In this document: positions 1 to 64,000 of the stretch, piece by piece | How the letters are laid out: every line of letters begins with the position of its first letter | Numbering within the stretch: position 1 is the stretch's first letter | Source of the DNA: a virus | Direction: 5' to 3' (one strand) | DNA: 64,000 nucleotides | Virus record (IMG/VR): IMGVR_UViG_3300029319_000002 | Span: 64,001-128,000 of that record | The notes under the pieces: model-generated | What the model saw: only the letters and a program-made list of their open reading frames with translations | What the model was told of the DNA's origin: nothing | Databases searched by the model: none | Made by a program: the position numbers and the translations under genes

Positions 1-1
1 G

Positions 2-118
2 CAAGACGTTACAATCTACGACATACATAGTGATGAACATTATCCTATGAAAGAGTTTGTGTATACAACTGATGCACAAAATGTTCTAGACACTGATCAC
101 CCCATTCTTTCTTTCTGA
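2..118 (+). CDS. 3' end of a hypothetical protein entering from the left edge (QDVTIYDIHSDEHYPM...HPILSF*)
   Basis: Open frame from position 2 to TGA at 116-118, ending 3 nt before the next ATG. Confidence 0.6.
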   Translation, partial: QDVTIYDIHSDEHYPMKEFVYTTDAQNVLDTDHPILSF

Positions 119-121
119 GTT

Positions 122-535
122 ATGGCAACCCGAGCACGAATTGGTATTCAAAATGATGACGGAACTATCCGGTCTGTTTATCACCATTGGGATGGTTATC
201 CTGACTGGTTAGGTAGAGCTTTACGTCAACATTTTAACACCGTTGATAAAGTGAACACACTAATCGATGGGGGTGATATGTCATCATGTTACACAAATTT
301 AGGTTTCAATAATGAAACAAGGGAAACAACTGGACCACTTTACTATTCAGAACGTGGTGAAAATGTTCCTGCAAAAGTAAATACAAATTTTGATAATTAT
401 ATGCAATATAATAATGCAAGTGAGGAATTTTATTACCTTTTCTTGAATGACGAATGGAAGTGTTATTTTCTTAGGGGAGAGATGTCGGGTTACCCAACTT
501 ACACTGAGCAAGTGATACCGGAGGGAGACTTATGA
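122..535 (+). CDS. Conserved phage hypothetical protein (MATRARIG...YHHWDGYP motif)
   Basis: 137-aa ORF with phage-like codon use; its stop overlaps the next ATG. Confidence 0.8.
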   Translation: MATRARIGIQNDDGTIRSVYHHWDGYPDWLGRALRQHFNTVDKVNTLIDGGDMSSCYTNLGFNNETRETTGPLYYSERGENVPAKVNTNFDNYMQYNNASEEFYYLFLNDEWKCYFLRGEMSGYPTYTEQVIPEGDL

Positions 536-717
536 ACCCTGATGATATACAATTAACAGGCATAGCAAAATCTTTTGAATATGAGAAACTATCCCGTGAA
601 ATTGATACAATCAATGATGCAAAAACTTTGAAGCATATGCTGAAATCTTATATTAAATTATTCCTAAAACAACAGGAAACACTAAATTCTATTTCATACA
701 TGAAAATAGATGATTAA
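532..717 (+). CDS. Small helical protein, possibly NblA-like (phycobilisome degradation adaptor)
   Basis: 61 aa; the pattern L-x5-F-x8-I...L-x3-L-x6-Q resembles the NblA helix-loop-helix. Judged by eye only. Confidence 0.4.
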   Translation: MNPDDIQLTGIAKSFEYEKLSREIDTINDAKTLKHMLKSYIKLFLKQQETLNSISYMKIDD

Positions 718-754
718 AGTATGATAAACTATTATGTAAGTTTAAATTACTTTT

Positions 755-946
755 ATGCTCAAACATCTAGACAAAATGTCAGACGAGATGAGGCAATCTT
801 TATCTGAAGATTGTGAGGATTATTTACTCCATCGGCACATTCCTTTGCGTTCACATTCTGCTGAGGATATTATCACTCAGGCAGTGCGTGAGGGTTATCA
901 AATAGAGAAATTTGACCGGTTTATTAACAAACCCCCTGGACAGTGA
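755..946 (+). CDS. Hypothetical protein
   Basis: 63-aa ORF in the co-oriented early cluster. Confidence 0.7.
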   Translation: MLKHLDKMSDEMRQSLSEDCEDYLLHRHIPLRSHSAEDIITQAVREGYQIEKFDRFINKPPGQ

Positions 947-994
947 TTAAAGTGGCACACAGACCCTTGTAGGTGCTCCAAAATCGTGTATTCT
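937..994 (+). promoter_or_regulatory. Dyad-box promoter, copy 1: TGGACA-N10-TGGCAC, then ATCGTG-TATTCT (-10)
   Basis: Same architecture and spacing as the copies at 4402, 4626, 60118 and 62677. Confidence 0.6.
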
Positions 995-1023
995 ATGAGA
1001 GTCAAAGGAACGGAGTTCAAACG

Positions 1024-1275
1024 ATGCAACTGACTTCAAAGGATGGCAACATGGTTGTTGACTTCTATCCCGTCAAATTTGCAACGGGTGAGATTCACAA
1101 TCGTCTGATGCTCAAAGTTGTTACTTTCATGGGTGCAACTCAATCCAAGCGTTACATCAACAAAAAAGATTTTCAGTATGAGTTTGATTCCCGCACTCAT
1201 GGTTATGGTTATGAAGTAACCGACGAATCTATGATTCCGCAGTTGTTCAACTCTGCAATGTGTCTTGCTTGCTGA
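1024..1275 (+). CDS. Hypothetical protein; true start probably ATG 1024 rather than 973
   Basis: The 973 start lies inside the promoter; GGAG precedes ATG 1024. Confidence 0.7.
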   Translation: MQLTSKDGNMVVDFYPVKFATGEIHNRLMLKVVTFMGATQSKRYINKKDFQYEFDSRTHGYGYEVTDESMIPQLFNSAMCLAC

Positions 1276-1321
1276 TGTTGTACCTCCTCTCTATTGTTGT
1301 TATCATCATTTCACTTTTCTC

Positions 1322-1594
1322 ATGACTGACTTCATTTGTGCTTACTTTGGTAAAGGTTCTGATGGTAAAGAATGGACCATCACTGCCCGTGGGTTTGCAT
1401 CACTTAGGCAGGCAGAAAAGCATGGTCTTTACATGATGCCAACTGCTGGAGTTTTAGGGTTTGCTGTTATTTCAGAGAATGAAGAAGCATGGATTCTTTA
1501 CACTGATTACAGTATTCTTCCCCCGAATACTTCTGTGACACAAGATCTAAACGGTTTTAATGTTACAATGGCACCTCAACTTCAGTATATCTGA
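1322..1594 (+). CDS. Hypothetical protein (MTDFICAYFGKG...)
   Basis: ORF-track ORF 1265..1594; internal ATG at 1322 is the more plausible start. Confidence 0.65.
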   Translation: MTDFICAYFGKGSDGKEWTITARGFASLRQAEKHGLYMMPTAGVLGFAVISENEEAWILYTDYSILPPNTSVTQDLNGFNVTMAPQLQYI

Positions 1595-1597
1595 TTC

Positions 1598-1930
1598 ATG
1601 TTCAATTTTACACCTGAAACCACCGAAACCACTGAAACCATGACTTCTGCATCAAATCAAATTTTCTTTGTTCCTTTATCTGAGTGTAAGAATAAAGTTA
1701 TCACAATTTCTTGGAAATTTCCATATCATAAGATCACAAAAGCAGGTGAAGATTATGGGTTCTTTGTTGCCACCAAATCTCAACCTTCGGCACCTGCAAT
1801 ACTTAAGAATCGTACATGGGGATATAAACGTGCTCAGTACAAAGGTTTGAATGGATGGTATGTTTATGTGAAGCAATTTACAAATGGATTTATTCCTGAA
1901 GACTATGTTTATATTGAAGCATCAAAATGA
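1598..1930 (+). CDS. Hypothetical protein; 3 tandem 9-bp CYGAAACCA units (1614-1640) precede an alternative ATG at 1640
   Basis: ORF track plus visible tandem repeat. Confidence 0.65.
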   Translation: MFNFTPETTETTETMTSASNQIFFVPLSECKNKVITISWKFPYHKITKAGEDYGFFVATKSQPSAPAILKNRTWGYKRAQYKGLNGWYVYVKQFTNGFIPEDYVYIEASK

Positions 1931-2214
1931 TTAGTTCTGCATCTTCTACTGATTGGGATGACTTTTGGAGTGGTCCCAATCCCGACAACATTCCCTCTAT
2001 TTTCTCTGACAAAATGACTGCTTCCACTGTGAAAGAAAATGTGATCGATCGTGATGAACTTCAGTCTAATTTGATCAATCAAGTTTTAGATGATATGGAT
2101 CTAAAGACAATGTATGCGTGTTTGTATGATTATATGAGTGAAAGTTATGACAAGTATAGTGTGGATGAACTGATCGAAGAAGTGGAGGAGTATTATCCTG
2201 ATTTGCTTGAATGA
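1927..2214 (+). CDS. Acidic hypothetical protein (start may be ATG 2014)
   Basis: 95-aa ORF overlapping the previous stop. Confidence 0.65.
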   Translation: MISSASSTDWDDFWSGPNPDNIPSIFSDKMTASTVKENVIDRDELQSNLINQVLDDMDLKTMYACLYDYMSESYDKYSVDELIEEVEEYYPDLLE

Positions 2215-2263
2215 GTGTTAAATAGTAAGGTTACAGTTATTATTGTTTTTTTCTAATTAAATT

Positions 2264-2395
2264 ATGACACTTTCTGAATTGCGTTCTCAAATTGACAATG
2301 ATGAAGTCTTTAGTGATTTCATTGAAGTTATTGAAGAGGAAGCAAGCAAATATGAGGTAACGGTTGATTACTATGTCGAAGAATTTATGCTATAA
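2264..2395 (+). CDS. Small acidic hypothetical protein, 43 aa (MTLSELRSQID...EEFML)
   Basis: Read directly from the sequence; below the ORF-track length cutoff. Confidence 0.6.
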   Translation: MTLSELRSQIDNDEVFSDFIEVIEEEASKYEVTVDYYVEEFML

Positions 2396-2433
2396 TCTTT
2401 AACAGAGCACTATACTTTTTCCCGGAGTTTCTC

Positions 2434-2580
2434 ATGACAATCAACAAAAAGGACAAAGATTTTATGACTGCGAGTGATGTTTATGATCTAATTGTTGAAT
2501 TACGTCGTGAGGAAAGGTTCAATCGTGATGATGATTATGAGTGTGTGAATGTTGAAGAGGAGGAATATATTGCAAACTAA
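2434..2580 (+). CDS. Small acidic hypothetical protein, 48 aa (MTINKKDKDF...YIAN)
   Basis: Read directly; GGAG upstream of the ATG. Confidence 0.6.
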   Translation: MTINKKDKDFMTASDVYDLIVELRREERFNRDDDYECVNVEEEEYIAN

Positions 2581-2583
2581 ATA
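2577..2583 (+). promoter_or_regulatory. Late (gp55-type) promoter variant CTAAATA
   Basis: Matches the cyanomyovirus late consensus (A/C)TAAATA and lies about 35 nt before ORF 2620. Confidence 0.45.
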
Positions 2584-2619
2584 TCAACATAATGATGAAT
2601 TGATGGGGAGTCAGACTGG

Positions 2620-3780
2620 ATGATTACATATGAGCAAAGTATCAAGGAAATGAAATTCCTTGCAAGTAATCGTAATTTTTTCCTTGAAGGAAAAGGTGGA
2701 ATTGAATTATTTGGGTATCCATATAGTTCTTATTGGTCAATGCGATCTCAACAAAATTCGATTGAAACATATTGGCCCAATAATGTTTACGGGGTAGCAA
2801 AGAATATAAAGAAGTATATTACGGATGGAACTGGTATCGACGTGAATCAAATGTCTTTACCTGCTGTTACCCGTCATGGAATACATTTTGAGATGTTTAC
2901 ACATAAGGACCTACATCCTTATGAGTTTCCAGAAGGTGATCCAAACGTAGAATTCAACACAGTGTTATCGTGGCCCTCATTTATGGACCCGATTTATGAA
3001 AGAAATGTAGGTAAAGATAAAGTATTACCAACTGCTGCACCTTTTGTGTATTCTTATCATAATTGGAAGAAAGCAAGAGAAGAAGATGGAACACTGGATA
3101 AAGTAAAAAGAAAGGGAACAATCTTCTTCCCTCGTCATTCAACAACGTCTAGGACTGTTGTAACTGATTATAAGAAGATGTGGAGAGATCTAGAGAATCT
3201 CCCTGAAGAAATGAAACCGGTTAAAGTATGTGTATTCCATGCAGATGTTGATCTAGGTGTTGCTGATGATGCTATTGCTAGAGGTTATGAAACCTTCTGT
3301 TGTGGTCTTACAGTAGATCAGAACTTTCACTGGAGAATGATGGATTTATTCGCAGGTGCAAAGTATGCATGTAGTCAGAAGATTACCAGCAATGCAATGT
3401 ATGCAACTCTATGTGGAGTTAATTATTTCTTATTAGATGCAAAGATGAGATATATCAATCAAGATCAATTTACTATCTTAAGAATGAAAGATGGAGAAGA
3501 TCCTGAGAAAGCATTACAACATAAGAGAGAAGTAACTGAACAGTTTAGAGCAATAGATTTAGATGCATTTCCTGAACGATTGAAGACTGCTAGGAGATTA
3601 TTATCAGCAGATCGTAAAGTATCACCAGAGAAGTATCTTACACAGTTGTTAGATCTTTCAGGAAAACATTATTCAGAGAGAACAGCAAAGAGATATGATC
3701 TTATTCATCCTAGTAGAGTACCTTATCCTACTTGTGTGAATCGTATGAAAATGGACGCGGAAAGATTAAAAATGACTTAA
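2620..3780 (+). CDS. Putative glycosyltransferase-like (GT-B type) protein resembling capsule/LPS-locus proteins
   Basis: 386 aa; motifs GTIFFPRHST, PVKVCVFHAD and YACSQKITSNAMYA..GVNYFLL recall surface-polysaccharide locus proteins. Inference. Confidence 0.45.
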   Translation: MITYEQSIKEMKFLASNRNFFLEGKGGIELFGYPYSSYWSMRSQQNSIETYWPNNVYGVAKNIKKYITDGTGIDVNQMSLPAVTRHGIHFEMFTHKDLHPYEFPEGDPNVEFNTVLSWPSFMDPIYERNVGKDKVLPTAAPFVYSYHNWKKAREEDGTLDKVKRKGTIFFPRHSTTSRTVVTDYKKMWRDLENLPEEMKPVKVCVFHADVDLGVADDAIARGYETFCCGLTVDQNFHWRMMDLFAGAKYACSQKITSNAMYATLCGVNYFLLDAKMRYINQDQFTILRMKDGEDPEKALQHKREVTEQFRAIDLDAFPERLKTARRLLSADRKVSPEKYLTQLLDLSGKHYSERTAKRYDLIHPSRVPYPTCVNRMKMDAERLKMT

Positions 3781-3938
3781 AAATACGAGTTTACTTGGAT
3801 CTGAAGGATTGTTGTTCTTTGTTATACTAAACCCCTGCTTTTCTTAGTAATAATGGGGGTTTTGATGTTTTTGTTCTATGTGATACTTGTGTTATGAATT
3901 GATTAAAAAAGGTATAAAAAACATACTTTGAAATGTTG

Positions 3939-3946
3939 TATAAATA
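3939..3946 (+). promoter_or_regulatory. Perfect T4-type late promoter TATAAATA in an AT-rich non-coding region
   Basis: Exact consensus. Confidence 0.55.
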
Positions 3947-3975
3947 TCGTGTTTTTTTGTCTTTAATGTACTCAG

Positions 3976-4012
3976 AAGGTGCTGTGAAGTTACTGTAAAG
4001 GTGCTCTGAAGT
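3976..4012. repeat. Direct repeat AAGGTGCT(G/C)TGAAGT x2 with a 22-bp period
   Basis: Copies at 3976-3990 and 3998-4012, one mismatch. Confidence 0.8.
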
Positions 4013-4096
4013 GTCTGTTTAATTATTCTCTTAATGTCTTATAAATGTGCGGAGTTCTTGTGAGTTTTGCCTGCGAGCAACCGATTGTCAACCCCC

Positions 4097-4125
4097 TTGA
4101 CATCAGACCCGAAAAATATTATAAT
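4097..4125 (+). promoter_or_regulatory. Consensus sigma70-type early promoter TTGACA-N17-TATAAT
   Basis: -35 at 4097-4102 and -10 at 4120-4125. Confidence 0.85.
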
Positions 4126-4152
4126 ATCAGGGAATCGCATAAAACTCTGATG

Positions 4153-4416
4153 AACTCCCAGATCATTGATTACACCTATCAACTATCATTCACCCCAGAA
4201 GAATCATCATGTATTTGTGATCTTGCGATGGATTATGATCAGGGGATCTTATCAGTGTCGTTTCACAGTTCTCCCGATAAAGTATATTTTTATGATGTAA
4301 AAGACAGCAGTGTTTTTGAGTGTTTAGAAGAGGCATCTAAGGACCTGGAAAGATTTTCGATTGGTAAGATTTTCAACTATTATATCACTGATGAAAGTAT
4401 TGTGCCAATCGTATAA
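4153..4416 (+). CDS. KTSC-domain-like small protein (start ATG 4153, downstream of the promoter)
   Basis: YD..ILSV.F...KVYFY.V....F..L..A....SIGK.FN.YI pattern is typical of KTSC domains. Confidence 0.5.
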   Translation, partial: NSQIIDYTYQLSFTPEESSCICDLAMDYDQGILSVSFHSSPDKVYFYDVKDSSVFECLEEASKDLERFSIGKIFNYYITDESIVPIV

Positions 4417-4458
4417 GTGTCACACAATATAGGCACAGGGTCTCAGATCGTGTATTGT
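4402..4458 (+). promoter_or_regulatory. Dyad-box promoter, copy 2: GTGCCA-N10-TGTCAC, then ATCGTG-TATTGT
   Basis: Repeated architecture upstream of ORF 4483. Confidence 0.6.
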
Positions 4459-4482
4459 ATATGAGTTGAGACAATTAACAAC

Positions 4483-4617
4483 ATGTTTGAAGAACTCTGG
4501 TCTGAGATCAATGATGCACCCGGTGAGATTTTTGACATTCCTGAGATGAAAGAATTCAACCAAGATAAGGAGGAGGAAAGCTTCGATAAGATGCTAGAAT
4601 CTTCTGTGGAATTCTAA
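4483..4617 (+). CDS. Small acidic hypothetical protein, 44 aa (MFEELWSEINDAPGEIFDIPE...)
   Basis: Read directly; AACAAC leader and promoter upstream. Confidence 0.7.
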   Translation: MFEELWSEINDAPGEIFDIPEMKEFNQDKEEESFDKMLESSVEF

Positions 4618-4625
4618 AGAGAAAT

Positions 4626-4682
4626 CAGACGGTTCTGGAAGTGTCCACTAATCCCACACAGACCCCCAGAATCGTGTATCTT
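4626..4682 (+). promoter_or_regulatory. Dyad-box promoter, copy 3: CAGACG-N10-TGTCCAC, then ATCGTG-TATCTT
   Basis: Repeated architecture upstream of ORF 4740. Confidence 0.55.
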
Positions 4683-4739
4683 ATAGGAGTGGAGGGGACA
4701 GCACCCCGACACACTACAAACCCTCTCAAATCGTCTCTC

Positions 4740-5060
4740 ATGCGTAAGATCGAACAGCAGATGAACAACGCAGTTTCCAACAACAAAGATTGGCAATCTG
4801 CTAACACTTCTGTTCACTTTGATCCTGAAACTGGTGTCTCTGTGATTCGTCTCCATGGCAATAAGATTGCTGAGGTTGGTGACACTTGGATGCAAATCTG
4901 GGATGGTGGTTGGCAATCTAACACCACAAAGTCCCGTCTGAATGCACTACTTTCTGCCTTCGGAATTGATGGTGAGAAAGTATTTCAAAAGGACTTTCAG
5001 TGGTTCCTGATGCAAGATGGGGGAGCAATTCCTTTCTTCTCCGGTATGCGTCTTGCCTGA
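4740..5060 (+). CDS. Conserved cyanophage-type hypothetical protein (MRKIEQQM...DGGWQSNTTKSRLNA)
   Basis: The ORF-track start at 4641 lies in the promoter; ATG 4740 is the plausible start. Confidence 0.75.
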   Translation: MRKIEQQMNNAVSNNKDWQSANTSVHFDPETGVSVIRLHGNKIAEVGDTWMQIWDGGWQSNTTKSRLNALLSAFGIDGEKVFQKDFQWFLMQDGGAIPFFSGMRLA

Positions 5061-5102
5061 TGTTTGCTGCCTTAAGTAAGAAACGTTCTTTTCTTCTTCA
5101 AA

Positions 5103-5260
5103 CAATGTTCAAGACCATCTGTAAAACTTGCACTCTTATTCTCATTGCCTCTCTTCTCTGGAATAGCAATGATGCCCGAACTTTCACTGCTGACGTTCTC
5201 ACTGATGCAGCAGAGATTGTCCGACCCGAATCTGAAGCATCTCTGAAGATTATCTTCTGA
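5103..5260 (+). CDS. Small hypothetical protein with a hydrophobic N-terminal segment (MFKTICKTCTLILIASLLW...)
   Basis: Part of ORF-track ORF 5000..5260; start approximate (ATG near 5106). Confidence 0.55.
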
Positions 5261-5303
5261 TTCTTATCACTCACTGTTCACCCCTTAATTAACAACAACT
5301 CTA

Positions 5304-5456
5304 ATGCAACTCACTGACACTGCCAAGCAACAACTTCAACTGCAATTCTTTGTATCTTATCTGAACACCTTCGGTGATACTGGTAATGATATTCTGACTG
5401 CCCTGGATGACATCGCATCTGGTGAGGTTGTATGGTTTGACCCTGAGACTATCTGA
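5304..5456 (+). CDS. Small hypothetical protein, 50 aa (MQLTDTAKQQ...FDPETI)
   Basis: Read directly; AACAACAAC leader. Confidence 0.65.
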   Translation: MQLTDTAKQQLQLQFFVSYLNTFGDTGNDILTALDDIASGEVVWFDPETI

Positions 5457-5467
5457 GGTTCACTGAT

Positions 5468-5489
5468 ACTAACCCCTTCGGGGGTTAGT
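5468..5489 (+). terminator. Hairpin ACTAACCCC-TTCG-GGGGTTAGT closing the early cluster
   Basis: 9-bp perfect stem with cUUCGg tetraloop; the U-tract is weak. Confidence 0.7.
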
Positions 5490-5564
5490 GTTACTTACAG
5501 CAGTTATTATTGTTATATTAAAAACAATGGGTCCCCCTAAGCTATAAACGACCCAAATCGACCT

Positions 5565-5744
5565 TTAAATATCTTTCTCTTTAAAAATTTTTTTATGAGA
5601 AATTTCTCCACAAATAGTTGGTTCACAATAAAGGTTTGCTGTCTCTTGATAGTATAACACAACCTCTTCATATTTGCAAGGGGGCACAGAGATTGCTAGG
5701 TCTCTAGAATTAAATGGTCGTTGATTATTTTCAGAGATACTCAT
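5565..5744 (-). CDS. Candidate minus-strand small protein, 59 aa (MSISENNQRPF...KEKDI)
   Basis: Directly downstream of a near-consensus minus-strand promoter (5770-5798), with an AAACAAACT leader. Confidence 0.45.
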   Translation of the reverse strand: MSISENNQRPFNSRDLAISVPPCKYEEVVLYYQETANLYCEPTICGEISHKKIFKEKDI

Positions 5745-5769
5745 AGTTTGTTTTAAACCCAACAGAGTC

Positions 5770-5830
5770 ATTCTACAGGTGAAAACGGAAAGTGTCAAGC
5801 CTTGACTTTAAAAAAATTTCCCAGTAAAAT
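5770..5830. promoter_or_regulatory. Back-to-back sigma70 promoters: minus TTGACA-N17-TAGAAT and plus TTGACT-N17-TAAAAT
   Basis: Minus -35 at 5793-5798 and -10 at 5770-5775; plus -35 at 5802-5807 and -10 at 5825-5830. Confidence 0.7.
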
Positions 5831-5833
5831 TTT

Positions 5834-6058
5834 ATGTCAAAAGGTTTAATGTTAAATATGTCGTTCGAGTTACTCTCACAAATGGACAGCAACAACTGGT
5901 TTCATGTATATGACAAAAGAACTAAAGAATGCATTTACCACTGCTTGACAACAGATCAATTAGAGGTTAAAATCGTAGAGAATCTAGTTAGGTTCAGTGA
6001 TCATGAAATTGAAAAAGTAACAAACAATAGTTGTATCAACATTGACACATCCCAATAA
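5834..6058 (+). CDS. Hypothetical protein (start may be ATG 5858)
   Basis: ORF downstream of the plus promoter. Confidence 0.65.
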   Translation: MSKGLMLNMSFELLSQMDSNNWFHVYDKRTKECIYHCLTTDQLEVKIVENLVRFSDHEIEKVTNNSCINIDTSQ

Positions 6059-6061
6059 ATA
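6055..6061 (+). promoter_or_regulatory. Late promoter ATAAATA
   Basis: Consensus upstream of GGAG and ATG 6084. Confidence 0.6.
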
Positions 6062-6083
6062 CACAGGAGTTGAATTTTAAACA

Positions 6084-6848
6084 ATGGCTAAAGGATTTAC
6101 AGTAAAGGCAGCAAAACCTAAAAGTTCTGATAATGGACTTACTGAAGAAGAACTTGTACAGAAAGGTAGAGAAGTTCTTAAAGGAAAGACTGTAGTATTT
6201 TGTCTACCTGGACGAGGAGTTTCTTATGTCTATCTGAAGAACTTTGTACAGTTATGTTTTGATCTTGTACAGAATCAGACACAGATTCAGATTTCACAAG
6301 ACTATAGTTCAATGGTAAACTTTGCAAGATGTAAGTGTCTTGGTGCAAATGTATTACGTGGACCCGATCAAATTCCTTGGGATGGAAAACTAAATTACGA
6401 TTTCCAACTATGGATTGATAGTGACATTGTGTTTAACACAAACAAGTTGTATCGTATCGCAGCACTTGACAAGGACATTGCATGTGGGTGGTATATGACC
6501 GAAGATGGTCGTACTACCAGTGTTGCCCATTGGTTGGAGGAAGACGATTTCCGTAACAATGGTGGTGTGATGAATCATGAGACTGGAGAGTCCATGAGCA
6601 AACGTAAGAAACCTTTTACAGTTGATTACACTGGTTTTGGATGGACACTGATCAAGAAGGGTGTCTTTGAGAATGAGGGAATGAAGTATCCCTGGTTTGC
6701 TCCCAAGATGCAAGTATTTGAATCAGGAGAGGTCCAAGACATGTGTGGAGAGGATGTAAGTTTTTGTCTTGATGCTATTGAGAGTGGTTTTGAGATTTGG
6801 TGTGATCCTCAGTGTCGTGTAGGGCACGAAAAATCTCGGGTTATCTGA
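6084..6848 (+). CDS. Glycosyltransferase family 2-like (GT-A fold) protein typical of cyanomyoviruses
   Basis: LWIDSDIVF (DxD) motif, TGFGWTLIKKGVFE, GEDVSFC and C-terminal VGHEK. Confidence 0.75.
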   Translation: MAKGFTVKAAKPKSSDNGLTEEELVQKGREVLKGKTVVFCLPGRGVSYVYLKNFVQLCFDLVQNQTQIQISQDYSSMVNFARCKCLGANVLRGPDQIPWDGKLNYDFQLWIDSDIVFNTNKLYRIAALDKDIACGWYMTEDGRTTSVAHWLEEDDFRNNGGVMNHETGESMSKRKKPFTVDYTGFGWTLIKKGVFENEGMKYPWFAPKMQVFESGEVQDMCGEDVSFCLDAIESGFEIWCDPQCRVGHEKSRVI

Positions 6849-6997
6849 TGAACTATGAAATTCGGATTCGTGGTCGTCAGATTTACTCGGGCGACTCGGA
6901 GAATGATTTTTTAGATGTACTTGAAGAATTAGCAGAAGAGTACTACAATACTGGAGATCCTTCTCCAGAGGACATTGAAACTAACATTACGGAGTAA
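6848..6997 (+). CDS. Small acidic hypothetical protein
   Basis: TGATG stop/start overlap with the preceding gene. Confidence 0.65.
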   Translation: MNYEIRIRGRQIYSGDSENDFLDVLEELAEEYYNTGDPSPEDIETNITE

Positions 6998-7003
6998 CTA
7001 ATT

Positions 7004-7147
7004 ATGGCAATGCGCGCACTTAAGAAGGGTGATATTCAAATTGAATCCCTTCCCAAAAAAACTCGTCAAGGTAGTGGTAAGCACACCAAGTATGCTGCCA
7101 CCAGTCGTAACGGTAAAAAGAAACCATATAGAGGTCAAGGACGATGA
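7004..7147 (+). CDS. Small very basic protein, 47 aa (…KKTRQGSGKHTKYAATSRNGKKKPYRGQGR)
   Basis: Read directly; GGAG upstream; a recurring cyanophage-type K/R-rich peptide. Confidence 0.75.
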   Translation: MAMRALKKGDIQIESLPKKTRQGSGKHTKYAATSRNGKKKPYRGQGR

Positions 7148-7626
7148 AGAGTGGAAAGGTATGGGGTATCACCCAATTAGTACACTCCAATAGTTCCTTT
7201 GAGTTTCATCGTATTGAAGCAAAAGCAGGTGGACAATGTTCCAAGCATAAACATAAGCATAAGTGGAATGGTTTCTTTGTAGAGAGTGGGTCACTTAAGG
7301 TTCGTATTTGGAAAGAAACTTCTTCATTACTAGCTGGTGATTCAACACACGTAGATGAGACTGAATTAGGTCCAGGAGACTTTCTAATGGTTAAACCGAC
7401 CGAATACCACCAGTTTGAAGCAATAGAGGATACGGTGGCATTTGAACTGTATTGGGCAGAGTTTAATCATGATGATATTGTTCGTGAAGATCATGGACGA
7501 ATGAAGTCTAATTTTATTTCTTATCAGATTCCTGAATACAGTGGTGATTATGATCTGAGTGCAGGATGTTTAACTCTGAGTGGTATGAGCATCTCCACAT
7601 TTGGTAATAATAATTTTGATGTATAG
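7144..7626 (+). CDS. Cupin-fold protein (sugar isomerase / mannose-6-phosphate isomerase-like)
   Basis: SKHKHKHKWNGFFVESGSLKV and GDFLMVKPTEYHQF cupin motifs. Confidence 0.7.
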   Translation: MKSGKVWGITQLVHSNSSFEFHRIEAKAGGQCSKHKHKHKWNGFFVESGSLKVRIWKETSSLLAGDSTHVDETELGPGDFLMVKPTEYHQFEAIEDTVAFELYWAEFNHDDIVREDHGRMKSNFISYQIPEYSGDYDLSAGCLTLSGMSISTFGNNNFDV

Positions 7627-7648
7627 ATAGTATAACTATCTTAATATT

Positions 7649-8359
7649 ATGAGTTGTCTTATCGCCAATTTGCCTGCCGTTGAGGTTTGGGTTCGCAAAG
7701 AATATTTAACTGACCATCAATCTGGTCATGGAGAGTTTGTAAAGGGCGTCTGGGTATCAGTTAAGTCGATACCTGGACGTGCTTTTTATTTTGAGACATA
7801 CTTACCAGAGTATGCAGCAATGTATGATAAGCTACCTATCAGTGCTTTTGTATCATCACCAGAGACTCCAAGTCCTGATATGCCATTGAATAACCTACAG
7901 TTCTGGAACTGTATGGATTATGGTGTAGTAGCAGTTACAAAGCAGTTTATTGGTTCAATGACCTACGAGTGTCACACTAGAGATTTCGGAGCACAGAGGG
8001 GCACCTACGTGTGTACCATAGATAATTACCATCGTGATCCAGACTCTGTTGACTATGCTACGAGTGAGAATCCTGCAGAGCATAAATCTCATAACCTAGT
8101 TGAACTTGATAATGGACAATTCTGTCTATATCCAAATAATAGAACTAGAATCTTTGATAATAGTTTGACACCCAAGAATCCAAAGACTCCAGATTTCAAG
8201 GTATCCACTCAATATTATCAAGTTGAAGCAGGTTATGATTTTGATGGATTGGGAACAGAAGAGAACTATTTCTGGAAAACTGCGAAAGAAAGAGAAGAAA
8301 CTAGTGATCCACAATTACTAACTGAAGAGTATGCTGATTGGAATATCTCAGATACCTAA
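7649..8359 (+). CDS. Conserved T4-like marine phage hypothetical protein
   Basis: 236-aa ORF at its usual position before g25. Confidence 0.8.
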   Translation: MSCLIANLPAVEVWVRKEYLTDHQSGHGEFVKGVWVSVKSIPGRAFYFETYLPEYAAMYDKLPISAFVSSPETPSPDMPLNNLQFWNCMDYGVVAVTKQFIGSMTYECHTRDFGAQRGTYVCTIDNYHRDPDSVDYATSENPAEHKSHNLVELDNGQFCLYPNNRTRIFDNSLTPKNPKTPDFKVSTQYYQVEAGYDFDGLGTEENYFWKTAKEREETSDPQLLTEEYADWNISDT

Positions 8360-8365
8360 TAAATA
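8359..8365 (+). promoter_or_regulatory. Late promoter ATAAATA for the baseplate operon
   Basis: Consensus about 25 nt upstream of g25. Confidence 0.6.
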
Positions 8366-8388
8366 CATTAGTAAAACTGTAGATATGA

Positions 8389-8814
8389 ATGCCAGTTCCA
8401 TATCCGACAAAACAATTTAAAGATATTAGTCTCAGTTTTAAAAAACATCCTGTGACTAAAGATATCTTGGTGTTAAAAGATAATGATGCGATAAAAAAAT
8501 CGGTAATGAATATTGTCAGAACTGCCATTGGTGATAGATTTTATGAACCAGCCCTTGGAACACGGATTGGAGGTCTACTATTTTCATTGAGCACCAATTC
8601 ATATGATCAATCTTTATTAAAATCTGAAATATCTACTGCACTTCAGAATTGGGAACCTAGAGTTAGTGTAAACGGAATTGATGTTACTCTACAAACTAGG
8701 TCATCGGAAAATTCTTTTTTCAATGATGAAAACAGTGTTGAGGTGGTTATTGATTATGAGATTATTGGCCAACCAAATATTCCACAACAAATTCAGTTTG
8801 TTTTAGAGAGATAA
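8389..8814 (+). CDS. g25: Baseplate wedge subunit gp25
   Basis: FKDISLSF..HPVTKD, GDRFYEP.LG and WEPRV motifs; synteny. Confidence 0.9.
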   Translation: MPVPYPTKQFKDISLSFKKHPVTKDILVLKDNDAIKKSVMNIVRTAIGDRFYEPALGTRIGGLLFSLSTNSYDQSLLKSEISTALQNWEPRVSVNGIDVTLQTRSSENSFFNDENSVEVVIDYEIIGQPNIPQQIQFVLER

Positions 8815-8815
8815 A

Positions 8816-10705
8816 ATGTCAGCAACTCAGTATTTAAGTTTAGATTTTGATCAAATAAAAGATTCGATCAAGAGTCATCTAAGAGCAAACTCAAATTTTA
8901 CGGATTATGATTTTGAGGGATCAAATCTTTCAATCTTAATTGATATACTTGCATATAATACTTTTATTAACTCATACAACACCAACATGGTGGCAAATGA
9001 GGCATTTTTAGAAACTGCTAGTTTGAGAGAAAATGTTATAACTCATGCCGAAAATATTGGATATGTTCCTAGGTCTTCTAGAGCATCTAGAGCAAAGATA
9101 AGTTTTAGTATAGTTTTTCCAAATGATACAACTGCATCTTTTTTAACTCTTAAAAAAGGTCCAGTTGCAGTTTCAAATATTGTTAATTCTAACTACGTGT
9201 TTTCAGTAGTTGATGATATAACAGCACCGGTTAAAAATTTGGTGGCAGCATTTAATGAAATAGAAATAATTGAAGGTAGTGTAGTTGAGCAATCATTTAC
9301 AGTAGATACTTCATTATCTAATCAAAAGTTTCAGTTAAATAATCCAAAAATTGATACTACAACTATCAGAGTCAAAGTAAAAGAATCTGCAACATCTCAA
9401 ATTTATACTGATTTCAGATTAGTTGAGAATATCATCGGTGAATCTTCTTCAGAACCAATCTTCATTATTAAGGAATCTAAGGATGAAACATATGAACTCA
9501 TCTTTGGTGATGGATTTATCGGTAAAAAACTTGAAAATGGCAATGTTATTGAGGTATCTTACATAGTTTGTAATGAAGATGAAACTAACGGGTTCCAAAA
9601 TTTTATTTTTAACGGAAGACTTGTAGATAGTAACTTGTCATTTATTTCACCCGCAGGCATTAATATAACGGTGAATCAATCATCAATAGGTGGATCTAAG
9701 TTAGAATCAATAAAATCTATTAAAAATTATGCAAGTCGATATCTTGCGACTCAAAATAGAGCAGTGACAACTGCAGATTATGAAACATTAATACCAAAAT
9801 TGTTTTCAAAAGCGGAATCTGCAGTGGCATATGGAGGAGAAACACTAACCCCTCCTCAATACGGAAAAGTTTTTGTATCAATAAAACCAGATAATTCATC
9901 ATTCCTCTCTTTGTTTGATAAAACATTTATTAAAAATGAATTAAAAAAATATTCTCCGGTTGGTATTGATGTAATAATTGAAGATCTAAAATATCTTTAC
10001 ATTGAACTGGATGTAAATGCATATTTTGCGACAAATTTAACATCATCTGCTAGTGATATCAAATCAAAAATATTTACAATGATGTCGGCATTTGCAGATA
10101 GTGAGGATTTGACACGATTTGGGGGAAGATTTAAATATTCAAATTTTGTAAGTGCAGTGGATGATACTGATGTTGCTATTACATCAAACGTAACTAACGT
10201 TATTTTAAGAAGAGATTTAATTCCAGAGATTAATTCTTTCTTCAGTTATGAGTTATGTTATGGAAATACTTTATTTGCACCATTAAATAGTTCATATAAT
10301 ATAAAAAGCACTGGATTTACCATTGATAAGTATACTGATATTGTATACCTAACTGATTTTGCTACTAGTTCTACTACTGGCAGATTATTATTATTCAGAA
10401 TTGATCAAAATGGTGCTCCAGAAGTTCTAGAAAGTAACGTTGGTACAATAAATTATACGACTGGTGAATTGTTTATAGATAGTTTGAATATAACTTCAAC
10501 AACTTTATCAAATGGTGTAATTGAAGTTGAATGTTTACCACAATCATATGATTTAATAGGATTGCGAGATTTATTTTTAAATCTATCTGTATCCAAATCC
10601 ACAGTTACAATGATTAAAGATGATATCTCTTCTGGATCAGACACATCTGGAGTTAATTTTATATCTACTCCTCAGTACAACAAATCAGGATTTTTCAGAA
10701 CATAA
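8816..10705 (+). CDS. g6: Baseplate wedge protein gp6
   Basis: LDFDQIK, NFTDYDFEGSNLSILIDILAYNT and QNRAVTTADY motifs. Confidence 0.92.
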   Translation: MSATQYLSLDFDQIKDSIKSHLRANSNFTDYDFEGSNLSILIDILAYNTFINSYNTNMVANEAFLETASLRENVITHAENIGYVPRSSRASRAKISFSIVFPNDTTASFLTLKKGPVAVSNIVNSNYVFSVVDDITAPVKNLVAAFNEIEIIEGSVVEQSFTVDTSLSNQKFQLNNPKIDTTTIRVKVKESATSQIYTDFRLVENIIGESSSEPIFIIKESKDETYELIFGDGFIGKKLENGNVIEVSYIVCNEDETNGFQNFIFNGRLVDSNLSFISPAGINITVNQSSIGGSKLESIKSIKNYASRYLATQNRAVTTADYETLIPKLFSKAESAVAYGGETLTPPQYGKVFVSIKPDNSSFLSLFDKTFIKNELKKYSPVGIDVIIEDLKYLYIELDVNAYFATNLTSSASDIKSKIFTMMSAFADSEDLTRFGGRFKYSNFVSAVDDTDVAITSNVTNVILRRDLIPEINSFFSYELCYGNTLFAPLNSSYNIKSTGFTIDKYTDIVYLTDFATSSTTGRLLLFRIDQNGAPEVLESNVGTINYTTGELFIDSLNITSTTLSNGVIEVECLPQSYDLIGLRDLFLNLSVSKSTVTMIKDDISSGSDTSGVNFISTPQYNKSGFFRT

Positions 10706-10711
10706 AGTAGA

Positions 10712-13700
10712 ATGTATATCAATCTAGAAGATCGCAAAGTATTAATTGAAGATGTAGTTTCCGGGTTTGTTCCAGATTTTATTCTGGAAGAGAATCCACT
10801 ATTTTTAGAATTTTTAAAATCATATTTTAAATCCAGGGAAGCATTTGGATCTGATATTGATATAATAAGAAACATACTACAATATCAAAAATTAGAAAAA
10901 CTTTTTTCTATTAAAGAAACCACTACATTATCTTCTGATGTCACTGAATTTGCCAATACTATCACAGTAGCATCCACAGAAGGATATCCTTCTAGATTTG
11001 GTTTAGTTCAAATAAATGATGAAATTATAGCATATGAGAGTAAGACTGATACTCAATTCAAAAATTGTTTTAGAGGTTTTAGTGGTGCGACGGAATTAGG
11101 AAAGTATACTGATAGGAACACATATACTTTTAAAAATACAAATGCACAAAGACATTCGTCTGGAGATGTTGTAAAAAATATTAGTATTCTATTTTTAAAA
11201 GAATTTTTATTTTATTTAAAATCAAAGTATTTACCAGGATTTGAAAATGTTGATTTCTATCCAGGAGTTAATGAAGAACTAGTAATTGCTAGCATTAAAG
11301 ATTTTTATTCTTCAAAGGGAACTTTTAATTCATTTGAAATTCTTTTTAGGATTTTATATGGAGCAGATCCAATAGTCTTCTTACCAAAAGAAAAGATTTT
11401 AAAACCCTCAGCATCTGAGTATATCAACGCTACTGAATTAATTGTTGAAGTAAAAAGTGGAGATATTAATAATATTAAAGGATCAACAATTTTTCAAGAA
11501 AGTAATACTATCCTTGATGTAGAAGAATCTGAGGGTGTTGTTTTTGATGTCAATTTCTTAGAATCAATTCAAATACCTGAAAGATTTTTTGAGTCTGGAA
11601 CCTCTTCTCAAAGTGGAAATATTATAACTGTTGTTTCAGCAGATCATGGATTGAGAAATGGGAATTCGGTATATATTAAATTTTCAGAAATTGATGGTGG
11701 AGGCACATCTGAAAGTAAAGTATACACCCAGGTTTTAGTTGTTGATAATGACACTTTTCAGGTTTTTAGTTCTACAAGTAAAATAGTATTAAATCAATCA
11801 GCTAATATTAATACTATTATTGAAAACACTAATGACATATACAAAATAAAATTAAGTAGAGTTGATGGAAAATTTTATTTTGCAGGAAAGACTCTTTTAA
11901 GAAAATTAGTTTCTCCAAACGATACTGCAGTTTTTGTAGACTCTACTGTTGGATTTCCTGAAAGTGGATCAATAGAAATCAATGGGGATACTGTTCAATA
12001 CACTTCAAAATCAATTAATGCATTTAAAGGATGCACCGGAATAGATGTTGCTGCCAACATAGGATCTCAGGTTACTTCTAATTTGACAGTAGTATCTTAT
12101 GAAAACGGTGATAAAGCAAAACCAGTTGTGATGAGAATTGTTGACTCTACTACTAATGAATTATCTAATGATAATATTATTGTAAAAAATAATACTAAAC
12201 TAAAAATAAAAAGTATTGGATCTGTAGAAAGTAACTATATTGCTGATAGTTTCATCCAAAATACTCCAGTAGAGTATGAGGTTGCCGATGTAGATTTAAT
12301 TAGCAATAAATTACTTTTCAAATCTCCTCATAATTTTCTTTCTGGTGATAGAGTAGATATAAAAGATTTTTTTGCAGTCAATGAAAATGGAATAAGAAAT
12401 AAACTTTATTTTACTAACGTTCTTATTACAACAAATATTAATACTCCTAATCAGATAGAAATAACTCAACCAATAAATCCAACATTAGATGGTAAAAAGG
12501 TTGTAGTTTCTAAGTCACTTCAGTTTGGACAAGTTTCCCCAGATTTTCAAAACTTAGATAAAGAACCTGCTAACGTTCAAAGAATTTTAAAAGATAATAA
12601 TAAAAATTATTATGCTGCAACAAGCTCTATTCCAGAGTTTTTAATTTCACTAAATCCAAGATCTAATAGTACAGTAAAAACTTTTACAACATCTGATGGA
12701 AGTTTAGTCTTTGGTTCAGATGATTCTTTAATTTTTAATGTTAATCACAATTATAATTCTGGTGATAAAGTAAAATTTATAATAACAGGATCTCAAAAAT
12801 CTATTGATCAAATTGCATATGTCAAAAAAATTGATCAGCAAACACTAAAATTATCACTATCGGCATCATCAGTAGATTCTAATGATTTTATTGACATTGA
12901 TTCATATAAAACCGATGCTGGTGGGAGTAATTTTACGGTAACTTTAATTAGAAATGAGTTTGCAGATAGAACTACAGAAGATCAGCAACTTATAAGACAG
13001 ATCAGAAGTAATAATAACTTTGGTGAAACTTATGATTTTGATATGAAACCATATCAACCATTTGGTGTTTTGGTTGATGGAGTTGATTTATATCCACCAT
13101 TTACTACAGATGAAATTAATTATGGTAAGATAGAATCAATTACAACATTAGATGGTGGATCAGGATTTGATATTATCAATAAACCAGTAGGAATTTTTAC
13201 CGGAACAACAACCGGAATTGGATGTAGTGTAAAAATATTTGTTGAAGGTGAGATTCAGGATATTTTAGTTACAAACAAAGGAAAAAATATCAAAAATATT
13301 CCTAATATAAAAGTTTTAGGTGGAAATAATTCTGATGTAAAATTGACTCCAGTTTTAGTCGAAGAATTTATTAGTAAAAATTTCTCACCCACAAAAGATG
13401 TAAGTCTAATCAATGATACCATTACATTTTCAGATGGGCATGTATTTGAAACGGGAGATAGAGTAAAATATAATTTAGTTGGAATTGGTACTTCCATTGG
13501 AATTAGTGGTGGAGGATCTTTAGTAAATAACTCGGAATATTTTGTTATTGGTATAAACACCACTACAATTAAATTAGCAAATACTAAATTAGAATCTTTT
13601 AATGGTACTGCTATTAATTTTGGAAATACTTTAGGATCTGGATCACAGAAATTAACATCAGTAGATCCAAAAACAATTTTAGATAGGGTTGATATTACTA

Positions 13701-16700
13701 GTCCCGGTACATTCAAAAATCACGAAATAGCATTTAGCACTATTATTGAAGAGTATCCTCCAACTAAAACTTACTCAAAGATTTTAAAAGGAATAAATCA
13801 AGAATCAGATTATTTTTATTATAGAGATCACGGATTCTCTACTGGTGATTTAATTCAGTATACTTCAGCAAGCACCGTTATTGGTGGTTTAGTAAATAAC
13901 AATTATTATTATATTATAAAACTTGATGAAGATGCATTCAGACTAGCACATGCAGGATCTAATATTGAATCTCTTTCAAAAACAAACTTTGATGATAATT
14001 TATTTGTAAAGATAACTTCAATTCCTGTTTCGACGGGGCATGTATTTAAAATACCTCCAATTACCTTTACCATAGAAGATTCTATGGCAACTGTAGTTCC
14101 AACCATAGAACCAATCATTCGTGGAAAAATTAAGTCTGTCACTTTAGATAGTTTTGGACAACAATATGGATCACAGGTTGTGAACTTAATTAGATCTCCT
14201 AAACTTGAAATCAGTAAAGGAACTGGAGCAATTGTCAATTTAATTATATCTAATGGAAGAATTGATAGTGCTTATGTTGCTAATGGTGGATCTGGATATT
14301 TTAATACACCCAATTTAATTGTAAATCCTGGGAATAGTTCTGGAAAATTTGCAAAGTTATTTGCAAGAGTAAGTAATGGCATCATAACTGCTGTGGATGT
14401 TATTTCTGGAGGATCAAACTACGACAATACATCTAGTGTTACGATAGAAACACCCGGATCTGGAGAAAATTTTGATATTCAACTGCAAAAATGGAAAGTA
14501 AATACCATTGCTAAAAATGTCCTGAATGCAAATGGTGATTTTACTAATAATGAATATTATATTATTCCTGGAAGAGACTCTACAAATCAGATAGTCTCTT
14601 CATATGCTCCTAAAACTCTTAGATCTAAGTTTGGTGATACTGAAAATAGATCCGATTCTGATATTGCAGGTAAATCTTTCCCACACTCAAAAATTGTTGG
14701 GTGGGCTTTTGATGGAAATCCAATTTATGCTCAGTTTGGATATAAAAATGCTACATCTACATCAGAGGGTGTCAAAAGAATAAAGAGTTGTTATACTTTA
14801 ATTCCACCAGACACAATCAATGCAGATCCGAATAGACCTAATATAAATGATTATTTTATTGGATATTTTATTAATGATTATTATTACGATAATCAAATTG
14901 GTGATCTTGATGAATTTAATGGTAGATATTGCATCACTCCAGAATTTCCAGATGGAACTTATGCTTATTTCTCAACAATAGGTGCTAATGGTAAACCTGC
15001 TTTTCCATATGCGATTTATGGATTAAAAGATAGATATTCTTCATTTAATTTAGATTATCTAAAATCTAATCAATCATACCTGCAAGATATACAAGATGAA
15101 TTAGTTACTTGTACTTCCACATATTCTTTTAAAAATGAAATCACTAATTATCCATTTTTAAAGAATGAAATCAATAAAGAATTGTTAGTAGTACAGGATC
15201 AAAACAAATCAATTTTAAAAAATCTTAAAGTAGTTGATGCTGGTAATAATTATAGAGTTGATGATACTGTAGTAGTAGAAAATGATGAAATATTTGGAAA
15301 AAATGCTAAGGGATTGATTACTTCAATTAAGGGAGTAGGAATCAACACAATAACTACAGTAAGAACTGGAATATCAACAGTATTTTTTGACATTAGACCC
15401 AATTTTGTTAGAGCAATTGTTGAAAAACCACATAACTTTGTTGATAGGGATAATGTTAGGGTTATTATTGCTGGAATTAATACAAGCAATTTTACCTTCC
15501 TGAACAATACTTACCCTATTAATGTAGATAAACCAACAACAACTCTTATAGAATCTATTCCAAACGCTGGAGTAACCACAGAATTAAAAATATCTGATAG
15601 TGTTGAATCTCTAGGAATATTTGTAGATGATTTTATTAAAATTGATAATGAGAAAATGAAAGTTCTCAGAGTTGACAATGATTCTAATCAAATTAGAGTT
15701 CAAAGAAATGTTGATGGAACAACGATAGCATCTCATACAGCATTTTCAAACGTAAATATTTTACCATCTACGTTTGATTTTACAACTGGAATTCAAACAA
15801 GTATTTTTACTCAAAAATACAATAAAATTTATTTTAATACATCTAACGTTGGTATAGGATCAACCACAACCACTATGATTGATTTTGTAGGAATACAAAC
15901 TCAAATAAAAGTGCCATTTAAGAGATTATATGCTCCATCTCATAAATTTGAAACAAATCAAGAAGTGACTTATAATTTTGATACTGTAAATGGGATAGGA
16001 TTAACTGTATCGGACACGTCAGATCTATCTCAAACTAGAACTTTGAATAATGGTGATAAATTATTTGTCGTGAAATATGATGATGATTATCTAGGGTTAA
16101 GTAGTGAAAGAGTTCTTCTTGGAGCAGGATATACTGCAATCACATATGATCCGGGATTTTATTTCCCGGTTAGCATGGTTGGAGATCCGTATGATCAATC
16201 ATTAACTTTTAATAAATTGCCTGTTGGTGAAGCATCTGAATTACAAACTACAATTGATACTGCAAAGGTTCATGGACTATCTTTGAATGATAAGATCAAA
16301 TTAAATGTAAAACCAAATTTCGTAAAAGAATATCAATTATTTTTTGATACAAATTACAATTCATTTAAACTTCCTAATTTATTTGTTAACTCTGGATTTT
16401 CTTCTGCACAAAATACAATTACATTTAATAATCATGGACTCAAAACAAATGATAGAGTCATTTACACTGAAGAAACGGGAGATTCATTAGGACCAGATTT
16501 TGTTGATGGGGACTTCTATTTTGTTAAAGTATTCTCTGAAAATACTTTCTCTCTAGGTAATACTAAGAATTCTATTTTAAGGGATGATGTTTTAAATATA
16601 ACTGCAAATAGTGGATCCTATTCCCTGTCACCATTAGATCCAAAAATAACTGCGGTTAGAGGATCTAAAGTAAAATTTGTTGGTGTTGCTACTTTACCGG

Positions 16701-19700
16701 CCTCATTGCAATTCTTTGATGTAAATGAACCTAAGTTAGGTAAAGATATTAACACTTCATCCTTTAGTTTTACAAACGATAGTATAGAGATTGACACTAC
16801 AGATTTACCTTCAGAGATCTTCATTTATCCTAAACAAAATGGATTTTCTCTAGGTAAGTCTGGAGCATCTATAGAAGTAATTGAATCTGTATATAATAAT
16901 GAGTATAAAGTAACTGGAATATCTTCTAATACTCAATTTAATATTGAACTTTTTTCTGATCCTTCCATCTTATCATATGGATCAACAAATTCTTCTCTTG
17001 AATATAGTACAACTTCAAATACTGCTTTGGGTCCTATTAATGACATCAAGATAATTAATCGTGGATCACTATTTTTATTCCCTACAGGCATTGCCACAGT
17101 AAAATCCAAAACTGGAAATAATTCTATTATCAATTATGAACTAGAAAAAAGTGATGAGGGAACAAATGTAACTCGTCTAATAAATTCGATTTATGATTTT
17201 ACATCTGATAAAACATATACATTAAATGCAGATGTTCCTTCAATTGTATCTGTAAGATCTAATAACAAAATCGTAGGAATAAGAGTAACTGATTCTGGTC
17301 GTGGATATATTGAACCTCCTAAAGTTAAGATTTTGAATCAACCAGATATCTATTCAATATCTAATTTATCTGGAAATTCTGTGGGGTCTGTTAATCTAAT
17401 TTCAAAGAATAATGGAATTCTATCAGATTCTGTTACTGTCTTTGCAGATTTTCATACCAATGGTGTACAAGTCACTAGGGTAACAGTAGAAGCAGATAAT
17501 ACCAGTATTAATTTATTCATAAAAGAACCAAATAATGGATTTTCTGAATTTCCATTCGCATTAAATGATGAAATCTATGTTGATGGAATTGTAGCAGAAT
17601 CGGATAGCGGAACTGGATTTAATTCAAGTGATTATGATTTTAGATTCTTTAAAGTAATTGGAATAACAACAACTCCAGGATCTGCTAATGTAAGATATTC
17701 AATTGCAGGGACAGCACAGACTGCAGGAACTTTTGATTCTCTTAAATCTTATGGTAGAGTAATTAAAAAAGAAGATCTTGCAAAATTTGAAGCCTTGTTA
17801 GAGTCTTCAAATTACACTCCCGGTGAAATTATTACCAGCAATAGTGGATTTTCTGGAAAAATTGCTAATGATGGATGGAACTCTAAAAATAAAATTTTAT
17901 CCATAATTGAACAAAATGGTGAATTATCTGTCGGAGATGTATTAACGGGAGCAGAATCTGGTGCAAAATCCATAATTAATTCTACAACCGATTACCAGTC
18001 AACTATAGTTAGAAACTCATTATCAAAAAATGAAATTGATGTCGAAGATGGAATAGGTAATTTAAATGAGGAGGATCAAGTTCTTCCCGATAACTTCTAC
18101 CATCAATCTTTTGCATATGATATTATTTCTGATGTATCTCTAGACAAATGGGAAAGTACGGTAAGTAGTATTAATCATATTTCAGGATTTGAAAAATTCG
18201 GAACTTTTGTTGTAAATAATGACGTTGGTATAGGAGTTAGTTTTGGTGAGGGAAGCGCACAATCTAGTATTGTTGTCGTAAATGAATTAGTTAATCTTAA
18301 TACAACATATCAATTTGATTTAGCAAGTGAAAATATTATAGACACAGGACTATTTTCATTATCCAACGAAATTGCATTTAATTCTAGGAGAATAACAGAT
18401 AGTATCGAAGCAAAAACTAATCGTGCTGTACTGATTGATGATATATCACCAAATTTTACAGGTGAGTATGATGCAGATGATGGAGGACAATTTGTTGGTG
18501 TAACTTCATTTAGACTGACTACTAGTGAAACTGGAATTACTACATCGTTATTCGTCAAATATTTTGATTCTGCTGCAACTACTGTTGTTAGTGTTAGTGA
18601 TGATAAGATTACTATTCCATCTCATAACTTTAGTACAGGTGAACTTCTTGAATATAGTGTAGAAGGTGGAACACTTATTTCTATCGGTTCTACTGATAAA
18701 ACTCTAGCAGGAGTTACAACTACTAAATTACCAAGTCAAGTATTTGCTATTAGAATTGATGATGATAATATCAGACTTGCAGGTTTATCATCTGATGCTA
18801 AGAGTCAAAGATATTTTGATATTAGTGCTGTTGGATCTGGATTACAAAAACTTACATCTACAACTCAAAATACTAGATGTATGCTTCTAATTGATGGTAT
18901 TATTCAGAGTCCATTATCAACATCAGACATCAGTGCATCTATAGCAGGTTTTGTTACATCTAGTACAGAAACTTCTATTCCTTTAGTTGGAATTACATCT
19001 ATTAACACTAATAGTTTGATTCAGATTGAGGATGAAATAATCCGAGTAGATGTTGTGGGGTCTAACACTGTACAGAACTTGCTTACGTACAGTGAGCGTC
19101 TTGATGAGTGGACAGCTGGTAATAATACAACGGTGACTCCTAATGCAGTTACTGCACCTGACGGGACCCGTACCGCTGATCGTGTTTACAACCTAAACGC
19201 AGGTTCAACTTTTGTAGGTATTGGAACAATCGATATTGGTACTACTTACACAGCTTCTGTGTATGCAAAAGCAGTGACATCTGGGACCAACAATAAGTTT
19301 ACTTTTAACATAGGTGGGGGTGTAGACAATGCTTCATCTCAGTTCACTACGACTGATGAATGGCAGAGGTTTACTTTTACACATACGCCCACATCAGTGT
19401 CAGCTGCGCCAACTAACAGGCTATATATCAATAACGAAGGTGACGGTTTTGTCTCTGACATCTACGTTTGGGGAGCCCAACTTGAAGAATCTTCAACTGC
19501 AAGTAGATACATTCAGTCCGTAGAATCTTTTGTTTCCCGTGCATCTACTGCAACGTATGTGGATGATACGACTGGGTTGGTCACTACTGCTGCTGTAGAT
19601 ACTGCACGTTACGAGGATGGTAAACTGATTCTAGAAGATGCTAGTACGAACTATGCTCTAAATTCTGACTCTGCCCTAGGGAGCACAATAGGATCAACTC

Positions 19701-22700
19701 TCGTCGCTACTACGGAGAATATTGTTTCTCCACGAGGTATTGTTGAGACAGTAAGGAAGATTACAAAGGGTGGAGGACTTAGTGTTTATAGAATAGGTAA
19801 TGCAAGTGCTAGTGCCCCTGATGCAGTATATGCAATTAGTTTTTGGGTTAAGATGGCTTCCACCGGTACACCTGGTTTTAATATTGACATTAATGATGTA
19901 GCTCCAACATCACATCCCGAATTTTCACCCGACCAAACTACTACTGAGTGGAAACGTATTGTTGCAATTGGTGGGTTTAGGGATGATGGTGGTGCAGCTG
20001 GGCACAGGTTCTTCGACATTAACCTCACCGCATCCAACGATGTACCCCTTTACATATGGGGTACTCAGATTGAACAAGCTGAATTTGCAAGTTCTTACAT
20101 TCCAACCACCAGCAGTGCCGTAACCCGTGCTGCGGATGTATCGACCAGCACAACCGGTTCTGCAAGTATTGTTACTGCTGAGAGGGGTGTATTAGGTTCT
20201 GTTGCTGGAGAACATGCTGTAGGTTCTGCTACGACCGTTAGAGAGGGTCAGTATATCATTAGAGATGATGTTGTTTTCTTTGATAGTCCTCCTCTAAGTG
20301 GAGTGAATACAGTATTTAATTTTGAGCAAACTGGAATTCCCACAAGTTTCTCAAGAATGAGATTTCATGGAAGAGTATTCAGTAGATTAAGTTATGAAAA
20401 TAATAAAATCTTTGACGATATTTCTCAACAGTTTGATGGTACTGAAAGTGTATTTGAATTACTTTCAAATGGAGACTCTACGGAGGATATCTTCTCATCT
20501 GCTGCAGGTATTTTAACTGGTACAGATGTTAGTAGTGGTGTAATTCTACTGAATAATATTTTCCAAGTTCCAAGTATAGATTATGATCTAGTTGAAAATG
20601 TTGGAGTTGGTGCATCCGTTGAATTTACAGGAACTTCTGCCAAAGAAGATCTTCCTAAAGGTGGTAGAATTTCAGAATTTACTATTGAGAGAGGTGGTGG
20701 ATATCAACCCCTCACTAGAGCAAGTGCAATTATTGATACGTCTGCCGGACAATTATCAGGTGGTTCTATTACAGGACTAACATTAGTTGAAAGGGGAAGT
20801 GGATATCGTGAAGATACATTAGTAACGATTCACAATTCAAATCCAGGAACTGGTGCTACAATTCATGCTTTAGTTGGAACTGGAACATACACTGGAAATA
20901 GTGTAGGAGTTCAAACTTTTACCTATGATAATTCAATTGGAATAGCCACAGTAGGAACAAATTCTGCACATGGATTACTGATTGGAGAACTGCCAAACGT
21001 AAATCTGACAGGTATAATTACTAATATATTCCCAGGTGAAAATAGAATTGAAGCATTTGGAGTATTAGATATTATTGATACTCAAACTTTCATTATAAGT
21101 ATTGGGACAAGTTCTACAAGTTATTCATATTCTAGTGGAGGAAACGTTTCTCCAGGATCTAATGTCGGATTTATAACAGGATTTAGAATTGATAGTGGTG
21201 GATCTAATTATACCTCAGGAAATAGTCTTCTTCCCATTATTCCATCACCAAAATCATACTCTCAACTATCTTTACAGGGTGGTTCTGGAAGTGGAGCTGT
21301 TGGTGATTTAGTCATCATTGGTGCAGGAGGAACAACCTTTACATTTGAACTTACTGATAGTGGAATTGGATATAGGGAAAATGACGTATTGACTATTTCT
21401 GGAATTCCAACTTCACCATACTATAGTGGAACTCACACAGATTTTAGTTTAACTGTAGATAGTACACTTAGAGATAAATTCTCCGCATTCACATTTGGTG
21501 AGATGCTTTTATTTGATGATATATCTTCACAGGCAAATGGTGGAAGAGTTTCATTTAGTTTGACAAGAACTGTTGATGGAACTAAGTCCTTAGTAAGTTT
21601 AGATGCCGTAGATGGGGCAACATTTGATATTAGAAATAATTTACTCGTATTTGTCAATGATATTTTACAAATACCTGGAGTTGCTTATAAATTTAATGGC
21701 GGAACGAAGATTACTTTCACTGAGCCACCAAAAAAAGGATCTAAAATTGCTATCCTATACTATAAGGGATCTGATGAGGATATTATCGAAATTGACATCT
21801 TAGAGACTGTTAAAAAGGGTGATTTACTTAGATTAGATAAGTATGACCCACTTAATCTTGATCAACAAAATCAAAGACGTGTATTTGATATTTTATCATC
21901 TGATGTTGCTGAAACAAATAATTACAGCAATGTTGGACTTGGAACTGATCCAGAATTATTGAGACCGATTGATTGGACTAAACAATCTAGAGATTTAATT
22001 ATTAACGCTGAGATAATTTATAAAACAAGACCTGAATTAATTACCAAACCAATACCAAATACTAATATTATTAAATCAATAACAACATCAGATTCGGAGA
22101 TTTTTGTTGATACTGTTAAAAATTTTGAGATAGATTCTTTATCTGAAATTGATAATGATTTATTATTAGTTGATAATAGTTTTGGTCAATATGTTGGTGC
22201 ATCCGCAACAATTACAGTTTCTGAAAAAATTGTTCAAACTATTTCTGTGTCTGCTGGTGGATCTGGATATTATGATGCTCCAAATGTTAGTATATTCAGT
22301 CCTGTACCTCAGGAAAAAATTACTGGAATTGCCTGGGATGGAGATGATAATGTTGGTATTATAACTTACTCTACAGATACCAATATTGGAGTTAATCCTC
22401 TAGCAGTGGAGACCGCTTCTATTGATGCCGGTGTCGTTGTAACTGTTGAAGATGGAAGTTCATTATCAATTAATGGAGTTCAGTTTATTGGCAGAGAGTT
22501 TAATTCTATCCAATACTCAACATCCGATCAACGATATGTCGTTGTGGGTGATAATGGAATTGTTGGATATAGCACCGTTACTGAAAAAATTAATCACTTA
22601 GTTCAACCTGCAGGATCCGAATTATTCAATGAAAAACTCAACGGAAGTGCTGCTGGTGTCAAAGGATATGGTGAAGTGTATTACATTGTTGGTGATGGTG

Positions 22701-24223
22701 TTGTTGGATTTGCATCTGACATTAAAGGAGTTTATAGTAGAGTTGATACTGCGTTCCCACCTGTTGTTGGAGGTATTGTAGGATCTTCAAATCTCGATCC
22801 CAATACTAAAGTATCATTTACGGATATCAATTTACGTGATATTAAGTATTTTAATACTATTGATAAAGCAGTTGCAGTTGGTGGAACAATCATGGTCAAC
22901 TCTTTTGCAGATCCCGGTGAAGATTGGCAAATGGTTAACATTGACAGCACTCTAGGTGGACCTGGAGGACAGTATCTAAATGCAATTGCATATTATAATA
23001 GACAGGATGCCTCTAATCCAGGAGCACCACTTTCTGCGGGATATGTTGCTGTTGGACATACAAATTATATCTTCAAGAGTCATAGTGGAACAAAATGGAA
23101 TGAAGATGGAACTTCACTATCCTTCCAAGTTCCTCAATCATCTTTACCATCTCAAGCATTAAATAAAAATTTCCTTGGAGTTGCTGCAAATAATGATGAA
23201 ATTGTTGTTGTTGGAACTGAAGGTCTAATTATTAGAGCAACTACTTTGAAATCTAATTCAGATTCCTGGACATATGTTGGAGTAAGTACGACTGAAGATT
23301 TTATTGACGTTGTAAGAACTTCTAATGCTTTTGTTGCTATTTCAACAACCGGAAAAACCTTTACCTCTACTCAAGGAATTACTTGGACAGAACAAAGTTC
23401 GGAACTTTATGGAATCGGTAAAACAATTAATGATTTACTATATGTTGAAAGTTTGGACAAAGTTGTTGCTGTTGGTGCATCTAGTGGAACTTCTGCCTTG
23501 ATAGCAGAAAGTGATAATTCCACTGTAGTTGCAACATTTACTGCTGGAGTTGCCAATGGAATTGTTACTAGTATAACTATTAATAATCCTGGATATGGAT
23601 ATAGTGAAACTAATCCCCCAATTATTCAGGTTGCTCCTCCAATTGCTAAATATGAAAATATAGAAAATGTTAAAGTTGAAGGTGATTATGGTATTGTAGT
23701 TTCTATTTCTACAGTAGCAGGAATTAATACTGACATTGGAATTGAATTTCAATTAAAAACTGATCCTTTATTAAATTCTCCTTTGTATGATGCTTTCACT
23801 ATCACTAGCAGTGGTATTGAAACTGGATATTACTTTAGCATTACTGATTCCATTTTTGCATCTTCTGAGGAATTTGCTGGTGTAGATGAATCCAATAATA
23901 ATATTGTTCTTTCTGATGGACTTGAAAAAATCTATAGAGCATCCTCAGTAATAACTGATACTGTGGTAGGTATAACGACTGTTGTCTCTGACATCAATTT
24001 AACTGAGTTTGCAGACTTAGATTCTGTTATTTCTGCCGTTGGATCTGCATATACTGAATATTCTCATGTTGCTAGGTATAGTTGGGGAAGAATATTTGAT
24101 TTTGATAGACCAAATCCAAAATCCTATTCAATTAAGGTTGGTTTTGGTTCAGATCATAATAATACTGGGTTATCTTCTAATCCAATTGTTATCAGAAATA
24201 AGCAAATAAAGGAAAATTACTAA
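10712..24223 (+). CDS. g7: Giant baseplate wedge / structural protein, gp7-like, 4503 aa
   Basis: Position between g6 and g8; N-terminal VPDFILEENPLFLEFLKSYF and YSSKGT..SFEILFRILYG; HSKIVGWAFDGNPIY module; many repeated beta modules. Confidence 0.7.
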   Translation: MYINLEDRKVLIEDVVSGFVPDFILEENPLFLEFLKSYFKSREAFGSDIDIIRNILQYQKLEKLFSIKETTTLSSDVTEFANTITVASTEGYPSRFGLVQINDEIIAYESKTDTQFKNCFRGFSGATELGKYTDRNTYTFKNTNAQRHSSGDVVKNISILFLKEFLFYLKSKYLPGFENVDFYPGVNEELVIASIKDFYSSKGTFNSFEILFRILYGADPIVFLPKEKILKPSASEYINATELIVEVKSGDINNIKGSTIFQESNTILDVEESEGVVFDVNFLESIQIPERFFESGTSSQSGNIITVVSADHGLRNGNSVYIKFSEIDGGGTSESKVYTQVLVVDNDTFQVFSSTSKIVLNQSANINTIIENTNDIYKIKLSRVDGKFYFAGKTLLRKLVSPNDTAVFVDSTVGFPESGSIEINGDTVQYTSKSINAFKGCTGIDVAANIGSQVTSNLTVVSYENGDKAKPVVMRIVDSTTNELSNDNIIVKNNTKLKIKSIGSVESNYIADSFIQNTPVEYEVADVDLISNKLLFKSPHNFLSGDRVDIKDFFAVNENGIRNKLYFTNVLITTNINTPNQIEITQPINPTLDGKKVVVSKSLQFGQVSPDFQNLDKEPANVQRILKDNNKNYYAATSSIPEFLISLNPRSNSTVKTFTTSDGSLVFGSDDSLIFNVNHNYNSGDKVKFIITGSQKSIDQIAYVKKIDQQTLKLSLSASSVDSNDFIDIDSYKTDAGGSNFTVTLIRNEFADRTTEDQQLIRQIRSNNNFGETYDFDMKPYQPFGVLVDGVDLYPPFTTDEINYGKIESITTLDGGSGFDIINKPVGIFTGTTTGIGCSVKIFVEGEIQDILVTNKGKNIKNIPNIKVLGGNNSDVKLTPVLVEEFISKNFSPTKDVSLINDTITFSDGHVFETGDRVKYNLVGIGTSIGISGGGSLVNNSEYFVIGINTTTIKLANTKLESFNGTAINFGNTLGSGSQKLTSVDPKTILDRVDITSPGTFKNHEIAFSTIIEEYPPTKTYSKILKGINQESDYFYYRDHGFSTGDLIQYTSASTVIGGLVNNNYYYIIKLDEDAFRLAHAGSNIESLSKTNFDDNLFVKITSIPVSTGHVFKIPPITFTIEDSMATVVPTIEPIIRGKIKSVTLDSFGQQYGSQVVNLIRSPKLEISKGTGAIVNLIISNGRIDSAYVANGGSGYFNTPNLIVNPGNSSGKFAKLFARVSNGIITAVDVISGGSNYDNTSSVTIETPGSGENFDIQLQKWKVNTIAKNVLNANGDFTNNEYYIIPGRDSTNQIVSSYAPKTLRSKFGDTENRSDSDIAGKSFPHSKIVGWAFDGNPIYAQFGYKNATSTSEGVKRIKSCYTLIPPDTINADPNRPNINDYFIGYFINDYYYDNQIGDLDEFNGRYCITPEFPDGTYAYFSTIGANGKPAFPYAIYGLKDRYSSFNLDYLKSNQSYLQDIQDELVTCTSTYSFKNEITNYPFLKNEINKELLVVQDQNKSILKNLKVVDAGNNYRVDDTVVVENDEIFGKNAKGLITSIKGVGINTITTVRTGISTVFFDIRPNFVRAIVEKPHNFVDRDNVRVIIAGINTSNFTFLNNTYPINVDKPTTTLIESIPNAGVTTELKISDSVESLGIFVDDFIKIDNEKMKVLRVDNDSNQIRVQRNVDGTTIASHTAFSNVNILPSTFDFTTGIQTSIFTQKYNKIYFNTSNVGIGSTTTTMIDFVGIQTQIKVPFKRLYAPSHKFETNQEVTYNFDTVNGIGLTVSDTSDLSQTRTLNNGDKLFVVKYDDDYLGLSSERVLLGAGYTAITYDPGFYFPVSMVGDPYDQSLTFNKLPVGEASELQTTIDTAKVHGLSLNDKIKLNVKPNFVKEYQLFFDTNYNSFKLPNLFVNSGFSSAQNTITFNNHGLKTNDRVIYTEETGDSLGPDFVDGDFYFVKVFSENTFSLGNTKNSILRDDVLNITANSGSYSLSPLDPKITAVRGSKVKFVGVATLPASLQFFDVNEPKLGKDINTSSFSFTNDSIEIDTTDLPSEIFIYPKQNGFSLGKSGASIEVIESVYNNEYKVTGISSNTQFNIELFSDPSILSYGSTNSSLEYSTTSNTALGPINDIKIINRGSLFLFPTGIATVKSKTGNNSIINYELEKSDEGTNVTRLINSIYDFTSDKTYTLNADVPSIVSVRSNNKIVGIRVTDSGRGYIEPPKVKILNQPDIYSISNLSGNSVGSVNLISKNNGILSDSVTVFADFHTNGVQVTRVTVEADNTSINLFIKEPNNGFSEFPFALNDEIYVDGIVAESDSGTGFNSSDYDFRFFKVIGITTTPGSANVRYSIAGTAQTAGTFDSLKSYGRVIKKEDLAKFEALLESSNYTPGEIITSNSGFSGKIANDGWNSKNKILSIIEQNGELSVGDVLTGAESGAKSIINSTTDYQSTIVRNSLSKNEIDVEDGIGNLNEEDQVLPDNFYHQSFAYDIISDVSLDKWESTVSSINHISGFEKFGTFVVNNDVGIGVSFGEGSAQSSIVVVNELVNLNTTYQFDLASENIIDTGLFSLSNEIAFNSRRITDSIEAKTNRAVLIDDISPNFTGEYDADDGGQFVGVTSFRLTTSETGITTSLFVKYFDSAATTVVSVSDDKITIPSHNFSTGELLEYSVEGGTLISIGSTDKTLAGVTTTKLPSQVFAIRIDDDNIRLAGLSSDAKSQRYFDISAVGSGLQKLTSTTQNTRCMLLIDGIIQSPLSTSDISASIAGFVTSSTETSIPLVGITSINTNSLIQIEDEIIRVDVVGSNTVQNLLTYSERLDEWTAGNNTTVTPNAVTAPDGTRTADRVYNLNAGSTFVGIGTIDIGTTYTASVYAKAVTSGTNNKFTFNIGGGVDNASSQFTTTDEWQRFTFTHTPTSVSAAPTNRLYINNEGDGFVSDIYVWGAQLEESSTASRYIQSVESFVSRASTATYVDDTTGLVTTAAVDTARYEDGKLILEDASTNYALNSDSALGSTIGSTLVATTENIVSPRGIVETVRKITKGGGLSVYRIGNASASAPDAVYAISFWVKMASTGTPGFNIDINDVAPTSHPEFSPDQTTTEWKRIVAIGGFRDDGGAAGHRFFDINLTASNDVPLYIWGTQIEQAEFASSYIPTTSSAVTRAADVSTSTTGSASIVTAERGVLGSVAGEHAVGSATTVREGQYIIRDDVVFFDSPPLSGVNTVFNFEQTGIPTSFSRMRFHGRVFSRLSYENNKIFDDISQQFDGTESVFELLSNGDSTEDIFSSAAGILTGTDVSSGVILLNNIFQVPSIDYDLVENVGVGASVEFTGTSAKEDLPKGGRISEFTIERGGGYQPLTRASAIIDTSAGQLSGGSITGLTLVERGSGYREDTLVTIHNSNPGTGATIHALVGTGTYTGNSVGVQTFTYDNSIGIATVGTNSAHGLLIGELPNVNLTGIITNIFPGENRIEAFGVLDIIDTQTFIISIGTSSTSYSYSSGGNVSPGSNVGFITGFRIDSGGSNYTSGNSLLPIIPSPKSYSQLSLQGGSGSGAVGDLVIIGAGGTTFTFELTDSGIGYRENDVLTISGIPTSPYYSGTHTDFSLTVDSTLRDKFSAFTFGEMLLFDDISSQANGGRVSFSLTRTVDGTKSLVSLDAVDGATFDIRNNLLVFVNDILQIPGVAYKFNGGTKITFTEPPKKGSKIAILYYKGSDEDIIEIDILETVKKGDLLRLDKYDPLNLDQQNQRRVFDILSSDVAETNNYSNVGLGTDPELLRPIDWTKQSRDLIINAEIIYKTRPELITKPIPNTNIIKSITTSDSEIFVDTVKNFEIDSLSEIDNDLLLVDNSFGQYVGASATITVSEKIVQTISVSAGGSGYYDAPNVSIFSPVPQEKITGIAWDGDDNVGIITYSTDTNIGVNPLAVETASIDAGVVVTVEDGSSLSINGVQFIGREFNSIQYSTSDQRYVVVGDNGIVGYSTVTEKINHLVQPAGSELFNEKLNGSAAGVKGYGEVYYIVGDGVVGFASDIKGVYSRVDTAFPPVVGGIVGSSNLDPNTKVSFTDINLRDIKYFNTIDKAVAVGGTIMVNSFADPGEDWQMVNIDSTLGGPGGQYLNAIAYYNRQDASNPGAPLSAGYVAVGHTNYIFKSHSGTKWNEDGTSLSFQVPQSSLPSQALNKNFLGVAANNDEIVVVGTEGLIIRATTLKSNSDSWTYVGVSTTEDFIDVVRTSNAFVAISTTGKTFTSTQGITWTEQSSELYGIGKTINDLLYVESLDKVVAVGASSGTSALIAESDNSTVVATFTAGVANGIVTSITINNPGYGYSETNPPIIQVAPPIAKYENIENVKVEGDYGIVVSISTVAGINTDIGIEFQLKTDPLLNSPLYDAFTITSSGIETGYYFSITDSIFASSEEFAGVDESNNNIVLSDGLEKIYRASSVITDTVVGITTVVSDINLTEFADLDSVISAVGSAYTEYSHVARYSWGRIFDFDRPNPKSYSIKVGFGSDHNNTGLSSNPIVIRNKQIKENY

Positions 24224-24259
24224 AATAAATAATAAAAAAGTCTTGTCACTTCAGAAATA

Positions 24260-25810
24260 ATGCCAGCCCACATAACTGATCAATTTAAAATTATTAATGC
24301 GAATAATTTTGTGGAGTCTGTTAAAAGGACTACAGAAAATTATTATACCTGGTTAGGTTTACCAGATCCAACCAACACCTTAATAGGTGGTGTTTCAAAT
24401 TGGAATAGTTCCACTCCAAATCCCATTGATAATTTTAAAAATCAAAATGATTATCATGACACAATGCTTTTCTTTAAGAAAATAACTGAAGGTGATGTAA
24501 AAAGAGTTATAAGAAGAATTAATTGGGTTTCTGGACAGAAATATGACATGTATAGACATGATATTTCTGTCAATAATTTGACAAATGTAACTAATAGCAC
24601 AACATTATATTCATCTAATTTTTATGTAATGAATTCTGATTTCAGAGTTTATATTTGTTTAAATAATGGCACTAATCCTGAAAATCCAAATGGAAAACCT
24701 TCTCTAGATGAACCCGTCCATACTGATTTAGAACCAAAATCTGCCGGATCCAGTGGAGATGGATATATTTGGAAATATCTTTACACTATTAGCCCGATTG
24801 ACATCATTAAATTCGTTACAAAGCAGTTCATACCGGTTCCTAATAATTGGGGAACTAAAGATACTCAAGAAGTAAAAAATACTTCTATTCGTGGCAGAAT
24901 TGAAACTGTTTTAGTTAGTAGTTTTGGTAATAACAATTATACTCCTGGAGTATATTCAAATATTCCTATCAAAGGAGATGGAACAGGAGGATTAGTTAGT
25001 ATTGTTGTTGCAAGTAATGGAAAAATTTCTTCAGTTAGTGTAATTAATGGTGGTAATGACTATAGCAGAGGAATAATAAATTTTGATAAAGATAGTGTTC
25101 CTAGTTTGAACTCCGGAACTGCAGCAACATTTGATGTAATTATTCCACCTAAAGATGGTCATGGAAACAATATCTATAGAGAATTGGGATCAAATAGAGT
25201 AATGATTAATACGGTGTTTGATAATAATTCATCTGATAATAGTTTGGATTATATTATTGGAAATAATTTTGCAAGAATTGGAATTATCTACAATCCTACA
25301 GTAACTTCCAGTGTTACTAATACAGGAACTGCTCTTGGAGCAATTAAAGTTAAGAGTACGAATGAAAATATACCAATTTCTGATACAACATACAATGTAA
25401 ATAATGTAATTAAACAGTCAGTTTCTACAGGGACAACTGCTGCTGCATATGTTGCATCTTACGATGCAAACAATGGAATCATAAGGTATTATCAACCAGT
25501 AGGATTAGCAAGAAGTGATACTAATTACGAATTAAATAATTTTAAATTTGTTTCTGGTGATCAAAGTGCAATTACAATCACCGGAAATAGTTCAGGAAAT
25601 TCATTGATTATTGATGATTTTACTGGAAGTTCAGTAACTGATCCAAATACTGGTGTAAATGTTCCTTTTGGAACTGAATTTGTAAATGGAATTGCGAAAC
25701 CTGAAATTCAACCTAAATATAGCGGTGACATAATCTATATTGATAACAGGGCTTCTGTTCCTAGATCCAACAATCAGAAAGAAGATATCAAAATTGTACT
25801 AGAGTTTTAA
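24260..25810 (+). CDS. g8: Baseplate wedge subunit gp8
   Basis: VIRRINWVSG..YDMYRHD, SDFRVYICLNNG, DGYIWKYLYTI and C-terminal EDIKIVLEF. Confidence 0.92.
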   Translation: MPAHITDQFKIINANNFVESVKRTTENYYTWLGLPDPTNTLIGGVSNWNSSTPNPIDNFKNQNDYHDTMLFFKKITEGDVKRVIRRINWVSGQKYDMYRHDISVNNLTNVTNSTTLYSSNFYVMNSDFRVYICLNNGTNPENPNGKPSLDEPVHTDLEPKSAGSSGDGYIWKYLYTISPIDIIKFVTKQFIPVPNNWGTKDTQEVKNTSIRGRIETVLVSSFGNNNYTPGVYSNIPIKGDGTGGLVSIVVASNGKISSVSVINGGNDYSRGIINFDKDSVPSLNSGTAATFDVIIPPKDGHGNNIYRELGSNRVMINTVFDNNSSDNSLDYIIGNNFARIGIIYNPTVTSSVTNTGTALGAIKVKSTNENIPISDTTYNVNNVIKQSVSTGTTAAAYVASYDANNGIIRYYQPVGLARSDTNYELNNFKFVSGDQSAITITGNSSGNSLIIDDFTGSSVTDPNTGVNVPFGTEFVNGIAKPEIQPKYSGDIIYIDNRASVPRSNNQKEDIKIVLEF

Positions 25811-25816
25811 TAAACA

Positions 25817-28800
25817 ATGTCCGAGACACTCAATCTTAATTCGTTTCCTTACTTTGATGATTTTGACGAATCAAAAAATTACAAGAAAGTTCTGTTTAAA
25901 CCTGGAGTATCAGTTCAGGCTAGAGAGTTAACTACTCTTCAATCTTCTATTCAGAATCAACTTGAGGCATTTTCGGACACGGCATTTTTTGATGGACAGA
26001 TTGTTGAGGGTGGAAGTTTAAATTATATTCCAAAACTTGATTATGTTTTATTAGAAGACACTTTTAATGGAATTCCAGTATCTTCTTATATTAATAATTT
26101 TAATAATCTTGTCTTAATTGGTGAATTAACTGGCATACAAGCAAGAGTTATTTCAGTAGTCTCTGCAGAAAAATCTGAAAAAGGAAAAACTACACTATAC
26201 GTTAAATATCTCTCATCCAATTCTACCGATTTTACTGAAAAGACCTTTAGAGATTCAGAACAATTAATAACACAAACATCCGTAAACATTGGGACTACAG
26301 TATTCTTTGAGAATACACCTATGGCAAAGTGTGTCTCTACAAATGCCACTGGATTAGGATCTGCGATTAAATTAAATCCTGGAAAAACATATATTAGAGG
26401 ATTTTTTGTAGATTTTGATGAAAAATTACTCATTTTAGATCAGTATGAAACAGAACCCAGCTATAAAGTTGGATTTGAAATAGATGAAAAAATTATAACC
26501 TCATTAGAAGACTCTAGTCTCAACGATAATGCTAGAGGGTTTTCAAATTTTTCTGCACCAGGAGCAGATAGACTCCAAATTTCATGTGAGTTAGGAAAAA
26601 AGACGATAGATGATTTAGATACTGATACTTTTGTAGAAATATTAAGATTTGAAAATGGAATATTAAAATATAAGAGTCCTGAAAGAAGTTATAATTTTAT
26701 AGAAGATGAATTAGCTAGAAGAACATATGATGAGTCTGGAGATTATATTGTAGATGATTTTGATGTACAGATTGATGAAACTCTTAATGATCTAAAAAAT
26801 TCAAATGGACTTTACTTAGATACTGAAAAAACTTATAAGAATAATGAACCTTCAGAAAGTTTAGTATCTGTTTCTATATCACCCGGAAAGGCATATGTAA
26901 GAGGATATGAGATTGAAAAAATTTCAAATACAATATTTGAAGTAGAGAAAGCAAGGGATTCAAAACTAATTGAAGATTCTACAATTCCAGTCAATTTCGG
27001 TAAAAAAGTTATAGTTAACAACATTAATGGATTACCAAACACTGGAATTACAACTTACTATGCAGAACTCAGAAATAGAAGAAAAGATGGAGATCATTTA
27101 AGTGGAAGTGGAGATATTGTTGGATATGGAAGGATTTATGATAACAAATTGAGGGAGTCTTATAGTAATAATTCTAGTGAGCAAGACCTATATCTTTATG
27201 ATTTACAATTTTTATCTGAAATCACTGTTAGTTCAAATATTGTAAGCTATCAGGTAGGATCTTTATTGGAAGGTAAAAATAGTGGTGCCATTGGATATAT
27301 TGCAGGAACAGATGGACTCGAAACTGATCCTACAGGAGTATCCACGTTTACTGTCTATAGAGTAAGTGGAAACTTTGTTCCCAATGAACCTTATCATATT
27401 GATGGTATTTTAGATGCAAGATTAATTAAAACTGTAACTAACTTTAGTTTTGATGACACTAAATCTATTAAAATGGTTGGATCTGGTGTTACATATACCG
27501 CAGACTTGCTGCTAACAAATGAAACCCAATTAGGTGATTTTGGTAATACTTATAATATAACTGCAAGAACTAGTGAAACTGGCATTTCTACCATTACATC
27601 AACTGACAATAGATTTACTAGAGTTAGAGTAAATGATATTATTAAATATACTCTCCCCGGAATCTCAACATCTTTTCCCACACTTAATAGAGTTGTTTCT
27701 GTAAATACTGCAGAAAATAAAATTACAGTTTCTCAAGTTGAGGACGTATCTAATTTCTGCGACGGTGATCTTCCTAGTGCAGCTACAACCGTAAATGATT
27801 TAGTTATTGCTAGACCTGGAATGGAGGTGTCTAGTGATCCTGGACTATTTGCAAGCATTCCTGAAGAATTAGTTTCTGATATTGATATTGATTCCTCCAT
27901 ACTTTCTGTAAGAAAAGAGTATAATGTAAATATTGCAAACTCTTCAGGAACAGTTAATGAGGGTGACCCAAATTTTGCTTTTGTTGGATATGGAATTGAT
28001 AAGTATATTCTTATATACTCCGATGGAACAATAGAACCACTAACTAGCCAAAAGATTGTCCTATCAGGAAGTTCTAGGCAACTAGATTTAAAGTCTTTGA
28101 CAAAGACAACCGACACTGGAGCAACTTTGATTGCTACTTTAGATAAAAGAAACTTAACCACAACAGGAAAAACTATTAGAGGTGAAAGTGCCTTTGTCTC
28201 TAGATCTACTAGCCCAATATCAGGATCTGGTAAAGACACTCTCAATGATGGACTAACACCAGATGTTCAAGGAAAGTATGGAACTAGAGTTCAAGATAGA
28301 GATATTTGTTTAAATCACCCCGATGTGATAAGAGTAAATGCCATATTTGAATCTGAAAATCTTACAGATCCTCTAACACCAACTTTAACTCTTACTAATA
28401 ACACTTCTTCACTAATAGAGTCTATTCCTGGTGAAGAAATTGTTGGTGAAAGTTCTGGTGCTGTAGCAAAAGTAGTTGATAATTTACCTCTTCAAACTAA
28501 TACAACCACAAAAGTTAATTTTGTATATTTAAATAGTAAAAGATTTAATATTGATGAAAAAGTAACTTTTAAATCTACTAATATATCTGGAAATATACAA
28601 TCTTTAACTTTTGGTAGTAGAGATGTAACTTCCAATTTTAGTTTTGATAGTGGACAAAGAGATGATTATTATGATTTTGGAAAAATTGTAAGAAACAAAA
28701 CTGGATATGTTCCAGCAAAGAGACTTTTAGTTATATTTGATAGATATGAATTATCTGCGGGAACAAATAACATTGTAAACTATGATAGCTATGCATTTAC

Positions 28801-31800
28801 TAACTTTGAAAATGATATTGTTTCCCATAAAGGAAAAAGAAATACTGATATATTAGATTTTAGACCTAGAGTCGCAGCTTACAATATTAATACTGCTGCA
28901 TACGGTCCATTTCATTTTCAAACTAGGGACTTCTCTAACAACAGTTCTGATATTACAGTTATTGATGATGAGACTATTACATTAAATTACTCATTCTATT
29001 TACCAAGAATTGATAAAATTTTCTTAGATAAAGAAGGTAATTTTAATTATAAAAAAGGCATTTCTTCCGTATCTCCTCAAGCACCATTCATTGAAAGTAA
29101 TTCAATGGACCTCTTTACATTATACTATCCAGCATACACATTTGATAAGGAGGATATTAATATTGATGAAACTACTCATAAGAGATATACGATGAAAGAT
29201 CTTAGAAAGATTGAGAGTAGAATCGAAAATCTTGAAAGATTTACTACATTATCTTTGTTAGAGTCTGAAATAAACACTTTAAAAGTAGTTGATGATCAAA
29301 CTGGAGTAGATAAATTTAAAACAGGATTCATTGTAGATGGTTTTATTGATGAGAATTCACAGAATACTATCACACCATATAATAATATTTCAATTGATAC
29401 CAGAATAGGTGAATTAAGACCAGCAACATATACTACAGCACTGGACTTAATTTGGGGATCAAAATCTTACATTGGTATTGGAACTGTTTCTGATCAAAAT
29501 ATCGATTTAAATACTGCTGTGGACTTAGAGTCCAACAATTTGAAAAAAACTGGAGATCTAATAACATTAGATTATACAACAACAACTTCTATTGACCAAC
29601 CCTATGCAAATAGCACATTAAAAATTAATGCAACCGGTATTTCTAATTATGTTGGTAATTTGAAACTATATCCATCAACAGATAGTTGGTTTGATCAAAA
29701 TAATTACAAAAAAACTACAAATTATCCTGATGATCCTTTCTATTATAAGAAATTATATGCAAAAGATGTAGAGAATAGTAATTTCTTTGAGAATAGATTC
29801 CATTCTTGGAAAGATTTTTGGACGGGTAGAAGTATTATTGAAGATAATAAAGTATATGATGGAAAAATTGATCCATATTTTTGGAAAAAAACCGAAAATC
29901 AAAGTTATTTACCACAAAAATCACCAATTCAAGCAATTACATTAAATTCTGAGGTTGAAACTCAAAATTCTAAGACGGTGGAGAAAAAATTATTTAATAA
30001 AAATGTTTCTCCTTACATGAGAAGAAGAAACTTTAGTTTTAATTGTGATTCCCTCAAACCATCCACAAAATTCTATGCATTTTTAGATAAAATTTCAGTT
30101 AAAAATTTAATTATACCAAAACTGCTTGAAATTGCCATGATTTCTGGATCATTCTCAGTAGGTGAGGATGTGGTTGGAACAATTTCTTCACAAGACAGTA
30201 AGCAATCCAATGTAAAAATTAAATTTAGACTTGCTACAACTAATCATAGAGATGGTACATATAATAATCCTGCAGGAATTTATGAAAGAAATCCATATAC
30301 TGGTGAAATTTTACAATCTAATTATTCTCAAACTTCTAGTATTCTGAATATAGATTTGAGTAGTTTGTCCTCTATCACACTTCCAGAATATTATGGATAT
30401 GTCGTAGCAAATATGACATTAGTCGGACAGACAAGTGGAGCAAAAGCAACAGTAAAAGAACCTAGATTAGTTAGCAATCAGAATGGATTACTTCAGGCAG
30501 CATTTTACATTTCCAAATATGAAGATGATAATAAAGTTTTCTTGACTGGAAAGAAAACTTTAAAAATAACTAGTGATGAATTTGATCAAGAATACTCTAG
30601 TGATCTTATAAGTTTTGCTGAAGTTGTTTTTTCAACATCGGGTCATATTCCCATTTATAAAAATGATATCTTATCAATTCGTAATTCTAATTTTGATAAA
30701 TTATCAGATAAAACTAATACTGCTTCTGGAGATTTTGTTCTAGATGTTTATAGAAATAATGAGTTTACTAAAAATATTCTATTAAATAATGGATTTGCAA
30801 ATCCATTAGCACAGTTATTTTCTGTCGATGAACCTTCAGGAATATTTGTAACTTCCATTGACATTTATTTTGCTCAAATTGACAGCAATGTGCCTGTAAC
30901 TCTTGATATAAAGACAGTTAAAAATAGAATTCCAACTTCAATCTCTATTCCCTTTTCTAAAAAAACATTATATCCCAATCAAATAACTTCATCTGCAGAT
31001 TCGAGTTTGCCAACTACGTTTGAATTTGATTCTCCAGTATTTTTAGAAGGTGGAAAAATATATTCCATCATGTTAAGTTCTGATTCTGAGTTATATGAAA
31101 TATATGCTTCCAACTTTACTAGTGAGTCACTAGATTTCTTAACTTCCTCTGAGGTTAATAAAATATCTTCTGTTGGTGAACTTTATGTTCCTGGTAATGT
31201 TACTCAAGTGAAAAAAGATACTATGAATCTGAAATTTAAACTCAATAAAGCTAAGTTTACTAATAATTCAGGTGCTCTAACATTATACAATCCTAGATTA
31301 GATTTTGGTAATAATCAAAGACCAACATTAACAACAAATCCTTTAGTATCTAAATCTAATAAACAAATTGTTGGACTCAATACACATATTGCTACAGCAG
31401 GTATTGCTACTTTAGGTTTACAATTAACTCAAAATGATACACAAACAGGATTTATTGTAGATACTTTAGGTATTGTTGGTGTAGGAACAAGTGGACTTAC
31501 AGTATCTAAAGTAGGTACAGGTCTAACTCCGACTTCGGGAATTGCAACATATAGTGGGGTTACTTTCACTTCTTTAAGTGGTAAAGGAACAGGATTAACT
31601 GGAGATGTAACAGTAGATAGTGGTTCTGTAAGTCTAATTAATATTACAAATGGTGGTGAGCAGTTCTCTCTAAATGAAGTTGTTACAGCAACATTAGGAA
31701 ATACGGGCATTGACTTCCAATTCTCTGTTGGAATTAGAACATCTATTTCCTCATTAGTTTTGGATGACATTCAAGGAACATTTAACAGTGTTAATAAATT

Positions 31801-33217
31801 GATCACTAAGAATGTTGCTACTGGAGCAACTACTGAAATGCCCGTAGAAATTATTCCCGATACAATTAGTCAATTTGAAGATGATGAGGATGGATTACAC
31901 TTCCTTGTTAACCATAAAAATCATGGACAATATTCTAGAAACACTAATAAAGTTACAATGTCTAATATTGAAAGTGACTTAGCAGTAACAACATTAGCTT
32001 CTGATATAACTGCTACTTCTACATCATTAACTATTCTTTCAACTGATACTGATTTTGGAAATTTTGAAAATATTGGTATTGGATCAACTAATCTTGGATA
32101 TATTAAAATTGGTGAAGAGATTATTTCTTACGGATCTATTAACGGAAATGATTTGTCAGATTTAGTTAGAGGTGTTGATTCTACAGTTGCCACTTCTCAC
32201 CCATCCGGTGATTATATCTCTAAGTATGAAGTCAATGGAGTCTCATTAAGAAGAATGAATAAGAGTTTTGTTCTTAGTGATGTAACAACAAATAAAGTTA
32301 ATACTGGAAATCAGTATTATTTGAAAGTTGATATGACCTCTAATGGAACAAATAGATCCGGAACTGGTGGATATCCCAAACTATTCTTTGAAAATTCAAA
32401 AGATATTGGTGGATCAAAAGTTGAAACAACTCAAAATATAACATTCAACTCAATGACACCAAATATTCAAACTTTTATCCCAAGTTCTTGTAATATAAAT
32501 GCCAGTGTAAGGACAGTAACCGGAACTTCTGAAGATGGAGCAGAAACTTCCTATATGGATAAAGGATATGAACCTATTTCTCTAAATCAAACTAATGATT
32601 TTAATACCCCAAGATTGATTGCTTCTAGAATTAATGAAAATGAATACTTAACCAATTTACCTGGAAAAAAATCATTTACATTAAGACTTGATATGTCGTC
32701 TGAAGATGAAAATCTGTCTCCTGTTGTTGATTTAGACAGATGTAGTGTAATTTTTGTTAATAATAGTATTAATAATCCTATTGAAAATTATAAAACTGAT
32801 CCCAGAGTTAATTCATTAGATACTGATCCTCATGAAGCAGTTTATATTTCTAAAGTAGTTAATCTCCAAATTCCTTCAAATGGACTTAAAGTAATATTTG
32901 ATGCGTATAAACCTTTAGGTACTGATATTAGAGTTCTTCATAGATTAATTGGAACTGAAGAATCTTCCGAGAGATTTACACTATTCCCCGGATATAATAA
33001 TCTTGACATTATTAATAATGTGATTAATGAAAAAGATAATGATGGATCATCGGATTATTTTGTTAATTTTAGTAATACAAATGAATTTAAGGAGCATGAA
33101 TTTACTATTCAAAACACAGAATCATTTTCTTCCTATGTAATTAAAATTGTCATGACTTCTACAAATTCATCTATTGTTCCTAAAATTAGGAATTTGCGTG
33201 TCATTTCTCTAACATGA
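25817..33217 (+). CDS. Large virion structural protein, VrlC-like / DUF4815-type, 2466 aa
   Basis: PYFDDFDESKNYKKVLFKPG.SVQARELT, NFSAPGADRL, ELARRTYDESGDY and FKTGFIVDGF motifs. Confidence 0.85.
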   Translation: MSETLNLNSFPYFDDFDESKNYKKVLFKPGVSVQARELTTLQSSIQNQLEAFSDTAFFDGQIVEGGSLNYIPKLDYVLLEDTFNGIPVSSYINNFNNLVLIGELTGIQARVISVVSAEKSEKGKTTLYVKYLSSNSTDFTEKTFRDSEQLITQTSVNIGTTVFFENTPMAKCVSTNATGLGSAIKLNPGKTYIRGFFVDFDEKLLILDQYETEPSYKVGFEIDEKIITSLEDSSLNDNARGFSNFSAPGADRLQISCELGKKTIDDLDTDTFVEILRFENGILKYKSPERSYNFIEDELARRTYDESGDYIVDDFDVQIDETLNDLKNSNGLYLDTEKTYKNNEPSESLVSVSISPGKAYVRGYEIEKISNTIFEVEKARDSKLIEDSTIPVNFGKKVIVNNINGLPNTGITTYYAELRNRRKDGDHLSGSGDIVGYGRIYDNKLRESYSNNSSEQDLYLYDLQFLSEITVSSNIVSYQVGSLLEGKNSGAIGYIAGTDGLETDPTGVSTFTVYRVSGNFVPNEPYHIDGILDARLIKTVTNFSFDDTKSIKMVGSGVTYTADLLLTNETQLGDFGNTYNITARTSETGISTITSTDNRFTRVRVNDIIKYTLPGISTSFPTLNRVVSVNTAENKITVSQVEDVSNFCDGDLPSAATTVNDLVIARPGMEVSSDPGLFASIPEELVSDIDIDSSILSVRKEYNVNIANSSGTVNEGDPNFAFVGYGIDKYILIYSDGTIEPLTSQKIVLSGSSRQLDLKSLTKTTDTGATLIATLDKRNLTTTGKTIRGESAFVSRSTSPISGSGKDTLNDGLTPDVQGKYGTRVQDRDICLNHPDVIRVNAIFESENLTDPLTPTLTLTNNTSSLIESIPGEEIVGESSGAVAKVVDNLPLQTNTTTKVNFVYLNSKRFNIDEKVTFKSTNISGNIQSLTFGSRDVTSNFSFDSGQRDDYYDFGKIVRNKTGYVPAKRLLVIFDRYELSAGTNNIVNYDSYAFTNFENDIVSHKGKRNTDILDFRPRVAAYNINTAAYGPFHFQTRDFSNNSSDITVIDDETITLNYSFYLPRIDKIFLDKEGNFNYKKGISSVSPQAPFIESNSMDLFTLYYPAYTFDKEDINIDETTHKRYTMKDLRKIESRIENLERFTTLSLLESEINTLKVVDDQTGVDKFKTGFIVDGFIDENSQNTITPYNNISIDTRIGELRPATYTTALDLIWGSKSYIGIGTVSDQNIDLNTAVDLESNNLKKTGDLITLDYTTTTSIDQPYANSTLKINATGISNYVGNLKLYPSTDSWFDQNNYKKTTNYPDDPFYYKKLYAKDVENSNFFENRFHSWKDFWTGRSIIEDNKVYDGKIDPYFWKKTENQSYLPQKSPIQAITLNSEVETQNSKTVEKKLFNKNVSPYMRRRNFSFNCDSLKPSTKFYAFLDKISVKNLIIPKLLEIAMISGSFSVGEDVVGTISSQDSKQSNVKIKFRLATTNHRDGTYNNPAGIYERNPYTGEILQSNYSQTSSILNIDLSSLSSITLPEYYGYVVANMTLVGQTSGAKATVKEPRLVSNQNGLLQAAFYISKYEDDNKVFLTGKKTLKITSDEFDQEYSSDLISFAEVVFSTSGHIPIYKNDILSIRNSNFDKLSDKTNTASGDFVLDVYRNNEFTKNILLNNGFANPLAQLFSVDEPSGIFVTSIDIYFAQIDSNVPVTLDIKTVKNRIPTSISIPFSKKTLYPNQITSSADSSLPTTFEFDSPVFLEGGKIYSIMLSSDSELYEIYASNFTSESLDFLTSSEVNKISSVGELYVPGNVTQVKKDTMNLKFKLNKAKFTNNSGALTLYNPRLDFGNNQRPTLTTNPLVSKSNKQIVGLNTHIATAGIATLGLQLTQNDTQTGFIVDTLGIVGVGTSGLTVSKVGTGLTPTSGIATYSGVTFTSLSGKGTGLTGDVTVDSGSVSLINITNGGEQFSLNEVVTATLGNTGIDFQFSVGIRTSISSLVLDDIQGTFNSVNKLITKNVATGATTEMPVEIIPDTISQFEDDEDGLHFLVNHKNHGQYSRNTNKVTMSNIESDLAVTTLASDITATSTSLTILSTDTDFGNFENIGIGSTNLGYIKIGEEIISYGSINGNDLSDLVRGVDSTVATSHPSGDYISKYEVNGVSLRRMNKSFVLSDVTTNKVNTGNQYYLKVDMTSNGTNRSGTGGYPKLFFENSKDIGGSKVETTQNITFNSMTPNIQTFIPSSCNINASVRTVTGTSEDGAETSYMDKGYEPISLNQTNDFNTPRLIASRINENEYLTNLPGKKSFTLRLDMSSEDENLSPVVDLDRCSVIFVNNSINNPIENYKTDPRVNSLDTDPHEAVYISKVVNLQIPSNGLKVIFDAYKPLGTDIRVLHRLIGTEESSERFTLFPGYNNLDIINNVINEKDNDGSSDYFVNFSNTNEFKEHEFTIQNTESFSSYVIKIVMTSTNSSIVPKIRNLRVISLT

Positions 33218-33414
33218 TAAAAGTTGAAGGTCATCCAAATTTGAGGAGAGATCCCTCCTCAAATTCTATAGTTAATGTTGATATTGAATCATATAAAAGG
33301 TATAAGGCAGAATTAAAAAGAGTGAAATCTCAAGAAGAAAGAATACAAAAATTAGAAGATAAACTCGATAATATAACTAACTTATTGACAGATCTTCTAA
33401 ATAAAAATAACTAG
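33214..33414 (+). CDS. Conserved small coiled-coil protein upstream of g13
   Basis: MIKVEGHPNLRRDP start; synteny. Confidence 0.75.
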   Translation: MIKVEGHPNLRRDPSSNSIVNVDIESYKRYKAELKRVKSQEERIQKLEDKLDNITNLLTDLLNKNN

Positions 33415-33431
33415 GTAATCTGTAAGTTAAA

Positions 33432-34250
33432 ATGGCAAAACCGTCTACTAGGCAAGGATTAATTGATTATTGTTTGCGTAGATTAGGTGCGCCGGTACTT
33501 GAAATTAATGTCGATGATGATCAAATTGATGATTTGGTCGATGATGCGTTACAATATTTTCAAGAACGCCATTTTGATGGGGTTCAAAGAGTTTATCTAA
33601 AACACCAAATAACTTCTACAGAAATTGATCAAGCAAGAAATACTGGAATCACATCAACAGCAACTTCAACTGTTGGTGTAAGTAGTTCATATACTTGGAC
33701 AGAAGCAGCAAATTTCATTCAAGTTCCTGATAGTGTTATTGGAGTTGAAAAAGTATTTAAATTTGGAAAATCCACGGTTTCTAGTGGAATGTTTAATATT
33801 CAATACCAACTTTTTTTGAATGATATTTACTGGTTTGCTTCTACTGAATTACTTTCCTATGCGATGACAAAAAGTAGACTTGAAGACATTGATCATTTAT
33901 TAACACCATCAAATCAAATAAGATTCAATAAGAGACAAAACAGATTATATCTTGACATTGATTGGGCAAATTATAATACAGATGATTTCATTATTTTAGA
34001 GTGTTTTAGGATTCTGAATCCTAATGATTTTACTGCAGTTTACAATGATAGTTTCTTAAAAGAATATTTGACATCATTGATTAAGAAGCAGTGGGGACAA
34101 AACTTGATTAAGTTCCAGGGAGTCAAACTTCCTGGTGGAATTGAACTCAATGGAAGACAAATTTATGATGATGCAATAAGAGAAATTGAAGATATTAAGA
34201 GTAGAATGAGCAGTTATTATGAACTACCACCACTAGATATGATTGGATAA
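33432..34250 (+). CDS. g13: Neck protein gp13
   Basis: YCLRRLGAPVLEINVDDDQ and KKQWGQNLIKFQGVKLPGG. Confidence 0.95.
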   Translation: MAKPSTRQGLIDYCLRRLGAPVLEINVDDDQIDDLVDDALQYFQERHFDGVQRVYLKHQITSTEIDQARNTGITSTATSTVGVSSSYTWTEAANFIQVPDSVIGVEKVFKFGKSTVSSGMFNIQYQLFLNDIYWFASTELLSYAMTKSRLEDIDHLLTPSNQIRFNKRQNRLYLDIDWANYNTDDFIILECFRILNPNDFTAVYNDSFLKEYLTSLIKKQWGQNLIKFQGVKLPGGIELNGRQIYDDAIREIEDIKSRMSSYYELPPLDMIG

Positions 34251-34255
34251 TTATC

Positions 34256-35656
34256 ATGGCATTAAATCCCTTTTTTCAACAAGGTACGACCGCAGAACAA
34301 AATTTAATTCAGAGCTTAATAAATGAGCAACTGAAAATTTATGGTGTTGAAGTCTACTATATTCCCAGAAAGTATATAACCACTAATAATATAATTAGAG
34401 AAGTTCTACAATCCGATTTTAAAGATGCATATCCCTTAGAGGCATACGTTCAAAACTACGATGGTTTTGATGGAAATCAAGATCTAATGAGTAAATTTGG
34501 TGTAAGAGTCACTGATGAGTTAACTTTAATAATTTCAAAGGAAAGATATGAAAGCTATATTCAACCAGTACTAGAGGGACTTTATAATGCAAATGAGAGT
34601 GAATATAAACTTTATACCAGACCAAAAGAAGGAGATTTAGTATGGTTTCCATTATCAGATACAATTTTTCAAATCAAATACGTTGAACACGAAAAACCTT
34701 TCTACCAACTAAAGGAAAATTACGTTTATGAATTAAGATGTGAAATCTTTGAATATGATAATGAAGTTATTGATACTGGAATTACCGATATTGATGATAA
34801 TGCAGCAGATGATGGATATATCCTATCTTTAAATCTTGCTGGAATAGGATCAACAGCAACTGCTATCACCACATTAGTAACTGGTGCCGTTAACAAATTA
34901 ACTCTTATAGATAGTGGAATTGGATATACGTCAACACCACCCATAGTTGCAATAACTTCTGCACCTTCTGGTGGAATAGATGCTACTGCAGTTGCAATAA
35001 CAACTCAACTCAGTGGTGGTGATTATGCTGTTGATGAACTCAGAATAATTAATCCTGGTGCAGGTTATACTCAAGCACCGGTAGTTAGATTTATTAGCAA
35101 TACTGGTTCTGGTGCGATTGCAACCGCAGGAATAAGCACTCTAAGTTCTATTGGAATTGTAACAGTATCTTCTGGTGGTTCTGAATATACAACTGTCCCA
35201 ACTGTAACCATAAGTGGACCTTCTGTTGGTACGACTGCCACTGGAATTGCTAAGATAGTATCTAATAGTGTAACTCAGATTCAAATAACGAATGCGGGAT
35301 TTGGATATACTGCAACTCCAACAGTTACTATAAGTGATCCAGTATCAATATCTACAGGAGGATATACGTTTAATGAAATTATAACGGGAGCAGACTCCTC
35401 CACCACTGCAAGAGTTAAGAGTTGGGATCCAGATTCCAGAATTCTTAAAGTTGGAATGATTTCTGGTGATTTTACCATTGGGGAAACTATATCTGGTGCT
35501 GGTGCAACATATGCACTTAAATCAACTGGATCTCAAGTTTCCGGTGCAGCACAAGATTTTGATACCTCTGCAAGTTATGATCAAAATGTATCGATTGAGA
35601 GTGAAGCTATAAATATAATTGATTTTACAGAAAAAAATCCCTTTGGATCCTTTTAG
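34256..35656 (+). CDS. g14: Neck protein gp14 with inserted G.GY..AP.V repeats
   Basis: EQLKIYGVEVYYIPR, RPKEGDLVWFP and C-terminal DFTEKNPFG. Confidence 0.93.
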   Translation: MALNPFFQQGTTAEQNLIQSLINEQLKIYGVEVYYIPRKYITTNNIIREVLQSDFKDAYPLEAYVQNYDGFDGNQDLMSKFGVRVTDELTLIISKERYESYIQPVLEGLYNANESEYKLYTRPKEGDLVWFPLSDTIFQIKYVEHEKPFYQLKENYVYELRCEIFEYDNEVIDTGITDIDDNAADDGYILSLNLAGIGSTATAITTLVTGAVNKLTLIDSGIGYTSTPPIVAITSAPSGGIDATAVAITTQLSGGDYAVDELRIINPGAGYTQAPVVRFISNTGSGAIATAGISTLSSIGIVTVSSGGSEYTTVPTVTISGPSVGTTATGIAKIVSNSVTQIQITNAGFGYTATPTVTISDPVSISTGGYTFNEIITGADSSTTARVKSWDPDSRILKVGMISGDFTIGETISGAGATYALKSTGSQVSGAAQDFDTSASYDQNVSIESEAINIIDFTEKNPFGSF

Positions 35657-35660
35657 ATAA

Positions 35661-37616
35661 ATGAGTTTTTTAAGAGTCACAAATATACAAGATCTTAATG
35701 GTAACAATACTGTTGCTATTACAAGTGCTTCTAGTGGAAATCTAATAGTAAAAAAAGAACTACTTGGTGAAAGTGGAGCAAACTTCACTGGAGTGGGTAC
35801 AATTAATAACATTCAGATTGGTGCAGGGATTATAACCGCTACATCTGGAGTTGTTACTTTTTTTGGAGATATAACTCCAACAGACATTAATGTTTCTGGA
35901 GCAATGACTGCTGCAGGAGGATTCACAGGAGATTTAGTCGGTGATGTTACTGGTGATTTAACGGGAAATGTAGTTGGTTTTGGTGTAAGTATTGTTGGTG
36001 TTGGTAGTTTTGGAAGTCTAAGAGTTGCTGAAGGTGGTGAAAACGGAGTAACAATTAATGAGTCTGGAATACTTTTAGATCAACTTGCTGGAATTGTAAC
36101 TTCACCAACCTTTGATGGAAATTTAACTGGAAATGTCACGGGAGATGTTGAAGGAAATATCGTAGGTCAAGGGGCAAGTATTGTAGGTGTTGGAACATTT
36201 GGAAGCGTGTTCATCACCGGAATTGGAATTACTTTAAACGAATCTGGAATTAATGTCCCTACGGGTGTTATTACTGCAACATCTTTCGATGGAAATTTTG
36301 TAGGAACTATCGATGGTAATGTTACAGGAACTGCGTCATCAGCAACGACACTAATTGATGCTGGAAATATGCTTGGAGGGACTATCAATAATGATAGATT
36401 ACCTACAACAATTATTGCAAATCTTACTGGAACAGCATCAACAGCAACTAACTTGGCAGATGCTGCTAACATCACTACTGGAACTATCAGTGATGCCAGA
36501 TTACCAGATTTAATTACATCTAATATTAATGTAGATTCTGGAATTTCTACTTTTTCCATAGTTGGTATTAGTACATTATCAGTAACCGAAGTTATTACTG
36601 GAATTGCTGACACTGCTAATAATCTGGCAGATGCTGCCAATATCACTACTGGAACAATTAGTGATGCTAGATTACCTACAGTAATTACTTCAAATATTGA
36701 TATATCAACTGGTGATTCCACATTTAACAATGTAACTGTTGGTGGTAATTTAGTGGCAACTGCAACTACTGCCACCAATCTAGCAAATGGTGCTAATATC
36801 ACTGACGGAACAATTAGTGATGCAAGATTACCTAATACGATCACTTCCAATATCAATGCCACTGATGGATCTTCATCATTTAATGAAATAACTGTTACTA
36901 CTTTAACAGTATCAGGAACCTTAACAGGAACTGCCACAACTGCTACTAATTTAGCAGATGCTGCTAATATCATCACTGGAACAATTAGTGATGCAAGATT
37001 ACCAGCAGTAATTACTTCAAATATTACTGCACCATCTGGAGCATCAACATTTGATAATTTAACTGTTACTGGTACATTTACTGGAACTGCAACTACCGCA
37101 ACTACCGCAACTAATCTAGCAAATGCTGCCAATATCACTACTGGAACAATTGATGATGCAAGATTACCAGCAGTAATTACTTCAAATATTACCGCACCAT
37201 CTGGAGCATCAACATTTGATGATTTAACTGTTACTGGTACATTAACAGGAACAGCATCATCATTAGCAAATGCTGCTAACATCAATGCTGGAACAGTTGA
37301 TAATGCTAGATTACCTAATACAATCACTTCTAATATTACTGCACCAGATGGAACATCAACATTTGATAGTTTAACTGCCACTAATGTAACCGCCACTAAT
37401 TTAACAGTATCAGGAACCTTAACTGGAACAGCAACAACATTAGCTGATGCTGGTAATATTACTACCGGAACACTTAATGTTAACAGACTACCTGCGACAC
37501 TTCCTGTGAATATTGGCATTGGCACTCAAACACTTTCATTTTCAGTAGCCGATAGCACTCTTACACTTACTGTTGATGGAATAGGATCTACATCATTCAC
37601 ACTCACATCTGGATAA
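35661..37616 (+). CDS. Thr-rich repeat fibre-like protein inserted between g14 and g15
   Basis: Eight A.NI..GT...(A/D/N)RLP repeats and GNLTGNVTG motifs. Confidence 0.65.
   Translation: MSFLRVTNIQDLNGNNTVAITSASSGNLIVKKELLGESGANFTGVGTINNIQIGAGIITATSGVVTFFGDITPTDINVSGAMTAAGGFTGDLVGDVTGDLTGNVVGFGVSIVGVGSFGSLRVAEGGENGVTINESGILLDQLAGIVTSPTFDGNLTGNVTGDVEGNIVGQGASIVGVGTFGSVFITGIGITLNESGINVPTGVITATSFDGNFVGTIDGNVTGTASSATTLIDAGNMLGGTINNDRLPTTIIANLTGTASTATNLADAANITTGTISDARLPDLITSNINVDSGISTFSIVGISTLSVTEVITGIADTANNLADAANITTGTISDARLPTVITSNIDISTGDSTFNNVTVGGNLVATATTATNLANGANITDGTISDARLPNTITSNINATDGSSSFNEITVTTLTVSGTLTGTATTATNLADAANIITGTISDARLPAVITSNITAPSGASTFDNLTVTGTFTGTATTATTATNLANAANITTGTIDDARLPAVITSNITAPSGASTFDDLTVTGTLTGTASSLANAANINAGTVDNARLPNTITSNITAPDGTSTFDSLTATNVTATNLTVSGTLTGTATTLADAGNITTGTLNVNRLPATLPVNIGIGTQTLSFSVADSTLTLTVDGIGSTSFTLTSG
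36325..37500 (+). repeat. Eight imperfect coding tandem repeats of about 100-175 bp (NLADAANITTGTISDARLP core)
   Basis: Repeated gctgctaatatcactactggaacaattagtgatgcaagattacc-like units; bounds approximate. Confidence 0.85.
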
Positions 37617-37620
37617 AATT

Positions 37621-38661
37621 ATGTTAGGAACTTATGCATACCACGAAATTATAAGGAAAACCGTTATTGGTTTTGGTACTATTTTCAATAATATTGAAAT
37701 TAGGACTAGAAATAGTGATGGAACTTATGCACAGGTAATGAAAGTACCTTTGGCATATGGTCCAATGGACAAGTTCCTTGCAATGATTGAGCAACAGTCT
37801 CAATATAAGGATAGAATGGCAATCACTCTTCCTAGAATGGCGTTTGAGATGGTTGGATTATCTTATGATCCAACAAGAAAGACTTCAGTAACTCAAACAT
37901 TCAAGTCTGGCAATCAAAGTGGTGCTAAAAAAGTATACATGCCAGTTCCTTATAATGTAGATTTCATCTTATCAATTGCTGCAAAGCAGAATGATGATAT
38001 TCTACAAATCGTTGAGCAGATTATTCCTTATTTCCAACCTTCTTTTAATATCACAGTAAACTTAGTTTCTTCTATTGGAGAAAAGAAGGATATTCCTATT
38101 GTTCTAAACAATATTGGAATGACTACCGACTATGAAGGTAGTTTTAACGATAGATCTACTATTATCTACAATTTATCATTCACTGCAAAGACTTATATCT
38201 TTGGTGCTATTGCAGAAAATACATCCGGACTTATTAAGAAAGTGGATGTGGATTACTATACCAGCACTCAGAAGTCCGCTAAGAGACAAGTCAGATATTC
38301 TGTTACACCTAGAGCAGTAAAAGACTATGATAGTGATGCAATTACTCAACTTGTAGAAAATATTGACTTAACAGAAACTGTATTGTCACTCAATGATGCA
38401 TCTACATTCAGTGCTAAGGATTATATTGCAATCGGAAGTGAAACTATGGAAATTGTCTCCATAACTGGAAATAATATCAAAGTTAAGAGAGGTATTGAGG
38501 GAACTGGACCACAAGAACATTATACTGGAGATGCTGTCAATGCAATCACTGCTGCAGACGATGCATTGATTGCTTTCGGAGATGATTTTGGGTTCAATGA
38601 AACAACTTCATTCTTTGAAGATTTTAAAACCTATAGTCCCGTAACTGGTGAGGATGTTTAA
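37621..38661 (+). CDS. g15: Tail sheath stabiliser / terminator gp15
   Basis: YHEIIRKTVIGFGTIFNNI, KVPLAYGP..KFL and LQIVEQIIPYFQP. Confidence 0.93.
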   Translation: MLGTYAYHEIIRKTVIGFGTIFNNIEIRTRNSDGTYAQVMKVPLAYGPMDKFLAMIEQQSQYKDRMAITLPRMAFEMVGLSYDPTRKTSVTQTFKSGNQSGAKKVYMPVPYNVDFILSIAAKQNDDILQIVEQIIPYFQPSFNITVNLVSSIGEKKDIPIVLNNIGMTTDYEGSFNDRSTIIYNLSFTAKTYIFGAIAENTSGLIKKVDVDYYTSTQKSAKRQVRYSVTPRAVKDYDSDAITQLVENIDLTETVLSLNDASTFSAKDYIAIGSETMEIVSITGNNIKVKRGIEGTGPQEHYTGDAVNAITAADDALIAFGDDFGFNETTSFFEDFKTYSPVTGEDV

Positions 38662-38664
38662 CAT

Positions 38665-39099
38665 ATGTCAAAATTTTCTGAAATAGACAATGCTCTTGAT
38701 ATTGATGGTAAGTTTGTAGAATCGACTGTTCAAAAATTTGAAGATACCAAATTATCAATAGAAAAGTTAAAAAAATCGGATTTAGACACTGACTATGAAT
38801 ATGCAAGAGGTCAATTATACTCTCTAATTTCTAAAGGTCAAGAATCTATCAATGTAATCATGGAGATTGCACAGGATGGTGGAAGTCCCAGATCATTTGA
38901 AGTTGTTGGACAGTTAATTAAAATTGTTGCAGATATTACAGATAAGTTGGTTGATATGCAGAAAAAGATGAAAGATATGGAAGAATCTTCTAGTGGACCG
39001 AAGAGTGTAACTAATAATAATGCACTTTTTGTTGGATCAACAGCAGAACTGCAAAAACTTATAAAGGACGGTCTTCTAAATAATAAGGAGAATTCTTAA
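38665..39099 (+). CDS. g16: Terminase small subunit gp16
   Basis: DYEYARGQLYSLISKGQE, PRSFEVVGQLIK and NNALFVGSTAELQK. Confidence 0.93.
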   Translation: MSKFSEIDNALDIDGKFVESTVQKFEDTKLSIEKLKKSDLDTDYEYARGQLYSLISKGQESINVIMEIAQDGGSPRSFEVVGQLIKIVADITDKLVDMQKKMKDMEESSSGPKSVTNNNALFVGSTAELQKLIKDGLLNNKENS

Positions 39100-39104
39100 T
39101 TCTA

Positions 39105-40691
39105 ATGGGTTGGTCAGACAAATATAAAAAAACAATTGACTGTAATAACCCCAAGGGTTTTTCTCAACGTGCTCATTGCCAAGGGAAAAAGAAAAAAGTG
39201 AATGAAGAAAATGCTAAGAGATGTAAAGTAGGTTACTACTATTGCTTTACTGAAAAAAAGTGTAAAAAGATTCCTATCGGATACCATGTAGGTCGTGGTG
39301 GATATCTTGCAAAAGATAATGAAGATAGTTCCAGTGAAGATAATAAGAACGGTAAGAAAAATGGCAATGGATCTAATGGAAACGGTTCTAACGGTAATGG
39401 ATCTAATGGTGGCAATGGAGGTGGAATGAGTGAAGAGCTCAATGCTGACGATAAACCATTCGTTAAAAAATTAGTTGGAAAACTAAGAAAGGGTTCTAAA
39501 ACACACGCAAAACAAGCAGATGATTTAGAAAAAGCAATGAAAGAGGAGTCAAATCCTCGTATTCCTCGTAAAAAAGGTCAACCATCTAACTCCAAAAAAC
39601 ACTCTGATCTATATACTGATGAGAACCCCAAGGGAACTATCCATGGACTTGGTTTTAAAGATGTAACAACTGCCAAGGCAAGTGTTACAAAAATAAAAAA
39701 TTCAAGTCGATCCCATGCTCATAAAATCCAAGCAGCAGTTGCTATGGAACAAAGAGCAAGAGAAATGGGAAAAACTGCTGAAGCTGCTGTTTATCGAAAG
39801 TTTATAAATTCAATGAAAGAAAAAACTAAGAAAATGAACGAAGGCACTCTCCATAAATGGTTCAAGGGGTCCAAATCAAAAGATGGTAAAGGTGGTTGGG
39901 TTAATGTCGTAACAGGAGGAACCTGTGCGAGTGACAAACCTGGAGAGGGAACTCCAAAGTGTGTTTCTTCTGCAAAAAGAGCAAGTATGACAAAAGCAGA
40001 AAGACTCTCTGCTGCTAGAAGAAAGAAAAAAGCAGATCCTGGACAGCAACAAAAGACTGGTGCTGCAAAACCCACATATGTTTCAACTGACCCTAAAAAG
40101 AAAATGAAAGAAGAAGCAATCCTAGAAACTAAAGACAAGAAAGGAAAAGGTAGTGGCAAGAAAGATGCCTGCTATCATAAAGTAAAGTCTCGTTATTCTG
40201 TTTGGCCAAGTGCATATGCATCTGGTGCGTTGGTCAAGTGCCGTAAGGTTGGTGCTGCAAATTGGGGAAACAAATCTGAAGAAGTCGATATTCAGGAGAA
40301 GAAAAAGGGTGGTGCTAAAAAGTGCTGGCCTGGATATAAAAAAGTTGGCACACAAAAATTATTTGGTAAAACTTATAATCGTTGTGTAAAAGCAAGTTAT
40401 GAAGTTGATGGCATGACTTTTAAAAAATTTAGAGAACTTTCGGAAGGAGCTGCCTGGACAAAAAAGTCCGGTAAGAACCCTTCAGGAGGACTAAATGAGA
40501 AGGGTCGTAAATCTTATGAAAGAGAAAATCCAGGATCAGATCTTAAGGCACCCAGCAAAAAAGTTGGCAATAAGAGAAGAGCATCATTCTGTGCAAGAAT
40601 GAAAGGTATGAAGGCAAAACTAACTTCTGCCAAAACTGCTAGAGATCCTGATAGCAGAATTAATAAATCATTGAGAGCTTGGAACTGTTAA
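39105..40691 (+). CDS. Basic multi-module protein, probable internal head polyprotein
   Basis: K/R-rich Cys-containing modules separated by hydrophobic-X-E motifs; lies between g16 and g17. Confidence 0.6.
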   Translation: MGWSDKYKKTIDCNNPKGFSQRAHCQGKKKKVNEENAKRCKVGYYYCFTEKKCKKIPIGYHVGRGGYLAKDNEDSSSEDNKNGKKNGNGSNGNGSNGNGSNGGNGGGMSEELNADDKPFVKKLVGKLRKGSKTHAKQADDLEKAMKEESNPRIPRKKGQPSNSKKHSDLYTDENPKGTIHGLGFKDVTTAKASVTKIKNSSRSHAHKIQAAVAMEQRAREMGKTAEAAVYRKFINSMKEKTKKMNEGTLHKWFKGSKSKDGKGGWVNVVTGGTCASDKPGEGTPKCVSSAKRASMTKAERLSAARRKKKADPGQQQKTGAAKPTYVSTDPKKKMKEEAILETKDKKGKGSGKKDACYHKVKSRYSVWPSAYASGALVKCRKVGAANWGNKSEEVDIQEKKKGGAKKCWPGYKKVGTQKLFGKTYNRCVKASYEVDGMTFKKFRELSEGAAWTKKSGKNPSGGLNEKGRKSYERENPGSDLKAPSKKVGNKRRASFCARMKGMKAKLTSAKTARDPDSRINKSLRAWNC

Positions 40692-40697
40692 TAATGT

Positions 40698-42344
40698 ATG
40701 TCTGATAATGTATATCTTGGTAATCCTAATCTAAAAAAAGCAAATACTACAATTGAGTTTACTCAAGAAGAGATTGCTGAGTTTATTAAGTGTAAACAAG
40801 ATCCTGTTTATTTTGCAAGAAAATATATAAAAATTGTTTCTGTAGATGAAGGACTTGTTCCTTTTAATCTATATAAATTTCAGGAAAAATTAATTAAACG
40901 ATTTCATAAAAATCGTTTTAATATTTGTTTGATGCCACGACAGACTGGTAAATCCACTACCGTAGTTTCATACTTATTACATTATGCAGTCTTTAATGAT
41001 AATGTAAATATTGGTATTCTTGCAAACAAAGCAGCAACTGCAAGGGAATTACTTGGTAGATTGCAGACTGCTTATGAAAATTTGCCAAAATGGATGCAAC
41101 AGGGTATCCTGTCATGGAATAAAGGTTCACTGGAGTTAGAAAATGGATCGAAAATACTTGCGGCTTCTACGTCAGCTTCTGCAGTACGGGGTATGTCCTT
41201 TAATATTATCTTCCTTGACGAATTTGCCTTTATTCCTAACCATATTGCTGACCAGTTCTTTGCCTCTGTTTATCCTACTATTTCGTCTGGTAAGAGCACG
41301 AAAGTCATCATAGTTTCAACCCCACATGGTATGAATCATTTCTACCGTATGTGGCATGATGCAGAAAGAAAGAAAAATGAATATGTTCCCACTGTTGTTC
41401 ACTGGAAAGAGGTTCCAGGTAGAAACGAAGCATGGAAAAAACAAACAATTGCAAACACTTCAGAAGATCAGTTTAGGGTTGAGTTTGAATGCGAGTTTCT
41501 AGGATCTGTTGATACTTTAATCAATCCAAATGTTCTAAGAAATTTAGTATATGAAGATCCAATAAAAAAGAATAAAGGATTAGATGTTTATGAGAATCCT
41601 ATTCCAGAGAGAAATTATATTGTAACTGTTGACGTTGCTAGAGGTGTAAGTCATGACTATTCAGCATTTATTGTCTATGATATTACAGATTTTCCATATA
41701 AGGTAGTAGCAAAGTATAAGAATAATACGATTAAACCAATGCTATTTCCCAATATCATTAAAGACATTGCTGTAGCATACAATCAAGCATATGTTTTGAC
41801 TGAAGTTAATGACCTTGGAGATCAAGTTGCATCTATATTATACTTTGACCTTGAATATGAAAATATTTTAATGTGTGCAATGAGAGGTAGGGCAGGACAA
41901 ATTGTAGGATCAGGATTTAGTGGAAAGAAATCTCAACTTGGTGTTCGCATGACTGCTGCAGTTAAGAAGTTAGGTTGTTCAAACTTGAAGACTTTAGTAG
42001 AAGACCATAAACTAATAACAAAAGATTATGACATCATTTCAGAACTAACTACCTTTATTCAAAGGGGCAGATCTTTTGAAGCAGAAGAAGGATGTAATGA
42101 TGACCTTGCAATGTGTTTAGTTATTTTTGCTTGGTTGGTTGCTCAGGACTATTTTAAAGAAATGACGAACAACGACGTTCGCAAGAGAATATATGAGGAA
42201 CAAAAAAATCAAATTGAACAAGATATGGCACCTTTTGGATTTATTCAAACTGGACTTGATGAAGAAAGTTTTTTAGATAAAAATGGTGATAGATGGTACA
42301 CAGATGAATATGGTGATGTTGCTTCGACATGGGAATTATTTTAA
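40698..42344 (+). CDS. g17: Terminase large subunit gp17
   Basis: Walker A MPRQTGKST, Walker B IIFLDEFAF, nuclease VDVARG and DDLAM. Confidence 0.97.
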   Translation: MSDNVYLGNPNLKKANTTIEFTQEEIAEFIKCKQDPVYFARKYIKIVSVDEGLVPFNLYKFQEKLIKRFHKNRFNICLMPRQTGKSTTVVSYLLHYAVFNDNVNIGILANKAATARELLGRLQTAYENLPKWMQQGILSWNKGSLELENGSKILAASTSASAVRGMSFNIIFLDEFAFIPNHIADQFFASVYPTISSGKSTKVIIVSTPHGMNHFYRMWHDAERKKNEYVPTVVHWKEVPGRNEAWKKQTIANTSEDQFRVEFECEFLGSVDTLINPNVLRNLVYEDPIKKNKGLDVYENPIPERNYIVTVDVARGVSHDYSAFIVYDITDFPYKVVAKYKNNTIKPMLFPNIIKDIAVAYNQAYVLTEVNDLGDQVASILYFDLEYENILMCAMRGRAGQIVGSGFSGKKSQLGVRMTAAVKKLGCSNLKTLVEDHKLITKDYDIISELTTFIQRGRSFEAEEGCNDDLAMCLVIFAWLVAQDYFKEMTNNDVRKRIYEEQKNQIEQDMAPFGFIQTGLDEESFLDKNGDRWYTDEYGDVASTWELF

Positions 42345-42369
42345 GGTTCTTTTTAAAGAAAGGGTTTTG

Positions 42370-42376
42370 ATAAATA
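42370..42376 (+). promoter_or_regulatory. Late promoter ATAAATA for g18
   Basis: Consensus; GAGGGAG RBS downstream. Confidence 0.65.
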
Positions 42377-42413
42377 TTTTTAGACAAAATCTTTTAATAA
42401 AAAAGAGGGAGAC

Positions 42414-45050
42414 ATGGCTCTAAATTTAGGATCACCAGGAGTTTCTGTAAAGGAAATTGATTTAACTCAAGGTGCAATTCAGGGTGTAGTAGATATTACC
42501 GGTGCTATTGCTGGTCCTTTTGAAAGAGGACCAGTAAGTGAGCCCACACCAATTGCATCTGAGAAGGATCTACTCGACATTTTCGGAAATCCATCATCAA
42601 CCGACAATCAGTATGAGTACTTCCTGACTGCATCTCAGTATCTTTCCTATGGTGGAAATTTACAAGTAGTTAGAGTTGGTGGTGGAGAGTTAAGTAATGC
42701 TAATGCAGCAGTAGGAGCTGCAGTTACCACTCTATCAATTCAAAATTATGATGACTTTAATGATAATCATGGTGGAGATACTTCTTACTATTATGCAGCC
42801 AGAACTCCTGGATCTTATGCAAATGGTCTAAAGGTCTGTACGATTGATGCCTATGCTGACCAGGTTCTAACTGGAGTTACTACGGCCGGTATTGCTGTTG
42901 GTGCGGGTGTTACGCAAGCAACAACTGCAGAATATGCTGGTACTGATGGAACTCTAAAAAACCTCGATGGATACCACAAAGGTATCGTCATGGGCATCGG
43001 AAGCAGTGAAATTACAGTCAAGTATGTCTCACACGTATCTGCTGGTGGAACTGAAACTAAAGTCGAATATGGTGAAGGAACTGCTTATGAGTTTGTAACT
43101 ACTTCTGCTCTAACTGTTTCTGGTGCTACTGGATCTGCTACAACCACTGTTACCGTATCTCAAAGAGCATTTGCAGGTACAACTGATGCTGCACATGGTT
43201 CTGGTGTAAATGTTAACCTCTTTAACTCTGTTGCCACAACAACAATCGATAATGCGGGTGGAACATCTCTTGCTGCCTCTGGTGCCGGTGCAACTTCATT
43301 CTTTGTTGCCAGTGCAACTGGAATCACAACATTAACCAAACTATTGATTGATAATGAAATTATTGATATCATCAGTGTAAATTCTACTACTAACTTCATC
43401 GGAATTGGTACTGATGAAGCAGCTGCTCTTGCAAATAGAGGTCAAGTAGGAACAACAACTGCTGCTCACGTTGATGGTTCAACTGTAAGAGTGGTTGATG
43501 CCTCTTTCGTTGCCGGAACCACTGATGGTGCTGTTGCTGCTGGTGATCTATCATTCGGAGTTGTCGGTTCTGCTAGTAGTTTCACCAGTGGAGATATTGC
43601 TCAGATTGATAGTGAGTTCCTCCTAGTTTCTGGAACTTCCGAAAGCAGCACACTAACTCCTACCGGTAAAAAGAACTGGTATGATGAGCAAAAGTTAGGA
43701 CTTGCAAACGGTGATATTTTCTGGAAGTCTATTGCACCCAAACCTAAAACTTCTGAGTATGCCTCTAGCAGAGGTTCCCGTAATGACCAGATGCATATAG
43801 TTGTTGTTGATGATGAAGGTGGAGTTTCTGGAAATGCCGGAACCATTCTAGAGAAGCATATCAATCTATCCAAGGCATTTGATGCTACAAGTTCTGCTAG
43901 CCTATCTGTATATTATAAGGATTATGTCAAGAATAATTCTGGACAAATATATCCAGGTGTCGCAGAAACTGGTTCTGCCACCGGATTTACTGCTGGAGCA
44001 GCAAGTCTAACTGCCTTAGGTTCTGGTGCCGGTGCCGCAGGACAGAAAGCACAAGACGTTCTTGCATTCCATGCATGTGGTACTAAAACATATGCATTAG
44101 AAAATGGATATAATTATTCCGGGACTCTAACTGCTCCTGGATATTCTTGCACACTCGCAAGTATTGTTAGTGGTTATTCTGAGTTTTCTTCGGAAGATAT
44201 TCCCATTGACTTCTTAATCATGGGACCTTCAATGTCTGCAAGTAGAGCAGAGTCACAAGCCAAGGCAAACAAACTCATTACAATTGCTAATGAGAGAAAG
44301 GATTGTATGGCATGTATTTCTCCTCATCGTGGTGATGTTGTTGGTAATGCTAATGGATCTACCGACATCACTAACAAAATTATTCAGTATTATGATGGAA
44401 TTACTCATAGTTCTTATGCAGTATTTGATACTGGATATAAGTATACATTCGATAGATTTACAAATTCTTTCGTATATGTACCCACTAGTGGTGATATTGC
44501 TGGCATCATGGCAAGAACTAATAGCATTAACTTCCCCTGGTACTCACCCGCAGGTGCTGCTAGAGGTGCTCTGAACAATGTTATTAAACTTGCATATAAT
44601 CCCACTCAATTAGAAAGAGATAGATTATATGGTGCTGCAATTAATCCAATCATCACAACTAGAGGACAGGGAACAGTTCTTTTTGGAGATAAAACATCCT
44701 TAGGAAAAGAAGGTTCTGCTTTCAGTAGAATTAACGTTCGTCGTTTATTCCTCACAATCGAAGAATCTATCTCTAGATTCTCCAGATCTACATTATTTGA
44801 ATTCAACGATACTATTACAAGAGCAAACTTTGTAAACATTGTTGAACCATATCTTCGTGATATTCAGGCTAAGAGAGGTATTACCGACTTTAGACTTATT
44901 TGTGATGAGAGCAATAACACACCTGATGTTATTGATAGAAATGAATTTAGAGCAGATATCTTTATTCAACCTGCTAGATCAATCAACTTCATCTCCTTGA
45001 CATTCGTTGCCACTGCAACTGGTGCTAGCTTCACTGAGGCTGCTGGTTAA
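42414..45050 (+). CDS. g18: Tail sheath protein gp18 with inserted domains
   Basis: SPGVSVKEIDLT, FPWYSPAGAARG, FSRINVRRLF and ARSINFISLTFVA. Confidence 0.96.
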   Translation: MALNLGSPGVSVKEIDLTQGAIQGVVDITGAIAGPFERGPVSEPTPIASEKDLLDIFGNPSSTDNQYEYFLTASQYLSYGGNLQVVRVGGGELSNANAAVGAAVTTLSIQNYDDFNDNHGGDTSYYYAARTPGSYANGLKVCTIDAYADQVLTGVTTAGIAVGAGVTQATTAEYAGTDGTLKNLDGYHKGIVMGIGSSEITVKYVSHVSAGGTETKVEYGEGTAYEFVTTSALTVSGATGSATTTVTVSQRAFAGTTDAAHGSGVNVNLFNSVATTTIDNAGGTSLAASGAGATSFFVASATGITTLTKLLIDNEIIDIISVNSTTNFIGIGTDEAAALANRGQVGTTTAAHVDGSTVRVVDASFVAGTTDGAVAAGDLSFGVVGSASSFTSGDIAQIDSEFLLVSGTSESSTLTPTGKKNWYDEQKLGLANGDIFWKSIAPKPKTSEYASSRGSRNDQMHIVVVDDEGGVSGNAGTILEKHINLSKAFDATSSASLSVYYKDYVKNNSGQIYPGVAETGSATGFTAGAASLTALGSGAGAAGQKAQDVLAFHACGTKTYALENGYNYSGTLTAPGYSCTLASIVSGYSEFSSEDIPIDFLIMGPSMSASRAESQAKANKLITIANERKDCMACISPHRGDVVGNANGSTDITNKIIQYYDGITHSSYAVFDTGYKYTFDRFTNSFVYVPTSGDIAGIMARTNSINFPWYSPAGAARGALNNVIKLAYNPTQLERDRLYGAAINPIITTRGQGTVLFGDKTSLGKEGSAFSRINVRRLFLTIEESISRFSRSTLFEFNDTITRANFVNIVEPYLRDIQAKRGITDFRLICDESNNTPDVIDRNEFRADIFIQPARSINFISLTFVATATGASFTEAAG

Positions 45051-45062
45051 TATCGTTAATGA

Positions 45063-45084
45063 TGCCCAGTCATGAGACTGGGCA
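45063..45084 (+). other. Strong RNA hairpin TGCCCAGTC-ATGA-GACTGGGCA between g18 and g19
   Basis: 9-bp perfect GC-rich stem with only a weak downstream U-tract. Confidence 0.7.
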
Positions 45085-45121
45085 CTTGATTTTGTTAAAA
45101 TCAATTAATTAGGACAGAACA

Positions 45122-45835
45122 ATGGCATTCAATAAAATTCAAACAAAAGAAAGAACTCTTGATGATTTCAAAGCAAGATTGAAGGGTGGAGGTGTACGCC
45201 CCAATCTGTTTGAGGTTGAATTATATTTCCCAACCCTATCAGATTTTACAGATTTCAACACTGCTAATTCTGAAGCCGAAGAAAATGAAAATAATGATAA
45301 TGATGAAAATGCAGCAGGACAAAACCGTTTAACTGAGGATGTAAGATTCCTTGTTAAGGGTGCTAACCTACCTGCTTCTAACATCTCACCAATCGAAGTT
45401 CCATTCCGTGGTCGTACATTAAAGATTGCTGGAGACAGAACTTTCGATACATGGACAGTTACTGTTATCAATGACACAAACTTCAACATCCGTGATGCTT
45501 TTGAAAGATGGATGAGTTTCATCTCCAAGCACGATTCCACTGCTGGTACTATTAAACCATCTTCTTACCAAAGAGATGCTTATGTTCACCAGTTAGGAAC
45601 TCCTGGTGTAACTCAACCTAGAACAACATATGATGAATCTTCTAGAGCTGATTTAGACTATCAGTCTGATATCCCTAGACTTCGTTCTTACAGATTCTAT
45701 GGTGTATTCCCCACCAATATTTCTCCTATTGATCTATCATACGATACAACTGATACTATTGAGGAGTTTACTGTTGAACTACAGGTTCAGTATTGGAAGG
45801 CATACTCTGGTAAGGGCAACCTAAGAGTTGACTGA
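45122..45835 (+). CDS. g19: Tail tube protein gp19
   Basis: GGGVRPNLFEVEL, PFRGRTLKIAGDRTFDTW and IEEFTVELQVQYW. Confidence 0.96.
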   Translation: MAFNKIQTKERTLDDFKARLKGGGVRPNLFEVELYFPTLSDFTDFNTANSEAEENENNDNDENAAGQNRLTEDVRFLVKGANLPASNISPIEVPFRGRTLKIAGDRTFDTWTVTVINDTNFNIRDAFERWMSFISKHDSTAGTIKPSSYQRDAYVHQLGTPGVTQPRTTYDESSRADLDYQSDIPRLRSYRFYGVFPTNISPIDLSYDTTDTIEEFTVELQVQYWKAYSGKGNLRVD

Positions 45836-45872
45836 TAAATAGAGTATAACGCATACTCAGTCAAGATATACG

Positions 45873-47510
45873 ATGGCGAATCTTTTTGGTTTTTCTTTTG
45901 ATGATGAAAAAAAGAAGGGGAGTGGGAAGTTAGTATCTCCCGTTCCCCCTTCTGACGCTGATGAATCAGACTTTTATGTGCAGAGTGGATTTTATGGTCA
46001 GTATCTTGACACTGATGGAGTTTATAAAACTGAGTTTGATTTAATTAAAAGATACCGAGAGATGTCACACTATCCTGAGTGTGATTCTGCGGTCGAAGAT
46101 ATTGTGAATGAAGCAATCGTTTCCGACACTGATGATTCACCTATTGAAATTGAATTATCAAATCTAAATGCCAGTGATAAATTAAAAGATTTGATTTATG
46201 CAGAATTTAAGAATGTTAAAGAACTTCTAAACTTTGATAGATCGAGTCACGAAATTTTTAGGAATTGGTATATTGATGGAAGAATTCTCTATCATAAAGT
46301 CATAGATTTTAAAAATCCTGAGCAGGGCATTCAAGAGTTGAGACCCATTGATCCTCTTGATATTAGATATGTAAGAAAGAAAAAACAATTAGATCCAAAA
46401 ACTCAAGTCATTCAAAAAACTCTTGCTGGTGCTGGAAGTTTGGATGAACTTGAATCCGAAATTGAAGAATACTATGAGTATACTATTGATAAAGGAAAGC
46501 ATGGAACTGGTGTCAAGAAAGTAAAAATTTCAAAGGAAGCAATTACATATTGCACCTCTGGTTTAGTAGATAGAAACAAGAAAACCACTCTATCTTATTT
46601 ACAAAAAGCAATCAAAGCATTTAATCAACTTTATATGATTGAAGATAGTCTTGTAATTTATAGACTATCAAGAGCACCAGAACGTAGAATTTTTTACATT
46701 GATGTTGGTAATCTACCTAAAGTAAAGGCAGAACAATATCTACGTGATGTTATGTCACGTTACCGTAATAAGTTGGTATATAATGCCAACACTGGTGAGA
46801 TTCGTGATGATAAAAAATTCATGAGTATGCTAGAAGATTTCTGGCTTCCCCGTCGTGAAGGTGGTCGTGGAACAGAAATCACAACCCTCCCCGGTGGTCA
46901 AAACCTTGGAGAAATTACTGATATTGAATATTTCCAAAAGAAATTATACAGAGCACTAAGTGTTCCCGAATCTAGAATTGCAAATGATGGTGGTTTTAAT
47001 CTAGGAAGATCATCTGAGATCCTTCGTGATGAATTAAAATTCAGCAAATTTGTTTCTAGACTTAGAAAAAGATTCTCTAGATTATTCAATGATCTTCTCA
47101 GGACTCAATTAATTCTGAAGAATATTGTCACTCCAGAAGACTGGGATAAGATGGTTGAACACATTCAGTATGATTATTTGTATGATAATCATTTCGCAGA
47201 ATTAAAAAATTCTGAACTTTTAAATGAAAGATTAGGGTTACTTACCACTATTGAACCTTATATTGGCAAATATTACTCTAATGATTACGTTAAGAGAAAA
47301 GTTCTTCGTCAAACTGAAGAGGAAATGAAAGAGATACAAGATCAAATTAAAAAAGAAATTGCTGATGGAGAAATTCCTGATCCTAATGCACCTGTTGATG
47401 AAATGGGAAATCCTATTCCGGAGGGTGAAATGGGTATGATTGGAAAAGTTCCTATGGAACCTGAGATTGATGGTTCCGCAACTGAAGCACCTGAAGGTGG
47501 TGAGATATAA
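45873..47510 (+). CDS. g20: Portal vertex protein gp20
   Basis: YRLSRAPERRIFYIDVGNLPK.KAEQY and EDFWLPRREGGRGTEITTLPGG. Confidence 0.97.
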   Translation: MANLFGFSFDDEKKKGSGKLVSPVPPSDADESDFYVQSGFYGQYLDTDGVYKTEFDLIKRYREMSHYPECDSAVEDIVNEAIVSDTDDSPIEIELSNLNASDKLKDLIYAEFKNVKELLNFDRSSHEIFRNWYIDGRILYHKVIDFKNPEQGIQELRPIDPLDIRYVRKKKQLDPKTQVIQKTLAGAGSLDELESEIEEYYEYTIDKGKHGTGVKKVKISKEAITYCTSGLVDRNKKTTLSYLQKAIKAFNQLYMIEDSLVIYRLSRAPERRIFYIDVGNLPKVKAEQYLRDVMSRYRNKLVYNANTGEIRDDKKFMSMLEDFWLPRREGGRGTEITTLPGGQNLGEITDIEYFQKKLYRALSVPESRIANDGGFNLGRSSEILRDELKFSKFVSRLRKRFSRLFNDLLRTQLILKNIVTPEDWDKMVEHIQYDYLYDNHFAELKNSELLNERLGLLTTIEPYIGKYYSNDYVKRKVLRQTEEEMKEIQDQIKKEIADGEIPDPNAPVDEMGNPIPEGEMGMIGKVPMEPEIDGSATEAPEGGEI

Positions 47511-47513
47511 ATA
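47506..47513 (+). promoter_or_regulatory. Late promoter TATAAATA
   Basis: Exact consensus overlapping the g20 stop. Confidence 0.65.
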
Positions 47514-47540
47514 ACTTTAGTAATTTATTATTAATAAATA

Positions 47541-47747
47541 ATGGACCCTAATCTAGTCGATAAGATTATTGCAGGTGACTCTGCAGCAGAAATTTCCGAT
47601 TACATCAAAGATGCTCTATTCGGAAAAGCTACAGACAAAATTGATGCATTAAGACCCGAGGTTGCTTCTTCCATTTTCAATTCATCTTTTGATGAAAAAG
47701 AAGTTGAACCTAATGTAGAACCAGAACAATTAGAGGATCAAGAATAA
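47541..47747 (+). CDS. Small acidic prohead-core-type protein downstream of g20
   Basis: 68-aa acidic ORF at the position of T4 g67/g68-like genes. Confidence 0.6.
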   Translation: MDPNLVDKIIAGDSAAEISDYIKDALFGKATDKIDALRPEVASSIFNSSFDEKEVEPNVEPEQLEDQE

Positions 47748-48025
47748 TGGCACTGGCATCAACAGATTTAACACCAAGTAACTATGTTCTTATTGGAAAT
47801 AATGTTACCACAATAACTTTCCAATGTCAGAGTGCTACTCCTGCTGTAATTAGTATTGCAACTACCAGTGCTGGAATAGCTACATCAACGGACGGTTTTG
47901 TTTATAATAGATTTGAAGGAGAAATGAAAAAGACGGTTACTGAATTGTCACATGATTCTGGTGCCGCATATGTTTATGCAAAAGCACTCACAGGAACTTC
48001 TAAGATTGTATATGAAGGTGCTTGA
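47747..48025 (+). CDS. Small beta-rich hypothetical protein, probably structural
   Basis: 92-aa ORF with TAATG overlap. Confidence 0.65.
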   Translation: MALASTDLTPSNYVLIGNNVTTITFQCQSATPAVISIATTSAGIATSTDGFVYNRFEGEMKKTVTELSHDSGAAYVYAKALTGTSKIVYEGA

Positions 48026-48028
48026 TTT

Positions 48029-49216
48029 ATGTCACAATATCCATTTTTAGGATTAGGATTTAATTCTTGGACTCAAAAATTTGGTAGAGATGCAGAAGCT
48101 GCTGCTCTCACATTAGTTGTAGGTGCTAAGTTTCAAGATAATGTAAATGGTACTGATAGAGGAGCAGTATTTATCTTTGATGTGAATGATTTAACTACTT
48201 CAACTAAAGTTATTTGTGAAACAGATACATCAATTTATGATTTCTTTTCTGACTCAGTTGCTATAGGAGATAGCAAAATTCTTGTTGGAATGCCCCAGGC
48301 AGATATTAATGGATCTGGTTCTGGTGCCGCATATATCTACAACCTAGACGGAACTGGTGAAACTCAATTTCTTGCTTCTGATGGTGCTTCTGGTGATGGT
48401 TTTGGGATTTCAGTTGCTATAGGAAATAGTAAGATAGCTATTGGTGCCAGAGATGAGGATGAGGGTGCCAACAACGGTGGTGCAGTATATGTTTACAACC
48501 TAGATGGAACTGGTGAGATTAAAATTACTGCTTCTGATGCTGCTAATAGTGATAGTTTCGGATCTGCAGTTGCTATAGGAAATAACAAACTTTATGTTGG
48601 TTCACCCCAGGATGATGACAACGGATCTACTTCTGGTTCAGTATATATCTACAACCTAGACGGAACTGGTGAAGTTAAACTTACTCCTTCTGATGGTCGT
48701 TCCTTTGCACGTTTTGGTAACGCACTTGCCTTTGGACATGATAAACTTGTAGTTGGAGCATATGCGGATGATCCTGCTGGAAGTCCTCCAGCTGGTGGAT
48801 CTGTTTATGTTTATGATGCTGATGGAACAAATGAAGTTAAGATAAGATCATCTGATATTGCTAGCAATGATGATTTTGGACATGCGGTTGCTATCGGAAA
48901 CAATAAAATTGTTGTTGGTGCTCCATCTAATGATGATGATGGATCTGGTTCTGGTTCAGCATATGTTTTCAACCTAGACGGAACTGGTCAGGTTAAGATT
49001 ACTGCTTCTGATGCAGCTGCAGATGACAATTTTGGTTCTTCTGTTGCTATCGGTGGTGATAAAATTTATGTTGGTGCAAGATATGAAGATAATGCAAATG
49101 GAACTAATTCTGGTGCATTTTACGTTTATAATCTAGACGGAACTGGTGAAGTTAAAGTTATAAATCCAGAAAACGATAATTATGCTGTATTTGGATGGTC
49201 AATGGCATTAGGATAA
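48029..49216 (+). CDS. FG-GAP repeat (integrin-alpha-like) beta-propeller protein
   Basis: About 7 repeats of FG.SVAIG..KI.VGA...D....GA.Y.YNLDGTGE at a period of about 52 aa. Confidence 0.85.
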   Translation: MSQYPFLGLGFNSWTQKFGRDAEAAALTLVVGAKFQDNVNGTDRGAVFIFDVNDLTTSTKVICETDTSIYDFFSDSVAIGDSKILVGMPQADINGSGSGAAYIYNLDGTGETQFLASDGASGDGFGISVAIGNSKIAIGARDEDEGANNGGAVYVYNLDGTGEIKITASDAANSDSFGSAVAIGNNKLYVGSPQDDDNGSTSGSVYIYNLDGTGEVKLTPSDGRSFARFGNALAFGHDKLVVGAYADDPAGSPPAGGSVYVYDADGTNEVKIRSSDIASNDDFGHAVAIGNNKIVVGAPSNDDDGSGSGSAYVFNLDGTGQVKITASDAAADDNFGSSVAIGGDKIYVGARYEDNANGTNSGAFYVYNLDGTGEVKVINPENDNYAVFGWSMALG

Positions 49217-49226
49217 ATACACAATT

Positions 49227-49234
49227 TATAAATA
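49227..49234 (+). promoter_or_regulatory. Late promoter TATAAATA ahead of the duplicated g21 start
   Basis: Exact consensus. Confidence 0.65.
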
Positions 49235-49259
49235 ACAAATAAAGGACCAAGTTTTTAAC

Positions 49260-49295
49260 ATGAAACTTATCACAGAAGAAATCGAATCAGTTTAA
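49260..49295 (+). pseudogene. Truncated duplicate of the g21 5' end (MKLITEEIESV*)
   Basis: 49260-49291 is identical over 32 nt to 49646-49677. Confidence 0.85.
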
Positions 49296-49308
49296 GAAAA
49301 ATATAATT

Positions 49309-49617
49309 ATGCCAGGACCATTTTTTAGATTTACAGATGAAGCAGAATGGTTAAATGCTGCTCGTGCTGCTGGTTTTATGATTACTGTTACCGATGGAGA
49401 AGGTAACGAAACTGAACAACTACAAGCATATACAGCAAATTATGCTATTGATGTTATTGGAATAATCTGTGAAGGTGGTGAATGGGATGATGAAGGTAAC
49501 GTAACTGTAGAACCAACAACATTGAGTGGATGGCATGTTAATTATCTTGGAGACCTTCCAACAGGATGGGAATCTTATGAAGTTACACCAGCAACTCCTC
49601 ATAGAGTGTTCGCATAA
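49309..49617 (+). CDS. Acidic hypothetical protein resembling small fibre-associated companion proteins (…GWHVNY.G.LP.GW..Y.V.P..P.RVFA)
   Basis: 102-aa ORF lying between the two g21 5' copies. Confidence 0.6.
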   Translation: MPGPFFRFTDEAEWLNAARAAGFMITVTDGEGNETEQLQAYTANYAIDVIGIICEGGEWDDEGNVTVEPTTLSGWHVNYLGDLPTGWESYEVTPATPHRVFA

Positions 49618-49645
49618 CTAAATACTTATTAAAAGTGTAGATAAA

Positions 49646-50296
49646 ATGAAACTTATCACAGAAGAAATCGAATCAGTAGAATTTATCGTTGAAGAACGCA
49701 ACGGTAAGAAGTCAATGTTTATTGAGGGTATTTTCCTTCAAGGTGATATTGCAAACCGCAACAGAAGAATGTATCCTATGGATACTCTTCGCAAGGAAGT
49801 TGCGAGATATGATGAAAATTTCGTTCAAAAAGGTCGTGCTTTAGGTGAACTCGGACATCCCGAAGGTCCTACAGTAAACCTAGATCGTGTTTCTCATAAA
49901 ATTGTTTCCCTTAAAGAAAGTGGAAGCAACTTTGTCGGAAAGGCAAAACTTCTTGATACACCTATGGGCAATATTGCTAAATCACTAATCGGTGAAGGTG
50001 TAAAATTAGGAGTTTCTTCCAGAGGAATGGGATCACTAAGAGCAACAAAAGAAGGTATCAATGTGGTTGAAAGTGACTTCATGCTTGCAACTGCTGCTGA
50101 TATTGTTGCCGATCCTTCCGCTCCAGATGCTTTCGTCGATGGTATTATGGAAGGTAAGGATTGGGTGATGGAAGGTGGTATTATTCGTGAAAAATTAGTC
50201 GAAAAGACTTATAAAGAGATTAATACCTTAGTTGATGAGAGAAGTTTACAAGAAAATAAGTTAAAACTATTTCAAAACTTCCTCTCAAATCTATAA
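49646..50296 (+). CDS. g21: Prohead core protease gp21
   Basis: GELGHPEGP and GVSSRGMGSL catalytic motifs; DIVADPSAPDAFV. Confidence 0.96.
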   Translation: MKLITEEIESVEFIVEERNGKKSMFIEGIFLQGDIANRNRRMYPMDTLRKEVARYDENFVQKGRALGELGHPEGPTVNLDRVSHKIVSLKESGSNFVGKAKLLDTPMGNIAKSLIGEGVKLGVSSRGMGSLRATKEGINVVESDFMLATAADIVADPSAPDAFVDGIMEGKDWVMEGGIIREKLVEKTYKEINTLVDERSLQENKLKLFQNFLSNL

Positions 50297-50299
50297 TAA

Positions 50300-50307
50300 T
50301 ATAAATA
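50300..50307 (+). promoter_or_regulatory. Late promoter TATAAATA for g22/g23
   Basis: Exact consensus. Confidence 0.7.
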
Positions 50308-50348
50308 AATTTAGAAAAACTTAGTCGAGAACACACTCGGAGCAAGAA

Positions 50349-51404
50349 ATGTCTATTGGAAACTCTTTACAAGAAATGGAAAACGCAGTTACTAAAAATG
50401 CTGCCGCAGCTGACCCAATGCAAAGTGTACCTACTTCTGTAGTTGCAGGTCAGTCAATTGAAGATCTTGGTGGTCCTACTCCCGAGAACTATAAAACTGA
50501 TGATGATTCCGCAAAACTAAAAGATCCAGGTTCCACACTTGCAAAAGTTCGTGATGCCGTTAACAAAGGTGCAAAAGCACCCGATCCTATGAAGACTGTT
50601 AACAAAGGTGTTGCCAAAGAAGAGGTTGAAGAAACTTCTGAAGAGGTGGTTGCCGAATCTGAAGTTGAGGAAGAAGTTGTTTCAGTTGATGAGGATATAA
50701 CTGCTTTACTTTCCGGTGAAGAGTTATCTGAAGAATTCCAAGAGAAAGCTAAGTTAATCTTTGAAGCAGCAATTGCTTCTAAAGTTGCTGAATCCGTAAA
50801 ACAAATCGAAGAAAAATATGAGGAGAAACTCGTAGAGGAACTCTCCACATATAAAGAAGAACTCGTAGAAAGAGTTGACTCTTATCTAGAGTACGTCTCC
50901 GAGGAGTGGATTCAGGAAAACAGAATTGAGATCGAAAAAGGTCTCAAGTCTGAAATGACCGAATCATTCCTTGCTGGAATGAGAGGACTTTTTGAAGAAC
51001 ATTATGTATCAATCCCTGAAGATAAGTATGATGTTGTAGAAAATATGGTAGAAAAACTTGATGAAATGGAGTCCAGACTCAATGAGCAGATTGAGAAGAA
51101 CATTACTCTAAATCAGAGACTTGGTGAGTCCGTCGCAGATAACATCCTTGCTGATGTTTGCGAAGGTCTTGCTGTTTCTCAGAAAGAGAAAATGGCTTCC
51201 CTAGCTGAAGGTGTTGAGTTTGAAAGTGAAGAAAAGTACCGTGAAAGTTTAAAGACTCTCAAGGAATCATATTTCCCTGCTAAGTCTACTACTGAGGAAA
51301 CTGAAACTCCTCAAATGGTTTCTGAGGAAGCATCCTCTGAAGCTCCTGCTGGATCTTCAATGAATGCATATCTCAAAGCACTTCAATTCACCACTAAAAA
51401 TTAA
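50349..51404 (+). CDS. g22: Prohead core scaffold gp22
   Basis: GGPTPENY, acidic coiled coil, EELSEEFQEKAKLIFEAA and YLEYVSEEW. Confidence 0.94.
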   Translation: MSIGNSLQEMENAVTKNAAAADPMQSVPTSVVAGQSIEDLGGPTPENYKTDDDSAKLKDPGSTLAKVRDAVNKGAKAPDPMKTVNKGVAKEEVEETSEEVVAESEVEEEVVSVDEDITALLSGEELSEEFQEKAKLIFEAAIASKVAESVKQIEEKYEEKLVEELSTYKEELVERVDSYLEYVSEEWIQENRIEIEKGLKSEMTESFLAGMRGLFEEHYVSIPEDKYDVVENMVEKLDEMESRLNEQIEKNITLNQRLGESVADNILADVCEGLAVSQKEKMASLAEGVEFESEEKYRESLKTLKESYFPAKSTTEETETPQMVSEEASSEAPAGSSMNAYLKALQFTTKN

Positions 51405-51416
51405 TTTCCTAAGCAA

Positions 51417-52796
51417 ATGCAAGATTCACACATGCTAACGGAAAAGTGGGCTCCCCTTCTTGATTATCAAGGTGCGGAAGCTATCACCGATCCCCACAGA
51501 CGTGCAGTTACTGCACAACTACTAGAGAACCAAGAAAAGTTCCAACAAGAAAGCCGTGCTTTCCAGGAAGGTGGTTCAATGCTTTCTGAAGCACCCACCA
51601 ATGTAACTGGTTCTTCAATCGATAATTTCGATCCCGTCTTGATCTCCTTGATCAGACGTTCTATGCCCAACCTCATTGCATATGATGTTGCCGGTGTCCA
51701 ACCTATGAATGGACCTACTGGACTCATCTTTGCGATGCGTGCTCGTTTCAACAGCCAGACTGGTTCTGAAGCACTATTCAACGAAGCAGATTCCGCATTC
51801 TCTGCTCAGGACTCCGGATTTGATGTTACTTCTGGTGACTATACCGGTGGTACTGATGGTGATGCTTCTGTTGGTTTCGGTACAACTGCTCAAACTGGTT
51901 CAAACCCCTCCGTTCTAGGTGCTGCTGGTGGATCTGGCACTTCCTACAACGTTGGTCAGGGTATGAGCACAGCAGATGCTGAAGCTCTAGGAGATACTGG
52001 AGACCTCTTCAACGAGATGGCCTTCAGCATCGAGAAGGTTACTGTAACTGCTAAGTCCAGAGCCCTCAAAGCTGAGTACTCCTTAGAACTAGCACAAGAC
52101 CTCAAGGCAATCCACGGTCTAAGTGCTGAGTCTGAGCTCTCCAACATCCTCTCCTCTGAGATTCTTTCTGAAATCAACAGAGAAGTCGTTCGTACAATCT
52201 ACAAGGTTGCACGTCCTGGTGCTCAGGCAAATGTCTCCACTGCTGGTCAGTTTGACCTAGACATCGACAGCAACGGTCGTTGGAGTGTTGAGAAGTTTAA
52301 GGGTCTACTCTTCCAAATCGAAAGAGATGCAAACGCAATCGCACAAGAGACTCGTAGAGGAAAGGGCAATATCATCATCACTTCTGCTGATGTTGCTTCT
52401 GCTCTAACCATGGCTGGTGTTCTCGACTACACCCCTGCCCTCAATGCTAACCTACAGGTTGATGCTACTGGCAACCTATTTGCTGGTACAATCAACGGTA
52501 AGTACAAGGTATACATCGATCCCTTCGGTTCTGCCGCAGGTGATGCTAACCAGTACTACGTTGTTGGTTACAAGGGTACTAGCCCCTATGATGCTGGTCT
52601 CTTCTATTGCCCCTACGTTCCCCTCCAGATGGTTCGTGCCGTTGGAGAGAACTCCTTCCAGCCCAAGATTGGCTTCAAGACTCGTTACGGTATGGTTGCT
52701 AACCCCTTCGCAGAAGGAACAACAGCTGCCCTCGGTGCTATCAAGGCTAACACCAACCGTTACTACAGACGTGCAATCGTCAAGAACCTCATGTGA
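51417..52796 (+). CDS. g23: Major capsid protein gp23
   Basis: FDPVLISLIRRSMPNL, GVQPM.GPTGLIFAMR, KSRALKAEYSLELAQDLKAIHG and FQPKIGFKTRYG. Confidence 0.98.
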   Translation: MQDSHMLTEKWAPLLDYQGAEAITDPHRRAVTAQLLENQEKFQQESRAFQEGGSMLSEAPTNVTGSSIDNFDPVLISLIRRSMPNLIAYDVAGVQPMNGPTGLIFAMRARFNSQTGSEALFNEADSAFSAQDSGFDVTSGDYTGGTDGDASVGFGTTAQTGSNPSVLGAAGGSGTSYNVGQGMSTADAEALGDTGDLFNEMAFSIEKVTVTAKSRALKAEYSLELAQDLKAIHGLSAESELSNILSSEILSEINREVVRTIYKVARPGAQANVSTAGQFDLDIDSNGRWSVEKFKGLLFQIERDANAIAQETRRGKGNIIITSADVASALTMAGVLDYTPALNANLQVDATGNLFAGTINGKYKVYIDPFGSAAGDANQYYVVGYKGTSPYDAGLFYCPYVPLQMVRAVGENSFQPKIGFKTRYGMVANPFAEGTTAALGAIKANTNRYYRRAIVKNLM

Positions 52797-52881
52797 TTTA
52801 AGTGGTTGCTGCGGAAGCGGTTGCCCCACATGTCCTTACAGACCTCCCTCACGGGGGGTCTTTTTTTATGCAAATAAATAA
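52771..52881 (+). CDS. Candidate Cys-rich peptide / alternative gp23 C-terminus (…SCDLSGCCGSGCPTCPYRPPSRGVFFYANK)
   Basis: The +1 frame across the g23 stop encodes CCGSGCPTCPY; the nearest possible start is GTG 52771. Confidence 0.5.
   Translation: MQSSRTSCDLSGCCGSGCPTCPYRPPSRGVFFYANK
52841..52867 (+). terminator. Rho-independent terminator after g23
   Basis: GACCTCCC-TCAC-GGGGGGTC followed by T7. Confidence 0.9.
52874..52880 (+). promoter_or_regulatory. Late promoter ATAAATA for g3
   Basis: Consensus just after the terminator. Confidence 0.6.
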
Positions 52882-52901
52882 TACGATGAATACTGTCTGA
52901 A

Positions 52902-53408
52902 ATGCCCACAATAACCGACAATAAAAATTTATTATCACCTATTGGGTTTAAGTTTATCTTGGCACATTCACCAAATGTTGACTTTTTCTCAAACTCTGTT
53001 AATATACCAACAATAGATCTAGGAACTGCAATTCAACCAACATATCTAAAAGATATTGAAGTTCCTGGTGACAAGTTGCAATATAGTGATTTGGTAATTC
53101 AATTTTTGGTAGATGAAGATATGAAAAATTATCTTGAAATCTACAAGTGGTTAATGGCATTAGGATACCCTGGTACTATCAATCAAACATACGACAAATA
53201 TAATAGAACTTATGGAGATGCAACTCTTCAAATTTTAAGTAGTAATTTCCAAGTTAACGGTCAAATAAATTTTGAAGATTTGTTTCCAGTTTCTTTATCC
53301 GGATTACAATTTGATGCAACTTCAGGTGATGTTCAATACTTGACAGCAGAGGCAGTTTTCAAGTATAAGATATTTACAGTAACTGACAACAAGAAAGAAA
53401 CTTATTGA
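52902..53408 (+). CDS. g3: Tail completion / tube terminator gp3
   Basis: NLLSPIGFKF, VPGDKLQYSDL.I.FLVDEDM.NY and FEDLFPVSLSGLQFDAT. Confidence 0.9.
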   Translation: MPTITDNKNLLSPIGFKFILAHSPNVDFFSNSVNIPTIDLGTAIQPTYLKDIEVPGDKLQYSDLVIQFLVDEDMKNYLEIYKWLMALGYPGTINQTYDKYNRTYGDATLQILSSNFQVNGQINFEDLFPVSLSGLQFDATSGDVQYLTAEAVFKYKIFTVTDNKKETY

Positions 53409-53839
53409 TGATTAATCTTGATGAAATTCAGGATATGTGGAGAAGAGATTCTAAACTAGATCCTGATAACTTACATTTAGAATCTTTAAAGATTCCTGGA
53501 CTACATTCAAAATATTATGATCTTTACAATCAACTCAAACTTTTAAGAGTTAAAGCAGAGGCAGAATTTGCCGAAGTAAAACTAGAAAGACATCGTTACT
53601 ATACTGGCAAGGCACCACAAGAAACTTATGTTGCTGAACCATTTCCATATAAAGTAAGAGACAAAGAATCTCTAAAACAATATCTTGATGCAGATCCAAA
53701 AATGCAAGAAAAGCATCTTAAGATAAAGTATTATGAGATTATGCTTTCTTTTCTTGAAGAGATTATCAAAACAATTTCTAATAGAACTTACCAAATTAAA
53801 AATGCAATTGAATGGCAAAGATTCATTGCAGGACAGTAA
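53405..53839 (+). CDS. uvsY: Recombination mediator UvsY
   Basis: SLKIPGLHSKYY, YYTGKA and RTYQIKNAIEWQRFIAG. Confidence 0.92.
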   Translation: MMINLDEIQDMWRRDSKLDPDNLHLESLKIPGLHSKYYDLYNQLKLLRVKAEAEFAEVKLERHRYYTGKAPQETYVAEPFPYKVRDKESLKQYLDADPKMQEKHLKIKYYEIMLSFLEEIIKTISNRTYQIKNAIEWQRFIAGQ

Positions 53840-53867
53840 ATAAATACCTGTAGGTGAGATACAGGTT

Positions 53868-55325
53868 ATGACAAATTTGGTAATATCGAAGAAAAACGAA
53901 GTATTCCTACAGGTTGAAGCTGAACCTCACGTTTACTACGAACTTCAAGATCAATTTACTTTTGATGTACCGGGGGCAAAGTTTATGCCTCAATATAGAA
54001 GTAAATATTGGGACGGTAAGATAAGATTATTCAATGTACAGAAGAAAGAAATATATGTGGGATTACTTGACAGAGTAGTCTCATTTTGTCGTAATCATGG
54101 ATATGATTATGAATTTTTAGATAACAAATTCTATGGTCTTCCTTTTGAGCAGAATGAGAATATATCAAGGGAAGGAGTCAAAGATTATATGAACTCAATA
54201 TGCTCTCATACACCAAGAGAGTATCAAATTGATGGTGTTTATGAAGCATTAAAAAATAATAGAAAATTAGTCATATCACCCACAGCATCTGGTAAGTCAT
54301 TGATGATTTATAGTGTTGTTAGATATTTTGTAGAACGACAGAAAGATGTATTAATTGTAGTTCCAACCACGTCTCTTGTGGAGCAGATGTATAAAGACTT
54401 TGAAGATTATGGTTGGGATATTGGATCTTATTGTCATAAAATTTATGGTGGAAAAGAAAAGCAATCAGAATCTCAAGTAATTATCACAACCTGGCAATCA
54501 ATTTATAAGTTACCTAAAAAATACTTTGAGAGATTTGATGTAGTTGTTGGTGACGAAGCACATCAATTTAAATCAAAGTCTCTCGTCAACATCATGACCA
54601 AGTTACACAACGCAAAGTATAGATATGGTTTCACAGGTACTTTAGACGGCACACAGACGCATAAATGGGTGTTAGAGGGGTTGTTTGGACCATCATATAA
54701 GATTATTGCTACTAAGGAACTTATTGAAAAGGGATACCTAGCTCAACTAGATATTAAGGTTCTTCTTCTAAAGCATAATCCAAAGAAATTTGAAACTTAT
54801 GAAGAAGAAGTGCAGGAGATTATTTCAAATACCAAAAGAAACAACTTCATAAAAAATCTAGCATTAGATCTAAAAGGTAATACTCTTATCTTATATACAA
54901 GAGTGGAATCACATGGAATGATTATTCATGATTTGATAAATAATAATTGTGATGATAGTAGAAAAATTTTCTTCATCTATGGTGGTGTAGAAACTGAAGA
55001 AAGAGAAAGGGTTCGTCAAATCATCGAATCTGAAAAGGATGCAATCATTATTGCCTCTTATGGAACCTTCAGTACAGGAATTAATATAAAAAATCTACAT
55101 AACGTTATTTTTGCGAGTCCAAGTAAGTCTAGAGTAAGAAATCTCCAATCTATTGGACGTGTTCTAAGAAAATCAAATAAAAAATCTTCAGCAACTCTTT
55201 ATGATATAGCTGATGATTTTACTCATAATTCTAGAAAAAACTATACATTAAACCATTTGATAGAAAGAGTTAAAACATATATTGAAGAAAACTTCAACTA
55301 CGAAATTGTCCAAATCAAAATTTAA
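53868..55325 (+). CDS. uvsW: SF2 helicase UvsW
   Basis: SPTASGKS, GDEAH, GFTGT and LQSIGRVLR. Confidence 0.95.
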   Translation: MTNLVISKKNEVFLQVEAEPHVYYELQDQFTFDVPGAKFMPQYRSKYWDGKIRLFNVQKKEIYVGLLDRVVSFCRNHGYDYEFLDNKFYGLPFEQNENISREGVKDYMNSICSHTPREYQIDGVYEALKNNRKLVISPTASGKSLMIYSVVRYFVERQKDVLIVVPTTSLVEQMYKDFEDYGWDIGSYCHKIYGGKEKQSESQVIITTWQSIYKLPKKYFERFDVVVGDEAHQFKSKSLVNIMTKLHNAKYRYGFTGTLDGTQTHKWVLEGLFGPSYKIIATKELIEKGYLAQLDIKVLLLKHNPKKFETYEEEVQEIISNTKRNNFIKNLALDLKGNTLILYTRVESHGMIIHDLINNNCDDSRKIFFIYGGVETEERERVRQIIESEKDAIIIASYGTFSTGINIKNLHNVIFASPSKSRVRNLQSIGRVLRKSNKKSSATLYDIADDFTHNSRKNYTLNHLIERVKTYIEENFNYEIVQIKI

Positions 55326-55336
55326 GGAGGAGGATC

Positions 55337-55780
55337 ATGTTAGAAGATACAGAAGAAAATCTTTGTTTTATAAAATTAGTTTCAGGTGAAGAACTAATAG
55401 CAATGACAAGTAAAATAGAGGAAGATGATCTTACGTTAGTAATACTAAATCATCCTTTAGAAATATCAGTTGTTCAACAAAAAGGAAGTAATGTTCCAAA
55501 AGGAATTAAATTTGATCACTGGTTAAAATTTAGTGATGAATTTGTATTTACTTTAAACTTTGATAAAATTATTACTATCAGTAAAGTAAAAAATACAAAT
55601 TTGGCATATATGTATAAGAAATTTGTATCCAAATTTGGATGTAAAGATTTAATTCATGGAACACCAGAATCTTCTAATGAAAGAAAAATGAATAAAAATA
55701 TTGGAATGATAGGGACAGTTGAAGAAACTAGAAAAAAATTAGAAAATATATTTAAATCTAAATCAGTATCTTCTATATAA
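55337..55780 (+). CDS. Conserved Sm-like-fold hypothetical protein between uvsW and g55
   Basis: IKLVSGEELIA start; synteny. Confidence 0.7.
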   Translation: MLEDTEENLCFIKLVSGEELIAMTSKIEEDDLTLVILNHPLEISVVQQKGSNVPKGIKFDHWLKFSDEFVFTLNFDKIITISKVKNTNLAYMYKKFVSKFGCKDLIHGTPESSNERKMNKNIGMIGTVEETRKKLENIFKSKSVSSI

Positions 55781-55802
55781 CTTTCTTAACCCTAGCAGAG
55801 TT

Positions 55803-55862
55803 ATTCTATTGACTATCTTGACATTTGTCAAGCTTGACATATCTAAAATAATTGTTTAAAAT
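55803..55862. promoter_or_regulatory. Back-to-back sigma70 promoters on the palindrome TGTCAAGCTTGACA: minus TTGACA-N17-TAGAAT and plus TTGACA-N17-TAAAAT
   Basis: Minus -35 at 55826-55831 and -10 at 55803-55808; plus -35 at 55834-55839 and -10 at 55857-55862. Confidence 0.75.
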
Positions 55863-55884
55863 AAACATAAGGATAAAAAATAAA

Positions 55885-56409
55885 ATGAGTAAAAATAGTA
55901 ATAAAGAGCATTATGTAAATAATAAAGATTTTTTGCAGGCACTTGTTGAGTATAAGCAAGAAGTTGAAAATTCTTATGTCCGTAAGTTTGGTTCTCTTCC
56001 AGATAAAAAAGAAAGATCTAGATACTGGGAAGGAAAACCAAAAATTCCAAACTATCTTGGGGATTGTTTTTTAAAGATTGCTACTCACTTGTCATATAAA
56101 CCAAATTTTATCAATTACATGTTCCGTGAAGAAATGATTTCTGATGGAATTGAGAACTGTATTCAGTATGTTGATAATTTTGATCCGAAGAAATCTACTA
56201 ATGCTTTCTCATATTTTACTCAGATCATTTACTTTGCATTCTTGAGAAGAATTCAGAAAGAAAAGAGACAATTGGATATTAAGAATAAGATTATGGAAAA
56301 ATCTGGTTACGATGTTGCTTTTGATGTTGACAAAGGCGTCCTTACAGGTTATGATTCAGACTATAACTACATCAAAGAGTCTTTGTACACCAAGGTTAAA
56401 AATAAATGA
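55885..56409 (+). CDS. g55: Late-transcription sigma factor gp55 (start ATG 55885)
   Basis: HYVNNKDF, IATHLSYKPNFINY, MISDGIENC and NAFSYFTQIIYFAFLRRIQKEK. Confidence 0.96.
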   Translation: MSKNSNKEHYVNNKDFLQALVEYKQEVENSYVRKFGSLPDKKERSRYWEGKPKIPNYLGDCFLKIATHLSYKPNFINYMFREEMISDGIENCIQYVDNFDPKKSTNAFSYFTQIIYFAFLRRIQKEKRQLDIKNKIMEKSGYDVAFDVDKGVLTGYDSDYNYIKESLYTKVKNK

Positions 56410-57455
56410 AATGTGGATTTATTACAGATACTCATTACGGTGCTCGAAAAGGATCTCAGATCTTTCATGATTATTTTGAAAAGTTCTACTCTGAAGTATT
56501 TTTTCCAACTCTAGATGAGCAGGGTATTGATACGGTTGTTCATATGGGAGATGTCTTTGACAACCGTAAAAATATTGACTTCTGGTCACTAAACTGGGCA
56601 AAACGTGTAGTATTTGATCCACTTCAAGAAAGAAATATAAAGACGTATCTCATCGTTGGTAATCATGATGCGTACTATAAGAATACTAATGATATCAATT
56701 CCCTACAATCTCTTTTAAGAGAGTATGATAATTTGCATTTGATTTCTAAATGTGAGGAAAAAACACTTGGTGACTTAAAAATTCTTTTTATTCCTTGGAT
56801 TTGCTCTGATAATAAAGAAAATACTTTAAATATGATTCGTTCTACAGATGCAGAGATTGGAGTAGGTCATTTAGAATTGAATGGATTCTTAGCGTATCGT
56901 GGACATACTCAGCAGGGAGCACATATGGAAGCAGATATATTTTCTAAATTCAATAAAGTTTTCAGTGGACATTATCATACCCGTAGTGATGATGGTAAAG
57001 TTTATTATCTTGGAAATCCTTATCAAATTTATTGGAATGATGTAGATGATCCTAGAGGATTTCATATTTTTGATACAGAAACTCTTGAGATGAAACCTGT
57101 GAATAATCCTTTCAAGATGTATCATAAAATATACTATGATGATACGGATATCAACTCTTTTAATTTTGATATCTATGAGAATAAAATTGTGAAGATCATA
57201 GTTAATAAGAGGACTAATCTAAAACAATTTGAAATGTTTATTGATAAACTATATCAGTCAGGTATTCATGAATTGAAAGTCGTTGATATGTTTGATGTTT
57301 CTGATCTTGCCTCTGATGATGAGAACGTAGAAAAATCTGAAGATACTCTTACAATCTTGAATGAATATGTTGATCTTTCCGGTGAGGAATATGATAAATC
57401 AAAAATTAAAAATATGATTCAAGAAATTTATAAAAGTGCCTTTGAAGTAGCATGA
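56406..57455 (+). CDS. g47: Recombination endonuclease gp47 (Mre11/SbcD-like)
   Basis: Metallophosphoesterase motifs DTH, GDVFD, GNHD and SGHYH. Confidence 0.95.
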   Translation: MKCGFITDTHYGARKGSQIFHDYFEKFYSEVFFPTLDEQGIDTVVHMGDVFDNRKNIDFWSLNWAKRVVFDPLQERNIKTYLIVGNHDAYYKNTNDINSLQSLLREYDNLHLISKCEEKTLGDLKILFIPWICSDNKENTLNMIRSTDAEIGVGHLELNGFLAYRGHTQQGAHMEADIFSKFNKVFSGHYHTRSDDGKVYYLGNPYQIYWNDVDDPRGFHIFDTETLEMKPVNNPFKMYHKIYYDDTDINSFNFDIYENKIVKIIVNKRTNLKQFEMFIDKLYQSGIHELKVVDMFDVSDLASDDENVEKSEDTLTILNEYVDLSGEEYDKSKIKNMIQEIYKSAFEVA

Positions 57456-57715
57456 CTTATATCTTATGTCCAGAAGAATATGTAGAAGATGGAGCAGTTT
57501 ACACTGTAACAGGTGAAGATGATTCCGAAATTCTTCTTATATTTGATGAAAAATCTGATGCAGAGAGATATTCTTTATATTTGGAACATTATAATGAACC
57601 TCCATATAAGATAGTTGAAGTTGATAGAGATCTTATAATAGAATTATGTGAGGTTCAAGGATACACGTACTCGATTATTACAAGCAACCACCTAGTTTTA
57701 CCTGTTGATTCATGA
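57452..57715 (+). CDS. Small acidic protein (DUF3110-like) between g47 and g46
   Basis: GAVY.V......LLIF..K.DAERY pattern; synteny. Confidence 0.6.
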   Translation: MTYILCPEEYVEDGAVYTVTGEDDSEILLIFDEKSDAERYSLYLEHYNEPPYKIVEVDRDLIIELCEVQGYTYSIITSNHLVLPVDS

Positions 57716-59424
57716 TTATTTTTGAAAAAATTCGTTGGAAAAATTTCCTATCTACTGGAAATACATTTACTGAAGTTGAGTTGAACAAGGATACTACCAC
57801 TCTAATTGTTGGTACAAACGGTGCTGGTAAGTCAACCATTCTTGACGCACTTTGCTTTTCACTTTTCAACAAGTCTTTTCGTAAGATTAATAAGAATCAA
57901 CTCATTAACACTACAAATGAGAAGGGATGTATTGTTGAAGTTGAGTTTTCTATAGGTAGAAATAAGTATAAGATTATTCGTGGAATGAAACCTAATATTT
58001 TTGAAATTATCAAAGATGGAGAATCTCTGGATCAATCTTCAAACTCCATTGATCAACAAAAGTATCTTGAACAAACCATTCTAAAACTAAATTATAAATC
58101 TTTTACCCAGATTGTAATTCTAGGATCTTCTAACTTTGTACCATTTATGCAATTAAATCCTCAAAGTCGTAGAGAGGTCATTGAGGATTTACTTGATATT
58201 CGTATCTTCTCACATATGAATATGATTACAAAAGAAAGAATTCGTCAGTGTAAAGAAGATATCAAAGTATGTTCACTCAAGAGAAGTAATCTTGAAGATA
58301 AAGTGGAAATGCAAAAAAACTTTATCCAAGAAATAGAATCTAAGGGTAAACAAAATATTAGAGATAAGAAAGATAAACTCTCTGTTTTATCTAAGGAGGC
58401 ATTAGATCTTATTTCAAAAAATGAAGAAACTTCTAAGAAAGTTGATCATGTAAATTCTGAAATGAAAGAATATTCTAAAGCTACTAAGACCCTTAGGAAA
58501 ATGGGTGGTATCAAAGGAAAATTAGAAACTAAAAAAGAATCAGAATATAGTCAAGTTAATTTTTTCAATAAAAATTCGGTTTGCCCTACATGCACTCAAA
58601 ATATTGAAGAGTCATTTCGTGTAAATAAGATTGAAGAGTTAAATGCTTCCATCAAAAAATATGAAGATGGTCTTCAAGATCTGAGTGAAAAAATAAAAGA
58701 TGAGGAAGAGAGAGAGCAAAAGTTTCTAAATTTTTCAAAGGAGTTAAACAAACTAACGCATGATATTTCTAAAAACACTGCTAGAATTTGCGGAATCCAA
58801 AAGCAATCAAAAGATTTGGAGCAAGAAATTCAAAGCATTGCCAATTCAATACAGGACAGAAATACTCAGAATGAAATCTTAGATTCGTTAGAAGACTCTC
58901 TAGAGAATATCACATCTGAAATTTACGACAAGAAAGCAGATTTTGATAACTACGAACTAATTCACAATCTTCTCCGTGATGATGGAGTGAAGACTAAGAT
59001 TGTGAAGAAGTATCTTCCTGTTATCAATAAGCAAATTAATCGTTATCTTCAGTTGATGGATTTTTATGTCAACTTTAATCTGGATGAAGAGTTTAAAGAA
59101 ACCGTCCAGAGTCCCATTCATGAAGATTTTTCTTACACTTCATTCAGTGAAGGTGAGAAGATGAGAATTGACCTTGCACTTCTGTTTACTTGGAGAGAGA
59201 TTGCAAAATTAAAGAACTCTTCTAGCACCAATCTTTTGATTATGGATGAAGTATTTGATTCCTCCCTAGATACATATGGTACTGATGAATTTATGAAAAT
59301 TATTAGATATGTTGTAAAAGATTCTAATGTTTTTGTAATTTCTCATAAGAGTGAAGTTTTTGATAAATTTGACTCTGTAATCAAGTTTGATAAAGTTAAA
59401 GGATTTAGTTCTATAGTAGAGTGA
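57712..59424 (+). CDS. g46: Recombination ATPase gp46 (Rad50/SbcC-like)
   Basis: GTNGAGKST, CPTC zinc hook, FSEGEK signature and IMDEVFD. Confidence 0.96.
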   Translation: MIIFEKIRWKNFLSTGNTFTEVELNKDTTTLIVGTNGAGKSTILDALCFSLFNKSFRKINKNQLINTTNEKGCIVEVEFSIGRNKYKIIRGMKPNIFEIIKDGESLDQSSNSIDQQKYLEQTILKLNYKSFTQIVILGSSNFVPFMQLNPQSRREVIEDLLDIRIFSHMNMITKERIRQCKEDIKVCSLKRSNLEDKVEMQKNFIQEIESKGKQNIRDKKDKLSVLSKEALDLISKNEETSKKVDHVNSEMKEYSKATKTLRKMGGIKGKLETKKESEYSQVNFFNKNSVCPTCTQNIEESFRVNKIEELNASIKKYEDGLQDLSEKIKDEEEREQKFLNFSKELNKLTHDISKNTARICGIQKQSKDLEQEIQSIANSIQDRNTQNEILDSLEDSLENITSEIYDKKADFDNYELIHNLLRDDGVKTKIVKKYLPVINKQINRYLQLMDFYVNFNLDEEFKETVQSPIHEDFSYTSFSEGEKMRIDLALLFTWREIAKLKNSSSTNLLIMDEVFDSSLDTYGTDEFMKIIRYVVKDSNVFVISHKSEVFDKFDSVIKFDKVKGFSSIVE

Positions 59425-60128
59425 ATATGTTTAATCCAGATTTTGAGGTAATTAAAGTTTTTTCTAAAAAGACCGCAAGAAAAATAGTAGATCATATAAA
59501 GAAAGAGGGTGAGTGGCAAGATGGATTAAAGTCCACTCATGGAATGACAAATGAAACTAAGAATAATTTAGAATTAAAAAATTGTACTGAGTATGCAGAA
59601 TATATCAGACAAAAATTAAAGGGAGTTGACAAATATGAAATGTTTGCCTTGAGAAGTTCTACTACAACTCCAATTATTAGTAAAACTGGTGTTGGTCAAT
59701 ACTATAACCTACACACTGATGACCCCATAGTTGGTGACATTAGTACCACAACTTTTCTATCAAATCCTTCTGACTATGAAGGTGGAGAATTGTGTATATT
59801 CATTGGTGGTGAAGTTAAAAAATTTAAACTGGATGCTGGTTGGGCAGTAGTTTATAATCGAGGAGTTCCTCATCAAGTTCAAACAGTTACTTCTGGAGAG
59901 AGAATTGTTGCTGTCAATTGGTGTAGAAGTATGATTGGAGACTACTCTAAAAGAGTTAAAGTTAGAAAACTTTTTCATCTCAGAGAGAGATTAAAGCAGG
60001 AATTTCCAGAATTTAAAAAAGATAAATCTCTTTCTATTGAAGAAGGTCTTGATGATCCATGGTGGTTACTACATGATTTGTGTAGTGAGACTATGAATGA
60101 ATATCGACAGGACATACGGACCAATTAG
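59421..60128 (+). CDS. 2OG-Fe(II) oxygenase, PKHD-type hydroxylase-like
   Basis: HTD, STTTFLS.P.DYEGGEL and PHQVQTVTSGERIVAV.W. Confidence 0.88.
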   Translation: MNMFNPDFEVIKVFSKKTARKIVDHIKKEGEWQDGLKSTHGMTNETKNNLELKNCTEYAEYIRQKLKGVDKYEMFALRSSTTTPIISKTGVGQYYNLHTDDPIVGDISTTTFLSNPSDYEGGELCIFIGGEVKKFKLDAGWAVVYNRGVPHQVQTVTSGERIVAVNWCRSMIGDYSKRVKVRKLFHLRERLKQEFPEFKKDKSLSIEEGLDDPWWLLHDLCSETMNEYRQDIRTN

Positions 60129-60175
60129 TAAACTGTCCACTCCACCCCTGACTCTGCCCTATTCTGCTCTATACT
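60118..60175 (+). promoter_or_regulatory. Dyad-box promoter, copy 4: GGACCA-N10-TGTCCAC, then TATACT
   Basis: Repeated architecture; GAGGAG RBS before ATG 60199. Confidence 0.6.
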
Positions 60176-60198
60176 AAGTGCATACAAGAGGAGTTACC

Positions 60199-62313
60199 AT
60201 GTCAGTCAACTACGAAATCAAGTCTCAACTTGCTAAACTGCTTGCTACTGAGGATCTTCTGGTAGAGCACAAGAAAGTCGAGACGGCATCTTTCAATGTT
60301 GATACTAGGGTTCTGACACTTCCAATGTGGGATAAGGCATCTAATGGTGTGTATGATCTTCTGGTAGCACATGAAGTTGGTCATGCATTGTTCACTCCAA
60401 ACATTGATTGGACAGAAAAGGTGAATATTCCTCCGATGTTTGTGAACATTGTTGAGGATGCTCGTATTGAAAAACTGATGAAACGCAAATACGCTGGTCT
60501 TCCTAAAACATTCTATCGTGGTTATAAAGAACTTAATGATGAAGATTTCTTCTCCATCGAAGAGCATGGTGTTGATAAGTATGGTCTTGCAGACAAAGTA
60601 AATCTCTACTTTAAGATTGGCAATTTTGTTGATATTTCTTTTGATAGTATTGAAGAAACTCATATTGTTAGTTTAATTAGTAATGCAGAAACTTTTGATG
60701 AAGTTCTAGAAGCATCCGAGATTCTTTACAAGTATTGTAAAAATGAAAAAGAAGAACAATCCAAAGTAAAAAATCTTGATGATCATGAGAAAGAACATGG
60801 TTCTTCTTCGGGAGAAACTGAAAACACCGATGACTCAGAATCTGAGCAAGACTCCGATCAAAGTTTCGATCAGGATACTGAAGAGATGGATGAGGATACT
60901 ACTGATAAAGAAATGACTGATGCTGAGCAAGAATCAACAACTTCTGATGAACCTGAAGTTGAAACAATGAACTCTCTTGATCAGAAGTTGAAGGATCTCA
61001 GTACTCTTGAGGGTTATGAAACTCAATACCTTGAACTTCCTGAGATTGATCTTGACAACTTCATCATCTCCAACAGTAAAATTCATGGAGAACTTGATGA
61101 TTTCTTCAAAACTGGGGAAACTGATTTTGATGATGTTGACGGCAAATATAATGAGTTCAAAAAGTCTGCACAGAAAGAAGTGAACTATCTTGTAAAAGAA
61201 TTTGAATGCAAGAAGTCAGCAGATGCCTACGCACGATCTTTTACATCACGCACCGGAGTTCTTGATACATCCAAACTTCATACTTACAAATATAATGAAG
61301 ACCTTTTCAAGAAAGTAAATATTGTTCCTGATGGTAAGAATCATGGACTAATCTTCATTATTGATTGGTCTGGATCTATGGGTCATTACATGATGGATAC
61401 TATCAAACAACTTTTTAATCTTGTTTGGTTCTGTCAAAAGGTCAAAATTCCTTTTGATGTTTATGCATTCTCCAATTCATATAAGTGTGTTGAGTATGAT
61501 GAAGATGGTAACAGTGTATATCCCAAACAACATCATGATCGTGAGGTAGGTAAGTTTTATGTTCCTGATGATGTTTGTTTGATCAATCTTCTCACTGGTG
61601 GATTGAACAACAAAAACTTTGAGAAACAGATGCTGAATGTTTGGAGGAATGTATACGCAATGCGTTTTTATGCAGGATTCCAACCTTATCACCGTCTCAG
61701 TCTTGGTGGAACTCCTCTGAATGAGGCATTGGTTTCTTTACATCAGATTATTCCACAATTCAAGAATAGTAATGGAGTACAGAAAGTTCAGTGTATTGTT
61801 CTTACTGATGGTGAAGGTGGTCACCTGAGGACTTTCAAGAAAGTGAAGTCATACTATGATGGATCTGACGATATTCGTCCTTGGACTATTTCCTATAATT
61901 CATATCTACGCAATCGTAAAACTGGTTATGTATATAAAGTCCCTGAACGGTTTAACGAGTTCACTGATATGCTATTGACAGATCTTCGACAATCATTCAA
62001 AGACACTAACTTTATCGGCATTCGTATTCTGAGTGGAACTGATTTTAGTCGAATGAATCGTATCTACAATGTTAACATCGAGGAAAATGGAAGAATTATG
62101 AATACTTGGAAGAAGCAGAAGTCTGCAGTATTTTATAACTCTGGATATCATGCATACTTTATGCTGTCAACAAATGCTCTTCAGAACGAGTCTCAATTTG
62201 AAGTTTCTGATAATGCAACTAAAGTTCAAATCAAGAATGCATTTCAGAAATCCTTGAAGTCTAAGAAGATGAACAAAAAAATTCTTACTGAGTTCGTAGA
62301 GCTTGTTGCATGA
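60199..62313 (+). CDS. HEXXH-motif + acidic linker + VWA-domain protein (CobT-like partner of the AAA+ ATPase)
   Basis: AHEVGH, NIVEDARIE, MIDAS-type IDWSGSM, GGTPL and VLTDGEG. Confidence 0.8.
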   Translation: MSVNYEIKSQLAKLLATEDLLVEHKKVETASFNVDTRVLTLPMWDKASNGVYDLLVAHEVGHALFTPNIDWTEKVNIPPMFVNIVEDARIEKLMKRKYAGLPKTFYRGYKELNDEDFFSIEEHGVDKYGLADKVNLYFKIGNFVDISFDSIEETHIVSLISNAETFDEVLEASEILYKYCKNEKEEQSKVKNLDDHEKEHGSSSGETENTDDSESEQDSDQSFDQDTEEMDEDTTDKEMTDAEQESTTSDEPEVETMNSLDQKLKDLSTLEGYETQYLELPEIDLDNFIISNSKIHGELDDFFKTGETDFDDVDGKYNEFKKSAQKEVNYLVKEFECKKSADAYARSFTSRTGVLDTSKLHTYKYNEDLFKKVNIVPDGKNHGLIFIIDWSGSMGHYMMDTIKQLFNLVWFCQKVKIPFDVYAFSNSYKCVEYDEDGNSVYPKQHHDREVGKFYVPDDVCLINLLTGGLNNKNFEKQMLNVWRNVYAMRFYAGFQPYHRLSLGGTPLNEALVSLHQIIPQFKNSNGVQKVQCIVLTDGEGGHLRTFKKVKSYYDGSDDIRPWTISYNSYLRNRKTGYVYKVPERFNEFTDMLLTDLRQSFKDTNFIGIRILSGTDFSRMNRIYNVNIEENGRIMNTWKKQKSAVFYNSGYHAYFMLSTNALQNESQFEVSDNATKVQIKNAFQKSLKSKKMNKKILTEFVELVA

Positions 62314-62344
62314 TAAATATTTGTATAAACATTAAAATGTAACA

Positions 62345-62506
62345 ATGGGAAGATTCGCACATCAGTTTTTGGGGGATGAACCTGCATCTCCCACCGTGGA
62401 AGTTTCCGAAGAAAAGGAACTTTTAACTGAGGTTCCAGAAACTACAGCACCTCTTCTTACAGAAAAACTTAAGAAGAAGAAAGTAATCAAAAAGAAAAGT
62501 ACTTGA
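62345..62506 (+). CDS. Small hypothetical protein, 53 aa
   Basis: Read directly; follows the late promoter ATAAATA at 62313-62319. Confidence 0.55.
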   Translation: MGRFAHQFLGDEPASPTVEVSEEKELLTEVPETTAPLLTEKLKKKKVIKKKST

Positions 62507-62516
62507 GGTGATTTAA

Positions 62517-62690
62517 ATGAGTAGATTCGGTGATTTACTTGGAGGTAAAACCCCAAAAAAAGTTTCTTTTGATGACATGTCAAAAAAAGAACTTGAGGAC
62601 TATGGTAGAACTGTTGGAATTGAGTTGGACCGTAGACACTCTCACAGCAGGTTAGTGCAGGAGTTGCGAGAGCATCTAGACAATCAGTAA
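62517..62690 (+). CDS. Small hypothetical protein, 57 aa (…MSKKELEDYGRTVGIELDRR…, HeH/Rho-N-like helical motif)
   Basis: Read directly; GAGG RBS. Confidence 0.6.
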   Translation: MSRFGDLLGGKTPKKVSFDDMSKKELEDYGRTVGIELDRRHSHSRLVQELREHLDNQ

Positions 62691-62735
62691 ACTGTCACAG
62701 CATCCTCTTTCGGGGGGTGCTTTTTCTTGTATAAT
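62677..62735 (+). promoter_or_regulatory. Dyad-box promoter, copy 5: TAGACA-N10-TGTCAC, then TATAAT
   Basis: Repeated architecture upstream of the AAA+ gene. Confidence 0.6.
62699..62725 (+). terminator. Terminator hairpin AGCATCCTC...GGGGGGTGCT followed by T5
   Basis: Stem with G-U pairs and a U-tract. Confidence 0.7.
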
Positions 62736-62763
62736 AACTTCAGTTGAAACAAACAACCTAATC

Positions 62764-63855
62764 ATGTCCATGTCTACAGAGTACATTTTGAGTTCTCTTC
62801 AAGCACTGTACGGCAGCAAGGTAACTTCCGCTGACATTCGTGGTTGGTGCAACATGAATGGCACTACTTACCAAACAGTTTCTAAAAAACTTTCCAACTA
62901 TAAAGTTGGTCACGGAAAATGGAATCTTGAGGTAACAAAAGAAACAGTTCAGGAATTGGAAGTATCGTATAATTCTCCTGCGGCACTGCCTGCGATTGAA
63001 CAAAACCTTATTCCTCAGAAAGATGATACCTTCGTCCAGTTTGGTAATTTCAGTGATATTAAAAAAATTATTAAATCCGGTCTATTCTATCCAACGTTCA
63101 TTACAGGACTCTCTGGCAACGGTAAAACGTTCTCTGTTGAACAAGCGTGTGCCCAACTCGGACGGGAACTCATCCGTGTAAACATTACTATTGAAACTGA
63201 TGAAGATGATCTTATTGGTGGTTTCCGCCTTGTTGATGGTGCAACCGTCTGGCACAATGGCCCAGTCATTGAAGCACTCGAACGAGGATCTATTCTGCTC
63301 CTTGACGAGATCGACCTTGCCTCTAATAAAATTCTCTGTCTCCAATCTATCCTTGAAGGAAATGGAGTCTTCCTTAAGAAGATCGGTAAGTTTGTTCGAC
63401 CAAGTGCAGGTTTCAATGTTATCGCAACCGCAAACACTAAAGGTAAAGGTTCAGACGATGGACGATTCATTGGAACTAACGTGCTCAATGAAGCGTTCCT
63501 TGAACGATTCCCTGTAACCTTTGAGCAAAATTATCCTAGTCCTGCTACTGAGCAAAAGATTCTTGAAGGTGTAGCAAAGAGTCTCAACGTAGTTGCTCCT
63601 GACTTTTGTAAAAGACTGGTTGATTGGGGTGACATTATCCGCAAAACTTTCTATGATGGTGGTGTTGATGAAGTTATTTCTACCCGTCGTCTTGTTCACA
63701 TTATTCGTGCTTACAGCATCTTTGGAAACAAGATGAAAGCTATTGATATCTGTACGGCACGTTTCGATGATGAAACGAAGCAATCCTTCATTGAACTTTA
63801 TGATGCTGTTGATGCAGATGTTGACATGAATGTTGCACAACCAGAACAAAACTGA
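62764..63855 (+). CDS. cobS: CobS/MoxR-family AAA+ ATPase
   Basis: GLSGNGKT, ETDEDDLIGG, LLLDEIDL, TANTKGKG and NEAFLERF. Confidence 0.9.
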   Translation: MSMSTEYILSSLQALYGSKVTSADIRGWCNMNGTTYQTVSKKLSNYKVGHGKWNLEVTKETVQELEVSYNSPAALPAIEQNLIPQKDDTFVQFGNFSDIKKIIKSGLFYPTFITGLSGNGKTFSVEQACAQLGRELIRVNITIETDEDDLIGGFRLVDGATVWHNGPVIEALERGSILLLDEIDLASNKILCLQSILEGNGVFLKKIGKFVRPSAGFNVIATANTKGKGSDDGRFIGTNVLNEAFLERFPVTFEQNYPSPATEQKILEGVAKSLNVVAPDFCKRLVDWGDIIRKTFYDGGVDEVISTRRLVHIIRAYSIFGNKMKAIDICTARFDDETKQSFIELYDAVDADVDMNVAQPEQN

Positions 63856-63861
63856 TATAAT
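63833..63861 (+). promoter_or_regulatory. Sigma70-type promoter TTGCAC-N17-TATAAT
   Basis: -35 at 63833-63838 and -10 at 63856-63861. Confidence 0.55.
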
Positions 63862-64000
63862 ATGACTAATTCTTGGTCTTTACTATTTGACGAACTGAAC
63901 ATGAATCATTCTACTGCTTATTTTGAATATGATCGCAATGATCCTGAACGTGAAAATCCATTTCCCGATGAAATCAATTTGAATTTAGATTCTCTCACTA
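63862..64000 (+). CDS. 5' part of a hypothetical protein running off the window
   Basis: Open frame from ATG 63862 (or 63901) to the edge. Confidence 0.55.
   Translation, partial: MTNSWSLLFDELNMNHSTAYFEYDRNDPERENPFPDEINLNLDSLT

Follow-up and report, generated by a model that had tools for sequence, protein, structure and literature searches.

The viral DNA analysed here (the window, a stretch of 64,000 nucleotides from a 196-kb phage genome) carries four closely spaced cysteine codons in the +1 frame directly after the end of g23, the major capsid gene, and the question is whether these belong to a gene and, if so, how that gene is read. The initial annotation described this Cys4 motif and offered four explanations: a +1 frameshift that extends the capsid protein, a small peptide started at a GTG, a peptide whose translation modulates the overlapped terminator, and a decayed standalone gene. 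Its description proved accurate when coordinates and frame were re-read. The Cys-rich stretch is a real, strongly conserved and unannotated mini-gene of about 25-36 codons that occurs in hundreds of marine cyanophages, and its most likely product is a separate small protein rather than a frameshifted tail of the capsid protein.

The features of the locus are collected in Table 1. The capsid gene ends in AAC CTC ATG TGA, with ATG TGA at 52791-52796, and its last 26 bases are shared with the mini-gene. Read from 52792, the +1 frame gives CDLSGCCGSGCPTCPYRPPSRGVFFYANK (C-D-L-S-G-C-C-G-S-G-C-P-T-C-P-Y-R-P-P-S-R-G-V-F-F-Y-A-N-K), with the motif stretch ...GCCGSGCPTCPYRPP... running through the terminator and a TAA stop at 52879-52881. 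As annotated initially, this frame is open back to a GTG at 52417, its nearest start is the GTG at 52771 and no ATG lies near the motif. The latter GTG, 11 codons upstream of the core, is formed by the g23 codons CGT GCA, is not conserved in the closest relatives and is preceded by no Shine-Dalgarno-like sequence in the window. The core itself begins 10 bases past the T of the g23 TGA, and positions 52804-52845 (GCCGSGCPTCPYRP) match every invariant column of alignment A3. The window micro-ORF can be aligned to 35 relatives of 20-40 amino acids bearing start codons, and it shows the marks of the family: the core, an in-frame start that opens an ORF of about 20-40 codons, and a position at the stop of the preceding gene. 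The phage genome holds a single copy of the element. The tail and stop of the micro-ORF fall within an A/T-rich stretch (52868-52901, CAAATAAATAATA) that separates the terminator from the next gene, whose ATG is at 52902. The stretch resembles the CTAAATA/ATAAATA boxes seen after the g23 terminators of most relatives and may on that account serve this gene as a late promoter.

Table 1. Coordinates of the features at the 3' end of g23 in the window.
Feature	Position	Strand	Size	Description
g23 major capsid gene	51417..52796	+	459 codons	From the ORF list; 3' end similar to annotated Synechococcus phage major capsid genes
Candidate micro-ORF	52771..52881	+	36 codons	GTG start, TAA stop; spans the g23 stop and the terminator
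Predicted stem CATGTG / CACATG	52790..52832	+		g23 stop region pairs with the Thr-Cys codons of the motif; from the fold of 52785-52885 (-31.9 kcal/mol, z = -2.7)
Conserved core G-C-C-G-S-G-C-P-T-C-P-Y-R-P-P	52804..52848	+	15 codons	
Intrinsic terminator of the g23 transcript	52840..52868	+		Stem 52840-52861, 9 pairs, loop TCAC, then T-run; from terminator scan and fold

The length of the open +1 frame is not in itself informative. In g23 genes with the motif the +1 frame at the 3' end is open for a median of 120 codons and in those without it for 100, that is, for about 100 codons either way, and a true overlapping gene at 52417-52881 is rejected on these grounds. The long open frame is thus a by-product of g23 codon usage and is not special to the motif. 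A stop-free +1 frame across the last 100-150 or so codons of g23 is seen in most cyanomyoviruses, and public databases hold spurious "proteins" of 127-158 amino acids called from it (P0002-P0005, P0015-P0017).

The evidence that the motif is a coding sequence comes from its conservation. A degenerate pattern (GGNTGYTGYGGNNNNGGNTGYCCNACNTGYCC) matched at least 120 viral contigs, while the same pattern reversed, as a control, matched none, which bears out the earlier judgement that a chance occurrence is unlikely. Across 145 distinct viral copies G1, C2, C3, G4, C7, P8 and C10 are invariant, and 143-144 of the 145 retain F/Y12, R/K13 and P14; codons 12-14 had been left free in the search patterns. 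The Gly, Cys and Pro codons of these copies have zero diversity at positions 1 and 2 and a diversity of 0.3-0.66 at position 3, with 0.66 at the Pro of codon 14. The free residue is Ala, encoded by any of four GCN codons, or Ser, encoded by AGC, AGT, TCA or TCG and hence by both the AGY and the TCN codon families. Circularity was avoided by scans that fixed one half of the motif and left the other half unconstrained. All Cys codons of the free half were intact in 61 of 62 g23-linked matches, the exception being a one-base insertion, and in the reverse scan the free half was intact in 49 of 50 usable matches; new variants obtained in this way were C-P-D-C, C-P-N-C, one change of Pro to Ser and one of Gly to Ala. 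Compared with the window, the phages ACG-2014a, ACG-2014g, S-MbCM100 and S-RIM12 show only TGC/TGT and GGA/GGG exchanges, Ser to Ala and Tyr to Phe. The initial annotation had proposed to look for synonymous substitutions among relatives, and this is the pattern seen: third codon positions vary and residues are kept. Comparison of the copies thereby shows the motif stretch to be under purifying selection at the protein level in the +1 frame, and selection of this strength leads us to discard the suggestion of a decayed standalone gene. One g23-linked copy (L265, about 5156-5230) has an extra C in a CCCC run that breaks the Cys frame past G-C-P, and this is either a sequencing error or a recent inactivation.

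The distribution of the element beyond g23 is revealing of how it may be translated. The core of the wider family is G-C-C-G-[A/S]-G-C-P-[T/D/N]-C-P-[F/Y]-R-P; 67 distinct ATG-started ORFs of 20-40 amino acids were collected, among them forms of 24 amino acids, and in an alignment of 36 ATG-started ORFs G-C-C-G-x-G-C-P-x-C-P is invariant. A scan for the C-P-D-C form recovered 71 distinct copies away from g23, behind at least five different upstream genes. In 68 of the 71 the upstream stop is placed four bases ahead of the first Gly codon (xxT AGA/AAA GGN), and an in-frame ATG, GTG or TTG is found 3-9 codons upstream in nearly all (68/71 distinct copies). One C-P-D-C copy is ATGA-coupled and lies in a different frame relative to its upstream gene, and several stand alone, with no upstream gene in that frame. 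ACG-2014g has two copies, one linked to g23 and one behind a 73-aa gene. At the second copy the terminator is further downstream and F-R-P-P is still kept; thus, R-P-P is conserved as peptide and not as terminator stem. The element also occurs in a host genome, a Synechococcus metagenome-assembled genome (MAG), in which a stand-alone ATG ORF encodes the same core (MNRTKRGCCGAGCPDCPFRP...) in GC-rich synonymous codons. Matches in Streptomyces and other GC-rich genomes were rejected as alternative-frame noise. Among Synechococcus phage records in GenBank, 97 contain the C-P-D-C form and 26 the g23-linked form, and none has an annotated CDS over either.

Within the 5' end of a gene that encodes a secreted protein of some 224 amino acids is a third set of copies, and here the same 50 or so bases, read in another frame, specify the signal peptide's hydrophobic core. 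These copies mostly have an ATG or TTG 9-16 codons upstream and a stop 3-6 codons past R-P, and the overlap of signal-peptide core and Cys micro-ORF is an apparent case of dual coding. Slippage by -1 on an A-run of the secreted-protein gene was considered as the source of the Cys frame and rejected; the A-run is not conserved. The secreted protein (L022:66-740 and about 50 other loci) has a signal peptide, a ...GCMLLREC... segment and an HEGWHAAQDC motif, and no significant Pfam match was found for it. A homologue is present in the genome of the window phage (G000 167317-167988), outside the window; the signal peptides of the homologues, this one included, are generally quite different. The dual-coding subset is patchy in distribution relative to mature-domain similarity.

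Several loci call for separate comment. Just behind the g23 terminator of L042 (1861-2600; also L048 and L109) is an ORF of 163 amino acids resembling GIY-YIG homing endonucleases. On either side of this insert is a diverged copy of the Cys element plus terminator; the first copy follows a TAA and reads C-I-T-C. These three loci are not counted as independent contexts away from g23, being duplications beside an inserted GIY-YIG endonuclease gene. An 11.7-kb contig (L490, PCAW01000011.1) from a MAG labelled "Methanobacteriota archaeon" has a g23 end of the cyanophage type followed by the Cys element, and is most likely a phage contig misbinned into the archaeal MAG.

Copies linked to g23 are the ones that bear on the window most directly. 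Spacers of 4, 7, 10 or 16 bases between the T of the stop and the first Gly codon always place the motif in the +1 frame, as does the spacer of one copy that follows a TAA stop. In one g23 lineage a spacer of 17 bases shifts the motif into the +2 frame, in register with the GTG of ATGTGA. The initial annotation had asked whether the frame is fixed relative to g23, and this holds for most relatives but not for the +2 lineage. Conservation of frame is expected from a frameshift and equally from a start codon upstream of the stop, and therefore does not by itself discriminate between the two. An ATG, GTG or TTG occurs within 12 codons in 59 of 82 distinct g23-linked copies; the remaining copies, approximately 28%, include those of ACG-2014a/g and of two close relatives of the window phage (L093 and L112), whose peptide differs from that of the window at two residues. 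Among cultured carriers, S-MbCM100 has no start nearby and an S-RIM12 isolate has a TTG. An ATG, the other feature on which the initial annotation had placed weight, is found in part: one g23 lineage has an in-frame ATG in the spacer, two codons ahead of the core, and many copies away from g23 have one, but the 28% have no canonical start within 12 codons. Starts in the +1 frame within the last ten g23 codons are present in 39 of 55 motif-bearing ends, compared with 27 of 76 motif-less ends (Fisher p = 9e-5, kinship ignored). The stop codon is TGA in all 58 motif-bearing g23 genes of a scan unanchored on the stop, as against 44 TGA and 30 TAA in motif-less genes.

Of the four explanations, the small peptide with its own start is best supported, since the motif recurs in other contexts with its own ATG (among them the 67 distinct ATG-started versions), GTG or TTG, as a stand-alone ORF in the host, and in a g23 lineage that reads it in the +2 frame. 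Independent initiation is the simple answer for the family, often from a start overlapping the 3' end of the upstream gene. In the window, we judge it probable, with room for doubt, that 52771-52881 holds a member of a widespread Cys4 micro-protein family of T4-like cyanophages and that this member is translated from a separate small ORF. The ORF would start within the last g23 codons in the +1 frame, in the window phage at GTG 52771, and its translation would probably be coupled to the heavy translation of g23. The resulting peptide of about 30-36 residues would have a conserved part ending at R-P-P, where the g23 terminator begins, and its four invariant Cys (C-C-x3-C-x2-C) may serve as ligands for a metal ion or an iron-sulfur cluster.

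The principal rival to independent initiation is +1 recoding at the g23 stop, in which ATG TGA T is read as ATG-GAT and a minor fraction of gp23 acquires a Cys4 tail, giving a metal-binding or cross-linking isoform. The constant +1 frame across four spacer lengths and behind the TAA stop would suit such a mechanism, but an upstream start explains it equally well, and one g23 lineage departs from it. A conserved shift-prone P-site codon, expected of a programmed +1 frameshift, is absent: tRNA-Met cannot re-pair on UGU, and the last codon before the stop varies by context (ATG, TTC, GAA, CTC, GCA). Neither the fixed extension frame nor the lack of an independent start that such a frameshift implies is found across the family, given the +2 lineage, the spacer ATG and the 59 of 82 copies with a start; start codons are in fact enriched where the motif is present, and the recoding route is closed to the ATGA-coupled, stand-alone and host copies. 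Two large protein searches returned no g23-Cys fusion. A fusion with the product of another upstream gene is known from a metagenome protein of 84 amino acids (P0018), where the Cys peptide (...HF-MIKNRGCCGAGCYDCPFRPPPKR) continues the reading frame of the small protein found ahead of the C-P-D-C copy in ACG-2014g-like phages; this may be either a natural fusion or an assembly indel. A suppressor or frameshift tRNA was also considered and rejected, as the genome encodes seven ordinary tRNAs and no unusual one. Translational bypass from the ATG to a downstream ATG fares no better; a landing codon exists in one lineage only, and the hop in the window would skip the Cys motif. Thus, a frameshifted gp23 is not needed to account for the element and no shift-prone site is common to its contexts, but the start-less g23-linked copies are compatible with it. 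Together with the TGA bias and the P0018 fusion, these copies are the reason why recoding is retained as an unlikely explanation rather than dropped. Slightly more doubtful again is the proposal confined to the start-less g23-linked copies, about a quarter of the total, that recoding at UGA places the Cys4 peptide on a small fraction of gp23; were it true, one mini-module would act in some settings as a free peptide and in others as a metal-binding or cross-linking tail on the capsid.

Two further readings place the function in the nucleic acid or in the act of translation. Under the first, which we consider highly improbable, what is conserved is RNA or DNA without a coding function (a piece of a bipartite 3' hairpin/terminator module, or the scar of a recombination event), and the Cys residues are read from it by accident. 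Its appeal lies in the motif-less relatives (L126-L205), in which the stop codon pairs with a downstream sequence, ATGTGA with TCACAT and ATGTAA with TTACAT, and the two covary (27/4 versus 2/11, p = 1e-5). In an unbiased set of 80 g23 3' regions a small hairpin is followed by a terminator with a variable stem, and the Cys motif occurs in 3 of the 80; in motif-bearing phages the motif sits where the loop and 3' arm of the first hairpin would be. The stop-region hairpin of motif-less cyanophages might affect stability of the mRNA 3' end or termination efficiency. Inner stems of 7-9 bp are possible in some motif subtypes, and about 50 bases are shared with the signal-peptide coding region, there in a different frame. 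Against this, the codon-position statistics have already largely refuted a non-coding reading: differences between copies recur at every third base and are silent in only one of the frames, and Ser changes codon family. The host copy encodes the same peptide with different bases, predicted folds differ by subtype, and RNAalifold on 55 distinct g23-linked copies gave a weak fold of -4 kcal/mol with no compensatory pairs, so that a conserved RNA structure over the motif is rejected. The initial annotation had held that an RNA element would keep its nucleotides and not its Cys codons or frame; the reverse was found, as the CP[D/N]C variants lose the stop-region pairing and retain every Cys. Under the second reading, the peptide has its effect in cis: a ribosome translating the terminator's 5' arm, perhaps slowed at Cys or Pro-Pro codons, would lower termination and tune read-through into g3-uvsY-uvsW. 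The terminator, annotated at 52841-52867, was recovered at essentially the same place by the scan. Its 5' arm codes for the R-P-P of the window peptide, always as AGR CCN CCN in motif-bearing phages, and terminator stems at the same site in motif-less relatives are quite different. All g23-linked ORFs pass the terminator and T-run before reaching a stop of variable position, and transcripts that end at the terminator would thus have no stop codon for the ORF, which counts against the independently started peptide as well; the peptide may come from read-through transcripts alone or be freed by ribosome rescue, or its translation may lower termination. By analogy with known attenuation mechanisms, a ribosome on the R-P-P codons would block the hairpin. 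The peptide is nevertheless conserved where it overlaps no terminator (within a coding region, several codons short of a terminator, and in a host genome), its Gly and Pro are conserved as much as its Cys, for which a codon-sensing leader peptide has no need, and neither the fold of 52785-52885 nor the alignment fold contains an alternative antiterminator pairing, let alone a covarying one. Terminator control, as put forward in the initial annotation, cannot be the general role of the family, since in many copies the terminator lies beyond the end of the ORF or is absent, and for the g23-linked copies we hold it to be improbable.

Returning to the independently started micro-protein, the Gly and Pro residues that flank C-C-x3-C-x2-C and the basic tail of many copies suggest, from composition and spacing, a peptide that binds metal or an iron-sulfur cluster, or one that is redox-active through C-P-x-C. 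Known families offer limited guidance. The initial annotation took the motif as a signature of DUF5522 and Oxidored-like proteins, a reading that did not survive profile comparison. DUF5522 (Pfam PF17653) is the best Pfam match at 11.7-16.3 bits against a cut-off of 25, over positions 31/34-45 of 48, and the window copy scores 12.9-13.1 bits, below the gathering threshold of 25, over profile positions 34-45 only; this is a weak resemblance of motif, not membership. Oxidored-like (PF09791) gave no match at E <= 10, where HMMER filters drop most matches above about 0.1. A weak match was obtained to the FeoB-associated Cys-rich membrane protein (PF12669; E 0.06-0.08, 14 bits against a cut-off of 27). 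A family profile searched against 1.84 billion proteins (E <= 0.001) returned 15 matches, all of them copies of the element or spurious frame calls over it; NCBIfam, PHROGs, sequences of solved structures and the ESM Atlas yielded nothing useful for the micro-ORF family, and literature searches turned up no description of it.

Small Cys-rich proteins are a known kind, and this Cys4 family is absent from Pfam, NCBIfam and PHROGs and unannotated in the more than 120 Synechococcus phage records in GenBank that carry it. The element is among the most conserved short coding elements of T4-like cyanophages and lies behind their most highly expressed late gene, while copies elsewhere overlap other genes. 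If the peptide binds iron, zinc or copper, or is redox-active through its CPxC, it would represent a new auxiliary function carried by abundant ocean viruses into iron-limited picocyanobacteria. More generally, real genes that overlap stop codons and terminators are overlooked by gene callers.

Comparison with known systems places the window element most closely beside the Cys4 mini-gene of another cyanophage, with a core of …GCCGAGCPDCPF… as against GCCGSGCPTCPY in the window and an identical closest Pfam entry. Both lie across or just behind the stop of a preceding, often highly expressed, gene; the window copy differs in being of the CPTC subtype behind g23, in its longer spacer, in its GTG rather than ATG, and in an ORF that continues through the terminator. 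With DUF5522 the element shares the C-terminal motif C-C-G-x-G-C-x-x-C-P-[Y/F], but the first 30 positions of that profile are absent from the micro-ORF. PF12669 and the very small bacterial metal-binding peptides are similarly short and have a Gly/Cys-rich cluster at the end, whereas the micro-ORF is without a transmembrane segment and its Cys spacing is different. Capsid proteins extended by programmed frameshifting occur in phage T7 (10B, -1) and Listeria phage PSA (Cps, +1). In these, as in the window, the stop of the major capsid gene is crossed by an alternative open frame and an RNA hairpin is nearby; in contrast to them, the window element has no slippery or shift-prone site, and its family exists apart from capsid genes, with its own starts and, in one g23 lineage, in another frame.
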